Positions 1-64,000 of a stretch of 64,000 nucleotides of DNA are shown in pieces (positions within the stretch are counted from its first letter, which is position 1; every line of letters begins with the position of its first letter). The translations under genes and the position numbers were made by a program. The notes beneath the pieces were generated by a model. It saw only the letters and a program-made list of their open reading frames with translations, was not told the origin of the DNA and ran no database searches. The DNA is from Candidatus Latescibacterota bacterium (GTDB lineage Bacteria; Latescibacterota; CBDEFO01): assembly GCA_965248755.1 (NCBI GenBank), contig OZ252149.1, positions 2,144,001 through 2,208,000 of the forward strand, given 5' to 3'.

Positions 1-2
1 GC

Positions 3-2030
3 ACCCTCGGCGAAGACCAGGCTGCCCAGCCGGGGATAACGGCTATCGCTGTTGTCTTAAGCGACGATTCTCCCGAAGACGGCGTGGGAGGGGCGGCCCT
101 CTTTGATCACGATATAACCATAGTCCGCGAAGATTTCGAAACCGGAAGACGCCAGACTTTAAGGCTGGAAGATCTCACAAATGACCCGACCAGATGGCCG
201 AATATATTGGGCGGCTTTCCAAAGGAGGGCTTTTTGGCTGCGGACGGATTAGAAAGGATAGTGATCAACTACGATTTCACAGACCCGTCATATACGGGAC
301 CGAATCCGACTGAGATAGTAAAGGTGACATTTGACATGGTCTTAGCCAACGACTTTAAAGTCCAGGTATGGTCAAACAGGCAGACAGGAGGAAGTAGAGT
401 GCCGATTCCTCCCTTAAGTGGGGCAATCATAGATGAAAACAACCCCGCGCTCTTAGATATGATGAGGGCAGAGGACAACATAAAGGACAGCTCCAACCGG
501 CAGAGGGTCGTCTTCGACTACGGACTGCCGACGGCCAATCAAATATACGGCGTCACCCTGGAGGTAACGGATGTTAAGGACTTCAACCTCTATGCGGAGT
601 TTGACATCAACCACAGATTCAGACAGTACCCCAACTTTGCCCTCTTTACCGAGGAAGAGAACTTTGAGGCCGCCTCCTCCAGATCGGAGGCGGGGATGGT
701 AAATCTTTCCTACCGCTCCTATCCGTGGTTCTTCCTTGGAGAGGCATTTACTATGGATCCCGACTATTCTACCAGCACTTTCATACTTAATCCACAAGGG
801 GGAATCACCTACGATAACCCGGGAACCTCTCTGTACGAGTTTGTGGACGATAACGACGACCAAGATAGGACCCCCGACTGGAGCCGCGCCAACCACGGGG
901 GCCCTGATCCGTCCGTCTTCCCCGGCTGGGATGAAAACAACGACTTCATATCCGACTTCAATCAAAACGACAACAGAGCGGTCACCAACCGCATACCCGA
1001 CTACGAGGAGCCGTTCCTAAGATACGGGGTAGACCGTCCGGAGTTCCTCTTTGGCATCGATCTGAACAACAACACCACGATTGACAGGTTCGAAAACGAT
1101 AATGAGCCCGATTTCCCCTATCAAAGGGACCACCGCGGATATAACGCCTACATCGGAGCGCATATAGTCCCCGATATAAGGCTTTCTGTGGGTCAGCTTC
1201 GCGAAGAGCTCATATCGTCCGAAAAGAAGAATATAACCACTTACGGGCTGTTTACATTAGATAGGAACTACCCTCGCTGGGGGAGGCTCAGAATCTTCGA
1301 AATGTTAAAGAGAACCAAAGATAACATCCCCGGTAACCGCTTCGGGCCACAGCTATTCTTGCAAGCTGAGACCCCGGGCATAGTCGCGGACATCTTACCG
1401 GCTCAAGACACCTGGATAAACACGTTCTGGACCGGGTTGGACTACACTCGGATCCACAATTTGAACATCATCAACAAGATCAAATATGAGATCTTCACCC
1501 AGCGATCTGACGATCCGAGGGCTCTGGACAGGAGCCCCTTAAACGACGATTCGTCCTTCTTCGGGCTTATAAACAAAGCGGATTATACCTACCGAATTGC
1601 CGATCTTGTTATCCGGCCCAGATTCAAGAGCGAATTCTTGAGACAGACGCCATTTAAAGAACGTGACGACAGTAGGCGAGAGTGGGCAAAGATGCCCTCC
1701 TTGATCTTGAAGTTCCCTATGCTTAGGGAGACGTCAATAGAGCTGGGCGCGGAATTTCTGCACTTTACCGAATTGAGGGCAGATGAAGACGACCTGCTAG
1801 AAAACGCGATTTTAGGTCCCACTGGCGACTATACCGAGTCCGTCTTTGCGATACAGTGGGAAACGGTGACAGATTATTTAGGATATAAGCTTATCATGCA
1901 GACAGGTTTCAAATTCTCAAGGACTTCCATCGAGACGATCAAAGCGACCGATTTGGAGATCGAAAAGAAAAACGAGGTGGAAACGAGCAGCACCACTTTT
2001 ATGATCTTCTACGCTGGAGTGCAGCAGTGA
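3..2030 (+). CDS. Large exported/outer-membrane protein of unknown function, 5'-partial; paralog of 2101..4908
   Basis: The frame is open from position 3 (TLGEDQAAQPG...). It shares long motifs with the next gene (DDNDDQD, VFPGWDENNDFISDFNQN, PFLRYGVDRPEFLFG, terminal YAGVQ). The C-terminal region shows alternating beta-strand patterns. Confidence 0.85.
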   Translation, partial: TLGEDQAAQPGITAIAVVLSDDSPEDGVGGAALFDHDITIVREDFETGRRQTLRLEDLTNDPTRWPNILGGFPKEGFLAADGLERIVINYDFTDPSYTGPNPTEIVKVTFDMVLANDFKVQVWSNRQTGGSRVPIPPLSGAIIDENNPALLDMMRAEDNIKDSSNRQRVVFDYGLPTANQIYGVTLEVTDVKDFNLYAEFDINHRFRQYPNFALFTEEENFEAASSRSEAGMVNLSYRSYPWFFLGEAFTMDPDYSTSTFILNPQGGITYDNPGTSLYEFVDDNDDQDRTPDWSRANHGGPDPSVFPGWDENNDFISDFNQNDNRAVTNRIPDYEEPFLRYGVDRPEFLFGIDLNNNTTIDRFENDNEPDFPYQRDHRGYNAYIGAHIVPDIRLSVGQLREELISSEKKNITTYGLFTLDRNYPRWGRLRIFEMLKRTKDNIPGNRFGPQLFLQAETPGIVADILPAQDTWINTFWTGLDYTRIHNLNIINKIKYEIFTQRSDDPRALDRSPLNDDSSFFGLINKADYTYRIADLVIRPRFKSEFLRQTPFKERDDSRREWAKMPSLILKFPMLRETSIELGAEFLHFTELRADEDDLLENAILGPTGDYTESVFAIQWETVTDYLGYKLIMQTGFKFSRTSIETIKATDLEIEKKNEVETSSTTFMIFYAGVQQ

Positions 2031-2100
2031 ACATGGGGCTTTGTGGCTTTTTGTGTTAAGACTATGGCTACACCACAGAGATAGAAAGAGGAGGAGATCG

Positions 2101-4908
2101 ATGTTAAAGAGTCGCACTATATTGCCGAGTGCAATAATTTTTCTCCTTTTGCTTGCCCTCTCCTGGGAGAGCACCCTTGCCCAGCAGGACTACGGAATCC
2201 GCTTGGGACAAAGAGAGGGCGACAAGGTGGCCTTTCGACCTCAAGGGCCGGGGACACTTTTAGGAACTATAGACCCTGTGGTCAAAAAATGGTACCTTCC
2301 GCAGGAGCTATATCAGGAGTATCAGTGGCAGACGTGGGATTACACCAACTACGGCAGGGATCGCTACAAACGTTATAATGATCCTATAAATGAGGGAGAC
2401 TACTTTTACGACCTCTACGGCAATTTTATAACCAGGGGATGGCTGGTCTACAATTGGACGGAGGAGCGCCCCAGGTCATCTGACGGCAGCAGTATCCTCA
2501 AAACGGGACAGTACGGCAGCTTCTTCAGGTCGCTTGTAATAGCCCGAGACCAGAAGGGACAATATTCCTACTCTATCACCGTAGGCGACGAGATACGTAC
2601 GACCCTAACGCCGATGACGTTTAGAAAGTCCACCTTCAACGGCGCTCAGGCCGATTTTATGTCAGATAATTACTCAGCGACTGTCCTGCTGTCCAGAATC
2701 AGCGCTCCGGGCATCCCAATAGCAGGCGCGGTTACCTCCGTCACCAATGACTACACCAATCTGATAGGGGGCAGGGCAAAGGTCAATATCGGGGATTTCG
2801 TGACGGTGGGAGGGACAATCGTTAATGCCCACACCGGCAGAGGCAACCTGGAAAGCTTTACGGGCAATCCGTATAAGGGGGCCCTTACCACAGGCCAGTT
2901 GCAGGACAAGATCAACACCATAACCATCCGGCTGAGCGACGCCTCTCCAGCGGACAACACAGGAGGTGCCGTCCTACTTTCTGACGACGTGGAGATAACG
3001 ACCAAGATCGGAGAGAGGGACACAGTTCTATCTGGAAACGCAGTAGGCTTCAGGCCCAACATGGAAGGCGGCATCCTGAAAGAAGGAGCTATAGTGGCAG
3101 ATGGAACCGAAACGATAACACTAAGGTACGACCTGTCCGATTTGGTGGAAATAGTGGGCGATGTAGACGTCGTAAACAGCATCGAAAAGGTCAGATTCAG
3201 ATTCACTCTGGCAAATGACTACAAAGTGGAGATGACATCTGACCGACAGACAAATAGGGAGGGACAGCCGATCTTCGTTCTGGTGACGCAGGCCAAGGGA
3301 AACGTAAAGGACGCCTCAAACAAGAAGGAGGTCGGCTTCGACTACGGTTTTCCCACAGCCAACCAGGTCTATGGCTTCACCCTGGAAGTAAAGGACCTTA
3401 TGGGATTTAATCTCTACACCGAGTTCGACATAAACCACCGTTTCAGGCAATATCCCAACCTCCGTCTGGAGACGCACGATGCCTCCTCAGGGATCATCGG
3501 CGATGAGGCGTCCGAAGCGTGGATGATGAACCTGTCGAAGATCTCTTATCCGTGGCACTTCTTCGCAGAGGGCTTCTATATGGACGACAACTACAACACG
3601 AGCCCCTTCATTGTGGATCAGTTTGGCAGAATAGACTACGAGGACGAAACCAGGAGCATCTACGACTTTGTGGACGACAACGATGACCAGGACCAGAAGC
3701 CCGACCAAGAAAGAAGGTTCCAGGACTACAGGACCTCGTCTGAAAGAGGGACTGAAGGAAGCACTTTGGATGGGGCTGCTGATGACGCGGTCTTCCCCGG
3801 ATGGGACGAAAACAACGACTTTATATCCGACTTCAATCAAAACAGCACCCCATTCCGGGAAAATACGATTCCCGACTACGATGAGCCGTTCCTGAGATAC
3901 GGTGTAGACCGCCCTGAATTCCTCTTTGGGATGGACCTGAATAATAACGGATGGATAGACAGATTTGAAAACGACAACGAACCCGACTATCCCTACAAAA
4001 AGGATCGAAAGGGATACAACATCTACCTTGGAAGCCACATAACGCCAGAGATGATTCTGACGGTGGGACAGGAGCGCGAATTTCTCATATCTGACGACAG
4101 AAAAAACCTGACCACGTACGCGCTTTTCACATTCGAAAGGGAATACGCAAAGATCGGTAGATTACGGTTTTTCGATATGGTCAAGAAGGTCAAAGACAAC
4201 ATCCAGGACGATCTCTTTCAGTGGATACAGCCCCCTGGATCGGTCGGGGTGAATCAATTCGTACCAGACCCGCTGTCGGCTCAGGATACCTGGATAAATA
4301 CGGCCTGGTTCGGCTTTGACCGTTCGACCGACTGGGGAATAAACCTTGTCAACAAGTTCAAATACGAAATATTGGACCAGCGCCAAGACGAAAGCATCAC
4401 GGGGTTCAAGGAGAACACACGACTTTTGGGCATCGTCAACAAGGTCGATTATATCCAAAAGATCGGTAACATGAAGATCCGTCCGAAGTTCAAAAGCGCA
4501 CTTTTAAAGGATAACACTCCTTACTCCCTCGGTAGGGCAGAGCGAGACGAATGGTCGGGCATATTCTCCCTGGTTTTCGAGTTTCCGGCCTTCAGGAAAA
4601 CTAACATCGAAATAGGACTCGAACAGCTCTTTTCCCAGGATATGCTCCTCGATGAGACGTTAAAAGTCGTGGATGATGCCGGGAATGTTATTAAAGGGAA
4701 TTTCGAGGCGCGTCAGCCCACGGGAGATTTCTTCGGTACTGTGTTGGCGGCGCAGTTGACCAATATCGGGGACTATGTAGGCTACCGGCTGATCACCCAG
4801 CTCGGCATTAGAGTCGACAGAAAATCCCTTGAGAGATTTGAAGAGGACAGAAAATCACAGACCGATAGTTTCGTCTTTGTGACAGTGTACGCTGGTGTTC
4901 AAGAATAG
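2101..4908 (+). CDS. Large exported/outer-membrane protein with Asp/Asn-rich putative Ca-binding loops
   Basis: ATG 2101 follows a GAGGAGG RBS. Sec-type signal peptide MLKSRTILPSAIIFLLLLALSWESTLA. Paralogous to the upstream gene. Confidence 0.85.
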   Translation: MLKSRTILPSAIIFLLLLALSWESTLAQQDYGIRLGQREGDKVAFRPQGPGTLLGTIDPVVKKWYLPQELYQEYQWQTWDYTNYGRDRYKRYNDPINEGDYFYDLYGNFITRGWLVYNWTEERPRSSDGSSILKTGQYGSFFRSLVIARDQKGQYSYSITVGDEIRTTLTPMTFRKSTFNGAQADFMSDNYSATVLLSRISAPGIPIAGAVTSVTNDYTNLIGGRAKVNIGDFVTVGGTIVNAHTGRGNLESFTGNPYKGALTTGQLQDKINTITIRLSDASPADNTGGAVLLSDDVEITTKIGERDTVLSGNAVGFRPNMEGGILKEGAIVADGTETITLRYDLSDLVEIVGDVDVVNSIEKVRFRFTLANDYKVEMTSDRQTNREGQPIFVLVTQAKGNVKDASNKKEVGFDYGFPTANQVYGFTLEVKDLMGFNLYTEFDINHRFRQYPNLRLETHDASSGIIGDEASEAWMMNLSKISYPWHFFAEGFYMDDNYNTSPFIVDQFGRIDYEDETRSIYDFVDDNDDQDQKPDQERRFQDYRTSSERGTEGSTLDGAADDAVFPGWDENNDFISDFNQNSTPFRENTIPDYDEPFLRYGVDRPEFLFGMDLNNNGWIDRFENDNEPDYPYKKDRKGYNIYLGSHITPEMILTVGQEREFLISDDRKNLTTYALFTFEREYAKIGRLRFFDMVKKVKDNIQDDLFQWIQPPGSVGVNQFVPDPLSAQDTWINTAWFGFDRSTDWGINLVNKFKYEILDQRQDESITGFKENTRLLGIVNKVDYIQKIGNMKIRPKFKSALLKDNTPYSLGRAERDEWSGIFSLVFEFPAFRKTNIEIGLEQLFSQDMLLDETLKVVDDAGNVIKGNFEARQPTGDFFGTVLAAQLTNIGDYVGYRLITQLGIRVDRKSLERFEEDRKSQTDSFVFVTVYAGVQE

Positions 4909-4942
4909 GCGAATCCCAAAGTGTGCTTGCCCCAAAGAGTGC

Positions 4943-4971
4943 TTGCAATGTTATCGTATAAGAGCCATAAT
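4943..4971 (+). promoter_or_regulatory. Putative sigma70 promoter for the PPIase gene
   Basis: TTGCAA-N17-CATAAT. Confidence 0.5.
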
Positions 4972-5115
4972 ACTACGATGTCCGTCTCAAATTAGCGGTT
5001 CTTTATGAGGAGATGGACGTTGTCGCAAACGAGAACGCTGTCAGCAGATGAGTTGTAGGGGCACATGCGTGTGTGCGCTCTCGTAATTTACCGGGGAAAA
5101 GGAGATCTTTAAAAG

Positions 5116-6798
5116 GTGAACAATATCGCTGCTGTTGTAAAAAAAGCTACAAGAATTCGTGTGTTCCCGATCGCCTTTTTGGTTATCTGTATGAGTTGCG
5201 CGAAGCAAAAGGGGGATTTAGTAGTAGCCCAGGTTGGAGATAAGACGATAACTTTAAAGCAGTTTCAGGAATTTTATGATAAACTCCCCGAATATTACCA
5301 TAGCCAAAAAACAGGAATGGAAGGAGAAAGGAATCATCTGCAAACTATGATTGATATGAAGCTCTTGACGATGGAGTCCCCCAAGGTGGGCATCGATAAG
5401 AGCCTCGCCTTTCTAAGGAAGATGAATAAGGCCAAAAAGGAAAAGCTTGTAGGTATCTTTCAACGAAGGGAAATAAAGATAGATGTAAAAGAAGAGGAGA
5501 TACAGGAGTTCTTTGAAAAGCATGGATTCTCCAGGGGGATCAGGTTCAGCGATATTACGGTTGACAGTGAGGACAAAGTAAAGCTCGCTTTTGAGGAGAT
5601 CAAAAAGGGGAAAAGCTTTGAGGATGTTGCCAGGAAGTGGTCTACGAATAAAGAGACTGCTCCAAGAGGGGGCGATACAGAAAGGTACAGTGTCAAAGAA
5701 AGTATAACGCTGATTCAGGACAAGCTATATTCTCTCAAGGTGGGCGAAGTATCAGAGCCCGTAAAGATTGGCAGCGGATATTCGATCTTCAAAGTTGTTG
5801 CTGATACTACAATGGCCCTTGGCCCGGAGCTGAGAGCAAAGATTTCCAAATCACTCTATGTAAAGAAGTTTAGTCTCGAAAGAGCCGCTTTAGTAGACAA
5901 GCTCAAGAATAAATATCACCTCGAACTGGATCAGGGTGGTTTGAACGCCTTTGTTGACAGCTTGCGCAACGGTGCATCTTTTGAAACGGAGGATGAGCGG
6001 AATATCGTCGTTTACAGATACGACAGGGGAAAGATAACAGCAGGAGACTTTATCTACGTGATCAGCGATCTAAAAAGTAAAGGTGGTCCCACTAATTTTA
6101 CAGATAGCCGACAGGCGGTCTCCTTTGCAGAGCGTGCCGTAATTCCCTACATAATGATTATGGAAGCTGCTATTCGCGGTGGAATAGATAAGGAGGAAGA
6201 TATAGCAAAATGGCTTGAGACAAAAAGAAGGAAGTTTTTAATATGGGGACTCAGGAAAAGAGCGCTGGAAGGGAAGGTAAACATAACTGAGGAAGAGATA
6301 CGACGGGAGTACGACAGCAATCCGGATAATTATATGCGCCCTGAGCACATACATATACAGGAGATACTTGTAGAGACAGAGGAAGAGGCGCTGCGCCTTA
6401 AGGAGCAGATCCGAGAGGGCGCCCTATTGGGCCAGCTTGCAGGGATTCATTCTATACGGCCTATAAAAGAACGAGATGAAGAAGGAAGCATGTATTTTCA
6501 TGCCGATCCCATCCACCGCTATAAATACGGCGACTTAGTGGAAGCTGCACAGGAAGCGCAGATAGAGGTGCTCAAAGGTCCTGTTAAGGTAAAGGGTGGC
6601 TATTCTATATTCAAGGTGCTATCCAGAAAGCATGAGAGACGGCCCTTTTCAGATGCCAAGAGGCTTGTTAGAAAGCATATAAAGAAAGTGAGGGAGGCGG
6701 AGATATTTGAGCAGTTTCTGAAAGTACTGCGAAATAAATACGCATCACAGGTGAATATCCTAGAAGATAACCTTAAAGTAGCCTTCAAAACCGAGTAG
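5116..6798 (+). CDS. Parvulin/PpiC-type peptidyl-prolyl isomerase (SurA/PrsA-like), probable lipoprotein, two PPIase domains
   Basis: Lipobox-like ICMSC; motifs GKSFEDVARKWS..TAPRGGD, GEVSEPVKIGSGYSIFKV and a second GPVKVKGGYSIFKV. Confidence 0.85.
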   Translation: MNNIAAVVKKATRIRVFPIAFLVICMSCAKQKGDLVVAQVGDKTITLKQFQEFYDKLPEYYHSQKTGMEGERNHLQTMIDMKLLTMESPKVGIDKSLAFLRKMNKAKKEKLVGIFQRREIKIDVKEEEIQEFFEKHGFSRGIRFSDITVDSEDKVKLAFEEIKKGKSFEDVARKWSTNKETAPRGGDTERYSVKESITLIQDKLYSLKVGEVSEPVKIGSGYSIFKVVADTTMALGPELRAKISKSLYVKKFSLERAALVDKLKNKYHLELDQGGLNAFVDSLRNGASFETEDERNIVVYRYDRGKITAGDFIYVISDLKSKGGPTNFTDSRQAVSFAERAVIPYIMIMEAAIRGGIDKEEDIAKWLETKRRKFLIWGLRKRALEGKVNITEEEIRREYDSNPDNYMRPEHIHIQEILVETEEEALRLKEQIREGALLGQLAGIHSIRPIKERDEEGSMYFHADPIHRYKYGDLVEAAQEAQIEVLKGPVKVKGGYSIFKVLSRKHERRPFSDAKRLVRKHIKKVREAEIFEQFLKVLRNKYASQVNILEDNLKVAFKTE

Positions 6799-6806
6799 CG
6801 CACACT

Positions 6807-6957
6807 CGGATAAGTCCACAAGTGATGGTTACCTTTTGCAACATAGTAATTGGTTTTATGCACCGTGCGGGTGAGACCAATATTACTGCTGCCCGTGCCC
6901 AGCCCTGATCAGCTGTAGTCCTCTTTGACATTGAAATGGAAAACTGAATAGCCACTG
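6807..6957 (+). pseudogene. Remnant of an ISAs1-family transposase 3' end
   Basis: Translates as RISPQVMVTFCNIVIGFMHRAGETNITAARAQP*SAVVLFDIEMEN*, resembling the ISAs1 C-terminus (PQVMA.LRN..IGLLR..G..NIAAA). Followed by the IR-like ATAGCCACTG. Confidence 0.6.
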
Positions 6958-7025
6958 GATGGATCCTAATCTTGTTTCCCCTTTTACAAGGTGTAAATAT
7001 TTTTTACATTTTGCCAAAAAAAGAC

Positions 7026-7054
7026 TTGACATTTGACAGAACTTTATGTATTAT
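7026..7054 (+). promoter_or_regulatory. Sigma70 promoter
   Basis: TTGACA-N17-TATTAT. Confidence 0.65.
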
Positions 7055-7314
7055 GTAGCGTTATAAGTTAGAAACCTTACGATATAGCACTCTGTCATAT
7101 TAGCTGTACAATTAGCCTAAACTTACATATAGGTGCCTCGTCGGCTTTATGAACATAATTTGGAGGACTACGGTATGCCCCAGAAATGGAAAAGGAGGTG
7201 GGCCTGGGTTAGATAGATGAAGGGAAGGGGTAGAGTTGTGTCATAACTGCATTCTCCCGCTTGTTTGGAGCCGGAGATTTGCTGTAACAATGTAAACATT
7301 AGGAGGTAGCAGTA

Positions 7315-8268
7315 ATGAAGACATTAATCAGAAGTTCCCTGGCGCTCAGCCTGATATTCGCCGTGGCCACACTCGTCTCAGCACATGAGCCGCCGGGAGT
7401 AGAGTTTTTCGCTTATGGATTCCATCTTGACGACGTCCCTGATATAGATGGCAACCGTGCTGACTGGGATGCAATCCCTGATATCGCGGATGTTTCGCTA
7501 AATCAAGTAGAGGGTGAATTCTGGGAGGCCGTAAGGAATCCAGGGTTTGATCTTGCTGATTATAACATCCAGGGCATTATAGGGTGGAACGATGAGCTCA
7601 ACCGCGTCTACATGATGGTGCACACATTTGATGACATTCTATCGTATGGCACCTACCGTGGAGTGTCCTCAGGCTTCAACGGAGACGACGACATTAACTT
7701 CATCCTGGATGCCGACCACAGCGGCGGAAATCTGTTCGACGACGCATGGCTGGCTGAAGGCGTTACCCGAGAAGAACAGGAGCAGTTGTTCTTCACGACC
7801 GGCCAGCTTTACACAATGCTTGTGCCGCCCAGAGACGGCTTTTACAGCTTTATGTACTTCCTGGATAACGGCAAGGCGATCAGTTGGCTGACAGACGGAA
7901 CGCAGGACGTTTCTCCTGACTATCTTGAGACCGGCTGGAGCGTCGAAGGCGACGTGGGAGGACCTGGCGAAACCATTTATGAGTATAAGGTAACTCCTTT
8001 TGAGATCCTGAGCTACTCTGGCGCTGCCGCCAGCACAATTGTAGATCTTGAGCCCGACAAAATCATACACGTCGGGTTCGTCATGAAGGACTACGATGAT
8101 AAGCTCACGGGCTACGAGGGGTCCTATGACTTCCCGGGCCTACACAATACCTGGCGCAACGCCAGTCTCCACGGCGACTTCGTGCTGTTGGCACCCCCTG
8201 CTGGGTCCGTGACAGCGGTCGAGGAAGACACATGGGGCAGGATCAAGGCTTCGTTCCAATTGGAGTAG
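7315..8268 (+). CDS. Secreted CBM9/DOMON-like protein with C-terminal TAVEEDTWGRIK motif
   Basis: AGGAGG RBS; signal peptide; PDIDGNRADW, GWNDELNRVY and DDINFILDADHSGG pattern; terminal TWGxIK motif. Confidence 0.75.
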   Translation: MKTLIRSSLALSLIFAVATLVSAHEPPGVEFFAYGFHLDDVPDIDGNRADWDAIPDIADVSLNQVEGEFWEAVRNPGFDLADYNIQGIIGWNDELNRVYMMVHTFDDILSYGTYRGVSSGFNGDDDINFILDADHSGGNLFDDAWLAEGVTREEQEQLFFTTGQLYTMLVPPRDGFYSFMYFLDNGKAISWLTDGTQDVSPDYLETGWSVEGDVGGPGETIYEYKVTPFEILSYSGAAASTIVDLEPDKIIHVGFVMKDYDDKLTGYEGSYDFPGLHNTWRNASLHGDFVLLAPPAGSVTAVEEDTWGRIKASFQLE

Positions 8269-8296
8269 TTAGGTATTAAGCTCGACGCGGCACCCT

Positions 8297-8330
8297 GGGG
8301 GGGATAATTCTTATCCCCCCCTACTTTTTC
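8297..8330 (+). terminator. Rho-independent terminator
   Basis: GGGGGGGATAA-TTC-TTATCCCCCCC hairpin followed by TACTTTTT. Confidence 0.75.
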
Positions 8331-8611
8331 TATGGAGCGACGGGAATTCCGAATTCTGCACATTGACTGGAACGGTATTAGGACTGAAGAGTCTCAGTAG
8401 TTAAGTCGGAGTTCAGCAGCCGAGGGAAGCACACCTAAGCAAGTTTAAAAATATAGGTAAGATTCACTTTTGCCGGTTATATTAAATTTATAAAAAGCTT
8501 GAAAAGCCCGCATACAAAAACTCTGATGGTAGAAAGGAGGCAGGGCGTTTCTTCCGCTGACTATACGAGGCGGTTTTGATGCCCGGATTCTTTATGAAAG
8601 GTCTTAGAATC

Positions 8612-11161
8612 ATGAATTGGACTTGGGGGACTTGCGCAGTGGTTCGTGTGGCAGTCTCAGTAATTTTGTTTTTCCCTTTTTATGTCGAGGCTCAAAAAGG
8701 GCATAGAATCATCGAAAACAGGATTCAAATCAACCAGAGATCTCAATGGGAGGTGTGGGATATTGAAGGAGGCAACACAAATATTTCGCAGGATGGCTCG
8801 GTAAGTCCCAGCTTTATACATAAAAACATCAATGCCGCCTTGGATGCAGAGGAGTTCTCCTTAACTGATGAAGGGGGCATAACTGCCGGTTCGAACCAGC
8901 AGGATGCGCGTAATTTGATGGATGGAGATATGAGCACAACCTGGGGTCCCGAGAGGAACAGCCCCTTTGAGGATTGGTGGGTGACTTTGAGTTTAGGACG
9001 GTTAGTTGTCGCTTCAAAGATAGTGTTGCGCTTCGCCGAGGAAGGCGAGGGGGATCCCTTTTTGCAGTTTAAGGTTTTAGTCTGGAGACACCCCCCTGCA
9101 ACGGTCAAAGCTGACGACCACCCGTTTTATCAAAGTTATCTGCTTCCGCTAACCAATACGCCGAGATTCTGGGAGATCGGCAGGAGTATCAAACCCAACA
9201 AGACTCAGAGGGTCTTTGAGTTTGTCCCTCCATCAACGCAATCTACAGATGACGTTTTTACAGGAGATCCTATTGAGTATGTTCAGATAATCGCTACAGA
9301 CAGCGATTTTGACAAGGCACAGGAGGTATCGAAAGAGGATTACGATGTCCTTCCGGACGATAAGAAAGGGGCTGTGGAATACTTTAGAAGGAGCATATCT
9401 GGCAGGGAGACCCTGATCTCGGAAGAAGAATACGAGGCGATCCATCCCAGCCGGCAGGGCCCCATAAGGTACTACAGGAGGGAGATACCCAGATTAGCCG
9501 AAATCGAGGTCTGGACCCCCGGGGATAATATCAACCTCGGCATAACAGAGCGCGGCGGGAAGTTGACTATTGAGATCAAGGGCGGCGTTAGGGATGCCGG
9601 TTCCGTTGTTACAGACGGCGATTATGGAACGTCGCTTAACGGGACGATAAGTTCGTTTTACACCTATACTTTCCTTCAGGATTTGGGGGCGCTCTTTTGG
9701 ATCGAGAAAATGCAGGTTCTAAACGACGGATCATCCAGCATAGCTAAGATCTTTCTGGATATATCTGACGGGACGAGGGCGCCCGACGGCAGCATCAAGT
9801 GGACGAGGGTGGGAAGCAGTACACAGAAATCAGCATACGCCGAGATGAAGTTTGATCCTGCTAAAGTCAGATTTATCAGGGTACCGTACGAGCATGAACA
9901 GCAGGTCGGGGGGCTGGCTTACATATCATGGACAGACGTGATGCTTTACGGTGAAGGATACCTTCCGGAGGTGGTGATGACTTCGGACCTTATAGAGTTG
10001 GGCGGCAGGAAGAATCTCATTTCCATAGAATGGGAGGCGGACACTCCCCCTGGCACAAGCGTCCGGTTGCAGACGAGGACGGGCAACGAATTGGATGAGG
10101 AGAAGATATTTCACGACTCAAAGGGCAAAGTTATTACAGAGAAGAGATACAACAAACTTCCCAAAAGCAGGCGGGGTGAAATAACGAGCATATTTAAGCC
10201 GGGCGGCGATTGGAGCACCTGGAGCGCTCCCTACCGTTTTCAAGGTGAGGACATAAAGTCTCCAAGTCCCAGAGAGTTTATGCTTATAAGGGCAAGGATT
10301 CTGTCGGATAGTCCCGATATTGCCGCATCTTTGCGCTCCATCGAGGTGAATATGTCCGATCCGATCGCGGACAGGATGATCGGAGAGGTGTGGCCCAACA
10401 GGATCGTGACCTTAGGCAGACCTGAGGATTTCTCATTATTCATTCGTCCTTCTTTCAGCACGGCATTACAGAGATTTGATGAGATTATGATAGAAGCCAC
10501 TGCCGGAAGCCAGATGGAACTCCTCCGGGTGCGTACAGGCAGCGATGAGGATTTTCAAAACGGTGAGATTAGAGGTTTTTCACCTTCAGAGTTGACAACG
10601 TTCGAATCACAGCCCGACACACTCTGGTTTCGCCTGCCTGATCCTGTCAGGAGGGGAGTGGACCTTGTTGAGGTTCAGTTCCGTTCGAGGATCTTTTCAA
10701 ACAGCGAATCGTTCAAGGCATCGGGCCAAAGCTCTAACTCCCCCGGTTTTTGGCAGAGGGTAGATGCTGGAGATGCTACGGATTTGGTAAACAGCCAGAG
10801 GACAATTGTCCTTGCTTTGGGGGGAAATGAGATTATACAAGATTTGATTATTGATCCTGAGACGATTACTCCCAACGGAGATGGGGTAAACGATGAGATG
10901 ACGTTTAGCTTCAGCGTTACAGGCGTAATAACAGCTAAGGAAGTGAAAGTTACGATATACGATCTCGGCGGTGTTGTAGTCAAGGTGTTGTCAGAGCACA
11001 GATCTGATCCGAGGGGGGCCTATTCAATTGTCTGGACAGGAGATGACCGATCGGGCAACATAGTTTCTCCCGGGATGTATCTTTCCAGGGTCGAAGTAGA
11101 TGTCGATTCCGGTTCTGCAGAGGATACTTCTGCTGATCGGTTGGTCTCTGTGGCCTATTGA
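8612..11161 (+). CDS. Large secreted protein with discoidin-like modules and C-terminal FlgD Ig-like domain
   Basis: Signal peptide; NLMDGDMSTTW..WVTLSLG; C-terminal ITPNGDGVND...WTGDDRSGNIVSPGMY. Start uncertain (8576-8612). Confidence 0.8.
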   Translation: MNWTWGTCAVVRVAVSVILFFPFYVEAQKGHRIIENRIQINQRSQWEVWDIEGGNTNISQDGSVSPSFIHKNINAALDAEEFSLTDEGGITAGSNQQDARNLMDGDMSTTWGPERNSPFEDWWVTLSLGRLVVASKIVLRFAEEGEGDPFLQFKVLVWRHPPATVKADDHPFYQSYLLPLTNTPRFWEIGRSIKPNKTQRVFEFVPPSTQSTDDVFTGDPIEYVQIIATDSDFDKAQEVSKEDYDVLPDDKKGAVEYFRRSISGRETLISEEEYEAIHPSRQGPIRYYRREIPRLAEIEVWTPGDNINLGITERGGKLTIEIKGGVRDAGSVVTDGDYGTSLNGTISSFYTYTFLQDLGALFWIEKMQVLNDGSSSIAKIFLDISDGTRAPDGSIKWTRVGSSTQKSAYAEMKFDPAKVRFIRVPYEHEQQVGGLAYISWTDVMLYGEGYLPEVVMTSDLIELGGRKNLISIEWEADTPPGTSVRLQTRTGNELDEEKIFHDSKGKVITEKRYNKLPKSRRGEITSIFKPGGDWSTWSAPYRFQGEDIKSPSPREFMLIRARILSDSPDIAASLRSIEVNMSDPIADRMIGEVWPNRIVTLGRPEDFSLFIRPSFSTALQRFDEIMIEATAGSQMELLRVRTGSDEDFQNGEIRGFSPSELTTFESQPDTLWFRLPDPVRRGVDLVEVQFRSRIFSNSESFKASGQSSNSPGFWQRVDAGDATDLVNSQRTIVLALGGNEIIQDLIIDPETITPNGDGVNDEMTFSFSVTGVITAKEVKVTIYDLGGVVVKVLSEHRSDPRGAYSIVWTGDDRSGNIVSPGMYLSRVEVDVDSGSAEDTSADRLVSVAY

Positions 11162-11197
11162 TTGTTCTGTCACGCCGTATTAAGGAGGAGGTTGAAA

Positions 11198-13147
11198 ATG
11201 AGAAATGTTAGATTGGGGTTATGCTTGTGGGTCCTTATCCTGGCGGTTGTGCTGACATATAAGGATTCATCAGGACTTATCATCTACAGATTCGGCGGCC
11301 AGGCACTCCCTCCTCCTTCTGATGCGGAAAGTGAGGGTGTAGAATTTATTCAGAAAAGCTGGTCGGATTTGAACAGTTCACAGGGAGGAGAGACCTTTCA
11401 GCTCGTTATGGAGGACAATTCGATTAAGGCTTTTGAATTAGATCCTCAGGAGAATATAGCCCCAACGATTGAAGAAAGAGGAGGACGTAGAGAGTATGGA
11501 GCAGTTGACTACGTTGATGTGTTTGACGGGGATTTGACCACAGTGCACACTCTTCCCAGATACCTCTGTGCGGAGAAAGCCCTTAAAACCCGGCAGAGCT
11601 GCCTCTTACCTCCGTATGACACTGAAGGTCTAATCCAGATATCTCTCAACGGTCTATTTCTCATTGACAGGATCAGGATAATATCAGGACTCCTTGATCC
11701 GGACAAAGTTGTGCAGAGGGTTCGCGTCTACACTACCAACCTTCTCGTCGGACATAGAGGTGTCTATCATGAAATGGAAGATTGGATACAACCGAGTGAT
11801 GCGGTCCATGGTTCGGCTCACATAGACAATTCTATATACTCCGTGCTTGAGGTTAAGGACAACATGAAGCAGTACCTGGATATAGAGCCGGCCCCTATAA
11901 GGACTACCTTCATCCAGTTGACGGTGGCTGAACACAATGTAGAGTGGGAAATTGCAGAAGTAGAGGTCTATGCGAAGGGTTTTCTTGAAGAATCTTCATA
12001 TGTATCCGACAGGATAGACTTTGGGATCCCAGCAGCCTGGGGCGATATTAGATGGTCCGGAAGTAGAGACCCGGGCGCAAAAGTCTTGATACAGACAAGG
12101 AGCGGAGCGGACGACGATCCCACTATGTACTGGAAGAACACAGGGCGCGGGGGTGAGAAGAAGGAAGTGACCAGGTCTCGATATAACAGGCTCAATTTCG
12201 GCGAGAAGGCAGGAACGACCCATGATAGGGACAACTGGACGCTCTGGTCTCAACCTTACGATTTTGCCGACAGTTTAGGCACATCCGTTGTCTCTTTGAG
12301 TCCCCGTCGCTTCGTTCAGTTTAAGGTCGACTTCTTTCCACTGGGAGAGGCGGGTGGCGGACTGGACTTTTTGGAGTTTCGCGCCTCTGTCCCTCCTTCG
12401 GCCTCCAAGTTGGTGGGTGAGATTTCTCCTGTCCGGGTGGAAGTGGGGAAGGTATCACGTTTCACCTACGCTGTGAAGCCGACCATAGAGGGGGACGATA
12501 GAGGATTCGACAGTTTGGAGATGACCACAGCTTCTACGATTATGTCTGTCAATTCGGTGAGGATAGACGATGTTGATGTTCCGTTTGAGGTGGAGGCTTT
12601 AGAGGAGAATGAATTCGAGGTCAGTATCCCCAGAATAGGGAGGGAGGATTCAGGGGCGTTGATTGAGGTGGTATTCGATGCTAAGGTTTTAAGATATGGT
12701 TCTTCCTTCAATGCTCGTGTCTTCGACAGCAGCAGGCCTTGGGAGGTCCATCAGGGGGTCGGCGCTGGAGATGCAAAGGCCGAGTTCGAGGAGAACAGCG
12801 TATCTGTTATAACATCGGTTGAAGATAAGTCAGTACTTGAGGTGAGCGTTTCGCCTGAGACGTTCACACCGAATGGAGATGGGATAAACGACGTTGCCAT
12901 CATATCTTATGATATCTTTGAGATTACAGTTTCGGTCTTTGTGACAGTTGAGATACGAGATTTGTCAGGTAATTCTCTTCGGAAGGTATATTCAGGGGAT
13001 GATCCGATCGGTCATCACGAGCGGGAGTGGGATGGGAGGGACGATTCAGGGGAGATAGTCCCTCCTGGTGTCTACGTATATCAAGTTTCTATGGAGGCTG
13101 ATAAAGGAAACGACGATAAAGCCGGAACTGTCGACGTAGCTTATTAA
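11198..13147 (+). CDS. Secreted protein with C-terminal FlgD Ig-like domain, copy 1
   Basis: ATG 11198 follows AAGGAGGAGG; signal peptide; FTPNGDGIND...WDGRDDSGEIVPPGVY. Confidence 0.85.
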   Translation: MRNVRLGLCLWVLILAVVLTYKDSSGLIIYRFGGQALPPPSDAESEGVEFIQKSWSDLNSSQGGETFQLVMEDNSIKAFELDPQENIAPTIEERGGRREYGAVDYVDVFDGDLTTVHTLPRYLCAEKALKTRQSCLLPPYDTEGLIQISLNGLFLIDRIRIISGLLDPDKVVQRVRVYTTNLLVGHRGVYHEMEDWIQPSDAVHGSAHIDNSIYSVLEVKDNMKQYLDIEPAPIRTTFIQLTVAEHNVEWEIAEVEVYAKGFLEESSYVSDRIDFGIPAAWGDIRWSGSRDPGAKVLIQTRSGADDDPTMYWKNTGRGGEKKEVTRSRYNRLNFGEKAGTTHDRDNWTLWSQPYDFADSLGTSVVSLSPRRFVQFKVDFFPLGEAGGGLDFLEFRASVPPSASKLVGEISPVRVEVGKVSRFTYAVKPTIEGDDRGFDSLEMTTASTIMSVNSVRIDDVDVPFEVEALEENEFEVSIPRIGREDSGALIEVVFDAKVLRYGSSFNARVFDSSRPWEVHQGVGAGDAKAEFEENSVSVITSVEDKSVLEVSVSPETFTPNGDGINDVAIISYDIFEITVSVFVTVEIRDLSGNSLRKVYSGDDPIGHHEREWDGRDDSGEIVPPGVYVYQVSMEADKGNDDKAGTVDVAY

Positions 13148-13205
13148 GTAAACAGCAGTCAGGGAAGGAGGAGGATCCGCATCTACCATTTCAAAGTGGG
13201 GGGAT

Positions 13206-13546
13206 TTGGAAACTTCGACATATGGAAGGACTTCATCCGACGCAGTAGAAACTAAAACTTCAGGTATTACGTTCAGGTCTATTTTTATCAGAGCGCTCTT
13301 ATCACTGTTTATAGGCATCGCTGTTCCCTATTCCAGTATGATCATTAAGGGAACGCGGGTTGCTCATAATTTCAGCACTCCTGCCGCCCTGTTTGTCTTC
13401 TTCATCTTCGTTGCGATCATCAACGTGATTTTAGGCGCCCTGAGAAGGAGCTTCGCCCTCACCCGCGCAGAGTTAGCTACAGTCTATATTATTTGGTAAT
13501 AGACTTTTTCACAGGCATGACGGGAAATGGTGTCGGATATTTCTAA
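13206..13546 (+). pseudogene. Internally deleted DUF6785/DUF6784-like transporter gene
   Basis: The 5' part matches the intact copy up to 16014, then jumps at 13492/13493 to sequence matching 17651 onward (~1.64 kb missing, out of frame). Confidence 0.9.
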
Positions 13547-13575
13547 GGGGCTGGTCTGGATACGATGTTCCGTGA

Positions 13576-13681
13576 GGGACGACCGATGGGGAATTTAGTT
13601 CCTCCCGGGATATATCTTTCCAGGGTCGGAGTAGATGTGGATTCTGATTCTGCCGATCGCTTGCTCTCTGTGGCGTACTGA
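13576..13681 (+). pseudogene. Duplicated 3' fragment of the 8612..11161 gene
   Basis: Matches 11039-11161 (…DDRWGNLVPPGIYLSRVGVDVDSDSADRLLSVAY*). Confidence 0.85.
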
Positions 13682-13710
13682 TCCTTCGGTACGCGGTATT
13701 GGGGAGGATA

Positions 13711-15669
13711 TTGAAAATTAGAAATAGCAGATTGGGGTTATGCTTGTGGGTCCTTATGCTAGCGATTGTGCTGACATATCAGGATTCATCAGGACTTATC
13801 ATCTACAGATTCGGCGGCCAGGCACTCCCTCCTCCTTCGGAGGTGGAAAGTGAGGGTGTAGAATTTATTCAGAAAAGCTGGTCGGATTTGAACAGTTCAC
13901 AGGGAGGAGAGACCTTTCAGCTGGATATGGAGGACAATTCGATTAAGGCTTTTGAGTTAGATCCTCAGGAGAATATAGCCCCAACGGCTGAAGAAAGAGG
14001 AGGACGCAGAGAGTATGGAGCAGTTGACTTCGTTGATGCGTTTGACGGGAATTTGACCACAGTGTACTCTGCTCCCACATATAGCTGTGCGGAGGTTTTC
14101 CATACTAGACGAGGGCAGACGTGCGAACACGATCATTATGACGAGCTTGGTTTGGTCCAGATATCTCTCGGCGGTCTATTTCTCATTGACAGGATCAGGA
14201 TAATATCAGGATTCGTTAATCCGGACGGCGTTGTGCAGAGGCTTCGCGTCTACATCACCAACCTTCTCCCCGGACATAGAGGTGTCTGGGTTGAAGGGGA
14301 AGATTGGATACAACCGGCCAATAGACCGGATCAGATGGACAATTCTATATTCTCCGTGCTTGAGATTAAGGACAACAAGGAGCAGTTCCTGGAGATAAAG
14401 GTGGCGCCTATAAGGACTACCTTCATCCAGTTTGTGGTGGCAGAACACGATGTATTGTGGGAAATTGCAGATATAGAGGTCTATGCGAAGGGTTTTCTTG
14501 AAGAATCTTCATATGTATCCGACAGGATAGACTTTGGGAGCCCAGCAGCCTGGGGCGATATTAGATGGTCCGGAAGTAGAGACCCGGGAGCAAAAGTCTT
14601 TATACAGACAAGGAGCGGAGCGGACGACGATCCCAATATCTACTGGGAGGAGACAGGGCGCGCGGGTGAGAAGAAGGAAGTGGACAGGTCTCGATATAAC
14701 AGGCTCAAGTTCAGCGAGAAGGCAGGAACGACCCATGACAGGGACAACTGGACGTTCTGGTCTCAACCTTACGATTTTGCCGACAGTTTAGGCACATCCG
14801 TTGTCTCTTTGAGTCCCCGTCGCTTCGTTCAGTTTAAGGTCGACTTCTTTCCACTGGGAGAGGCGGGTGGCGGACTCGACTTCTTGGAGTTTCGCGCCTC
14901 TGTCCCTCCTTCGGCCTCCAAGTTGGTGGGTGAGATTTCTCCTGTCCGGGTGGAAGTGGGGAAGGTATCACGTTTCACCTACGCTGTGAAGCCGACCATA
15001 GAGGGGGACGATAGAGGATTTAACAGTTTGGAGATGACCACATCTTCTACGATTATGTCTGTCAATTCGGTGAGGATAGACGATGTTGATGTTCCGCCTG
15101 ACGATTTCGAGGTGGAGGCTTTAGAGGAGAATCGGTTCGAGGTCAGTTTCCCAAGAATAGATAGGGAGGATTCAGGGGCGTTGATTGAGGTGGTATTCGA
15201 TGCTAAGGTTTTAAGATATGGTTCTTCCTTCAACGCTCGTGTCTTCGACAGCAGCAAGCCTTTGGAGGTCCATCAGGGGGTCAGCGCTGGAGATGCAAAG
15301 GCCGAGTTTGAGGAGAACAGCGTATCTGTTATAACATCGGTTGAAGATAAGTCAGTACTTGAGGTGAGCGTTTCGCCTGAGACGTTCACACCGAATGGAG
15401 ATGGGATAAACGACGTTTCCATCATATCTTATGATATCTTTGAGATTACAGTTTCGGTCTTTGTGACAGTTGAGATACGAGATTTGTCAGGTAATTCTCT
15501 TCGGAAGGTATATTCGGGGGATGATCCGATCGGTCATCACGAGCGAGAGTGGGATGGGAGGGACGATTCAGGGGAGATAGTACCTCCTGGTGTCTACGTA
15601 TATCAAGTTTCTATGGAGGCTGATAAAGGAAACGACGATAAAGCCGGAACTGTCGACGTAGCTTATTAA
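13711..15669 (+). CDS. Secreted protein with C-terminal FlgD Ig-like domain, copy 2
   Basis: Paralog of 11198..13147. The ATG of copy 1 is ATT here, so the start is probably TTG 13711 (or TTG 13699). Confidence 0.8.
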   Translation: MKIRNSRLGLCLWVLMLAIVLTYQDSSGLIIYRFGGQALPPPSEVESEGVEFIQKSWSDLNSSQGGETFQLDMEDNSIKAFELDPQENIAPTAEERGGRREYGAVDFVDAFDGNLTTVYSAPTYSCAEVFHTRRGQTCEHDHYDELGLVQISLGGLFLIDRIRIISGFVNPDGVVQRLRVYITNLLPGHRGVWVEGEDWIQPANRPDQMDNSIFSVLEIKDNKEQFLEIKVAPIRTTFIQFVVAEHDVLWEIADIEVYAKGFLEESSYVSDRIDFGSPAAWGDIRWSGSRDPGAKVFIQTRSGADDDPNIYWEETGRAGEKKEVDRSRYNRLKFSEKAGTTHDRDNWTFWSQPYDFADSLGTSVVSLSPRRFVQFKVDFFPLGEAGGGLDFLEFRASVPPSASKLVGEISPVRVEVGKVSRFTYAVKPTIEGDDRGFNSLEMTTSSTIMSVNSVRIDDVDVPPDDFEVEALEENRFEVSFPRIDREDSGALIEVVFDAKVLRYGSSFNARVFDSSKPLEVHQGVSAGDAKAEFEENSVSVITSVEDKSVLEVSVSPETFTPNGDGINDVSIISYDIFEITVSVFVTVEIRDLSGNSLRKVYSGDDPIGHHEREWDGRDDSGEIVPPGVYVYQVSMEADKGNDDKAGTVDVAY

Positions 15670-15727
15670 GTAAACAGCAGTCAGGGAAGAAGGAGGATGC
15701 GCATCTACTATTCCAAAGTGGGGGGAT

Positions 15728-17704
15728 TTGGAAACTTCGACATATAGAAGAACTTCATCCGACGCAGTAGAAACTAAAACTTCAGGTATTACGTTCAGGT
15801 CCGTTTTTATCGGAGCGCTCTTATCACTGTTTATAGGCATCGCTGTTCCCTATTCCAGTATGATCATTAAGGGAACGCGCCTTGCTCATAATTTCAGCAC
15901 TCCCGCCGCCCTGTTTGTCTTCTTCATCTTCGTTGCGATCATCAACGTGATTTTAGGCGCCCTGAGAAGGAGCTTTGCCCTCAGCCGTCCAGAGTTAGCC
16001 ACAGTCTATATTATGGCGATGATCGCAACAGCAATACCCACCATCGGATTTTCCGAATACGTCCTGCCTATCATCATTGGCGTTTACTATTTCGCAACAC
16101 CTGAGAACGACTGGGCAAACCTTATTCATCCCAACGTGCCAGAGTGGATAACACCCAAGGATCCGGATGCAATAAGGTATTTCTATGAGGGCCTCCCCCA
16201 AGGCCAGTCTGTGCCCTGGAAAGAATGGTTTGAGCCGATATTTTACTGGTGTCTGTTCATAGTCACCCTCTATTTTGTGATGATATGCATGATGATAATT
16301 ATGAGGAAGCAGTGGATGGAGAGAGAGAGGTTGCTCTATCCGTTGGTTCAGGTCCCCCTGGAGATGATACGGGACGATGAGAGGGGCTCCCTTATCAAAC
16401 CTCTCTTCAAGAATCCGGTTATGTGGATCGGTTTTGCCATTCCCTTCTTAATAGGAAATGTGAATGCGTTTCACAATTACTTCCCTTTCATCCCGAGTAT
16501 TGAAATGGGCACTAGTCTGGCACTCTTCAGGAATACTACATGGCTCTCCTTCAATATGAACATACCGCTGATCGGTTTTGCGTATCTTTTGAATCGCGAC
16601 ATTGCATTAGGATTTTGGCTCTTTTTTCTTCTGTCGATAGTAGAAAGGGGTACATTCAGCATTATAGGCTTTCAGAGCACGGAGAATTTAAGCAGGTTTG
16701 CGAATCTCGCTGGCCCTTACCTTGCGCATCAGGCGATGGGAGCTATGATAGTATTGGTGTTGTCAGGGCTATGGGTAGCCAGAGGACACCTTAGAGATGT
16801 GTTCAGGAAGGCCTTCAGGGGAGACCCGGATGTAGATGATTCGGGGGAAGTGCTATCTTATCGAACAGCCGTTTATGGGCTTTTGATTGGGCTTTTTCTT
16901 ATGAGCATCTGGCTCTGGAAGTCAGGTTTCCCCATCTGGATCGTGCCCATATTCTTATTTGCAGTCTTTGTTATATTTACGGCCCTAACCAGAGCGGTGA
17001 TAGAGGGAGGTGCATCCATCCTGAGGACGCCTATAACGCCTTCAGACTTCGTCGTTTCTGGAATAGGGAGCAGTGTCCTGGGGTCATCCGGACTGGTAGC
17101 TTTAGCATTTACGTATGTTTGGAGCGCCAATATTCGCATCTTCTTTATGCCCTGTTTCGCCAATGCGCTGAAATTAGCAGAGGAGATAAAGGGGAGTAAG
17201 AGACCTTTAATTTGGGCGGTGGCAGTAGCTATAGCGGTCACCATAGCAGGGTCTGTATGGGTGATTATGGATATGTCCTATAAGCACGGCGGGATCAATC
17301 TTGACTCCTTCTATTTCATTGCTGTTCCTCGAAATGCATTTAGATATATAGCCCCTAAATTGGCCAATCCTGTCGCGGCGAACATAGGAGGATGGATATT
17401 TACGGCTATAGGTGCTCTTCTAATGGGTCTTTTGACGTTTGCCAGGTATCGGTTTTTGTGGTGGCCTGTACACCCCTTGGGATTTGCCACCAGCACGTTC
17501 TATATTATGAATGTGGCCTGGTTTCCTGTCTTTTTAGCGTGGATATTTAAGACGATAATTCTCAAATATGGTGGATCGCTGTTGTATAGAAGGACGAGGC
17601 CGTTTTTCCTGGGATTGATTTTGGGGGCGGTATTTGTTGCGGGGATGTGGTTGGTAATAGACTTTTTCACAGGGAAGACCGAAAATGGTGTCGGATATTT
17701 TTAA
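15728..17704 (+). CDS. DUF6785/DUF6784-like polytopic membrane protein (putative OPT-like transporter)
   Basis: Many TM segments; QWMERERLLYPLVQVP, WWPVHPLG and ILKYGG..LY...RPFFLGLILG motifs. Confidence 0.8.
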   Translation: METSTYRRTSSDAVETKTSGITFRSVFIGALLSLFIGIAVPYSSMIIKGTRLAHNFSTPAALFVFFIFVAIINVILGALRRSFALSRPELATVYIMAMIATAIPTIGFSEYVLPIIIGVYYFATPENDWANLIHPNVPEWITPKDPDAIRYFYEGLPQGQSVPWKEWFEPIFYWCLFIVTLYFVMICMMIIMRKQWMERERLLYPLVQVPLEMIRDDERGSLIKPLFKNPVMWIGFAIPFLIGNVNAFHNYFPFIPSIEMGTSLALFRNTTWLSFNMNIPLIGFAYLLNRDIALGFWLFFLLSIVERGTFSIIGFQSTENLSRFANLAGPYLAHQAMGAMIVLVLSGLWVARGHLRDVFRKAFRGDPDVDDSGEVLSYRTAVYGLLIGLFLMSIWLWKSGFPIWIVPIFLFAVFVIFTALTRAVIEGGASILRTPITPSDFVVSGIGSSVLGSSGLVALAFTYVWSANIRIFFMPCFANALKLAEEIKGSKRPLIWAVAVAIAVTIAGSVWVIMDMSYKHGGINLDSFYFIAVPRNAFRYIAPKLANPVAANIGGWIFTAIGALLMGLLTFARYRFLWWPVHPLGFATSTFYIMNVAWFPVFLAWIFKTIILKYGGSLLYRRTRPFFLGLILGAVFVAGMWLVIDFFTGKTENGVGYF

Positions 17705-17998
17705 GGGGCTAGTCTGTATACGATAGGGGGGCGGTGGGGCCCCTCCAAATCTACAAAGGCCCGCACAGGTATAAATCTTTCTCAAACCTGTGGGTTTTGA
17801 ACACCGCATTGTCTGAAGCATTCTCATCGTAACTCTTGCTGACATGGGGTTACGCTTTCCACGACGGCCTGTTTGTCGATCTTCCCCACTGGATCGATCT
17901 CTTCCTGCTGGCACTCAGAGCGAGCTATTTCCCCGAACAACAAGCCACAGCCGTGATGACTCTGTCTGGTAAATCCGGGAGCTTTCTGCCTCGCGTTT

Positions 17999-20017
17999 TT
18001 GTATGATACGATTCACCCTACTTCAGGATCCACCTTTTTTGAAATGATCTCAACACAAAGACAGACTCTATCCGACCCAGTAAAAGATGAGTCATCAAGT
18101 ATTACATTCAGGTCCGTTTTTATCGGAGCGCTCTTATCACTGTTTATAGGCATCGCTGTTCCCTATTCCAGTATGATCATTAAGGGGACGCGCGTTGCTC
18201 ATAATTTCAGCGCTCCTGCCGCCCTCTTTGTCTTCTTCATCTTCGTTGCGATCATCAACGTGATCTTAGGCGTCCTGAGAAGGAGCTTTGCCCTCAGCCG
18301 CCCAGAGTTAGCCACAGTCTATATTATGGCGATGATCGCAACAGCTATACCCACCGTTGGATTTTCCCAATACGTCCTGCCTATCATCATTGGCCTTTAC
18401 TATTTTGCCACACCTGAGAACGACTGGGTAAACCTTATTCATCCCAGCGTGCCAGAGTGGATAACACCCAAGGATTCGGATGCAATAAGGTATTTCTATG
18501 AGGGCCTCCCCCAAGGCCAGTCTGTGCCCTGGGACGAGTGGTTTGAGCCGATATTTTACTGGTGTCTGTTTGTTGTCACCCTCTATTTTGTGATGATATG
18601 TACGATGATAATCTTGAGGAAGCAGTGGATGGAAAAAGAGCGGTTTCTCTATCCTCTGGTTCAGGTGCCTTTGGAGATGATACAGGATGATGAGAGACAC
18701 TCCCTTATCAAACCTTTCTTTAGGAATCCGGTTATGTGGATAGGTTTTGCCATTCCCTTCTTAATAGGAAATGTCAATGCCCTTCACAACTACTTCCCTT
18801 TCATCCCGCATATTGAAATAGGCACTGGTCTGTCGCTGTTCAGGAATACTATAGGGCTCTCCTTCTATGTGAACTTACCGCTTGTCGGATTTGCGTATCT
18901 TTTAAGCCGCGACATTGCATTAGGATTCTGGCTCTTTTATCTTCTGACGACAGTACAAAGGGGCATGTTTAATATTATTGGCTTTCAGAGCACAGAGAAG
19001 TTGAGCAGGTTTGCGGAGTTGGTGGGTCCTTACCTTGCGCATCAGACGATGGGAGCTATGATAGTATTGGTGTTGTCAGGGCTATGGGTAGGCAGAGGAC
19101 ACCTTAGAGATGTGTTCAGGAAGGCCTTCAGGGGAGACCCGGATGTAGATGATTCAGGGGAGGTGCTATCTTATCGAACAGCAGTTATCGGGCTTATGAT
19201 CGGGCTTTTTCTTATGAGCATCTGGCTCTGGAAGTCGGGTTTTCCCCTCTGGATCGTGCCCATATTCCTATTTGCAGTCTTTGTTATATTTACAGCCGTA
19301 ACCAGAGCGGTGATAGAGGGAGGTGCATCGTTCATCAGGACGCCCATAATTCCCTCAGACTTCGTCGTTTCTGGATTGGGAACGAGTGTTTTGGGATCGT
19401 CCGGGCTGGTAGCTTTAGCCTTTACGTATGTTTGGAGCGCCAATATTCGCATGTTCTTTATGCCCTGTTTTGCTAATGCGCTGAAATTAGCAGAGGAGAT
19501 AAAGGGGAATAAAAGACCTCTGATATGGGCGGTGGCAGTAGCTATAGCGGTTACCTTAGCAGGGTCTATATGGGAGATTATGAATATATCTTACAAGCAT
19601 GGCGCGATCAATCTTGACAGCTTCTATTTCATTGCTGTTCCCCGAAATGCTTTTAGCTATATAGCCCCTCTTTTCGCCGGCCCTGTTGCGGCGAATATAG
19701 GAGGATGGATATTTACGGCTATAGGCGCTCTTCTGATGGGTCTTTTCACGTTTGCCAGGTATCGTTTTTTGTGGTGGCCTGTACACCCTCTGGGATTTGC
19801 CACAAGCACGTTCTATACTATGAGTGTGGCCTGGTTTCCTGTGTTTTTAGCTTGGCTATTTAAGACGATAATTCTCAAGTATGGTGGATCGCTGTTGTAT
19901 AGAAGGACGAGGCCCTTTTTCCTGGGATTGATTTTGGGGGCGGTATTTGTTGCGGGCATGTGGTTAGTAATAGACTTTTTCACAGGGATGACCGACAATG
20001 GTATCGGATATTTCTAA
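17999..20017 (+). CDS. DUF6785/DUF6784-like membrane transporter, second intact paralog
   Basis: Highly similar to 15728..17704 from ITFRSVFIG onward. Start uncertain (TTG 17999 or ATG 18044). Confidence 0.8.
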   Translation: MYDTIHPTSGSTFFEMISTQRQTLSDPVKDESSSITFRSVFIGALLSLFIGIAVPYSSMIIKGTRVAHNFSAPAALFVFFIFVAIINVILGVLRRSFALSRPELATVYIMAMIATAIPTVGFSQYVLPIIIGLYYFATPENDWVNLIHPSVPEWITPKDSDAIRYFYEGLPQGQSVPWDEWFEPIFYWCLFVVTLYFVMICTMIILRKQWMEKERFLYPLVQVPLEMIQDDERHSLIKPFFRNPVMWIGFAIPFLIGNVNALHNYFPFIPHIEIGTGLSLFRNTIGLSFYVNLPLVGFAYLLSRDIALGFWLFYLLTTVQRGMFNIIGFQSTEKLSRFAELVGPYLAHQTMGAMIVLVLSGLWVGRGHLRDVFRKAFRGDPDVDDSGEVLSYRTAVIGLMIGLFLMSIWLWKSGFPLWIVPIFLFAVFVIFTAVTRAVIEGGASFIRTPIIPSDFVVSGLGTSVLGSSGLVALAFTYVWSANIRMFFMPCFANALKLAEEIKGNKRPLIWAVAVAIAVTLAGSIWEIMNISYKHGAINLDSFYFIAVPRNAFSYIAPLFAGPVAANIGGWIFTAIGALLMGLFTFARYRFLWWPVHPLGFATSTFYTMSVAWFPVFLAWLFKTIILKYGGSLLYRRTRPFFLGLILGAVFVAGMWLVIDFFTGMTDNGIGYF

Positions 20018-20277
20018 GGGGCTGGTCCGGATACGATGGGCGGTGGGGGCGTCCTCCAAATCTACAAAGACCCTCATAGGCATAAATCTTTATCGAAACT
20101 ATGGGTCTTTAACACCAGTATGTGTCTTAAACACCGCATTGTCTGAAGCATTTAAATGCTCTACTTCGATGGAGAAGAAATTGATCTCTCACAACGCGTC
20201 TGCTACACGGCTGGATGGATTAGAAATTTTAGAGCGTCTTCCGCAGAGCTTGGCGAAGGGCATAAACGATACTCAAC

Positions 20278-20481
20278 TTAAGCCTGAACTCCCAATACGA
20301 AGCATGCCCTGTCTGGCTTGCAGTCCTCCGGGCACACAAAGTCGTTATCAGGACCGACGACCATCATTGTCTTAAGACACCAATACTGAGCCGTAGGGCT
20401 CGTCTTTGTCAAATAAAGGGGAGACCTTTCTGCCGGAACGTATGACGCCTTCGTCCTGAGATACTGACATATTTCTGGCAC
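20278..20481 (-). CDS. Small Cys-rich protein (67 aa) at the end of the molybdoenzyme operon
   Basis: AAGGAGGT RBS before GTG 20481; MPEICQYLRTK...YWCLKTMMVVGPD..VCPEDCKPDRACF. Confidence 0.65.
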   Translation of the reverse strand: MPEICQYLRTKASYVPAERSPLYLTKTSPTAQYWCLKTMMVVGPDNDFVCPEDCKPDRACFVLGVQA

Positions 20482-20504
20482 GATTGCTACCTCCTTTGGC
20501 ACTA

Positions 20505-21497
20505 TCAAGCTTTCAAAGCCGACAATATAGCCTCTCTGAGCACTGCCTTGGCCAAGTCCACCTTGTAGCCGTTTCCACGCATGGGCTCTGCGGACTCGGT
20601 GGCGGCCTCTGCCGCCTTAAGGGCAAGTGGCTCATCTATCGTCTTCCCCTTCAAGACATTCTCGGCCTCTTCGGACCTGAAGGGCCTTGCCGCCACTCCG
20701 CCGAAGACGATGCGGACATCCCGACAGACTTTCCCTTCAAGAGTAAGGACGACTGCTACGCTCACAAGAGCAAAATCCATCGAGCCCTTTTCCTGGAGCT
20801 TAAGGTAGAGGCTTCTGGTGTTCGGCTTCGGATTTGGGACTCCGATCTCGGTGAGAATCTCCCCGGGCTTAAGCACGTTCTCCCGGAATATTTCACCATC
20901 GGGCATCGTGAAGAAATCTTCCAAAGAGATTATCCTGGAACCTTGCCTCCCTTCGATCTTGGCGCTTGCCCCTAAAGCCACAAGGGCAGGAGCCATATCC
21001 GAGGGATGAACGATGTGGCATGTATAGACGTCCAGCTCCACACCTAAGATGGCGTGATACTTGTTCTCTCCCTCTATGGCGTAACAGATATCGCCTCCCT
21101 TTTTCAGACAGGGAAAGTCAGTACTGCGGTAGTACCAGCACCTGGGCCTTTGACACAGATTACCGCCTAAAGTCGCAACATTACGAATCTGCAAGGTGGC
21201 TATAGACCCGGCAGCGTTAGATAGTACGGCGAATCTGTCCTGAATTGTCGGATCAGCTTCGATCTGGCTGATGGTGGTTAAAGCTCCTATCTTAAGGCCC
21301 CCACCATCGTGCTCTATATACTTTAGACCAGCGGCCGATTTGAGATTTACGAGACGCTTCGGGCTGATGACCCGTTCCTTCATCTCACCTATAAGATCGG
21401 TTCCTCCTGCGATCAACATCGCCCCCTCCCATTCACCATCCAGCGCAGAGATAGCTTCCTTTAGATTCGACGGACTTGCATATTCGAATGGTCTCAT
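20505..21497 (-). CDS. Xanthine dehydrogenase family FAD-binding subunit (YagS/PaoB-like)
   Basis: IAGGTDL; RNVATLGGNLCQRPRCWYYR with a Cys-containing insert. Confidence 0.92.
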   Translation of the reverse strand: MRPFEYASPSNLKEAISALDGEWEGAMLIAGGTDLIGEMKERVISPKRLVNLKSAAGLKYIEHDGGGLKIGALTTISQIEADPTIQDRFAVLSNAAGSIATLQIRNVATLGGNLCQRPRCWYYRSTDFPCLKKGGDICYAIEGENKYHAILGVELDVYTCHIVHPSDMAPALVALGASAKIEGRQGSRIISLEDFFTMPDGEIFRENVLKPGEILTEIGVPNPKPNTRSLYLKLQEKGSMDFALVSVAVVLTLEGKVCRDVRIVFGGVAARPFRSEEAENVLKGKTIDEPLALKAAEAATESAEPMRGNGYKVDLAKAVLREAILSALKA

Positions 21498-21500
21498 CGT

Positions 21501-23615
21501 CTATCTCTCCTTCGCTTGGGCAAGCGCCGCAAGCACCTTATCAGGCGTGATGGGAAGCTCCCGGATGCCCACGCCGATGGCGTTGGAGACAGCGTTGGCG
21601 ATGGCTCCCGCAGTCGGGATTACGGCCGGCTCGCCCAATCCTATTACGCCCCGTTCCGGCTCGTCGAATATGATTACGTCAATATCGGGCATCTCCATCG
21701 AGCCTGCAATCTTATAAGCTTCAAGATTAGGATTGACCATAAGTCCTGTAGGACCATCCAAAATGCGATCCTCCAAAAGGGCATAGCTCAAGCCCTGAAC
21801 CACACCTCCGTTTATCTGACTCTCAGCCGCAAGGCGATTGACGACAAGGCCGAAGTCCTGGACGGCCACTACCCTTATGACCTTTACCTGTCCCGTCTCT
21901 GTATCCACCTCCACCTCAGCGAACTGAGTGCCCGCAACTCCGCTGCTTGAAAGTCCGCTCGTCCATCCCCCCTGAACTGAGATCACATCCGTTCCTAACT
22001 GCGCTGCGGCCCGCTTCCAGGAGATGCTTTGGGACGGATCGCTTTTGATATAGATATTCCCATCTGTGGCTTCTAATTCCTCAGGTTGAGCTCCCAAAAG
22101 CGGTGCAGCTATCTGAAATAGTTCCCCTTTTGCACTGGCCGCTGCAGTTTTGACTGCAGGGGCGACCGACGCTACGGTGGTGCTTCCTCCGCTTCCTCCT
22201 GAGGGGAGCTGGTAGACTGTGTCACCGATATGCACCTTGATGTCTTCGATCTGAAGCCCCAACTCCTCGGCGGCTACCGCGGCTATCACAGTCCGCGTTC
22301 CGGTGCCTAAATCCTGGCTTCCGGTGGTCACATCCGTGCTGCCGTCGGGATGGATCATCACCCTCACCTGAGTGCCAGTGCCACCGCCCCCTCCCCACGT
22401 CCCGCTGCCCATGCCGAGGCCACGCCTCTTGCGGCCCCTGTCAGAGCCGGATTTTTTGCGCCTCACCCAACCTATCTTCTCTGCTCCTACTGTATACTCC
22501 TTCTGCCTTGTCTCATTAGGGTCGTTCTTTCTCCTGAACTCCAGGGGGTCCATCTCCATCTTTTGGGCGAGCTCATCCATCACCGATTCCATACCGAAGG
22601 AGGCCTGCGGGTGTCCGGGCGCCCGCATCGCCGCAGACGGACCGGCGTTGATGAAGACGTCGGACTGCTCTACTTTGAAATTGGGCACGCTATAGATGTA
22701 TGGAGCCGGAAATCCTGCTCCTCCTCCGATCCCGCCGGTGCCGTACGACCTGAGCTGGAAAGCGGTAAGAGTACCGTCTCTTTTTGCCCCGGCCTTAATA
22801 TACTGCACCGATGAGGGACGGTTGCCCGTATACAGGAAATCCTCTTTCCGGCTGAGCATAAGCTTGACAGGAGCTCTGGACTCTTTGGCAAGTCTCACGG
22901 CTACGATGCTCCAGCTTCCTGCGCCAAGCTTGCTTCCGAAGCCGCCTCCCATGTGCTCCGTGATAACCCTTACCTTGCTGGAGGGAATCCCAAAATGGCT
23001 GGCTATTTGATTCCGGACGCCGAACACAGCCTGGGTCGACGCCCACACCGTCAACTCATCTTCGTCCCATTTTGCCACCACGCCGTGAGTCTCCAGGCAA
23101 GTATGCGTCTGAACCTGCGTTCTATAGGTCCCTTCCACGATGACGTCGGCCTCCCCAAATCCCCTGTCCAGGTCCCCCCGCTCATTGACGCGCCCCTTTC
23201 TGACGTTGCCACTTTCATAAACCTTCGCGGAATCCGGATGCATAGCCTCCTCTACGTTTACGACAAAGGGCAGTTCCTCGTATTCCACCTGGATGAGTTC
23301 CAAGGCGTCCTCAGCTACATCCTCGCTTATTGCTGCGACTGCTGCCACCTCTTCTCCCGCAAAGCGGAGCGTCCGGTCGGAAGCTAAATCGGTCAGGAGG
23401 GCCTTGACTCCGGGGTGACGCTTCGCCCTGCTTGCATCTATCCTCAGAAGGCGGGCTTGAGGGTAGGGACAGCGCAAAATCTTTCCGTAGAGCATGCCCG
23501 GAAGGCTGATGTCGTAGGTATATTTTGCACGTCCTGTCACCTTATCGGCGGCATCGACGCGCTGGAGCCTGCGGCCGATCACGCTGAGTCCTCCGTCCTT
23601 TTCCCAGCCTGCCAT
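21501..23615 (-). CDS. Xanthine dehydrogenase family molybdopterin-binding subunit (YagR/PaoC-like)
   Basis: KVTGRAKY, MGGGFGSK, AMRAPGHPQ and GLGEP motifs. Confidence 0.93.
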   Translation of the reverse strand: MAGWEKDGGLSVIGRRLQRVDAADKVTGRAKYTYDISLPGMLYGKILRCPYPQARLLRIDASRAKRHPGVKALLTDLASDRTLRFAGEEVAAVAAISEDVAEDALELIQVEYEELPFVVNVEEAMHPDSAKVYESGNVRKGRVNERGDLDRGFGEADVIVEGTYRTQVQTHTCLETHGVVAKWDEDELTVWASTQAVFGVRNQIASHFGIPSSKVRVITEHMGGGFGSKLGAGSWSIVAVRLAKESRAPVKLMLSRKEDFLYTGNRPSSVQYIKAGAKRDGTLTAFQLRSYGTGGIGGGAGFPAPYIYSVPNFKVEQSDVFINAGPSAAMRAPGHPQASFGMESVMDELAQKMEMDPLEFRRKNDPNETRQKEYTVGAEKIGWVRRKKSGSDRGRKRRGLGMGSGTWGGGGGTGTQVRVMIHPDGSTDVTTGSQDLGTGTRTVIAAVAAEELGLQIEDIKVHIGDTVYQLPSGGSGGSTTVASVAPAVKTAAASAKGELFQIAAPLLGAQPEELEATDGNIYIKSDPSQSISWKRAAAQLGTDVISVQGGWTSGLSSSGVAGTQFAEVEVDTETGQVKVIRVVAVQDFGLVVNRLAAESQINGGVVQGLSYALLEDRILDGPTGLMVNPNLEAYKIAGSMEMPDIDVIIFDEPERGVIGLGEPAVIPTAGAIANAVSNAIGVGIRELPITPDKVLAALAQAKER

Positions 23616-23618
23616 GGT

Positions 23619-24257
23619 TCAGCCCCCCTTCTGCATCTTAGCTGATGCCGCCAGCGCTGCCTCAAAGACCTTCGGATACGTTCCACATCGACACAGATTT
23701 CCAGATACCGATCTTTTTACCTCCTCCAACGTCGGATTTAGATTCTGGTCTAAAAGCGCCTTGACGGACATAATAAACCCCGGAGTGCAAAAGCCGCACA
23801 TCAGGGCGTCTTTCTCGATGAAAGCCTGCTGTACGGGGTGCAGTTGATCTCCCTTATGGAGACCTTCAACGGTTAGGATCTGTCTGTCCTGAGATTCGAT
23901 AGCAAGCATCATACAGGCATAGACTGGCATTCCATCCATCAAAACCGTGCATCCGCCGCACTCGCCGCGATCGCAGATAATCTTTGTTCCTGTGAGTCCC
24001 AGCTCGTCCCTTAAAGCGTCTGCTAAGGTAAGACGAGGCTCGGCGTTAATTGCATGCTCAACTCCGTTTACACTCAGCGTTATGGGCACTTTCTCCGGAC
24101 CCTCGATCTTGAGCCCATGGGTCTGTGCCGCGGCTCTCTCAGAGACAAAACTGCCCACAGAGACGGCTGCTGTAGTGGCAACGCTGCCCTTGAGAAACTT
24201 CCGCCTCGATATGTTCGTCAAGGATGCCGCAGATTCTTCATTGGTATGATCTTCCAC
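23619..24257 (-). CDS. (2Fe-2S) subunit with Tat signal (YagT/PaoA-like)
   Basis: SRRKFLK twin-arginine motif; CDRGECGGC, CGFCTPG and NLCRC. Confidence 0.93.
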   Translation of the reverse strand: MEDHTNEESAASLTNISRRKFLKGSVATTAAVSVGSFVSERAAAQTHGLKIEGPEKVPITLSVNGVEHAINAEPRLTLADALRDELGLTGTKIICDRGECGGCTVLMDGMPVYACMMLAIESQDRQILTVEGLHKGDQLHPVQQAFIEKDALMCGFCTPGFIMSVKALLDQNLNPTLEEVKRSVSGNLCRCGTYPKVFEAALAASAKMQKGG

Positions 24258-24799
24258 AGCTTTGATCCTCCTTTGCTTCGTGTTTCACTCATACACGGAC
24301 ACTTACTTAGAGCACATCGGATAATACACTCATCTAACCTGTAGGAATCAAGTAAAATCACGACCCGCGCGGGTTCTCCATAGAACTTTTCCAACCTCCA
24401 TCCCCACGGGGCAATACTCACAGCACGAAGCAGGATCCTGCCGCTCGGGTTGCGTAGGAGTTAAGGGTGATCTAAGAACCTATCTGTCTGCATACACGCA
24501 CAGGCAGAGAGGGCGAGATATAATCGCCCCGCAAAAGCAATTTTCACATTTAACCAACCAATTCAAAATGTCCCAGGTTCGTCTTCCAGAGGTCAACAGA
24601 AAACAGATAACATGCAGACGTACAGACACCCCTCAATTGAGCTACACTGCACAGGACACTGCCAAGACAACGACCGCCTTGGAAATAACTGGACAGTGCA
24701 AAGCGGTCATAGTCAGTGTTTTGGTTATCTTTTATCGTCATATTGTCCTGTCGGGCTACCGCCGCGCATCCTATCTCTCACTTCCCAGGTTGGCAGCGC

Positions 24800-25285
24800 C
24801 TATGGAACCAAGTCTGGCGGGACGAGACAAGCCACAGCCCACTTCTTTTCCTGCCGGACCAAGCAAACTAACCCGCCCATGTAAAAGCGGATGAGTGCGC
24901 GATCTGGATCGTTGAGGAGCAGACGACCGGCCAGCCGGTTCAAAAAGGGCAGGTGGCCGACGAGCATCACTGAGCCACTTCCCCGCTCCAGGGCTTCTGC
25001 CACCGGATGCACATCATCATTTGGAGCCAAACCCGAGACCACCTTTACGCCTTCTGCCACCTCAAGATGCCCAGCAAAGATGAAGGCTGTCTCTTCGGCA
25101 CGGCGTTTCCCGCTATGACGGATCTGGTCCACTTTCAGACCGGCACTAGCCGCCCACGCCGCTACCTGCTCCGCCGTCTCTTTTCCCCGCTCCGTAAGAG
25201 GACGCTCCGGATCTTCCTCCTCCGTCTTTGCCTCACCGTGCTGAACCAGATACAGAAACCTCTCCTTGGATCCCTTATCCTCCAT
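24800..25285 (-). CDS. sixA: Phosphohistidine phosphatase SixA
   Basis: LYLVQHGEA, RPLTERG, HSGKRRAEETA and LVGHLP motifs. Confidence 0.85.
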   Translation of the reverse strand: MEDKGSKERFLYLVQHGEAKTEEEDPERPLTERGKETAEQVAAWAASAGLKVDQIRHSGKRRAEETAFIFAGHLEVAEGVKVVSGLAPNDDVHPVAEALERGSGSVMLVGHLPFLNRLAGRLLLNDPDRALIRFYMGGLVCLVRQEKKWAVACLVPPDLVP

Positions 25286-25414
25286 TATCTTACCTCCCTC
25301 GATCTGCGATCCTTTTCATCTTTCGAAAAGAAGCTCATTTTCGTTCCATGTTGATGATCCAGTTCATCAGTGGGAAGTTATAGCTATACTGGTAGAAGGA
25401 GTATTACCAGTAGT

Positions 25415-25680
25415 ATCCCCCAATGCCGGCCAGGGCGCTCTGTAGCAGCGGTACCCCACGCCAGAACGTCGCCCGGAAGGTGTCAAGCCAGATGGTGCTC
25501 GATCCACTTTGCATCCTTTCCTAAAAGTAAAGGCTTCAGGTGATTGCGCAGTGTATCCACAACTGCCATATTCTGTCCGCCAAGCGACGCCTCGCCGATT
25601 CGATAACTCCCCTCTGATGTCTCGATCTGTACAAACACGCAGTTGCGCACCGGGAATACTTTCAGATCGGAGAATCTCCT
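25415..25680 (-). pseudogene. N-terminal remnant of a mandelate racemase/galactonate dehydratase (DgoD-like) gene
   Basis: The minus strand reads DLKVFPVRNCVFVQIETSEG..IGEASL..LKPLLLGKDAKWIEH, then after a frameshift IWLDTFRATFWRGVPLLQSALAGI, then breaks off. Confidence 0.7.
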
Positions 25681-25847
25681 GACTGTGTCGCCCCGTATAG
25701 GGGGGCTCGTTTAGGTTTTCTATTTTGCTCTATATTCTTGGGAGAGACCCCTGTATCGTATCGTTTTGAAGGCTATGGAGGGGAGAATCCCTTGCGTCTG
25801 TTGCTCCAATTTGACGGGGCGCTTCTCTAAAAAGTACGTTTCCCTTG

Positions 25848-25876
25848 TTGACATACCAAAGCCAATAGATTATTTT
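25848..25876 (+). promoter_or_regulatory. Putative sigma70 promoter of pyk
   Basis: TTGACA-N17-TATTTT. Confidence 0.45.
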
Positions 25877-25913
25877 AAGTAGAACCATACAGGGATGAGA
25901 CAAATGCCCCTGT

Positions 25914-25953
25914 CCCCGATTGAACCCCCAATAGATTCAATTGGGGGTCGGGG
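25914..25953. repeat. REP-like palindrome with a nested inverted copy
   Basis: CCCCGATTGAA[CCCCCAATAGATTCAATTGGGGG]TCGGGG. Confidence 0.7.
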
Positions 25954-26066
25954 ATCTGTCTACTATACTTGTGGTCTATAATAATAATTTCTGAAGAATT
26001 AGTCAATAGAATTTGACGCAGGAAAACCGGAAGAAGGTCATACATAAAGGATAGTCAATTCTTACT

Positions 26067-27488
26067 ATGAGAAGAGCAAAGATAATATGCACTATGGGGC
26101 CGTCCACTAGCTCACAGGACACGTTAGAGCGTATGATAGAAGAGGGGATGGATGTAGCGCGGATCAACTTGTCCCACGGAGAAAGGAACGATCACAAGGA
26201 GTCTATCCGCAAGATCAGGAGCGCCTCAAAAAGGGTTGGGAAGTACATTGCTATCCTCCAGGACCTTCAGGGCCCTAAGATCAGGGCGGGCAAGATTAGG
26301 GGAGGCCAGGCAACCCTGAAGGCAAAAGATGAATTCGTAATTACGAGCCGTCCAGTAGCTGGAACATCCAAAATCGTCTCCACAAGTTACAAAAGCATGC
26401 CAGAAGATGTCAAGACTGGCGATACAATACTTATAGACGACGGGATGATAGAGCTTAAAGTAGAGTATGTGGACGGTCAGGACATAATCTGCCAAGTAGT
26501 AAATGGCGGAATATTGAAGGATCACAAGGGGATAAATCTGCCGGGAGTTGACCTGGACATACCATCGATCACAGAGAAGGACAGGGAAGATCTCCTCTTT
26601 GGAATAGATCAGGGAGTTGACTACGTTGGCATTTCGTTCGTAAGGAGAGCCCAGGACGTATCCGACGTAAAGAAGATATTGGACGAAAGGGGTGCAGATA
26701 TCCCGGCCATAGCCAAGTTAGAAAAGCCGGAGGCTATAGAGAACCTGGACGAGATATTAGAAGTTGCAGACGGCGTGATGATAGCAAGGGGCGACCTCGG
26801 TGTGGAGATGTCGCCAGAACAGGTGCCTGTAGTGCAGAAGGAGGTTATATCTAAAGCCAACTTGTGCGGCGTTGTCGTGATCACAGCGACGCAGATGCTC
26901 GAATCTATGACTGCGAATCCCCGTCCCACAAGGGCAGAGGCTTCAGACGTGGCTAACGCCATCTTCGACGGGACGGATGCCCTTATGCTCTCGGGCGAAA
27001 CGGCGGTCGGTTCCTATCCCGTGGAGTCTCTGAAGATGATGTCCAGGATAATTGCAAAGGCAGAAGAGAGCCTCTTCGCTCAGCCTATATTTAGACGCAG
27101 ACGAAGGTCCACGGATACAGACGTAACCTTTGAAGAGGCGGTAAGCGAGGCAGCATCCATTGCGGCTGAAGAGTTAAAAGCCAGGGCTATTGTGGCTTTC
27201 ACTCAGTCCGGGTCCACTGCAAGATCGATCTCCAAAGAACGTCCGCACACCCCGATAATAGCCTTTACGCCCCACGAAAATGTGCAAAGGAGGCTCTCCC
27301 TATATTGGGGTGTGATCCCCAGGACTATGGGCGTGGCTATAGAGACTGACTCTATGGTCCAAGAAGTAGAATCGATACTCCTTAAGGACGGGTCGGTCGC
27401 ACGGGGAGACGTAATAGTTATCATCGCTGGCTCTCCTATCACGTCCCGCGGAGGAACGAACCTGCTCAGACTACACAAAGTTCAGTAG
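26067..27488 (+). CDS. pyk: Pyruvate kinase
   Basis: KIICTMGP, DLQGPKIR, MIARGDLGVE, TATQMLESM and MLSGETA motifs. Confidence 0.97.
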   Translation: MRRAKIICTMGPSTSSQDTLERMIEEGMDVARINLSHGERNDHKESIRKIRSASKRVGKYIAILQDLQGPKIRAGKIRGGQATLKAKDEFVITSRPVAGTSKIVSTSYKSMPEDVKTGDTILIDDGMIELKVEYVDGQDIICQVVNGGILKDHKGINLPGVDLDIPSITEKDREDLLFGIDQGVDYVGISFVRRAQDVSDVKKILDERGADIPAIAKLEKPEAIENLDEILEVADGVMIARGDLGVEMSPEQVPVVQKEVISKANLCGVVVITATQMLESMTANPRPTRAEASDVANAIFDGTDALMLSGETAVGSYPVESLKMMSRIIAKAEESLFAQPIFRRRRRSTDTDVTFEEAVSEAASIAAEELKARAIVAFTQSGSTARSISKERPHTPIIAFTPHENVQRRLSLYWGVIPRTMGVAIETDSMVQEVESILLKDGSVARGDVIVIIAGSPITSRGGTNLLRLHKVQ

Positions 27489-27542
27489 ACAAGATATTCT
27501 CCCGCACTGTCTACTATCTATTCTATCCAGGAGGTGTGACTT

Positions 27543-27791
27543 ATGTTGTTCCGAAGCAGTAACAAAAACAGCAAGAGAAGCAACTGTTTCTATTGTGGCT
27601 TTGTAATAGGCTCCCTGTTCGGGGCAGGAGTAAGCCTCTTTTTGGTCTCCAATAGGGCCAAAAACACGGCTTTAAGGGCAAAGGAAACTGTTGCCGGCTT
27701 AAAAGATAGGCTGATAAAGCGCACGCCCCCAAAGGCCGAAGTCGAATCAAGCGAAGGAGGCAACGGAAAGACAGAGGGTAAAGGGGGATAA
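27543..27791 (+). CDS. YtxH-like small membrane protein
   Basis: AGGAGG RBS; GFVIGSLFGAGVSLFL segment followed by a charged tail. Confidence 0.65.
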   Translation: MLFRSSNKNSKRSNCFYCGFVIGSLFGAGVSLFLVSNRAKNTALRAKETVAGLKDRLIKRTPPKAEVESSEGGNGKTEGKGG

Positions 27792-27890
27792 AGCAAAAAA
27801 ATAGATGGAAATTCCCTCAATATTGCTTATATTTTGATTGTGGAGGATATCTGAATAGACAGCAGTGGGAAAGAAAGAATGCGCTGTCTA

Positions 27891-27930
27891 CCCCCGATTG
27901 AACCTATCGGAGACTATTGGGGATCGGGGG
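27891..27930. repeat. REP-like palindrome (compound copy)
   Basis: CCCCCGATTGAACCTATCGGAGA...GATCGGGGG. Confidence 0.65.
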
Positions 27931-27970
27931 CTGCTTGCTAACGGATCTGAACGGCGTAAAAGAGGCATAA

Positions 27971-29092
27971 ATGGTAAGCATTTGTCTTCGTGGTGTTACA
28001 AAACGATTCACTGATACCGTAGCAGTGGACAACGTAGATCTGACAATAGAAGAAGGAGAACTCTTTTTCCTTTTGGGACCTTCAGGTTGTGGCAAGACGA
28101 CCATACTCAGGATAATTGCGGGCTTTTACAGCCCTGACGAGGGAGGCATTCTGTTTGACAACAGGGATATAAGCGCTGTTCCGCCGCATAAGCGAAATAC
28201 AGGAATGGTCTTTCAAAACTACGCTTTGTGGCCCCATATGACAGTTTACAAGAATGTAGAGTACGGGCTCAATATGAGGGATGTGTCCAGGGAGAATAAG
28301 GAAACGAGGGTTCAAAGGGCGCTTGAGATAGTCGAAATGGAGCGTTACAGAGAACGCTCCCCGAATCAACTTTCCGGAGGACAACAACAAAGGGTAGCCC
28401 TGGCAAGAGCGCTGGTGATAGAACCTGACGCTGTGCTTATGGACGAGCCGCTTTCCAATCTGGATGCAAAACTGAGGATAGAGATGAGGGAGAGGATAAA
28501 ACGCATCCATCAGGAATTAGGCGTTACCATGGTCTATGTCACACACGATCAGACAGAGGCGCTGTGTATGGCAGATAGGATGGCTGTGATGGATATGGGA
28601 AAGGTGGTTCAGGTGGCGCCTCCCAGAGAGATCTATGCAAGACCAAAGAGCGTCTTTGTAGCTGGATTCATAGGTGAGACGAACTTTATAAAGGGAACGG
28701 TCTCGCAGAGAACGTCTGCTCCCGGACCACAGCAGGAAATCTTTGTGGATACCCCTGTCGGTAAAGTAGTTTCTTCTGTACACAATGGAATTTCCTCGGG
28801 AATTTGCTCGGAGATAGGAGAGGAAGTGACCTGTTCCATCCGACCGGAACTCATCGTGGTATCGGGAGACACAGCAGAATCAGACGTAAACGGAACTACC
28901 ACCCCGAACAAGCTTTCGGGCAAGGTGGAAAGCGTTTTGTACATGGGCGACAACGAGCAGTATTTTGTGAGGCTCAATGACGGAACTTTGTTGAAGGTTG
29001 TAGAGCACAAGCCCGCCGAACAAAAAGCTCTATCCGGTCAAAACGCGAACTTAACTTTCGACCCGAAGGATGTAATAATATTGAAGGAATAG
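27971..29092 (+). CDS. ABC transporter ATP-binding protein (FbpC/PotA family)
   Basis: GPSGCGKT, LSGGQQQRVALARAL, DEPLSNLD and a TOBE-like tail. Confidence 0.93.
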   Translation: MVSICLRGVTKRFTDTVAVDNVDLTIEEGELFFLLGPSGCGKTTILRIIAGFYSPDEGGILFDNRDISAVPPHKRNTGMVFQNYALWPHMTVYKNVEYGLNMRDVSRENKETRVQRALEIVEMERYRERSPNQLSGGQQQRVALARALVIEPDAVLMDEPLSNLDAKLRIEMRERIKRIHQELGVTMVYVTHDQTEALCMADRMAVMDMGKVVQVAPPREIYARPKSVFVAGFIGETNFIKGTVSQRTSAPGPQQEIFVDTPVGKVVSSVHNGISSGICSEIGEEVTCSIRPELIVVSGDTAESDVNGTTTPNKLSGKVESVLYMGDNEQYFVRLNDGTLLKVVEHKPAEQKALSGQNANLTFDPKDVIILKE

Positions 29093-29093
29093 T

Positions 29094-30779
29094 ATGAAAA
29101 GATACGATTTAGATATAAAGACCGTCAGTTTCCTTGTTATCCTGACGATCTTTTTTATTTTATTTTTGTTTTATCCCCTGTCATACGTCTTCAAGAATGC
29201 CTTCTATTCAGACGGTAGCTTCTCTTTAGCGTTCATCAAACTTATATTTGTCAACCCGGTTTTTAGAGAAGCTATAATAAATAGTGTAAATCTGGGAATA
29301 GCAGTCACCATCGCTACGACTTTACTTAGCCTGCCTATGGCGTTTATGCTGGTAAAGTACGATTTCAAAGGCAAAGACCTTTTAAACGGACTTATTTTAG
29401 TTCCTTTAGTTTTGCCCCCTTTTGTGGGAGCTATAGGAATGAAACAGATGTTTTCCCGATTCGGATCTATCAATCTTTTGCTGTTCAAGATAGGACTTAT
29501 AGATTCTCCGATAGACTGGTTCGGCGGCGGCGGATTTTGGGGAGTTGTGATCATAGAGGTACTGCATCTTTATCCTATTATGTATCTGAATGTTGCAGCG
29601 GCTTTAGCCAATATAGATCCGAGTCTGGAGGAGGCAGCAAGGAACGTAGGCGCTTCCGGGTTTAAGCTCTTTCGATCCATCACATTTCCATTGATGCTCC
29701 CCGGGTACTTTGCCGGAGCGATAATAGTCTTTATCTGGGCCTTTACAGACCTTGGAACGCCACTTATATTCGAATATCAAAGAGTCATCCCCGTTCAGAT
29801 ATTCAATATGGTCTCGGACATACACGAAAATCCGATGGGGTACGTTCTGGTGGTCATCGTCATAGCAATCACGGTGATATTCTTCCTTTTGTCCAAGGTG
29901 TTTCTTGGGGGCAGGAGCTATGAGATGATAGCCAGAGGGCATGTGGTCTCCGCAGTTAAGAAGGCGTCCGTCCCGACAGCCTTCCTTATATATGCAGTGA
30001 TGCTGATGATAACTTTTGTGGCTCTTATTCCTCACATAAGCATCTTTTTGACCTCTATTTCCGACAGATGGTTTATGACCATCCTGCCTGAGGAGACGAC
30101 CTTAATGCATTACAAGAGCGTCTTCACACACAAATTGGCTTTGCTTAGCGTGAAGAACAGCTTCCTTTTGAGCATCATGAGCACAGTTGTGGATATAGTG
30201 CTTGGCATAAGCATAGCTTATCTTCTGTCGCGAAAGAATATTCCGTTCAAGAACGTTTTGGATTCCGTATCCATGTTGCCACTGGCACTTCCGGGCCTGG
30301 TTTTAGCTTTTGGATATTTAGCATCCTTTTCAGGCACATTCTTAGACGCAAGGCAAAATCCTATGCCCCTTTTGGTTATAAGCTATGCTGTAAGGAGACT
30401 GCCATTTATGGTGAGATCCGCCTATGCGGGATTTCAGCAGACGAGCATAACTCTCGAGGAGGCATCTCTGAATATGGGAGCAGGTCCTTTTAGGACTTTT
30501 ATAAAGATAACATTCCCACTGATCTTGGCAAATTTAGTTGCGGGAATGGTTTTGTGCTTTTCATTTGCGATGTTGGAGGTCAGCGACAGCCTTATTTTGG
30601 CGTTTAAGGAACAGTACTATCCCATTACCAAAGCGATCTACCATCTACTGGCGCGCATCTCAGACGGGCAGTATATAGCCAGCGCTATGGGGATGTTCGG
30701 GATGATCCTTTTGTCTTTGAGCCTATTTTTGGCGGGGAGATTTCTAGGTCGAAGGATGGGAGAACTGTTTAGGGTTTAG
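29094..30779 (+). CDS. ABC permease, Fe3+/FbpB-type with two EAA loops
   Basis: LEEAARNVGA and LEEASLNMGA motifs; polytopic. Confidence 0.9.
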   Translation: MKRYDLDIKTVSFLVILTIFFILFLFYPLSYVFKNAFYSDGSFSLAFIKLIFVNPVFREAIINSVNLGIAVTIATTLLSLPMAFMLVKYDFKGKDLLNGLILVPLVLPPFVGAIGMKQMFSRFGSINLLLFKIGLIDSPIDWFGGGGFWGVVIIEVLHLYPIMYLNVAAALANIDPSLEEAARNVGASGFKLFRSITFPLMLPGYFAGAIIVFIWAFTDLGTPLIFEYQRVIPVQIFNMVSDIHENPMGYVLVVIVIAITVIFFLLSKVFLGGRSYEMIARGHVVSAVKKASVPTAFLIYAVMLMITFVALIPHISIFLTSISDRWFMTILPEETTLMHYKSVFTHKLALLSVKNSFLLSIMSTVVDIVLGISIAYLLSRKNIPFKNVLDSVSMLPLALPGLVLAFGYLASFSGTFLDARQNPMPLLVISYAVRRLPFMVRSAYAGFQQTSITLEEASLNMGAGPFRTFIKITFPLILANLVAGMVLCFSFAMLEVSDSLILAFKEQYYPITKAIYHLLARISDGQYIASAMGMFGMILLSLSLFLAGRFLGRRMGELFRV

Positions 30780-30790
30780 AAGGGGGAAAA

Positions 30791-32134
30791 ATGAAAATAG
30801 TAGTGGTCGGGGCAGGAACAGTCGGGCGCCGTGTCGCAGAGCATCTATCTAAGGAAGAACACGATATAATCGTCGTTGATAAGAACGAAGAACGCAGACG
30901 CCGTGTCGCAGAACAGATGGATGTTCTGGCAGTAAGGGGGAGCGGAACGAGCACAAAGGTGCTGAAAGATGTCGGGGCAGATGACGCCGACATCTTCTTG
31001 GCTGTTACCGACTCCGACGAGGTGAATATCGTCTCCTGTTTGATCGCCTCAGAGTTCAGCGTAAAGACGAAGGTCGCCAGAGTTCGAAATCCTGAATACT
31101 TTACAGGGTCATCCGCTTTGAGTCCCCAAAAGCTGGATATAGACCTGATGATAAACCCTGAGGAGGAGGCGGCAGAGGAGGCCGTAAGGCTTTTAAAGAT
31201 GTCGGCGGCAACAGACATAGTGGAGTTCGAGGATGGCAAAATACAGCTTATAGGCCTGAAGTTAGACAGGAACTCTCCGATAGTCAACCGAACGCTGAAA
31301 GATATAGGTTCCAGCGTTCCCGGTCTCTATTTTTGGGTAGTCGCCATAAACAGGGCAGAAAGGACGATCATCCCATATGCCGATGACTATCTAAGGATAA
31401 ACGATCAGGTATTTGTGATGGCCGAATCTGAGTCGATAGAGGATGTGGTGAAGCTCACGGGCGAAAGGAGCCACAAACTTCAAAGGGTTATGATACTCGG
31501 CGGCTCTCGAGTGGCAAAAAACGCCGCAAGGCTATTAGCAGACGAAGATCTCCAGGTCAAGATGGTCGAATCGGACAGAGAAAGGTCCCAGTCCCTTGCC
31601 GATGAGATGGACAAAGTCCTGATCCTGCACGGAGACGGGACGGACATAGACCTTTTGGCGAGGGAGGGGATATTGGACATGGACGGCCTGGTGGCAGCAA
31701 CCGACGACCAAGAGACTAATATCCTTGCGTGCCTTTTGGCCAAGCATATAGGCGTAAAGAAAGTCATCACTATTGTGACCCAGCCGCACTATCTACCCCT
31801 GATGCCGAGCATAGGGATAGATGCAGCAGTTGACCCGAACTCCTCAACAGTAAACACAATCTTAAGGTTTGTGCGGCGCGGCAGGATAGTATCAGTGGTG
31901 GGGATAAAGGGTATGGACGCTGAGGTGATAGAACTGATAGCCAACAGGGACTCCAAGATAGTGGGCAAAGCCTTAATAGATGTAAAGTTTCCCAAGGGCG
32001 CGACCTTAGGCATGCTTGTCAAGGATGGGAAGGTGACCTCCCCCAGACCTGATAGCGTAATTGAACCAGATGACAGGGCCGTAATCTTCTCCGTGCCCTC
32101 GGCTATATCTGATGTGGAGAAGATGTTTGCTTAG
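30791..32134 (+). CDS. trkA: Trk potassium uptake NAD-binding subunit
   Basis: Two RCK pairs; MKIVVVGAGTVG; VTDSDEVNIVSC. Confidence 0.93.
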   Translation: MKIVVVGAGTVGRRVAEHLSKEEHDIIVVDKNEERRRRVAEQMDVLAVRGSGTSTKVLKDVGADDADIFLAVTDSDEVNIVSCLIASEFSVKTKVARVRNPEYFTGSSALSPQKLDIDLMINPEEEAAEEAVRLLKMSAATDIVEFEDGKIQLIGLKLDRNSPIVNRTLKDIGSSVPGLYFWVVAINRAERTIIPYADDYLRINDQVFVMAESESIEDVVKLTGERSHKLQRVMILGGSRVAKNAARLLADEDLQVKMVESDRERSQSLADEMDKVLILHGDGTDIDLLAREGILDMDGLVAATDDQETNILACLLAKHIGVKKVITIVTQPHYLPLMPSIGIDAAVDPNSSTVNTILRFVRRGRIVSVVGIKGMDAEVIELIANRDSKIVGKALIDVKFPKGATLGMLVKDGKVTSPRPDSVIEPDDRAVIFSVPSAISDVEKMFA

Positions 32135-32144
32135 CGCAAAACTA

Positions 32145-32173
32145 TTGACAAGTTCGCGCTAAAGTGTTATATT
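32145..32173 (+). promoter_or_regulatory. Sigma70 promoter of tRNA-Leu
   Basis: TTGACA-N17-TATATT. Confidence 0.75.
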
Positions 32174-32200
32174 TTTCTGTGTTGCAAAGTGAGCCGAATA

Positions 32201-32288
<88 letters not shown>

Positions 32289-32324
32289 GCAGATTAGTAG
32301 GATGACCTTACGTAGCGATAACTT

Positions 32325-32420
32325 ATGACTATGACTGATAAGAAGCAATTCCGTTTTGATCGAACAGGATTCTTAGTGCAGCCTGAGGCTTTGAGGTGTA
32401 ATGAAAGGCCGCCATTCTCG
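32325..32420 (+). pseudogene. Possible N-terminal fragment of a PhyH-family gene
   Basis: MTMTDKKQFRFDRTGFLVQPEAL resembles the PhyH start (F..GFLV....L); the similarity is then lost. Confidence 0.4.
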
Positions 32421-32558
32421 AACAGACGTGTCGGTGACATTCCTGCTATGACAGCTACTGATATGATTTACTGCCTTTGAACAAGTGATACTATTCTTAC
32501 ACTTACTGGCTACGAGTTCAAAGTAAGAGATGGGTCGGAAAGCTTGAGATGATTCACA

Positions 32559-33470
32559 ATGAAATACGATGGCGTCAAGCGAACATTTGACTGCGATCCC
32601 AGCCTGAGCGACTCACAGGTTCTGGAATTTTGCAGAAATGGTTTCCTACTTCTTCAAGGCGTTGTCTCTGATGATATTAATCAACGAACATGTGACTATT
32701 TGAACGGAAATATATCTGCTGAACCCAGTTTCATTCCTGAGGGACTCACACGTGAGGATTTGGAGAGAATTCGAAACTCTCGTGGACCAAGCACAATCCT
32801 TCTGGAGGATTGGTTTATTGAGCATGTCCTTCTGAATCCACAAGTAGCAGATGTATTACGGTCGTTACTTGGTAGGAACGTGGGTCTGCCAGTTCTGGTG
32901 AGTAGTCACCGTTTCGAATATCCGGGTACAGCCCAGGCATGGCATCGTGATGCGGACCACATATTTGGTCCTGAAATCATTTTTATCGAAGTCTTTTACT
33001 TTCCCCAGGACACCCCACTTGAGATGGGACCAACTGAGTTGGTCCCAGGGTCGCATATCGGCCTCGCCCGTCCTGATGCGGGAGAAAAAGGCGTTCCAAC
33101 TGAGGGACCCGCCGGGACGATAGGCATACATTCTCAAAGTATTCTACATCGAAAGGGAGAATCCACGGCAGACGGGGTCCGTCACATGCTGAAATACAAT
33201 TACTGGCGAACGGTACCTCCCGAAAGAGAGTGGATTATTGAACCGAACTTTGACTTTCGCACTGCCTATTATGGTGGTCATGGCGTGGCCAGATACTTTG
33301 CTCATATGTTCTATTGGTTGTGCGGAAAGGGAGATGAATATCGGATCATAGGTGGACAAGCGTGGCCTTGCTCAACTGAATACCAAATCGGTCCGTCTTA
33401 TGGATTTTGGAAAAGGGAAGGCTACCTTCCGAACTGGCGAAAGAATAACCCTAACGATTACGCAACTTGA
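32559..33470 (+). CDS. Phytanoyl-CoA dioxygenase (PhyH) family Fe/2OG oxygenase
   Basis: FCRNGFLLLQGV, WHRD, MGPTELVPGSH and a distal ILH. Confidence 0.85.
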   Translation: MKYDGVKRTFDCDPSLSDSQVLEFCRNGFLLLQGVVSDDINQRTCDYLNGNISAEPSFIPEGLTREDLERIRNSRGPSTILLEDWFIEHVLLNPQVADVLRSLLGRNVGLPVLVSSHRFEYPGTAQAWHRDADHIFGPEIIFIEVFYFPQDTPLEMGPTELVPGSHIGLARPDAGEKGVPTEGPAGTIGIHSQSILHRKGESTADGVRHMLKYNYWRTVPPEREWIIEPNFDFRTAYYGGHGVARYFAHMFYWLCGKGDEYRIIGGQAWPCSTEYQIGPSYGFWKREGYLPNWRKNNPNDYAT

Positions 33471-33810
33471 AATTCGCCCTGTACCATTCATGGCCGGTCC
33501 TAGGTTTACTTACGTCAAGCTGCATAACGTTGAAAGCATTGGTGGTATCCGTGAGTCCGCCTGTTCAAGCGAATAACGGGCGGTAAAGTCAGATCGAGAC
33601 CTTTCTGTCTAAACACAGCCATCGGGCGAAAGACCCCACTTTTTGTTGGTCAAGCTATTGCTGGGAAGTATCCATACTTTGCCGTATTATAGCTAGCAAC
33701 GCACGCATCAGGAAACAGCTTTGGGCCACACGGTGCTCCTGCGGGCTTGGATTGAGTAGTAACTAGGCAAGGGGGAGGTTCCCCTGGCTACTCTAAAAGA
33801 AGGGATGTAG

Positions 33811-35103
33811 ATGCTGAAAGTAACGGTCAAAGAGACCAACTCTGTCAAAAGGGAACTGGAGATTGAAGCTCCGCCCGAGAGAGTGCAAAGGGAACTGGAC
33901 AAAGTCTACAAAAAGTACAGAAGGACAGTGCAGATTCCGGGCTTTAGAAAGGGGAAGGTACCTGTAGATATAATTAAGACCCGCCTCGGTAGCGCCATCG
34001 AGGCGGAAGTCTTAAATGACCTTCTGCCCATTTTATACAATGAGGCGATACACTCCCAGGATATAGAACCGGTCAGTCAGGCCTCCATAGATCAGATCCA
34101 GTACGAAGAAGGACAACCGCTCAAGTTCACAGCCTCCGTTGAGGTTAAGCCCGATATAGACCCCCAAGGATATAAAGATATAAGGGTGATTAAGGAGATA
34201 TACGAGGTCGCCGACAAAGATGTTGAGGAGAGGCTGAAATATATTCAGGAAGGACGCTCTTTAGAACAGAGCGTAGAACGCCAGGCAAAGGTGGGAGATC
34301 TTCTGCTTATGGATCTACAGGAGCTTTCTCCTGACGGTGTCCCCCTTGTCGGGGAAAAATCTGAAGACCAGCTCAAACTAATAGGGGGAGAAAACTCCAC
34401 CAGTCGGGATTTTGATAATCAATTAGTTGGAATTAAGAAGGGAGAACAGAGGAAGATAAGGTTCAAGTACAACGAAGACCTGGAAGATAGAAGCCTTGCT
34501 GGCAGAGAGTACCAAGTTCAGGTTGCAGTTAAGGACGTAAAAGAAAGGACAGTCCCCGATTTAGACGAGGAGTTTGCCAAAGATGTGGGTGATTACGCGT
34601 CACTTGAGGATCTAAGAGCTGCTGTTAGGAAGGAATTAGAAAGAGAGGTCAGCTATATCTCAACCGAGAAGATGCAAAACAGTCTAAAAGATCAAATAGT
34701 GGAAGCCAACGACTTTGAAGTCCCCCAGACGATGGTCGAAAGCTATATTGAAGCTTACTTGAGTAACCTGAGAGAAAAATACAAGGACGTTGATGAGGAG
34801 AAGATAAGGAAGCAAGGCCGTGATGAGGCTTTGAAAAGGATCAAGTGGCATGTGCTCTTGGATGCTATCGCCGAAAAAGAAGGCCTTGAGGTTACAGACG
34901 AAGAGGTCGAAAGCAGAGTAAAGGAACTTGCTCAAATTAATAATATGTCACCGTTGGAGATGAGGAGGAGATTGGAAAGGGACAATAGCATAGACAACAT
35001 AAAGTTTGACATGTTGGAAGAAAAGGTTATGTCCGTTTTGATCGACAATGCGGACGTAAAGGAGGAAAAACTCATAAAGGAAAAGAAGATAATTAAGGCT
35101 TGA
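33811..35103 (+). CDS. tig: Trigger factor
   Basis: IPGFRKGKVP signature; upstream of clpP. Confidence 0.95.
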   Translation: MLKVTVKETNSVKRELEIEAPPERVQRELDKVYKKYRRTVQIPGFRKGKVPVDIIKTRLGSAIEAEVLNDLLPILYNEAIHSQDIEPVSQASIDQIQYEEGQPLKFTASVEVKPDIDPQGYKDIRVIKEIYEVADKDVEERLKYIQEGRSLEQSVERQAKVGDLLLMDLQELSPDGVPLVGEKSEDQLKLIGGENSTSRDFDNQLVGIKKGEQRKIRFKYNEDLEDRSLAGREYQVQVAVKDVKERTVPDLDEEFAKDVGDYASLEDLRAAVRKELEREVSYISTEKMQNSLKDQIVEANDFEVPQTMVESYIEAYLSNLREKYKDVDEEKIRKQGRDEALKRIKWHVLLDAIAEKEGLEVTDEEVESRVKELAQINNMSPLEMRRRLERDNSIDNIKFDMLEEKVMSVLIDNADVKEEKLIKEKKIIKA

Positions 35104-35119
35104 AAAGTAGAGGAGAACT

Positions 35120-35734
35120 ATGGCTTTAGTTCCGATGGTAATAGAACAGACGGGCCGCGGCGAAAGGGCAATGGACATCTTCTCCCGTCTTTTGAAGGAG
35201 AGGATTATATTTATAGGGATGCCTATAGACGATACGATAGCCAATTTGGTGATCGCCCAGCTTTTGCTTTTGGCGTCCGAGGACCCCGAAAAGGAAATAT
35301 CAGTCTATATCAACACCCCCGGCGGGTTCGTATCATCTGGGTTAGCTGTATATGATACTATGCAATTCATAAAACCCGACATTTCTACTATATGCATGGG
35401 AGAAGCCGCAAGTATGGGCGCGGTCCTTTTGGCTGCGGGGACCAATGGCAAAAGATTTGCGCTTCCGCACGCAAGGATTATGATGCACCAGCCCTGGGGA
35501 CAGGTCGGAGGTCAGGCCTCAGATATAGATATCCACGCGCAGGAGATAGTCAGAATGCGGCAGAGTCTCAACCAGATCCTATCCGAACACACGGGTCATC
35601 CGATAGAAAAGATCGAAAAGGACACCGACAGGAACTTCTTTATGTCTCCCCAAGAGTCAGTAAAATATGGTCTTATAGATGAAGTCATCTCTACACAGAA
35701 GGAAGATGAAGACGAAATTGAGGACGAAGACTAA
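35120..35734 (+). CDS. clpP: Clp protease proteolytic subunit
   Basis: [19 protein letters not shown] and MMHQP motifs. Confidence 0.97.
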
Positions 35735-35837
35735 GAAAGTAGTGAGAGCTCTTCTCTCTTACCAGTAAATTGTTTACTGTTTGCTTTCTACTAAACTTGG
35801 AGTGTCTGCAAATTTTCACGGTAGAGAAAGGACAGCT

Positions 35838-37079
35838 ATGAGAAAAAGATCTTCAAGGTCGGATGTAAGGTGCTCTTTTTGCGACAAGACTGCAAGTCAG
35901 GTAGATAAGATGATCAGCGGGCCTTCGGTCAGTATTTGCACCGATTGCCTGAGGATCTGCAACGAGATCCTCCTGGAGGAGGATGCCAAGCAAAAGGCGA
36001 TCTTCGCGGATATAACGCTTCCCAAGCCAGCCGAGATAAGAGAGCGTCTGGATGAGTACGTTGTAGGTCAAGAGATGGCGAAGAAGTCTCTGTCTGTGGC
36101 CGTCTATAATCATTACAAGCGCATCGGCAACAGTGCTTCTATGGATGATGTCGAACTTGAAAAGAGTAACATACTCCTTATTGGACCCACCGGGACAGGC
36201 AAAACACTTCTTGCACAGACCCTTGCAAAGATACTCAAGGTGCCCTTCACCATAGTGGATGCGACCACCCTTACTGAGGCGGGATATGTGGGAGAGGACG
36301 TGGAAAACGTACTCGTGAGACTCCTTCAGTCTGCCGATTACAATATTACCAGCGCCGAAAAAGGAATAGCGTATATTGACGAGATAGATAAAATCTCCCG
36401 AAAATCAGTTAATCCCTCTATCACAAGGGACGTTTCGGGAGAGGGTGTCCAACAGGCCCTCTTGAAGATATTAGAGGGAGCGATAGTCAGCGTTCCGCCA
36501 AAAGGTGGGAGGAAGCACCCGGAACAACCGTTAATACAGATCAACACAAAAAACATACTCTTCATCTGCGGCGGAGCTTTCGACGGACTTGAGGACGTCA
36601 TCTCCCACAGGATAGGGAAAAAGACAATAGGCTTCAGGGCAAAGGTGAAAGATAACAGCAAGCAGAGCATAGGAGAGACACTTTCCCAGGTCGAGCCTGA
36701 CGACCTTTTGAAATACGGATTTATACCTGAACTTATAGGGAGGATCCCTATTGTAAGCACACTTGACGATCTGGGCGAAGATGCCCTTCTGGATATACTC
36801 ATAAGGCCCAAAAACGCCATCACTAAACAGTACCGAAAGCTCTTCGACATGGACGGCATAAGGCTTTCGTTTGAGGATAACGCCTTAAAGAAAGTTGTTG
36901 AAATAGCCACGAAGAAGGGCACCGGTGCAAGGGGATTGAGAGCGGTCTTTGAGGATGTGATGCTGGACATTATGTACGAGATCCCATCTATGCACAACGT
37001 CGAAGACGTCGTAATTACTGAGGATGTCATAGAAAAGGGGTCACAGCCGGATTACAGGATAAAGAAGAGGCGAGCTTAG
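35838..37079 (+). CDS. clpX: Clp protease ATPase subunit
   Basis: CSFC zinc finger, GPTGTGKT and [15 protein letters not shown]. Confidence 0.97.
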
Positions 37080-37190
37080 TACAAGCATGAAGCAGACAGT
37101 AGTTAGGAGCAAAGAGAGGCCCTGTCTACTATTAGTATCCGGGGTTGTCATACGGAGTCTACGCTTGATCCCGGATATTTTTATAAGGTT

Positions 37191-37775
37191 ATGAAAATAG
37201 TATCTGCGGAGTTTGTAAGATCGTTTTACACAGTTGATGACCTTCCCTGCGGATATCTCCCGGAAGTCGCCTTTTCAGGCAGGTCGAACGTCGGGAAATC
37301 CTCCATGATAAATGTCCTGTTAAGGCGCAAGAACCTTGCCAAAACGAGTTCTACACCCGGTAAGACAAGATCCTTAAACTACTACAGAATCGATAATAAA
37401 TTACACCTTGTCGATCTTCCAGGATATGGATTTTCAAAGGCCCCCAAATTTGAAAGGGCACAGTGGGGAGATCTGGTTGAGCCCTATCTGCTCGAAAGGA
37501 AAAATCTCAAGGGTATAATCCAACTGATAGATGCAAGACACGATCCGCAGAAGAACGACCTGAAGATGATGGAATGGCTCCTTTACTACAAGAAGCCATT
37601 CCTTTTAGTTTTGACAAAATCTGACAAAGTCTCAAAAAATGATCTTCAACTGCAGAAGGACACCTTTGGAGAACTGTTACACGAACTCGAGACTTCTCCT
37701 GTTGTACCCTTTTCAGCCAGGACGAAAGACGGAAAAAACTTTGTGTGGGATTGGATCAGAAATGTCGTAAAATAG
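37191..37775 (+). CDS. engB: Ribosome biogenesis GTPase YihA/YsxC
   Basis: GRSNVGKS, DLPGYG and TKSDK motifs. Confidence 0.95.
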   Translation: MKIVSAEFVRSFYTVDDLPCGYLPEVAFSGRSNVGKSSMINVLLRRKNLAKTSSTPGKTRSLNYYRIDNKLHLVDLPGYGFSKAPKFERAQWGDLVEPYLLERKNLKGIIQLIDARHDPQKNDLKMMEWLLYYKKPFLLVLTKSDKVSKNDLQLQKDTFGELLHELETSPVVPFSARTKDGKNFVWDWIRNVVK

Positions 37776-37833
37776 GGTAAAGTAGCCAGTAGACGAGACA
37801 ACCCTGTCCTACTCCCAACGAAAGGATATTCAG

Positions 37834-38622
37834 ATGATAAAGAATAAGGTAAAATGGGACCTCAAGGATGGGAAGACTTCGATAGGTACATTTCTTAACC
37901 TTATGAAAGACCCCGAGGCTGTAAGGATTTTGGGCGACGCTGGCTTTGACTTTTTCGTTGTGGACGCAGAGCATTCTCCGTATAATGAGGACACAGCCAG
38001 GCTGCTGATGAAGGAGGGAAGAGCTACAGGGATTATGCCATTTATGAGAGTCCCAGATCCCATCTATCACTTTTTGGCAAGGGCATTAGATTCGGGGGCT
38101 ATGGGGCTTATTATTCCGAGAGTTGAGACGAAGGAGCAGGTCGAAAGAATAATCGAATCTACCAAGTTTCCGCCCTGGGGGAGGAGGGGCTCGGCGCTCA
38201 GACCCGTGGCTTTGGACTACGAGAGCACTCCCGTGCAGGATTACATAGTGCAGGCAAATCGCGAGACGATGATCGCAATTCAGATAGAAAGCTCAACTGC
38301 GATTGAAAGGATAGACGATCTTCTGTCTGTGGAGGGCGTGGACGCCGCATTTATCGGACCCAACGACCTTTCGATCAACCTCGGGATCCCCGGAAAGCAG
38401 GGAGACCCCAAAATGTTCGAGTGCGTCAAAGAGGTTATAGAGGCCTGTAAAAGGCATGACGCAGTACCCGGCTGTCAGCAAAACGACCTGGAATTGCTTA
38501 TAGAGTGGATGAAGATGGGAATAACGATGGCAAGCTATGGTAGTGAGGTCGTTCATCTTAAAACAGGGGCCGAAATGAAGGCTCGAAAGATGCGGCAAGC
38601 GGCCGTAGGGGCGCACTCCTGA
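37834..38622 (+). CDS. HpcH/HpaI aldolase family protein
   Basis: DAEHSP, QIES and FIGPNDLS motifs. Confidence 0.9.
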   Translation: MIKNKVKWDLKDGKTSIGTFLNLMKDPEAVRILGDAGFDFFVVDAEHSPYNEDTARLLMKEGRATGIMPFMRVPDPIYHFLARALDSGAMGLIIPRVETKEQVERIIESTKFPPWGRRGSALRPVALDYESTPVQDYIVQANRETMIAIQIESSTAIERIDDLLSVEGVDAAFIGPNDLSINLGIPGKQGDPKMFECVKEVIEACKRHDAVPGCQQNDLELLIEWMKMGITMASYGSEVVHLKTGAEMKARKMRQAAVGAHS

Positions 38623-38686
38623 ACAAGTCTACAGCATATCAATATCCTTCCCTTTAGAGTGTCTACTTGTAGAGGCAAGGGACAAT

Positions 38687-39727
38687 ATGACAGGTCATGC
38701 ATTCCCCCTGATCGAGGTGGAGGGAAGTTCTTATGAGATGGGCTACCAGCATGGTTCCCAGGCTGCCGATCTGGTGAGGCGATACGTTTTGTGGATAGAG
38801 AAGCTAACGCACACACCAGTAAGTGTACTACGCAAAAACGCTATGGCGTTCAGGCAGGAAATGGAAATACTAAGTCCTCCTTTACTGGAGGAGGTACGCG
38901 GCCTTGCTGACGGGGCAGGTATAAGCTTTGAAGAGGCGATGCTCTGCCAGGTCCGCGCTGAGGCCGCCCAGGTCAGTTCGGGGACGATGGAGGGGTGCTC
39001 CGCCTTTGCCTTGGCAGGAACAGTCACAGCCGACGGCCAGCCCCTTGCCGGCCAGAACCAGGACCTGGAGCCAGAATACGCAGACGTGGCAATATTGCTT
39101 CGGGTAAAGCCTGCCGATGGTCGTCCAAGAGCGCTCATGTTCACCTTTGCCGGACAACTCGGCTACTCGGGAATGAACGAACACGGTCTGACTCACTTTG
39201 CCAATGCTCTGTACGACTATCAGTGGCGTCACGGTTTGCCCCACTATCCCCTAAAGCGGGTAATGCTGGAAAAAGAGACCGTAGAGGAGTGCGTGGAACT
39301 CTTGGAGCGGCACCGCACCTGCTCAGCACACAACGTAGTTCTATGCGACAGCCTGGGTAAAATCGCCGACGTCGAGGTTCGACCTGAGGGAATCGCCCTC
39401 TTTGAGGATAAACATCCACACCTCTGCGTGCACACCAACCATTACTTGACGCCCCAGTTTTCGCCCTTTGAGACCAATTCCCTTCCCGATTCCTGCCCCC
39501 GACTTGCCCGTATGCGTGCCCTGATCGTGGAAAACTGGGGAAAGATAACTGTAGAGACCTTAAAGACTATCCTTGCAGACCACCAAAATGAGGCAAGCGG
39601 CATATGCAGGCACGGAGAAAAGGGGATGCACTCCATATCAGGATACATCGCCGAGCCGGCTAAAGGCGTCCTACACATTCGCCGGGGCCACGGCTGTCTG
39701 GGAACGTGGCAGACCTACCAGGTATAA
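38687..39727 (+). CDS. Peptidase C45 family (Ntn acyltransferase/hydrolase)
   Basis: MGYQHG, the autoproteolytic G-C in EGCSAF, GQNQD and HTNHY. Confidence 0.88.
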   Translation: MTGHAFPLIEVEGSSYEMGYQHGSQAADLVRRYVLWIEKLTHTPVSVLRKNAMAFRQEMEILSPPLLEEVRGLADGAGISFEEAMLCQVRAEAAQVSSGTMEGCSAFALAGTVTADGQPLAGQNQDLEPEYADVAILLRVKPADGRPRALMFTFAGQLGYSGMNEHGLTHFANALYDYQWRHGLPHYPLKRVMLEKETVEECVELLERHRTCSAHNVVLCDSLGKIADVEVRPEGIALFEDKHPHLCVHTNHYLTPQFSPFETNSLPDSCPRLARMRALIVENWGKITVETLKTILADHQNEASGICRHGEKGMHSISGYIAEPAKGVLHIRRGHGCLGTWQTYQV

Positions 39728-39828
39728 TGACGACAGTTTGAAGTATCACCTCGAGTATCTAGTGTTGTTGAATCTCTCTATTCTGACCCAAGAAAGTGAT
39801 TCATTATGATTTTCGTGTTCATAGCTAA

Positions 39829-40029
39829 ATCAACATATCCGTGTATAATATGTTAGGACATAAAGTTCCGAAATCGATGGATAGAAAGATGAATGTGCGC
39901 AATCGCTCTGTAGTCTGGGATAGCAAAGATAATCATGGAAAGAGCTTTGCCGGTGGGGTATATCTCTATCGAATGTAGGCGGATGGTACTGGAAAATTAG
40001 TGCGGACAAGGATACTGTTACTAATGAGA
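39829..40029 (+). pseudogene. Decayed FlgD-Ig/T9SS-type C-terminal domain fragment
   Basis: INISVYNMLGHKV...VVWDSKDNHGKSFAGGVYLYRM*ADG..VRTRILLLMR; no start, internal TAG at 39976. Confidence 0.65.
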
Positions 40030-40220
40030 TGGACTCATTCCCAGAAGAGCCATAACTTTGGCCAGATAGGAATGTCTGACCCACCTTTTTGTATGTCGGT
40101 AGGATAGATATTCTTGCCTGTTCTTATTTAAGGAGCCCGCGGTACCTAACCTGCTGTACAACGTAAGTTTAAATATAGTAATCGTCAATTCTATCTATTC
40201 TTATAGAAGGGAGCAAAGGG

Positions 40221-40718
40221 ATGCTAACAAAGACAGTTCAAGATGCGATCAACGAACAGATCAAAGATGAGCTCTACTCCTCTTATCTGTACCTTTCGAT
40301 GGCCACATATTGCGAAACGATCCATCTTTCGGGGTCTGCTCGCTGGATGCGACTGCAAAGCCAGGAGGAGTATTCACACGCTATGAGGCTCTTCGACTAT
40401 ATTAACGATCGAGGCGGACGCGTGGTTCTTCAGGCTATCGATCAGCCGCCTTCGGAGTTCAAATCGCCGCTGGCCATCTTCAAGCAGGTCCTGGAACACG
40501 AGCAGGAGGTGACAGGGAAGATCCATCGACTCTACGAGCTCTCGGTTGAGGAGAACGACTACGCAACCCAGGTGGAGTTGCAGTGGTTCATCACAGAACA
40601 GGTCGAAGAGGAAAAAGTAACCGCCCAGATCATAGAGCAGTTGAAGATGATAGGAGACCAGGACACCTCTTTACTTATGCTGGACAGACACTTGGGCGAG
40701 CGAGGGGTAAATAACTGA
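40221..40718 (+). CDS. ftnA: Non-heme ferritin
   Basis: NEQIKDELYSSYLY, QEEYSHA and WFITEQVEEE ferroxidase motifs. Confidence 0.92.
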   Translation: MLTKTVQDAINEQIKDELYSSYLYLSMATYCETIHLSGSARWMRLQSQEEYSHAMRLFDYINDRGGRVVLQAIDQPPSEFKSPLAIFKQVLEHEQEVTGKIHRLYELSVEENDYATQVELQWFITEQVEEEKVTAQIIEQLKMIGDQDTSLLMLDRHLGERGVNN

Positions 40719-40867
40719 TTTCTCCCCAAAAAGTTCTTCGATACCTCAGTTCGAGCCGAGGAAATAAGGAGGAATGTCGGTTCATGGTGGAAGTTTTTGC
40801 AGATAGCTGGCTGAACGAAACGATATTTTAAGTAAGGAGGATACAGGGGAGGGAAGATTCGTCTCTG

Positions 40868-40890
40868 CCCCCGATTGAAGCTATCGGGGG
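40868..40890. repeat. REP-like palindrome
   Basis: CCCCCGATTGAAGCTATCGGGGG. Confidence 0.7.
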
Positions 40891-41057
40891 CCTATCTACT
40901 GACTGGGGGCAGGCCTGCGGGTCTGCCCTTACCGTTTACGGGTAGAGATAATTTAGTCACAAAAATATTGAGAACCATCGGATACTATCTATCTTTATCG
41001 AGTACAAATTTTCCGCCTTTAAACCACGCTGATGTTAAATTAGAAGGAAGGGGAAAG

Positions 41058-41778
41058 ATGCGCCCATCATTTGAGGAAGTCTGCGACGGCTTTGTTCAGA
41101 ACGGTTTTGTTATCGTCCCCGACCTGTTCGATCAAGATGAGGTGAAAGTGTTCAAAGAGGAGATCGGTTATATCCTGGATGAAGTGCGGTGTGAGGCCGC
41201 CCGAGCTGGGAAGGATCCTGGGCAGGTCTTGCATAATAGGGTGTACGTGGGTCTGGCAGTGAAGAGCCAACTGTTTCGCCGTGCGGTGAGTGTTGAGCGA
41301 CTGCTCGACATCCTCGAAGCGATAATCAGCCCCAACATCTCTTTTTTAAGTGACAAGGTAGTCTTCAAGAACGAATCAGCAAATTTCGGCAGCCCTTGGC
41401 ACCAGAATTGGCCGTACTGGAAGGGGAGCCACAAGATTTCTGTGGGTTGCGCTGGAGGATTCCACCGCCGGGAACGGCCGCCTGAAATTGCTGCCCCGCT
41501 CCCACAAGGGTTTCGTTGTTCACGATGGGGATACAAATGATGGTTTCGGATTCGAACATCGGCTTCGTCCTGACGCGGTAGATGAAAGTGCGGCTGTAAC
41601 GGCAGAACTTGGTGCCGGTGAAGCGGTGTTATTTCACGATCTGATGCTCCATGCAAGTCATCCAAACAGATCACGGGCAGATCGGTGGGTGTGGCTCCCA
41701 ACTTATCGCGATGCACAGGCCGATGATCCGGACTATCCCTGGGCCAGAGCTGCAGAAGTGGTACGCGGCAGGGGATAG
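41058..41778 (+). pseudogene. Frameshifted PhyH-family dioxygenase
   Basis: ATG 41058. The frame breaks near 41445 (ISV|WVALEDST requires 2 extra nt). The iron motif reads HQN instead of HxD. The second half has LFHDLMLHAS. Confidence 0.8.
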
Positions 41779-41854
41779 TGCATTCAAGACTGACAAAATC
41801 GCTGTCAAGGAGGTCAATGATGGTCTATCGTGATCGGCAAGAGATTAAAAAGAA

Positions 41855-42985
41855 ATGAGAAACTTGCTGTTATTAAGTATCCTACTTTTTACTGCCCAAT
41901 CGGATGCATTCCAGATTAGAAATAGCGATGGTATTTTAATGGAATTCGGCGGTGTGGTGGAGATGGAATTCGTAGATGTTGAAGGCAGCGGCGGTTTTTC
42001 TCATCGAGATCTGACCTTTCAAAAGGTTAAAACACGTAGCCCACACGCGCGAATAGATAAAGCTGTACTGTCGACCAAAATTATTTATAACGAAAATCTA
42101 TACTATAAAGCACAGCTCCGCTTTGATGATAATAAAGCGCGCGTAGATAAGCATTACGCTCACCTTAATGCACCATCGATCCGCACTCTATTTGAAATTG
42201 GGAAAAACCGTCCCTATATTCACACCGGTCGCCGGACGGAGGGCTATCCGCTGATCGGTACTGCCTATTGGAGAGGCCGGGAATATCACATTACCTCACA
42301 GACCGAATTCCCGATAGCCGAAGATGTCAGTTTAGTCGGCGCTCTTTCTACTGCCCAGAAACGTCCGCTGGGCACCGGCGACGCCGCTGAGGACAAATCT
42401 TTCAAACTGATTGTTTACGATGATTCTGCGACAAAAGATGGCCAGACTTTTGAGTATGGCGCTATTCTGGGATTAAAAACACTTGACTTATCTATTTTGA
42501 GTTGGTATTATAACGGCAAACTGATAGACGACTTTGACTGGAAGACACAGCTTTCCCAGAGTTTAGCCGAATACGATAAATTAGGAGATCGCACCGATAG
42601 GACTCATTGCTGGTATGGCGGAAGGATTAGCTTTGATCGGCATAATGTCCATACTCGAGCTGAATTTATCAATTCGCAGGACGGGTTATTACCCCGAGAT
42701 GGTTATTACATCGAAGTGTCTTATCGAATCAAGCTCTTGCCGATAAAAGATATCGAACCTCTAATTCGTTATGGTGTTTTAAATGTCAGAGACCATCCAC
42801 CTCTGCTGGGCAATCCTATGACCTGGGATCGTAAGATGACTACTTTGGCACTATTGACCCGTATCAATAAATATCTAATCATAAAGATGGAGTATTACAT
42901 CCTTGACGAAACAACAGGCGGCGATCCTCCGGAAGATAGTGTGAGGGACAATCAGCTTTTGATCCAATCCAATTTCAAGTTTTAA
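41855..42985 (+). CDS. Outer-membrane porin-like beta-barrel
   Basis: Signal peptide, amphipathic strands and a terminal Phe (QSNFKF). Confidence 0.7.
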   Translation: MRNLLLLSILLFTAQSDAFQIRNSDGILMEFGGVVEMEFVDVEGSGGFSHRDLTFQKVKTRSPHARIDKAVLSTKIIYNENLYYKAQLRFDDNKARVDKHYAHLNAPSIRTLFEIGKNRPYIHTGRRTEGYPLIGTAYWRGREYHITSQTEFPIAEDVSLVGALSTAQKRPLGTGDAAEDKSFKLIVYDDSATKDGQTFEYGAILGLKTLDLSILSWYYNGKLIDDFDWKTQLSQSLAEYDKLGDRTDRTHCWYGGRISFDRHNVHTRAEFINSQDGLLPRDGYYIEVSYRIKLLPIKDIEPLIRYGVLNVRDHPPLLGNPMTWDRKMTTLALLTRINKYLIIKMEYYILDETTGGDPPEDSVRDNQLLIQSNFKF

Positions 42986-43017
42986 GCATATGAGCCGAAT
43001 AATTAAAGGAGGTCTTT

Positions 43018-44265
43018 ACGAGAAATCTGTTGATTTTATGGTCCATGGCGTTATGGATGGTTTTCGCCTGTGGAAGGGACGAAGGAGGTCCTGTTGGCCC
43101 GTCAACTAGCGATTCTTTTCAAATTAAGACCGTCATTTCCCGTGCCATAGAACAGGACGCCAATCCGGAGATCGTTCGCATTGTTCCAGGGACAGATAAC
43201 CGAGCTGTCTTCGTGTCTTCAGCCGTAAACAGACTCACCCTGATTGACTATATGGCGACAGACTTTAATTTTAGCTCCGTTTACGCTCTGGATCCGGGCT
43301 CTGCAACCTCCGAGATGACAGCAATAGATGTTTCACCGGACGGTCAATACATTGCAGTTACAGTGGCCGAAGTTGACTGCGCAAAAGGCTGGATCCTTTT
43401 GGTCAAAATTTACGATGGGACAATCGAAAAACGCATCCAAGTCGGCTATAATCCCGATTCTGCCGCCTTTTCCAATGATGGTAAATGGATTGTTGTTTCC
43501 AACGAAGACGATCGTGAAGATAGACCTTGTAAGCCCGCTGAACGCTTTGGCGGCAGCGTTTCTGTTATAGATTTGAGCAAGGGTGTTACCCATGCAGAGG
43601 TGACACAGGAGATAAGAGTTGACCATGCCGAAGATTCGGAGCCTGAGGGCGTTGAAATATCGCCCGACAACAACACGGTTATCGTCTCTGTGCAGGAGAC
43701 AAGCGAAATCGGCATATTTGAACTGTCAGATGTCCCTGATGCAACTATGACCTTTGTCCCTTTACCAGATGTTGAAGGATTACCCGCCGAGCCCGACGGT
43801 CTTGCGATTTCACCTGATGGCGCCTACGCCTTGATTTCAAATGAGAAGAACGGCTCATTCAGTATGATGAGCCTTACAGATGGGACTCTTCTGAGCACCT
43901 ATCTAGTTGAGGACGATGTTCCTGCGCCTCCCTATAATATCGATCAGCGCAAGTCGACGAAAAGGACCGAACCGGAAGAGTGTGTCCTAATCGAAAAAGA
44001 TGGCAAGCTGTATGCGCTAATTGCCTTACAGGAATCCCATGCGGTGGTAGTTTACGATGTCACCGATCCGACGGATCCCAAATTGGATTCCATTGCTCCG
44101 ACCGGTGTTGACTATGAAAATGATATTGGTATGGAAAAGAGCACTATAGGTACAGAGGGATTATCAGCCCATCCTGAAAATGGAATTGTATTTACTGCAA
44201 ATGAGAGAGAAGGTTCTATTACTATGCTCTCTGCCCTGTGGGCTCGGGAGACAGCGCTTCCATAG
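43018..44265 (+). CDS. Beta-propeller lipoprotein (choice-of-anchor I/YncE-like)
   Basis: Lipobox VFAC; repeated SPDG/EPEG blades; GTEGL..ANEREGSI. The RBS-spaced start codon is ACG 43018; the next in-frame start is TTG 43030. Confidence 0.75.
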   Translation, partial: TRNLLILWSMALWMVFACGRDEGGPVGPSTSDSFQIKTVISRAIEQDANPEIVRIVPGTDNRAVFVSSAVNRLTLIDYMATDFNFSSVYALDPGSATSEMTAIDVSPDGQYIAVTVAEVDCAKGWILLVKIYDGTIEKRIQVGYNPDSAAFSNDGKWIVVSNEDDREDRPCKPAERFGGSVSVIDLSKGVTHAEVTQEIRVDHAEDSEPEGVEISPDNNTVIVSVQETSEIGIFELSDVPDATMTFVPLPDVEGLPAEPDGLAISPDGAYALISNEKNGSFSMMSLTDGTLLSTYLVEDDVPAPPYNIDQRKSTKRTEPEECVLIEKDGKLYALIALQESHAVVVYDVTDPTDPKLDSIAPTGVDYENDIGMEKSTIGTEGLSAHPENGIVFTANEREGSITMLSALWARETALP

Positions 44266-44275
44266 GGAGAAGGTT

Positions 44276-45193
44276 ATGCTTAGGACAATTGTGGTTGGTT
44301 TGATTTTGACTTTGGGGCTTCTGTTGGAAAGCGTCGCTTATAGCCGAGAAAAGCCTAAACAACGTGTCCTTACTCTAGGCAAGGCCACTGACAAAGTATC
44401 GGAAAAACAGAGGGAGTTCGAGCCTATTATAGACTATTTGGCATCAAAGCTTAAGGATGTGGGCATTGAAAAAGGTGAGGTGATACTTGCGGGTGATAAT
44501 AACAACGCTACTATAATTAAGTATCTGAAAGAGGGAAGGATCGACATCATTTTAGATACTCCGTTTGCGGCGTTCCTGTACAAAGCTGAGGTAAGTGCTA
44601 CTCCGATTCTTTTAGCTTGGAGAAAGGGAATGTCTGAGTATAATAGCTTTGTGTTTGTTCGAAGGGACAGTGGAATACGTCGATTGGAAGATTTGAAGGG
44701 GAAGATAATCGCCTTCGAGGATCCGGTGTCAACCTCAGCTTACCTCCTTCCCATGTGCTCAATGAAGATAAAGGGCCTGGATCTGGTTGAATTAGATCAC
44801 TTTGATTCCTCTGTTCCGCCGGGTAAGATAGGCTATATTTTTTCCGGCTCAGAGTTGAATATCTCCAGCTGGGTGTACTATAACAAGGTCACTGCTGGAG
44901 CTTTGAGCAACTTGGATTGGGTTAATTCAAGGGAGAACCCAGAGGCTTATAGAGAGGAGTTTGAGATTATTTATGAGACCCAGAAGGTTCCCAGAATGTT
45001 CGTGATAGTCCGAGCGGGGCTGGAAAAGAAAGTGGTGGATAGGATTAAAGAAGAACTGCTCAAGATGGATAAGAGCGAAGAAGGTAGAGAAGCCCTTAAA
45101 CCGCGCCACATAAATAGATTCGTTGAAATTCCAGAAGAGGGCCTAAAGCTTATTGGTGACGTGTTAAAGACTTGTGCAGAGGAGGTTCGCTAA
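44276..45193 (+). CDS. Phosphate/phosphite/phosphonate-binding protein (PhnD-like)
   Basis: Signal peptide from ATG 44276; LEDLKGKIIAFEDPVSTSAYLLP motif. Confidence 0.85.
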   Translation: MLRTIVVGLILTLGLLLESVAYSREKPKQRVLTLGKATDKVSEKQREFEPIIDYLASKLKDVGIEKGEVILAGDNNNATIIKYLKEGRIDIILDTPFAAFLYKAEVSATPILLAWRKGMSEYNSFVFVRRDSGIRRLEDLKGKIIAFEDPVSTSAYLLPMCSMKIKGLDLVELDHFDSSVPPGKIGYIFSGSELNISSWVYYNKVTAGALSNLDWVNSRENPEAYREEFEIIYETQKVPRMFVIVRAGLEKKVVDRIKEELLKMDKSEEGREALKPRHINRFVEIPEEGLKLIGDVLKTCAEEVR

Positions 45194-45195
45194 GA

Positions 45196-48100
45196 ATGTT
45201 CCCATTCAGAAGCATCCGGACAAAGTTAATGTTATTTACCGCGCTTGTGATCCTCCTGACTGTAGTGGTTTTTATTGCCGTTGTAATAGATCTTCACCGG
45301 CGGAGTTTCTCTGATGTAGAACGCATTAACAAAGTCCTTATGGAGAATGCTCTTCAGCAAGAATGGGATCAGAAAATAAGTGATCTAACAACCCTACTGG
45401 CCAAAAAGCTTGTGGAGCCTATGCATGAAATTGACATTTTCGAAATGGACTATCTTGCCAGGTTGGCCATGGAGGGGAAGGGCATCCTCTATATTTACGT
45501 CCATGATGAAGAAGGGAGGGTTCAGGTTGATGGGACTAAAGAGTCTAAATTGACCGGGAGGATGCTTACCGATCAGCTTACTAAAGGGGCGATTGCTTCC
45601 AAAGATTTGTTAATACAAAGGCAGGAAAATATCTTTGATATATCGGCGCCTATTATGCTTGGGCGAAAGAGACTGGGTATTGTCCGTGTCGGTTTCTCTC
45701 CCGAAGGGATTCAAGAAACCATCGCTCAGATGACCAAAGATGTCGCTTATAGCAAAGATCAAGGGATTAGGATAGCCATAAGAAATACGCTCTTTTGGGC
45801 GTTAGTGATTGTGATTATAGCAATAGTTTTAGGCGCGTTTTATGTTCGCAGGTTACTTTCGCCTATTAATATGCTGGTGAGGGGAACGAAGAGGATAGCG
45901 ACAGGAGATCTCACCTACAGAATAGAGACAGAGTCAGAGGATGAGATCGGCCACTTAGCTGATTCATTCAACCTGATGGTTGATAAATTGGAATATGTAA
46001 ACAAAAACCTGGAAAGACGGGTAGAAATACGAACGGAAGAATTGCAAGGGGAAATATATGAGCGCATTCAGGCGGAGGAGGCATTAAGAGAATCCGAGGA
46101 AAGGTATAGGAGTATATTTGAAAAAGCCCCTGTATCGATTGTCTTATTGGACAAGGATGGTAAAGTAGTCGACATTAATCCTTATCACATAGATCACATA
46201 GGCAAGGGGAAAACTTCTAAAAAAGAATACCTTGGGGAAGATTTTGTAACTCGCTTAAGTATTGTAAATACAGGTATTGCGGAGAGTTACACAAGAGTGA
46301 TCAAAGGAGAGTCTTTGGATTTAAGGGATGTGTATTTCCCCACGACAACTGGGGGTACTGATGCTTATTTCAATGTGAAAGGAGTTCCCTTTTTCAAAAA
46401 TGGTACGGTGATTGGTGCTATTATTATACATGAAAACATCACCGAGCGCAAGCGGATAGAGGAAGAACTGCGATTTAGGAACATTATCCTATCGACTCAG
46501 CAGGAAACTTCGATCGACGGGATCATTGTGGTGGATAGTAAAGGGAAGTGGCTCTCTTTCAACCAGCGATTTATTGACATGTGGGGTATCACTCCTGAGG
46601 TTGAAGAGGCAAGGTCCAGCGAGCGTGCCTTACAGTCGGTGTTGAACAAGCTAGTCGATCCAGAGCAGTTCCTTGCACGGGTGAATTATCTCTATGAACA
46701 CCGCAACGAGAAGAGCTATGATGAGATTGCATTGGTGAACGGCGTAACGTTCGAACGCTACTCCGCCCCGATGTTCAGTCCGGATGGAGAGTACTATGGT
46801 CGGGTCTGGTATCATCACGACATCACCGAGCGCAAGCAGGCGGAGAAGACACTGCAGGAATCTGAGGAATTGTACCGTACTTTGGTTAACAATTCTGTTT
46901 TAGGCTTGGGCATTATCACTTCAAACAAACCATTATTTTGGAGTAACCAGCGTTTAACTGAAATAACAGGTTATACGAAAGAAGAGTACCAGTCCCCTGA
47001 GTTCAATTTCATGAACTTGTTTTTAAAAGAGGATCATAAGTTAATTGAAACCAATATGAGAAACAGGCTTGCTGGCGAACATATTCCTCCTTATGAAATT
47101 CGACTTATAACGAAGGACGAGACGGTCAAATGGATAGAAGTTGGTAATGTATCTGTCAGGTACAAAGGAAAACGTGCTATCCAGCTTCAATTGCTAGACA
47201 TCACGGAGCGCAAGCGGGTGGAAGAGACGCTACGGGAAAGCGAAGCAAAATACAGGATGCTCATTGAGCGTTTACCGATAGGGATTACTATAACGAAACC
47301 GGACGAGACTACCTACTATAATCCGGAAGGTTTGGAGATGTTGGGGTTGGAGCCGAGCGACATCGTTAGCATAAAACCTTCTGATGTCTATGTAGACCTC
47401 AAAGACCGAGAAGAGCTACTGGAACACCTCAATCGTTATGGACACCACGAGTATGAGCACTGGCTCCGACGGAAGGATGGAAAGAATATCCTGGTGCGAG
47501 GCCACAGTGTGGCTATTTGGGATGGACATGGTCAGCTTGACAGATTTGAAGGCTATATGGAGGACATCACCGAGCGCGTTAAAATGGAAGCGGAGCTTCT
47601 AAGAATCAGCAAACTTGAATCGATAGGTATCCTTTCTGCTGGAATTGCTCACGACTTTAATAATATTCTAGCTACAATTATGGTTAATGTCTCCCTTGCA
47701 AAGATATATGCAGAGTCGGGAGATAAAATCTGTGAAGTATTGACAAATGTGGAAAAAGCGTCCATGAGGGCAAAGGACTTGACCCAGCAATTGCTTACCT
47801 TTTCCAAAGGCGGAGCACCAATTAAGAAAACAGTCGCTATCCCAGGGCTGATAAAAGATTCAATTGACTTTGCCTTGAGAGGCTCCAATGCTACGGGTGA
47901 AATTTCCATGCCAGACGATCTTTGGGCGGTCGAAGTTGATGAAGGACAGATAAGTCAGGTCATCAACAATTTGATTATCAATGCTTACCAGGCAATGCCT
48001 GAAGGCGGGACAATTAAGGTGCGTGCTGAAAATGTTTCTGTGGGAGCAAAACACTCTCTCCCTTTGCAGGAGGGAAAATATATAAAAATATGTGTTGAAG

Positions 48101-48732
48101 ATCAGGGGATCGGTATATCCCAGGAGCATCTTGATAAGATATTCGATCCCTTTTTCACGACTAAACAGGAAGGCAGCGGCCTTGGTCTTACGATTTCCTA
48201 TTCCATAATTACAAACCACGATGGGTACATAAGTGTAGAATCCGAGCTGGGAGTTGGAACTACCTTCCATATCTATCTCCCCGGTACCTCAAAAGAAATA
48301 CAGATAAAGGAAGATGTAGAGGAAAGACCCCTTGCCGGCAAAGGCAAGATTTTGATAATGGACGATGAGGTAGACATCAGAGAGTCTGTCAGCCAAGCAC
48401 TGACTCATTTTGGATATAAGGCACAGTTTGCCGAAGATGGCGCCGCAGCTATCAAGCTTTACAAGCAGGCCCAGAAATCAGGACAGCCCTTTGATGCAGT
48501 TATTATGGATTTAACTGTGCCTGGCGGTATCGGGGGAAAAGAAGCCATCAGGAAGCTGCTTGAAATAGACCCTGAGGTTAAGGCAATTGTATCGAGCGGT
48601 TATTCTAAGGATCCAGTATTAGCCAATTTCAGGCAATATGGTTTTAGCAGTTTTGTTGCCAAACCATATAAGGTCGAAGAACTGAGCAAGATATTGCACG
48701 AGGTGATAATGGGAACGAGTGAATCATCCTAA
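45196..48732 (+). CDS. Hybrid sensor histidine kinase (TM, HAMP, four PAS, HisKA, HATPase, REC)
   Basis: EDEIGHLADSFN, four (D/N)ITER PAS ends, GIAHDFNN, PFFTTK..GSGLGL and a receiver ILIMDDE..MDLTVP. Confidence 0.93.
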   Translation: MFPFRSIRTKLMLFTALVILLTVVVFIAVVIDLHRRSFSDVERINKVLMENALQQEWDQKISDLTTLLAKKLVEPMHEIDIFEMDYLARLAMEGKGILYIYVHDEEGRVQVDGTKESKLTGRMLTDQLTKGAIASKDLLIQRQENIFDISAPIMLGRKRLGIVRVGFSPEGIQETIAQMTKDVAYSKDQGIRIAIRNTLFWALVIVIIAIVLGAFYVRRLLSPINMLVRGTKRIATGDLTYRIETESEDEIGHLADSFNLMVDKLEYVNKNLERRVEIRTEELQGEIYERIQAEEALRESEERYRSIFEKAPVSIVLLDKDGKVVDINPYHIDHIGKGKTSKKEYLGEDFVTRLSIVNTGIAESYTRVIKGESLDLRDVYFPTTTGGTDAYFNVKGVPFFKNGTVIGAIIIHENITERKRIEEELRFRNIILSTQQETSIDGIIVVDSKGKWLSFNQRFIDMWGITPEVEEARSSERALQSVLNKLVDPEQFLARVNYLYEHRNEKSYDEIALVNGVTFERYSAPMFSPDGEYYGRVWYHHDITERKQAEKTLQESEELYRTLVNNSVLGLGIITSNKPLFWSNQRLTEITGYTKEEYQSPEFNFMNLFLKEDHKLIETNMRNRLAGEHIPPYEIRLITKDETVKWIEVGNVSVRYKGKRAIQLQLLDITERKRVEETLRESEAKYRMLIERLPIGITITKPDETTYYNPEGLEMLGLEPSDIVSIKPSDVYVDLKDREELLEHLNRYGHHEYEHWLRRKDGKNILVRGHSVAIWDGHGQLDRFEGYMEDITERVKMEAELLRISKLESIGILSAGIAHDFNNILATIMVNVSLAKIYAESGDKICEVLTNVEKASMRAKDLTQQLLTFSKGGAPIKKTVAIPGLIKDSIDFALRGSNATGEISMPDDLWAVEVDEGQISQVINNLIINAYQAMPEGGTIKVRAENVSVGAKHSLPLQEGKYIKICVEDQGIGISQEHLDKIFDPFFTTKQEGSGLGLTISYSIITNHDGYISVESELGVGTTFHIYLPGTSKEIQIKEDVEERPLAGKGKILIMDDEVDIRESVSQALTHFGYKAQFAEDGAAAIKLYKQAQKSGQPFDAVIMDLTVPGGIGGKEAIRKLLEIDPEVKAIVSSGYSKDPVLANFRQYGFSSFVAKPYKVEELSKILHEVIMGTSESS

Positions 48733-48780
48733 AGGTAAAGAGTCTCTACATGTAGAACGGTCGGCGATACTCGAACACAC

Positions 48781-48810
48781 AGTCCGTCATAAATGGCGGG
48801 CTTTCTTTTT
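48781..48810 (+). terminator. Rho-independent terminator
   Basis: AGTCCGTCAT-AA-ATGGCGGGCT followed by TTCTTTTT. Confidence 0.65.
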
Positions 48811-48950
48811 ATATAGTATTTATAGAATAGTTTATTCATACTAAATAATTGTAGAATATATATGTTATGATTTGAAAAAGGTTGACAAAGAGTCGGTATC
48901 GTCCATACCGCTCCCCTTGACAGAGCGACAAATATTTCGCAAATTGGGGT

Positions 48951-49280
48951 TTGAGAAGGGAGGTCAAGGTGTCGAGCCCCGAAGTGAAAGATGGTAAGCG
49001 CTGGACGGCGACCCGTAAGGGAGAGATTGTGTTGGCTCTTTTGAGAGGAGCAGATCTATCTGAGGTGTGTCGTAAGAATGGAATTAGCCAGTCGCAGGCG
49101 TATGCTTGGCGTGATAGTTTCTTAGAAGGGGGCCAGGAGAGTCTGAAGTCTCGGCGTGGTCGCAAGGATCCGAAGGAGCGAGAGGTTAGCCGGTTGGAGC
49201 GCAAGGTAGGGCAGTTGACGCTCCAGTTGGAGATACTCGAAGAGGTAGCCCGTCTAAAAAAAACGAAGCGGTTGCCTTGA
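48951..49280 (+). CDS. IS3 transposase OrfA (HTH)
   Basis: RWTATRKGEIVLALLRG..EVCRKNGIS; an A8 run at 49256-49263 is the likely -1 frameshift site. Confidence 0.85.
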   Translation: MRREVKVSSPEVKDGKRWTATRKGEIVLALLRGADLSEVCRKNGISQSQAYAWRDSFLEGGQESLKSRRGRKDPKEREVSRLERKVGQLTLQLEILEEVARLKKTKRLP

Positions 49281-50140
49281 GTGGGCGGTTTTTGGGTCGA
49301 GGCTATTCCCGCAAGGTGGTAGCTTTGGCTTTGGGTTTGCATCGTTCGACTCTGTATAGGTTTAGGGATAGAGGTGTCAGTTCTTCTGTTAAAGAGCCTG
49401 TGATAGATGAGGAGCTTGCTTTTCGTATTCGAGGGATACTGGACCAAGAAGAGGCATTTGGTCACAGGCGGGTTTGGGCGCATCTTCGTTTCAAGGAAGG
49501 GGAATGTGTCAACGTTAAGAAGGTTCATAGGATAATGAAGCTTAAGGGGTGGCAGTGTAAGCTGTGGAATCGTCCCGGGAGAAAGGGGCCACAGGTTGCC
49601 CAGAAGCGTTCTGTGGTGGATAGTCCCGACAGTTTGTGGTCGAGTGACTTGACAAAGATTTACTGTGGAAAAGATGGTTGGTGTCCTCTTATTGCGGTGG
49701 TGGACAACGGAAGCCGGGAGGTTCCTGGGTATCGTTTTAGTCGAAAAGGGAGGGCACTGGAGGCCACAGATGCCCTGGATCGGGCCGTGATCTCTCGATA
49801 CACTTCCAAGGAGGCTGTCCCCCAGGGTCTCACTTTGCGCTCTGACAATGGTTCCATCTTTTTGGCTCGGGCCTATTTGGCCAGTACCGAATATTGGGGA
49901 ATTCGTCAGGAATACATACCAAGTGGTAAACCCGATTGGAACGGTGTTGTAGAGCGTTTTTTCAGGACCCTCAAGCAAGAGTGTGTTTGGCTTCACAAGT
50001 TTGAATCCTTTGAACAGGCTGAGAAGATCATATCTCAGTGGATCGATAATTACAACAAGAACAGGCTTCATTCATCCCTGGGATATAAGACCCCAAAAGA
50101 GTGGAGAAAACAATTTTATCTACTACCCCAGGTTGCTTAA
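49277..50140 (+). CDS. IS3 transposase OrfB (DDE integrase core)
   Basis: WSSDLT, LRSDNGSIF, NGVVERFFRTLKQE and RLHSSLGYKTP. Confidence 0.92.
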   Translation: MSGRFLGRGYSRKVVALALGLHRSTLYRFRDRGVSSSVKEPVIDEELAFRIRGILDQEEAFGHRRVWAHLRFKEGECVNVKKVHRIMKLKGWQCKLWNRPGRKGPQVAQKRSVVDSPDSLWSSDLTKIYCGKDGWCPLIAVVDNGSREVPGYRFSRKGRALEATDALDRAVISRYTSKEAVPQGLTLRSDNGSIFLARAYLASTEYWGIRQEYIPSGKPDWNGVVERFFRTLKQECVWLHKFESFEQAEKIISQWIDNYNKNRLHSSLGYKTPKEWRKQFYLLPQVA

Positions 50141-50380
50141 TTGGTGTCGCTTTCCTGGGAAGCAGTACACGTCGTATATTAAGACCCTGTCCAGTTTGGG
50201 GTTCACGTCATATCAAAAGACAATAGTTGAAACTTTTTATCGACAAGTGCTTGATCCTAAATGCTTTTTACTAAGAGGACAGCGGCAAGGGGAATAGGCT
50301 TTTCCGCGATACTGTACAAAACCTTTAAACTGTCAGAACTTGAAGATGTGCTGACAAAAACTTTAGCATGAATTGAGCTA

Positions 50381-50989
50381 ATGATGAGGATTAAGACACT
50401 GATAATTGACGACGACAAAGAATTTAGCGATGCGCTTAGTCATTACCTTACTCAAGAGGGATTCGATGTTGAAAGTGTCACTGATCCCAAAAGGGCGATG
50501 GACAAACTTAAAAGTGCGATGCATCACGTGGTACTTCTGGATCTAAAAATGCCCGCAATAACAGGTGATGATCTCCTTGTAGACATAAGGAAGTTCGACT
50601 CGGATGTGTCTGTAATCGTAGTGACGGGTTACCCGAGTACGGAATCGGCTGTCACCACGATGAAGCTGGGCGTTACTGATTACATTACGAAACCATTCAG
50701 GATGCCAGAACTTTTAGATGTTATTCAAAAGGCTCTGGCTGAGAGGGGCCTGGAAATTGATCCTGACGAAAAGTTAGCATCAGAGATAGGACAAAGGATT
50801 CGAGCTTTAAGGCAGGAAAAAGGGTTAACGATCAAGCAGTTGGCAAACAGGACAGGGCTATCGCTAAGCCTAATATCCAAGATCGAATTGGGAGACAGTT
50901 CAGCTTCAATTTCTACTTTACGCAAGCTAGCCTCAGCCTTAAAAGTCCACATAAGTTACTTTTTTTTAGTGAGACAGGATAGAAATTAA
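50381..50989 (+). CDS. Response regulator with C-terminal XRE-type HTH
   Basis: LIIDDD, LLDLKMP and YITKPF receiver; IGQRIRALRQEKGLTIKQLA HTH. Confidence 0.9.
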   Translation: MMRIKTLIIDDDKEFSDALSHYLTQEGFDVESVTDPKRAMDKLKSAMHHVVLLDLKMPAITGDDLLVDIRKFDSDVSVIVVTGYPSTESAVTTMKLGVTDYITKPFRMPELLDVIQKALAERGLEIDPDEKLASEIGQRIRALRQEKGLTIKQLANRTGLSLSLISKIELGDSSASISTLRKLASALKVHISYFFLVRQDRN

Positions 50990-51378
50990 ACTTATGATCG
51001 TGCAGGACATTTTAGACAAAAAGTTTGGCGATAGAAATGGAAGAGCGGGAATAAACCGAACCCGTTTTTCTGAGCACGAAATTGGACAAGTAAAGCAAGT
51101 TTTTCGCGTTGCTTGTACAGACTACCCGACTTGACAGTCTTACCTTTCTGTTATTGGGAATACGTATTCTACCAAATCGAGTGGTGCAAGATGACCTATT
51201 TCTAAATTACAGCTCTAAAGATACAAGGTTTATTTGACATAACAGCCCCCGTGGAGACTCATTTTGAGCTCTTGTCGACTTTAAGAAGTTGTTAAGCTAT
51301 GTGTCCAATTTGGATTTTCTGGGGTACACGTTACTGTTTTGGGAGAAGAGCCATCCGTTACGTGAAGGAGGATAAAAC

Positions 51379-51809
51379 ATGGCAACCGACTTCAAGATGC
51401 TGAACATGATAAGAAAGATCCCCATGTTTGGGGAACTTTCTGTGGATGAGGCAAAACTCGTGCTGAGCGCATGCCAGCAGAAGGACTATGAACCCAATGA
51501 GGTGATATTCAAATACGGGGGAGGCAGCAGTGAGATGTTGATCCTCATGTCGGGAAAACTGGACGTAAGGGGGCCTAGCGACGATCTTAACATAGCTGAA
51601 ATTAACCCTGGCAAATGGTAGGGGAAATGGACGTCCTCACGGGAAAGATCAGGTCAGCGACGGTAGTTTCTTCAGAAAAGTCAATAGCACTGAGCTTGAA
51701 CACCGCGGAGTTCGACAGACTGCTCAGAAAATACCACTATATAGGTCTCAAGATGTTAAGAAATGTTATAAACGATCTCTCTGTAAAGACCAGAATAAGC
51801 AATTCCTGA
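51379..51809 (+). pseudogene. Frameshifted cNMP-binding domain gene, inverted duplicate of 53993..54631
   Basis: Near-identical N-terminus; 1-nt loss near 51612 splits it into 51379..51621 and 51615..51809. Confidence 0.85.
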
Positions 51810-51966
51810 TTTTTTACGTAACCCTGTGTGTTTAGCGATGTATAGGAGCACCGCAGATCGATGCTAAGGTATTCTAATCACTCCAACGGGAAGGAGAATT
51901 ACCTTGGGAGTATAACGGAGGCACAACTTTGACCGAGCCGACCACTTGGGGAGAGGTAAAAGTTTC

Positions 51967-52365
51967 CTATTCAGTTTCTGAGGTTTGGGGGATTTCCGAT
52001 TCTACAGCTCCCCCTGTCTGAGCTGGAGAACCTGGCTCTTGCCCCTCTGTCACATCAGGAGGAGCAGCGGGAGGGGAAAATGGGCCTCTTCCTTCCTGCA
52101 CCCTTTCTGTTACGGTTTGAACTTGGCTGCCTTGAGAATAGAAGTGGCCGAGTACGAAACAGTTAAGAGCAAAGACAATTGCCAAGACTACGGTAGCTTT
52201 GTTAAGAAAGGTAGCGGTCCCTCTCCCACCTAGTACTCCCCCCCCCGCTTCACCCAATCCACCGAATGCCCCCGACAGTCCTCCACCCTTTCCGGACTGA
52301 AGGAGGATAGAGATAACTAAGGCTGCACTTACCAAAAGATGAACAATTATGAAAAAAGTAACCAT
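51967..52365 (-). CDS. secG: Preprotein translocase subunit SecG
   Basis: ILLQSGKGGGLSGAFGG...FLNKAT signature. Confidence 0.93.
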   Translation of the reverse strand: MVTFFIIVHLLVSAALVISILLQSGKGGGLSGAFGGLGEAGGGVLGGRGTATFLNKATVVLAIVFALNCFVLGHFYSQGSQVQTVTERVQEGRGPFSPPAAPPDVTEGQEPGSPAQTGGAVESEIPQTSETE

Positions 52366-52421
52366 TTGGTTTCAAGTCTCCTCTACCAGAATTTTCCCCC
52401 TCTACTATAGCATGCTTGTCA

Positions 52422-52450
52422 AATATAATAACAATCCCCGTAATCTGCAA
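52422..52450 (-). promoter_or_regulatory. Putative sigma70 promoter of secG
   Basis: TTGCAG-N17-TATATT on the minus strand. Confidence 0.5.
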
Positions 52451-52516
52451 GCCATTTTTCAGAAGGGAGCCTGCTAACGTAGCAGAGAGCATACAGGGTT
52501 GGGGGCCAGCGCCCTG

Positions 52517-52536
52517 CCCCGATTGAAGTATCGGGG
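52517..52536. repeat. REP-like palindrome
   Basis: CCCCGATTGAAGTATCGGGG, downstream of gap. Confidence 0.7.
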
Positions 52537-52558
52537 CTTTCTAAAGATTGCTAGTTTA

Positions 52559-53557
52559 CTAATCGGCCATCAATTTTATGAGCTCACTGCATCTGTTGGC
52601 ATAGCCCCACTCATTGTCATACCATCCTATTACCTTAACCAGGTTGTCCTCTACAACACAGGTCGAAAGGGCATCAAAGATGCAGGAAGCTGGATCGCCT
52701 ATAATATCAGCTAAGACTATCGGCTCCTCGCTGTAAAAAAGATACCCCATCAGGCTGCCTGCTTGGGAGGCCGCCTTGAATGCCTCATTGACCTCATCTG
52801 TGGTGGCGTTCTTTTTCAACTCCGCTACAAGATCTGTCAGAGATCCGTTAGGAGTGGGGACCCTCACAGACATTCCGTTCAATTTTCCGTTCAGCTCGGG
52901 TATGACCTTACCGACAGCTACCGCGGCGCCTGTGGTAGTCGGGATCATCGAGACTGCGGATGCTCTGGCTCTCCTTAAATCCTTATGCGGTTGATCCACA
53001 ACTGCCTGATCGTTTGTGTAGGAATGAATCGTGGTCATCAATCCTTTCCGAACTCCGAAGTTATCGTTTAGGACCTTCACCATAGGAGCAAGGCAGTTGG
53101 TGGTGCAAGAGGCGTTGGATACTATCGTATATTCGGGTTTGAGCGCAGAGTCGTTCACACCCAGAACTATGGTAACGTCTTCACCCTTGGCCGGAGCCGA
53201 TATGAGGACTTTCTTTGCGCCTGCTTTCAGATGCCCTGATGTCTTTTCTCTTTCTGTGAAGAGGCCAGTGGATTCAAGGACTACATCCACGCCCAGATCT
53301 CCCCAGGGGAGGTTGGCCGGATCCCTTTCGGACAAGACCTTGATCTCAGCCCCATCCACGACGATAGCGCCGTCCTTGGGTTCGATCGAACCTGGGTATT
53401 TGCCGTGCACTGAATCGTATCTCAAAAGATGAGCCAAAGTATGGGCATCAGTTATATCGTTCACAGCAAGGACATCGCACCCTCCCTGTTCCATCGCTGC
53501 CCTGAAGACCAATCTTCCGATCCTTCCAAATCCGTTAATTCCCACCCTCACTGCCAT
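52559..53557 (-). CDS. gap: Glyceraldehyde-3-phosphate dehydrogenase, type I
   Basis: GINGFGRIGR, SNASCTTNCL and WYDNEWGY; start at 53557 after AAGGAGG. Confidence 0.97.
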   Translation of the reverse strand: MAVRVGINGFGRIGRLVFRAAMEQGGCDVLAVNDITDAHTLAHLLRYDSVHGKYPGSIEPKDGAIVVDGAEIKVLSERDPANLPWGDLGVDVVLESTGLFTEREKTSGHLKAGAKKVLISAPAKGEDVTIVLGVNDSALKPEYTIVSNASCTTNCLAPMVKVLNDNFGVRKGLMTTIHSYTNDQAVVDQPHKDLRRARASAVSMIPTTTGAAVAVGKVIPELNGKLNGMSVRVPTPNGSLTDLVAELKKNATTDEVNEAFKAASQAGSLMGYLFYSEEPIVLADIIGDPASCIFDALSTCVVEDNLVKVIGWYDNEWGYANRCSELIKLMAD

Positions 53558-53996
53558 TTTCATCCTCCTTCTGACTTTCATCCTCCTTCTCACTGAAGGA
53601 CCAATCTTCCACTTTAATGTCCTTAACCTGACTGAAGTTGCCGACCTTTTGTGTGACCAGAACAAAATCCATAGATAAGGCTATGCTGATCACCCTTAAA
53701 TCTCTCTCAGGCAGTGTTGCTCCCGCAAATTTTAAGGACGCCCATATCTTCCCGTACTGATCCGCTGCAGAAAGGTCAAAAGGCAAAACACCGACATCCT
53801 CCAAAAAGTTTTCTACCTGACTCAGACGCTGTTCTTTGTTGGTACTTGCAGCATTGGCAACAGACAAAAGCTCTGCCGCTGTTATTACCGACGTGGTGAT
53901 CCTATCGTCTTTTGCCAGGGCCTTAATCTTTGAGATAATGTCTTCGTTTTTCCTCAAAATCTCAACACATATGTCTGTATCCAGAAGATAGCTCAC
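53535..53996 (-). CDS. PIN-domain (VapC-like) ribonuclease
   Basis: YLLDTD, SVITAAEL, LPFD and ERDL motifs; GTG start overlaps the upstream TGA. Confidence 0.88.
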   Translation of the reverse strand: MSYLLDTDICVEILRKNEDIISKIKALAKDDRITTSVITAAELLSVANAASTNKEQRLSQVENFLEDVGVLPFDLSAADQYGKIWASLKFAGATLPERDLRVISIALSMDFVLVTQKVGNFSQVKDIKVEDWSFSEKEDESQKEDENGSEGGN

Positions 53997-54631
53997 TCCT
54001 CGTGACTCCTCCTTTGGCTTCTCCTTGTAGTCTGGATATCTGCCTCAGCAGACTCCCCACATACTTCCTTCAAAACCGCATCCAGGTCCTGACTCTCCTC
54101 CCAGATGCCGGCGTGTTCCAACAAGAGAGCACTAGAGCACCCCATAGTGCTCGAGTCTACGATGTTGCTCAACTGCTCCATCTTTTTGGTGCTTCCCTCT
54201 AAATTGACATTGCCTGTCTTGATCTTGTCAGACAGATCGTCCACAATATTCTTGAATATCTTCAGACCTATCTTCTGAAATTTTCTAAGCAACCTGTCGA
54301 ACTCGGCGGTGTTCAAGCTCAGCGCCATCGACTTTCCTAAAGCAACTACGGTAGCTGACCTGATCTTTCCCGTGAGGACACCCATTTCCCCTACCAGTTG
54401 TCCAGGTTTGATCTGAGCTACGCTGACACCGCCGAGGGACCTTACGTCCAGTTCACCAGACATCAGAATCAACATCTCCCTGCTGCCTCCCCCGTACTTG
54501 AATATCACCTCATTGGGCTCATACTCCTTCTGCTGGCATGCGCTCAGCACCAGCTTTGCCTCATCCACTGAGAGTTCCCCGAACATGGGGATCTTCCTCA
54601 GTATGTTCAGCATCTTGAAGTCGGTTGCCAT
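53993..54631 (-). CDS. cNMP-binding domain protein with a C-terminal antitoxin-like extension
   Basis: LRKIPMFGELS, ILMSGELDV and GEMGVL...RSATV; no Crp HTH; tail ALLLEHAGIWEESQDLDAVLKEV. Confidence 0.85.
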   Translation of the reverse strand: MATDFKMLNILRKIPMFGELSVDEAKLVLSACQQKEYEPNEVIFKYGGGSREMLILMSGELDVRSLGGVSVAQIKPGQLVGEMGVLTGKIRSATVVALGKSMALSLNTAEFDRLLRKFQKIGLKIFKNIVDDLSDKIKTGNVNLEGSTKKMEQLSNIVDSSTMGCSSALLLEHAGIWEESQDLDAVLKEVCGESAEADIQTTRRSQRRSHEE

Positions 54632-54644
54632 GTCTTATCCTCCT

Positions 54645-55529
54645 TCACGTAACGGATGGCTCTTTTGCTGAGACACCCAGGCCGAATATGGCAAAGTCGT
54701 ACTTTACAGGATCGTCTTTATCGAACTTCCTCAGGCTATCTGTGATGTCCTCGGCGGTTTTCCAGTCGTTTGATTTGCGCTCAGTCAATTTGAACTTCCT
54801 GGAGAGCCTGGACACATGCACGTCCAGCGGGATGACCAGCATCCTTGTCGGAACTTCTCTCCATAAGCCGATATCAACAGAGTCCGATCTGACCATCCAC
54901 CTCAGATACATATTCAGCCTTTTACATGCGCTGCCCCCGCCCGGAGAAGGGATCAGTGCTTTGACCCTTTGGGGAATCTCATCCGTCTCTGGGAGTGGAT
55001 CCAGATTATAGATGTTCTGGACGAATCTCGTTAAAGCCGGCCTGATCGTCCCATCTGAGAGATCGAGCCCTCTGAGAAAGAGTTCTTTTATGGACCCGTA
55101 TTTTTCTATGACCTGTTTCAAAAGATATATCACACACGCCACGTCGTCGCCCAATATCATTCGATACGCAAAATGAGAAAAGCCTTTAAAACGCTCGAGA
55201 TCTCTTTTTGGATCAAAATTGGCTACGAACTTGTAAGGTCTATCTTCCATTTGTCTGAATATCTTCTCCAAGCTTGAAAGTATGTTAGTCCTCCTGCCCT
55301 GAGCCATAATAGAGGCAATCATCCCGGCGACTTCACGATCTCTATCGTCTGAGTATCTGTGCACGAATTTGACCGGATCGTTCGGTATGAAATCCGGCGT
55401 GTTGTACTTTTCAAAGAGCAAGTCCAAGGACTTCTTCAGTTCTATGTCGGAGTCCGAAAGGTCAAACGTAGACTCCGTTACGGTTTTTCTATCTGCATTT
55501 TCAAATAGATCTATCTCATCAAAGGTCAT
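54645..55529 (-). CDS. TIGR02757/DUF2400 family protein
   Basis: DPVKFVHRY, SACKRLNMYLRWMVR, IPLDVHV and DPVKYDFAIF. Confidence 0.88.
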   Translation of the reverse strand: MTFDEIDLFENADRKTVTESTFDLSDSDIELKKSLDLLFEKYNTPDFIPNDPVKFVHRYSDDRDREVAGMIASIMAQGRRTNILSSLEKIFRQMEDRPYKFVANFDPKRDLERFKGFSHFAYRMILGDDVACVIYLLKQVIEKYGSIKELFLRGLDLSDGTIRPALTRFVQNIYNLDPLPETDEIPQRVKALIPSPGGGSACKRLNMYLRWMVRSDSVDIGLWREVPTRMLVIPLDVHVSRLSRKFKLTERKSNDWKTAEDITDSLRKFDKDDPVKYDFAIFGLGVSAKEPSVT

Positions 55530-55547
55530 ACTCGCCTATTCCCCATT

Positions 55548-56087
55548 TCAATTCATCAGGCTCTTAACCCTTAGTATAGCCCATTTAGCTTCAGGGTAGT
55601 CATAATTTGCAGTTAGAGCTTCCTCGTAAGCTTTCTTGTACTCCTCAATGGCCTCAAGCCAGGCTCCCTGAAGTTCCAGAATCCTTGCCAAATTGAAGTG
55701 AGGATAGTGATAGCACTCGTATCTTCTGGCTACCATGGCTTTCTTGAGGTAGGGTACAGCTTCATCGAACCTTCCCAACTCGATCAGATAAGCTCCTATA
55801 TCGTTGTAGGGATTACCAAAGTCGGGATCGACTTCTATTGCCTTTTTACACTCCCCTATCGCTTCGTGTAGACTTCCCATAAAACTGTAATTCCACCCCA
55901 GGAACGTATGCGCCTCTCCGGTGGGATAAAAGTCTATGGATTGCTCGTAGTACTTGATCGCTTCCTCAAAATAAATAAGCGCCTCCTCCTCCCTGCCCTC
56001 ACTCTGAGCCTGATGAGCCTGCATCTGAATCTGGTATGCCTTCCTCCAACAATCCTCAGCTTCCTTTTGGACGTCGCTTTTATCCAT
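55548..56087 (-). CDS. TPR-repeat protein
   Basis: EAHTFLGW..AIEVDPDFGNPYNDIGAYL. Confidence 0.85.
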   Translation of the reverse strand: MDKSDVQKEAEDCWRKAYQIQMQAHQAQSEGREEEALIYFEEAIKYYEQSIDFYPTGEAHTFLGWNYSFMGSLHEAIGECKKAIEVDPDFGNPYNDIGAYLIELGRFDEAVPYLKKAMVARRYECYHYPHFNLARILELQGAWLEAIEEYKKAYEEALTANYDYPEAKWAILRVKSLMN

Positions 56088-56289
56088 ATACAGTCGGCAC
56101 CTCCTACACCTGCTTTTTTAAGATACTCAGCGGATTTAGGGAGCTCTATTTCAGGATCGCCCAAGATACGACGTTCCATAGCCATATACTTACCGTAACC
56201 TGTCAAGCTCACATCAACAAAGCCGATTGTAACTCAAATATAAAAATACTGCATTGCGATGTCAACTATATTTTCGATAAAGTGATCTT

Positions 56290-56611
56290 AAACATAAACG
56301 CATCCCACCAGGGCTACTACATACCAATCCGATGTAGAACGCGCCCACAGCCTGATCGAATGCGAATTCTACAATACTGTCCAGATCACTGACCGGTCGA
56401 ACCTTTTCCTGTAACTCCAAGCCTATCAATGGATGCTCAATACCCACAGACAGAATAGCTGTAAGGACTTCAAACGCTCCTTTACAGATACGCATTCAAC
56501 ACCAAACCACAGAAAATCTCGATCCTCAACGCTTTAACTTCCCAGTCTTGATTCTCGACTCTCTTCTCTCTAACTTTATCAAAGGTGCATACCGTGCGCC
56601 TTTACCCGACA
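56290..56611 (+). pseudogene. Degraded DDE transposase 3' remnant (IS481-like)
   Basis: HKRIPPG / TYQSDVERAHSLIECEFY...*LQAYQWMLNTHRQNSCK, with frameshifts and a stop; ends in ...GACA. Confidence 0.6.
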
Positions 56612-56780
56612 AATTGTGATTTTTTTTGACTGTGATTCGGATCGGTGAGAAAATTAGGCAGATTTGCGCCACAGATTGACATCGTAGCTCGGAGATGTCT
56701 CCTACGACAAAGTTGGGATAAGATTGAGACGATGGGCGTTTCCTCTGCCGGATAGAGCAGGAAGTCTACACACCCAGTTC

Positions 56781-57260
56781 TTATGAAACTTGAATCTCTC
56801 CGTTCTCCCTTACTTCTTCCGTCCTTACTGTCCCGAACTTGGACGTGAGCACAGCTCCGAACCCAAGAGCAAGAGCTGCCGATAAGGTAAACCAGCCGAA
56901 ATACGGTATCTGGTGTACGAGGGTCAGGATTATGAGTCCGATCACAAGCTCCAGTATGGGGGACTTCTCTTTTATTTTAAGAGGTATCTCTTTGCCGATT
57001 ACGAGTGTGACAGCTATATATCCGAGGAACATCGCGACAGAAGCTGCAAGTCCGATAAGCGGTAAAAGGGGTATTCCGATTATGGTTATGCCTATGAGCA
57101 CCATAAGAGGACCTATGCAAATCATCCCGCACAGACCTATAAGTACAGACTGCCATAAACTGTTTCGTAAGGTGTAGGATACGTTCTCGACATGTCGTGG
57201 AAGGAAGGTTATAAAGATCGCTCCCAGGGCTATGAGATCCAGGAAAAGTATGAAGTCCAT
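56781..57260 (-). CDS. Membrane protein, truncated tandem duplicate of the C-terminal half of 57329..58315
   Basis: Near-identical TM region; own AAGGAGG RBS. Confidence 0.8.
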   Translation of the reverse strand: MDFILFLDLIALGAIFITFLPRHVENVSYTLRNSLWQSVLIGLCGMICIGPLMVLIGITIIGIPLLPLIGLAASVAMFLGYIAVTLVIGKEIPLKIKEKSPILELVIGLIILTLVHQIPYFGWFTLSAALALGFGAVLTSKFGTVRTEEVRENGEIQVS

Positions 57261-57328
57261 TTTCTCCTCCTTTGTGCAGTAGTTATTTCTAAAAGGCTAA
57301 TGGGTGTTGTGGATTTTGAAAAACGAGT

Positions 57329-58315
57329 CTATGAAGCCTGGGCCTCTCCGTTCTCCCTTACTTTCTCTGTCCTTACTGTCCCGAATTTGGATGTAAGAAC
57401 AGCTCCGAATCCAAGGGCAATAGTCGCTGAGAGGGTGAGCCAACCGAGATACGGTATCTGGTTCACAAGCGCCAGGATTATGGCTCCAATTGCAAGCTCC
57501 AGTATGGGGGACTTCTCTTTTATTTTAAGAGGTATCCCCTTGCCGATTACGAGTGTGACAGCTATGTATCCGAGGAACATAGCGACAAAGGCGGCAAGTC
57601 CGATAAGCGGCACAAGGGGTATTCCGATTATGGTTATGCCTATGAGCACCATAAGAGGACCTACGCATATCAATCCGAACAGACCAATAAGTACAGACTG
57701 CCATATACTGTTTCTTGCGGTATGGGATATGCTCTCGATATGCATGGGAAAGAAGATCATAAGGAGTGCACCCAGGGCTATGACAACCAGGGCGACCGCG
57801 ATCTTGTAAATGATTTTGGCGAAGAAAAGGAAGCCGGAAATCTTATCCCTGACTTCAGGCGTAAATGCGCGCCGTGCTATAGGGGGGAGTATTGCATTTA
57901 AGCCTTGAATGTCCCCCACTTCCATCACGTCTCCACTTATTATTGCCGTGCTGTCAGCTACTATTTGTCCTCCTATTGAGAGTACGTCTTTGACCTCGGC
58001 TCCCGCTTCTAAATAGACATTTCCTCCTATAGCTGCTACATCTTTGGTCTTTCCTGAGACTGTCGCGCTCCCTACGATGGCCACGGCGTTTCTGGTCTGG
58101 CCCTTGACATCAATACTTCCTCCGATAGCCACAGCGTCTTTGGCACTTCCTTTCACTGTTACGGAGCCGCCTATAGCGACTACGTTTTTTACTGTTTCAC
58201 CTTCTTCAACTACTATATTCTGGCCCGATCTTACAATATCCTTGGCGGCGAAGGCCTGAGATGCCATAAGGAATAGAGCTATGGCTAACGTTGTGACGAT
58301 GAAGATCCTTTTCAT
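57329..58315 (-). CDS. Membrane protein with N-terminal beta-helix (bactofilin-like) repeats
   Basis: Signal peptide; repeated VAIGGSV.V.G units; C-terminal TM helices. Confidence 0.8.
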   Translation of the reverse strand: MKRIFIVTTLAIALFLMASQAFAAKDIVRSGQNIVVEEGETVKNVVAIGGSVTVKGSAKDAVAIGGSIDVKGQTRNAVAIVGSATVSGKTKDVAAIGGNVYLEAGAEVKDVLSIGGQIVADSTAIISGDVMEVGDIQGLNAILPPIARRAFTPEVRDKISGFLFFAKIIYKIAVALVVIALGALLMIFFPMHIESISHTARNSIWQSVLIGLFGLICVGPLMVLIGITIIGIPLVPLIGLAAFVAMFLGYIAVTLVIGKGIPLKIKEKSPILELAIGAIILALVNQIPYLGWLTLSATIALGFGAVLTSKFGTVRTEKVRENGEAQAS

Positions 58316-58330
58316 CTTCTTCTCCTTTGT

Positions 58331-58888
58331 TTATAGGTTTCTGATTTTAACACGTCCATTTACAAGATTTATAAATCTCATCAAAATCCCTCCGAAGAGA
58401 AAGAGGGATATTCCCACCGCTATAGTAAGTTCCTTGGAGAACAGAGCTAAGATCTCTGCAGTGATGCTTATATACGGCGACAGCGCTTCTGCCGTGTTTC
58501 GAATATCAAGGAGCGCTGAGACCATCTCCGATGCCACATTTAACGGACCGATCACATAGACATATGAGATCAGAGTCAATCCGAGCAGCAATAATAACGA
58601 GGCCAAGGCCACAGCGGGTTTCAAGACGACTTCGAGGATGCGATGGAGGAGGGGTACATTTGCTTTTCCATATGTGTAGGGCAACCTGCCCATAACGCTT
58701 TTGACGAAATCTTCAGGCGGAGCTATCGGGGGCGTCTTCTCTGTGAGTGTTATGACTTTCCTCAACGATTCTAATTCCTTTTTGCAAGATGGACAGTCTT
58801 CTATGTGCTTTTCGATTTCTTTTCGCTGAGGCTCTATAAGCCTCCCGTCTATGTAGACTTGAAGATGGTTCCCTATGGCTTTGTGCAT
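58331..58888 (-). CDS. zf-HC2 anti-sigma factor
   Basis: L..YIDG.L...IEKHIEDCPSC followed by TM helices. Confidence 0.85.
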   Translation of the reverse strand: MHKAIGNHLQVYIDGRLIEPQRKEIEKHIEDCPSCKKELESLRKVITLTEKTPPIAPPEDFVKSVMGRLPYTYGKANVPLLHRILEVVLKPAVALASLLLLLGLTLISYVYVIGPLNVASEMVSALLDIRNTAEALSPYISITAEILALFSKELTIAVGISLFLFGGILMRFINLVNGRVKIRNL

Positions 58889-59453
58889 TTTTGCATGCTC
58901 CGTTTATATCAGATCTTTCAATAGTACTCTGCAGTATCTTTCTTGCTCTGAACAGTCTCCCCATCACCGTTCCTGTTGGTATATCAAGTATTTCCGCTAT
59001 CTCCTCGTACGCACAGTCCTGTAAATGTCTGAGAATTACGACCGACCTGTAATGTTCTGGAAGCGAGTCTATAGCTCTTTGTACCTCCATTCTTATATCT
59101 TTGGATTCTAACTCCACATCAGGGGCGTCTTTGTCGTCTGGAATCTGAGGTGCATCCTCCTCGTCTGTGGAGACCGTACGATTTGTTCCGCTTCTGAGTC
59201 TATCGACACACAGGTTGGTAGTTATTTTAAAGAGCCACACTCTGAATTTGAGATTTCTCTTAAATGTCCGTAGTGACCTGTAGGATCTAAGCCAGGCTTC
59301 CTGAGCGATGTCCTGTGCCTCTTCTTTGTTTTGAAGCATTCGATACGCGATGTTGTAGACGGGAACTTGATAGCGCACAACTAAGCTTTCAAAGGATCTT
59401 TTATCTCCCTTTAGCGTCCTTTTAACAAGCGTTATATCGTTCTGCTCAGGCAT
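58713..59453 (-). CDS. ECF sigma factor (SigW-like) with an anomalous C-terminal extension
   Basis: AQDIAQEAW, FRVWLFKI and YEEIAEILDIPTGTVMGRLFRAR. Confidence 0.9.
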   Translation of the reverse strand: MPEQNDITLVKRTLKGDKRSFESLVVRYQVPVYNIAYRMLQNKEEAQDIAQEAWLRSYRSLRTFKRNLKFRVWLFKITTNLCVDRLRSGTNRTVSTDEEDAPQIPDDKDAPDVELESKDIRMEVQRAIDSLPEHYRSVVILRHLQDCAYEEIAEILDIPTGTVMGRLFRARKILQSTIERSDINGACKNAQSHREPSSSLHRREAYRASAKRNRKAHRRLSILQKGIRIVEESHNTHREDAPDSSA

Positions 59454-59473
59454 AGGCTTTTCTCTCTTTATGT

Positions 59474-59502
59474 ACTACGAGGGAATGACCTGAAATATTT
59501 CA
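59474..59502 (-). promoter_or_regulatory. Putative autoregulatory ECF promoter
   Basis: TGAAAT-N17-CGTA just upstream of the sigma gene, similar to the B. subtilis SigW consensus TGAAAC-N16-CGTA. Confidence 0.55.
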
Positions 59503-59658
59503 CTTTTTTCGGAAGTAGGCAAAAAATAACCTCCGGTCTTTATTGACCGAAGGTATTGCGTTTCCATCAGAAAAAGGAAAGGGCGGGAATTTAGGAGCGG
59601 TGGTCATGCATTGTATGGGGTCTTCGGGCTAGGAGAAGATGAACATGCTTCGGGGCAC

Positions 59659-60609
59659 CTAATAGAGAGTTTCATGTGATATTTCTCTAACGGAGACACC
59701 TTTCTTTGCAAGAATAAGAACGAAATCAACGCGCTTCGCTATCATCTTGTTTGCATAGACAGTAATGGAAAGATCAAGGCGTCTCTTATAGTTTTTGCCC
59801 CTTTTCATTTTCACTTGAATATTTCCCAATGATAGATTCAGACCACGGTGTATGACTTCCTTGATAGTGTATATGTATATCTTTTGACCTGGATTCACGT
59901 TTGAGGCATCTCTGAACTGCACAGATGGCATAATCAGCTCACAGTCTGTTGGATTCTCGACGACTAGGTTAACCTTAACGTGTTCCGCAATTGCACTTGA
60001 TCTATTCTCCACTAAAAGTGGGATTAGGAACACCAGATCTTCCTCAATCTTGACCTGCTCACAACTGAACGCGGGATGTAGATCGGGACTATCCGTTGCT
60101 GCGAATAGTCTCTTTATCATCTCATAAGGTGCTTTTACAAATTCGTCTTCTGCTCGAAAGTACAACACGTTTTCTTCATTCTACATCACTGGATCGCCTA
60201 ATCTTTTTGGTATATGAATAACAACAATCCCTCTAGTGTCGGTTTTCTTTTGCCTTAGTATCTTGGTTTGAGCAGTGAGTATTGGAGGTGTCGCAACAGT
60301 CGGTATAGCTCGGCGAATCTGCTGTTCAAAGGGTCCAATATTGCCGATAGGTTCAAGTTGTGTTAGAACATCCAACCCTGTGGGGGCTTGTTTCGTCGTG
60401 CTGATGCCATAAATTATTAGTCCGCCTTGTGTATTGCAAAAACCAGATACCGCCTGTCCTAACTGACGCTTTATATCTTTCGTAGTGCGAGATCCCCCTG
60501 CAGTTTTACACTCGAGGTAAAGCCCCTCACTTTCCCTGTCTTCAATTAGCTGTTCTAATCGTTTGTATGAAGACAAGTCCTTGTAAACTTCGTTGGACGC
60601 GTCAGCCAC
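59659..60609 (-). pseudogene. Schlafen/AlbA_2-domain gene interrupted by one in-frame TAG
   Basis: EGLYLECK..AVSGFCNTQGGLIIYGI; GDPVM*NEENVLYFR continues in frame across TAG 60181-60183. Confidence 0.75.
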
Positions 60610-60834
60610 GGCACCCCTCCTAAGGCAACATAATTTATCCACTGAAATGGTAATGATAACTCAAAAGGATCCCAAGATTACAAACTTTCACCTTCCAAGT
60701 CAAGTGCTTTTCATCCCCTTTTCAAAGCCATCACTCCTCAACCGTCATCTTTCTTCTCTTTCAAACTGGATACATCCATCCACAAGATCAGATTTTTCCC
60801 CAAACTATAGGTTTTTGGCCCATAGAAGATCATA

Positions 60835-60875
60835 ATGAAAATGACCGGGTCACATTCGATCCGGTCATTTTTCAT
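60835..60875. terminator. Bidirectional terminator-like hairpin
   Basis: ATGAAAATGACCGGGTC-ACATTC-GATCCGGTCATTTTTCAT. Confidence 0.75.
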
Positions 60876-60894
60876 AGCTTCTGCGAAAGACGAA

Positions 60895-61105
60895 ATTGAG
60901 CCTATGGACTGCAACTTCGTTGAGGCTTGTCAGAACCAAAGTTGTGCACTATCCAAAGCTTCAGCACATAACTTATAGCTTCCTTTGCAGTGAAACGTCC
61001 ACCGCGGGGAGTTACCATAGGTTAGCTGACGATGGACCTACTTACGAGGCCCCCCAGAAGTATGGAGAAACCTCTACTAGGAAAGAAATAGCCTATAGCA
61101 TCTGG
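60895..61105 (-). ncRNA. Candidate structured RNA of unknown family downstream of rpsU
   Basis: Several helices found by eye, with G-U pairs consistent with the minus strand, and a 7-bp loop-to-3' complementarity. Confidence 0.4.
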
Positions 61106-61138
61106 CATCCAACTAATCTTACCTTGTGCTCTTCCCTA

Positions 61139-61330
61139 TCATTCGGATGAGCTGAATCTTAACTTCCTCCGCTTTGCTGAATTAATCTTGCGTTTCCGTC
61201 TTTCACTTGGCTTTTCAAAGTGCTGGTGCTTTTTTATATCGGACATTATACCAGCCTTCTCACACGTCTTTTTGAACCTTCTAAGTGCTTTTTCAAATGG
61301 CTCTTTTTCTCTAACAGTAACGCCAGCCAT
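61139..61330 (-). CDS. rpsU: 30S ribosomal protein S21
   Basis: EPFEKALRRFKK..HFEKPSERRKRK. Confidence 0.95.
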   Translation of the reverse strand: MAGVTVREKEPFEKALRRFKKTCEKAGIMSDIKKHQHFEKPSERRKRKINSAKRRKLRFSSSE

Positions 61331-61390
61331 GCAAAAACTTCCCCTCCTTTCCTTAGCAATTTGCACCTCTATATTTAATAGCTACAAACG

Positions 61391-61419
61391 AATATAAACA
61401 ATTTGAAGTCGTATTGCAA
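61391..61419 (-). promoter_or_regulatory. Sigma70 promoter of rpsU
   Basis: TTGCAA-N17-TATATT on the minus strand. Confidence 0.6.
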
Positions 61420-61689
61420 ATACTTTTTGAATTCTAAAGACCTCGATGTTCATCTTTTCAATCTAATTCTATCGAAAACTGGTACCATGTGTCTTTGCTC
61501 GAAACCTTGAGAATACAAGCTTAGAGGCTACTTTCCTCTTGACAAGTTGTTGACTTTTTGGTACCTTGATGCAAGCTAATAAGCTTGTGTCTTCGGTGTG
61601 ATCTGCTTCCTAAGAGATTCACCCAGATGCTCCTGGCCACAACGTGAAGAAAGAGGGATTGAAATATCTCTTATCTCTAGGGAGGAAAG

Positions 61690-62472
61690 ATGAAAGTTGA
61701 AAAATTACCCCGCCAGTTATTTGCCCTTTTCTGTCTTTTGATCTTCGGATTTCTAAGCTGCGGAGATGATGATAGCCCAACAGGGCCTGTCAACAACCCG
61801 CCTCAGATAAACTCCATCCGACCAGAGCGCGCTAAGGTAAGTATCCAGGAGACAATCGTCATCGTCGCGGAGGTCGTGGATGCAGAAAATGATCTCCTTA
61901 ACTACAGTTGGACCAGCGACGGAGGGACATTTCCTGAAGGATCTACGGCGGCTGAAGTAAAATGGCAAGCTCCTTTGCAGCCGGGAATATACATGATCAC
62001 ACTTACGGTGGGGGACGGGAAAGATCAGTCAACAAGAAGTAAAACAATAGAAGTAGTCTCAGGCGTCACAGAGCTTTCGATAGGCTCCACTCCCACGATA
62101 GATGCAAATCCTGGGGACAGTATCCAAATCCCTATCATAATGGATAATGTCGAACCTGTCCGTGGACTCCAGATGGACATAACTGCCGACATGAGCAAAA
62201 TAACCTTCGGTGACCCTGAGATGACCGAAAGGGTCCCGGATGGTTTTAATATAGCTTCCAATATTATAGAACCGGATACGCTCAGGATAATACTCTTTCC
62301 AATCCCTGACGAAGTAATACCGCCTGGGTCAGGTCCTATAATAAATATCCCCGCTGTAGCAAAAGAAGTGCCTGTGGATATATCCTTTGTTCCTGACGCG
62401 ACGTTCGCAAGCGATGCGTCAGAGCCTCCCCTTTCCATACCGCTGAATCTGACTAACGTCAGAATCGAATAA
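61690..62472 (+). CDS. Lipoprotein with PKD/Ig-like and cohesin-like domains
   Basis: Lipobox FLSC; NNPPQI..D.END.LNYSW; VRGLQMDI..IPPGSGPI. Confidence 0.7.
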   Translation: MKVEKLPRQLFALFCLLIFGFLSCGDDDSPTGPVNNPPQINSIRPERAKVSIQETIVIVAEVVDAENDLLNYSWTSDGGTFPEGSTAAEVKWQAPLQPGIYMITLTVGDGKDQSTRSKTIEVVSGVTELSIGSTPTIDANPGDSIQIPIIMDNVEPVRGLQMDITADMSKITFGDPEMTERVPDGFNIASNIIEPDTLRIILFPIPDEVIPPGSGPIINIPAVAKEVPVDISFVPDATFASDASEPPLSIPLNLTNVRIE

Positions 62473-62522
62473 CCCAACCGGAGAATAAACGGAGTTTTTC
62501 CCAGACTTGCTACCAGGTAGTC

Positions 62523-63038
62523 ATGTCGAAATGTAAATTAAATGAAACGGACTCTCTCTCCGATCAGATGACTTTCGAGTTTCCGGGCGCGGATGTGACG
62601 AAGGATCAGATGTTAGATGTTCCTTGTAGCTATTGTTCAAAGCTTGTCCAGATGCCCGAATGGTACGTCAAGCATGGACTGAAGCTCCATTTTTGTGACA
62701 GCGAGTGTTTCGAGAAATGGAAAAGGGAGGCGGATAAGGAGTCCCTTATCCGTTTAGACGGGCACCCTGACAAAAGAGGGGGGAACTGGGAATCGCAGGC
62801 TCAACAGGCAAGAGAAAGGGACCTTTACACTTGCCAAACATGCGGTGCCACCGAGAAAGAATTGGGAAAGCAGTTGGACGTGCATCACATTCTGCCATAC
62901 CGGATGTTCAAGTCGAACGTGGAAGCGAACAGGCTGGAGAACCTGATCTGTGTGTGTCACTCCTGCCACCGGAAAATAGAGGCCGAGACGGACCGTTCGC
63001 TGCCGCTCTTTGCAAAACCTAAAGGCGAAAGAAAGTGA
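62523..63038 (+). CDS. HNH endonuclease with an N-terminal zinc finger
   Basis: CSYC..FCDSEC; RDLYTCQTCG..LDVHHI..NLICVCHSCH. Confidence 0.88.
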   Translation: MSKCKLNETDSLSDQMTFEFPGADVTKDQMLDVPCSYCSKLVQMPEWYVKHGLKLHFCDSECFEKWKREADKESLIRLDGHPDKRGGNWESQAQQARERDLYTCQTCGATEKELGKQLDVHHILPYRMFKSNVEANRLENLICVCHSCHRKIEAETDRSLPLFAKPKGERK

Positions 63039-63150
63039 GATTGCTTCGTCAGACAGGAGGTCTGACCCACTGTGCTTGGTAGTAGGATAGACATTTTCGT
63101 CTGTCCTGTTCAAGCCCAAAGCCAGTCACATTATTACGAACGCCCTAAAC

Positions 63151-63221
63151 TGTCATTGCGAGCCAAGCGACCCCGAAGGAGCCCCCGATAGATTCAATCG
63201 GGGGGAAGCGGAACCAATCTC
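63151..63221. repeat. GTCATTGCGAG...CAATCTC-type repeat carrying a nested CCCCCGATAGATTCAATCGGGGG palindrome
   Basis: Nested copy at 63182-63205; a complementary GAGATTGCTTCG lies at 63037. Confidence 0.6.
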
Positions 63222-63245
63222 ATAGAAAAGTCCAGGTGATAAGAG

Positions 63246-64000
63246 TTGATCGGAAGCATTCTAGGCACGCTGGCATTTGCAGGTTTTACGGTAGGAAGTC
63301 AATACTATATCTATCCCAAGGTGGTGGCTTTTACGGAGGGATACGGCAGCTTTAAAAGCCTGACCGCTACGTTTTTTGTCTATATGAATCTGCCCTGGTT
63401 ATTTCTGTTCTTCTGGAAAAATTCTCAGAATCTATTTCCCGAATGGACAATCTGGGCTGTGATATTTCCCTTTGCGGTGTGGACCACAGGATCTTTAATT
63501 CTTCTGCCCTTTCTGCTTCTAAACGATTGGGCTCTTTTAATCAAGGATGGTATCTTGAAGATAATTCGCAGGGGCAGTGCCAGCTTGCCCCTGCATTCAA
63601 GCGAGAGGAAATTTTCGCCTATAAATTCCCTAATCAGACGAAACTTCATCAAGAAACTCTCCTTCGGTGTGGCGTCTTCTCCTTTTATCTCTTCCACTTA
63701 CGGAGCCTTGCACCAATCTAATCTAAGAAGTACGATGTCACAAACGTTGAGGTAGAGCTTGACAACCTTCCTGATGCTCTTAACGGGCTTAAAATCGCTC
63801 ACGTAACCGACTTTCACTCGGGCATATTTGTGGACAAAGAAAACTTAGATGAGGTGGTCGCTATAACGAATGGGCTTGAGGCAGACATTGTAGCTCTGAC
63901 AGGAGATTTTGTATCTCATTCGACAAGGTATATCGCCCCTTGTGAGAAGGCTCTGTCCCGATTGAGGTCAAAATACGGCATCTACGGGTGCCTTGGCAAT
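63246..64000 (+). pseudogene. YkuE-like membrane metallophosphoesterase, frameshifted and 3'-partial
   Basis: A tandem AATCT duplication at 63715-63724 breaks the frame. The other frame continues LKIAHVTDFHSG..LTGDFV..YGCLGN. Confidence 0.8.

Follow-up and report, generated by a model that had tools for sequence, protein, structure and literature searches.

It has long been asked what sets off chromosomal type II toxins. The described systems closest to the locus reported here are the VapBC pairs, such as H. influenzae VapBC-1 (6nkl) and R. felis VapBC2 (3zvk), which share with it the PIN fold of the toxin (TM 0.90–0.93), a coupled upstream partner, and a C-terminus of that partner that here is predicted to wrap into the toxin groove. 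In our locus, however, a cyclic-nucleotide (cNMP)-binding domain replaces the DNA-binding N-terminus of the antitoxin, the fourth catalytic site of the toxin reads K117/N120, and the pair sits inside a host operon, where no promoter of its own is evident. Pycsar PycTIR likewise ties a cNMP-binding domain to a toxic output, but its sensor is joined to the effector and accompanied by a pyrimidine cyclase (PMC10118264), whereas here it is the inhibitor that carries the sensor. The PADLOC PycTIR models match aa 25–139 of our protein; a Pycsar identity was rejected because this match reflects a generic cNMP domain and there is no cyclase among the scanned neighboring genes. In CapRel, the antitoxin side carries a sensor that could release the toxin, but there a phage protein is the signal, all within a single polypeptide (PMC10118264), and no cNMP domain is joined to a VapB tail. 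In the ParA-sensor ternary systems, a sensor is also linked to the antitoxin side; it is, however, a third protein, the evidence consists of predictions (10.64898/2026.10.19.760177), and these systems likewise have no cNMP domain on a VapB tail. The excerpts of PMC7159879 hold nothing closer than CapRel or the ParA-sensor systems. No cNMP-binding antitoxin was found in the part of the literature searched. The architecture is apparently undescribed and confined to one genus.

The window analyzed here is a 64,000-nt stretch of a Candidatus Latescibacterota genome (the source genome, G000), which can be compared with a second genome of the same genus (G001) and with a third assembly. On the minus strand of the window, the genes are ordered TPR, DUF2400, fusion, PIN, gap, secG (Table 1). 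The stop codon of the fusion gene and the start codon of the PIN gene share 4 nt (GTGA), just as an earlier note on this DNA had described for the TGA of a cNMP-binding ORF and the GTG of a PIN gene, and the ORF map bears out its placement of gap immediately downstream of the pair. Both the fusion gene and the PIN gene have a strong ribosome-binding site, that of the PIN gene lying within the end of the fusion tail (aa 192–212). Translation of the tail by itself from M151 or M163 is unlikely, neither codon having a well-placed ribosome-binding site. The earlier note had also put the pair in a housekeeping operon. It does adjoin gap, but pgk and tpiA do not accompany gap (their motifs lie ~1 Mb away), and the operon is hence a mosaic. 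At 15 DUF2400 loci in other genomes, no gap, cNMP, PIN or TPR homologue was found within ~1.5 kb. Nine Sigma70-like sites were found, compared with a shuffle mean of 5.9, and one of them is a candidate promoter for the operon. RNA run X12 gave contigs on gap and none on the fusion/PIN module, where the absence of contig cover is no evidence.

Table 1. Features of the fusion/PIN locus; positions are those of the 64,000-nt window.
Feature	Position	Strand	Remarks
Candidate operon promoter, Sigma70-like site TTGACA-17-TATATT	56237..56265	−	11/12, consensus match only
TPR protein gene	55548..56087	−	First gene of predicted operon
DUF2400/TIGR02757 gene	54645..55529	−	Stop 13 nt ahead of fusion start
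Fusion gene, 212 aa	53993..54631	−	cNMP-binding domain, long helix, antitoxin-like tail
PF00027 cNMP-binding domain, aa 35–117	54281..54529	−	Phosphate-binding G81, E82, R91, S92
Predicted continuous helix, aa 119–160	54152..54277	−	Leads from cNMP domain into tail
Predicted PIN-binding segment, aa 160–191	54059..54154	−	L-L-x-H-A-G-x-W ... D-L ... L-x-x-V
Tail end, aa 192–212	53996..54058	−	Second D-I-x-x-x-R motif at 198–203
VapC-type PIN gene, 153 aa	53535..53996	−	Domain at aa 1–133
18-bp tandem duplication	53558..53594	−	Encodes PIN acidic extension; contains gap ribosome-binding site
gap (GAPDH)	52559..53557	−	First 23 nt inside PIN ORF
Stand-alone cNMP paralogue, frameshifted (pseudogene)	51379..51809	+	Served as neutral control

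The fusion protein is, as the earlier note had it, a cNMP-binding protein without the Crp helix-turn-helix. The PF00027 match scores 57.6 bits (cut-off 27.5), the G-E...R-S/A signature is present, and structure comparison relates the fold to CRP/CNG-type domains; no other Pfam family matches at E 1. Identity as a Crp/Fnr regulator was rejected because the protein has no HTH_Crp match (NF008732 gives 19.8 bits, compared with 266), and a VapB-type N-terminal DNA-binding domain is likewise missing from the fusion, the model consisting of the cNMP fold and a helix. Outside the genus, the closest relatives of aa 1–145 are cNMP–coiled coil–receiver proteins (~325 aa, some of them labelled Latescibacterota), with identity of at most 43%. 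They have the same helix C signature but continue into a receiver domain rather than an antitoxin tail. The helix at aa 119–160 resembles theirs and is unlike the corresponding part of the stand-alone cNMP paralogues in the source genome, which comprise one intact 149-aa copy, one interrupted by a transposase, and two that are partial. The fusion is close to these paralogues over aa 1–118 (162/180 nt identical over aa 1–60) and diverges from about aa 119 (52/77 nt over aa 119–145). Thus, the extension does not begin at about aa 145, as had been proposed; its antitoxin-like part begins near aa 160. The proposal that a duplicate cNMP gene at 51379–51809 stops where the extension begins did not hold up. 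That copy is a pseudogene with a 1-nt deletion at ~51611, its ORF ends at 51621, and the TGA at 51807–51809 is CGA in intact paralogues, which continue to ...RFFT. Transposases and broken paralogues are abundant in this genome, which also has four class III cyclase matches.

What might such a pair do? The reading we favor, and hold with about half confidence, is that a type II vapBC pair has been tamed, recently and in this genus alone, and that an attenuated VapC would now be held constitutively. The evidence for it comes from the ancestry of the tail, its predicted binding to the PIN domain, the state of the PIN active site, and the narrow range and selection of the pair.

First, is the tail the toxin-binding half of an antitoxin? 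The tail motif quoted in the earlier note lies at aa 166–190. HAGxWxGDD, a sister motif of PIN-adjacent proteins, was searched as a DNA pattern and occurs at 62 metagenome loci. A PIN gene starts within 40 nt past the stop in 45 of them; four of the 17 others have less than 130 nt downstream. The small proteins concerned (S-x-x-x-L-L-x-H-A-G-x-W-x-G-D-D-L...V-Y-x-x-R), whose antitoxin role is deduced from position, resemble our tail in motif and in standing ahead of a PIN gene, but they are mostly stand-alone proteins of 50–150 aa; their C-terminal segments have no Pfam match. With hhalign, 22 of these segments match the tail at 86% (E 4.9e-6, 47% identity over 30 columns), which together with the 45 PIN-adjacent loci argues for descent of the tail from an antitoxin. 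A profile of 34 distinct segments finds aa 166–192 at 13.6 bits, second among 84,922 six-frame ORFs, although an E of 0.15 is not significant genome-wide and the match is partly circular, since the search pattern and the tail both carry H-A-G-x-W; leaving out the positions that the pattern covers gives P 0.017. The tail also lacks the GDD, the Cys and the Arg of this family, the near-invariant Arg (33/34 segments) being S194 here and P in relatives. The similarity to antitoxins on which the earlier note had relied is a resemblance to the C-termini of small PIN-adjacent proteins and does not reach significance genome-wide. Profiles built without the tail count against it: one (A4) did not recover the tail genome-wide, and another (A9) gave no match in G000 or G001 at E 0.5, with other matches at noise level.

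A sister family is defined by the motif W-x-D-x-R-x-x-E-E-I-I. The ORFs upstream of PIN genes at four loci (L028, L045, L057 and L064) end in G-x-W-x-D-x-R-x-x-E-E-I-I...R. At L028, the best PIN locus from outside, the PIN protein starts YLLDTDIC as it does here and the two genes likewise overlap by 4 nt. The motif forms 645 clusters at 50% identity and stands behind several kinds of antitoxin N-terminus; the best 150 representatives include FitA-RHH, Phd/YefM, MazE, DUF2281, RHH and MerR-HTH types, most have no Pfam match, and none of the 150 has a cNMP domain. A cNMP domain was also missing from all 104 PIN or antitoxin loci scanned. The sister profile, which does not include the tail, gives it 3.4 bits in two pieces (169–178 and 197–209; hhalign 18%), and with 150 sequences it does not place the tail among its 12 best matches in 84,922 six-frame ORFs. 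Searches of the tail in Pfam and NCBIfam, in the ESM Atlas, by words among short proteins, and against plasmids (E 5–8) gave nothing usable. A LuxS match was rejected (16 bits, cut-off 208). None of 25 matches in viral pattern scans has a downstream PIN gene, and the partners at five viral PIN loci are ordinary.

Second, does the tail fit the PIN domain? In the model of the fusion alone, the cNMP domain is confident, aa 119–160 form one helix, and pLDDT is below 50 over aa 161–212. Antitoxins without their toxin are expected to show such a low-confidence C-terminus. The PIN protein models as a standard VapC (pLDDT 95, TM 0.93 to 3zvk). When two PIN domains (aa 1–133) and two tails (aa 150–212) were co-folded with supplied alignments, tail–PIN ipSAE was 0.84, whereas the best of three controls reached 0.01. 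A value of 0.84 is met by 116/157 solved and 2/215 mismatched pairs, a rough guide given the supplied alignments and the copies used here. Runs share at least 73% of contacts, with partner pLDDT of at least 58. The predicted interface joins tail aa 160–191 to the N-terminal helices of the PIN domain, including T7 and E42, and takes in the altered PIN residues 45, 46 and 85; the tail end (aa 192–212) makes no confident predicted contacts. A multimer model of tail and PIN, as the earlier note had suggested, thus does yield an interface, and it favors the taming of a vapBC pair. The high score speaks to likeness and compatibility rather than to binding by this copy, and may echo known VapBC complexes, because structures of such complexes exist and homologous segments were part of the tail alignment. 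For the proposed binding of the coupled PIN by an antitoxin-type tail that has lost its DNA-binding domain, the position, the diverged motif match and the co-fold all speak in favor, and the binding itself is a prediction.

Third, is the toxin still a nuclease? The PIN gene matches PF01850 at 51 bits (cut-off 23.6), and its top PDB match is H. influenzae VapC1, with which the residue numbering agrees. The core acidic residues D6, E42 and D99 are retained, as are T7, T115 and F121. The earlier note had rightly called the last acidic position degenerate: the fourth site reads T-Q-K, and neither of its forms (D117, or N117 with E120) is present in this protein, which has K117 and N120 (S120 in G001). 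N or D stands at position 117 in 24/24 relatives and in all 29 complete PIN proteins of the HAG family, while E occupies position 120 in 19/24 relatives. G46V and A103I also depart from the relatives (G in 24/24 and A in 22/24, respectively). In H. influenzae VapC1, N117I inactivates the toxin, E120G strongly lowers toxicity (with N117D compensating), A103V/T were isolated as loss-of-function changes, and weakened mutants are still neutralized by VapB1 (PMC4229260). The active site of our VapC thus looks worn down, and the toxin is probably weakly active or inactive. There are arguments against this. The protein breaks 7/23 conserved columns, but in a leave-one-out comparison of 24 natural relatives, where 13 break none, three break 7, 9 and 9. 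Members of PIN.COG1487 have two to four active-site residues (PMC5499597, whose accessible part does not mention cNMP), the three acidic residues and T115 are kept here, and D8 could add charge. The PIN scores below the cut-offs of the tRNA(fMet)-specific equivalogs (NF047863, 97.4 < 140 bits; NF010285, 54.6 < 143 bits). A Diphtheria_C match (E 0.08, under the cut-off) was set aside as chance. The PIN gene is open in two of the three assemblies. In the third, the match ends at aa 100 (P0115), and in run X3 one allele departs from the window at 53698, the point of the same break, with an intact allele alongside. The interruptions favor a toxin that has been tamed; the two open copies count against it.

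Fourth, how widespread is the pair, and is it under selection? The full fusion is found in three sequences: P0001, P0116 (from G001, open and 97% identical) and P0117 (the third assembly, intact). A 2626-nt contig from run X4, independently assembled short reads from which G001 or the third assembly may itself derive, spans 52400–54437 with 68 substitutions and no gaps, including the tail junction and the overlap. An assembly artefact is ruled out by G001, the third assembly and this contig. In a whole-protein search of 41 genomes, a match over aa 1–212 occurs in G000 and G001 alone among the matches listed, and a tail-only search of 168 genomes of the phylum gave two strong matches; the best match beyond these, at E 0.014, was rejected because it lies out of frame inside an unrelated ORF. 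The PIN protein, the sole PF01850 match in G000 and likewise in G001, has three relatives at E 0.001 in a word-indexed search, all from this group, and close relatives number one in genome contigs (G001) and none in metagenome contigs. No cNMP–antitoxin fusion outside the genus was found in genome, phylum and metagenome searches. The earlier note had looked to cNMP-plus-tail genes beside PIN genes in other genomes; they exist in three assemblies of one genus and were not found beyond it. This narrow range is consistent with recent taming.

Comparison of G000 with G001 (transitions weighted 3) gives the fusion a pN/pS of 0.32 (8 S, 7 N; P 0.025 vs neutrality) and the pseudogene at 51379 a pN/pS of 1.03 (3 S, 9 N). 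These values indicate purifying selection on the fusion and neutrality of the paralogue, which again favors a tamed pair. The background median is 0.30 for 95/149 ORFs in a 240-kb stretch of G001, called mechanically and kept if they had a gap-free alignment and at least three synonymous changes. The tail alone has a pN/pS of 0.34 (2 S, 2 N; P 0.27) and the PIN domain 0.48, a value distinguishable neither from neutrality (P 0.12) nor from background (79th percentile), which counts against a PIN in decay; fusion and PIN combined give P 0.008 vs neutrality. Compared with the third assembly, the PIN protein differs at 11/100 aa and the fusion at 4/212 (Fisher P 0.001), as expected if the toxin is becoming dispensable; between G000 and G001, the difference is not significant (P 0.15). 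Aa 146–193 of the fusion are identical in all three assemblies. At aa 97–99, G001 and P0117 agree with the paralogues and G000 deviates, so exchange between copies may blur the selection figures for the cNMP domain. Divergence of the fusion within the genus (4–9 aa of 212) is too small for selection on the nucleotide pocket itself to be demonstrated.

How might the pair have been tamed? A vapBC cassette would have landed between DUF2400 and gap in an ancestor of the genus, and the 3' (toxin-binding) half of the antitoxin gene would have become the in-frame continuation of a member of a much-duplicated cNMP-domain gene family. The DNA-binding domain of the antitoxin would have been lost, as would, probably, the pair's own promoter. 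Autoregulation would be gone, and the pair would be read from the promoter-like site at 56265, which matches the consensus. The fusion would be translated from its strong ribosome-binding site, and PIN translation coupled to it through GTGA. The cNMP domain and long helix would form a folded, probably dimerizing N-terminus from which tail aa 160–191 are predicted to fold into the groove where VapB sits on the PIN domain. The PIN protein, its fourth catalytic site lost, would be weak or inactive and on its way to being dispensable. Neutralization would be mostly constitutive, with any effect of cAMP or cGMP secondary.

An alternative, which we consider unlikely, is that the pair is a nucleotide-gated switch, in which cNMP binding would move the C-helix (aa 119–160) and release or tighten a still-active VapC. 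In CRP-type proteins, the C-helix relays ligand binding. The toxin would perhaps be narrowly tRNA-specific, tying translation to cAMP or cGMP beside gap. It is similarly unlikely that a second messenger (cAMP, cGMP or another cNMP) binds the antitoxin itself, with the C-helix passing the change on to the PIN-binding segment, so that a deliberately weakened VapC is freed or clamped as a tunable, nucleotide-controlled RNase co-expressed with GAPDH. The intact pocket (G81/E82/R91/S92) and the class III cyclases fit a sensing role, and in that respect speak against simple taming. A continuous, copy-specific helix is predicted to lead from the pocket into the interface, both genes have strong ribosome-binding sites, and the fusion has stayed intact in 3/3 assemblies while several stand-alone paralogues are broken. 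Against gating stand the PIN changes (K117, N120, G46V and A103I), the interruption of the PIN gene in one lineage, the lack of a second origin or deeper relative in our searches, and a divergence too low to reveal pocket selection, with G59 altered in P0117. Because the toxin active site looks worn, a tamed toxin–antitoxin pair is likelier than a working cAMP-controlled switch.

Quite unlikely, in our estimate, is a third reading, that tail and PIN are a neutral read-through relic in decay and the cNMP domain alone is selected, the frame being kept only by the polar effect that stops would have on gap, or for want of time to lose it. Selection is indeed not significant on the tail or the PIN domain taken singly, the tail lacks residues near-invariant or characteristic in its family, both genes end in extensions rich in ribosome-binding sites that resemble captured spacers, and transposases and broken copies abound in the genome. 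Decay sits poorly, however, with the strong predicted interface, the identical stretch at aa 146–193, and the combined departure from neutrality. The least probable reading is that a dead PIN has been repurposed into an output subunit that binds RNA or protein, and that the fusion makes available or not according to its cNMP binding: the fold is intact, catalytic and neighboring residues are changed alike in both genomes with the frame kept, and the changed residues 45, 46 and 85 fall in the predicted interface, but the PIN gene is cut in one lineage and evolves faster than the fusion, and the data suggest no target.

What would the taming of a vapBC pair, or its gating by a nucleotide, mean? 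If gating were true, a small molecule would act directly on toxin release at this locus, which could serve as a ready-made component for an RNase under cAMP control. If gating is false, as the taming of a vapBC pair would have it, the locus is a snapshot of domestication, with an antitoxin domain swap, loss of autoregulation, erosion of the toxin active site, and loss of the toxin in one lineage, all with an adjoining pseudogene as a control. The sister motif (645 clusters) further indicates that modular C-termini beside PIN genes form a large family for which Pfam has no model.

The ~30 nt 5′ of the cNMP start (54631-54661 at the fusion; 51346-51378 at the frameshifted stand-alone copy) is common to most cNMP paralogues. 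At the fusion locus, this shared stretch supplies the final codons of DUF2400. An arriving cNMP gene may therefore have given the DUF2400 gene its end. At the other side of the pair, both copies of an 18-bp tandem duplication carry the same D-to-N change in G001, a second assembly of the genus, relative to the present genome. The gap gene (52559-53557) is followed directly by secG, and pgk-like and tpiA-like motifs lie away from it, at ~1.19 Mb and ~1.07 Mb of contig C1, respectively.

What accompanies PIN genes elsewhere? The PIN-adjacent C-terminal motifs form two large families without a Pfam model (represented by 150 proteins, P0121-P0270, and by 62 metagenome loci, L107-L168), joined to antitoxin N-termini of varied kinds. 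In the HAG-family PINs, a long basic insertion precedes the third acidic residue. Two members place the antitoxin-like motif within a longer ORF, namely P0150, an ABC-transporter ATPase of 355 aa, and L156, a 343-aa frame of unknown type; these are possibly other accidental fusions or frameshifts.

Duplicated and mobile features of the genome
Feature	Position	Strand	Remark
Kinase-end + receiver-HTH + truncated cNMP block, 3 copies	C1 near 1315712, 1792900, 3748779		DDE_Tnp_1_4 transposase adjoining
Two-ORF insertion sequence (HTH_Tnp_1 + rve)	window 48951-50140		separates hybrid kinase from receiver-HTH gene
Membrane-protein gene, tandem partial duplication	window 56781-58315 (57329-58315 + 56781-57260)		3′ of ECF sigma/anti-sigma pair
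18-bp tandem duplication	window 53558-53594	-	codes for acidic extension of PIN; doubles gap RBS

Since a DDE_Tnp_1_4 transposase adjoins every copy of the kinase-end block, and flanks the third on both sides, this transposase seems to have mobilised host signalling genes. When the genome was compared with C8:560000-800000 of G001, background pN/pS was high (median 0.30) and many paralogues were broken. Both features hint that selection in the genus is relaxed.
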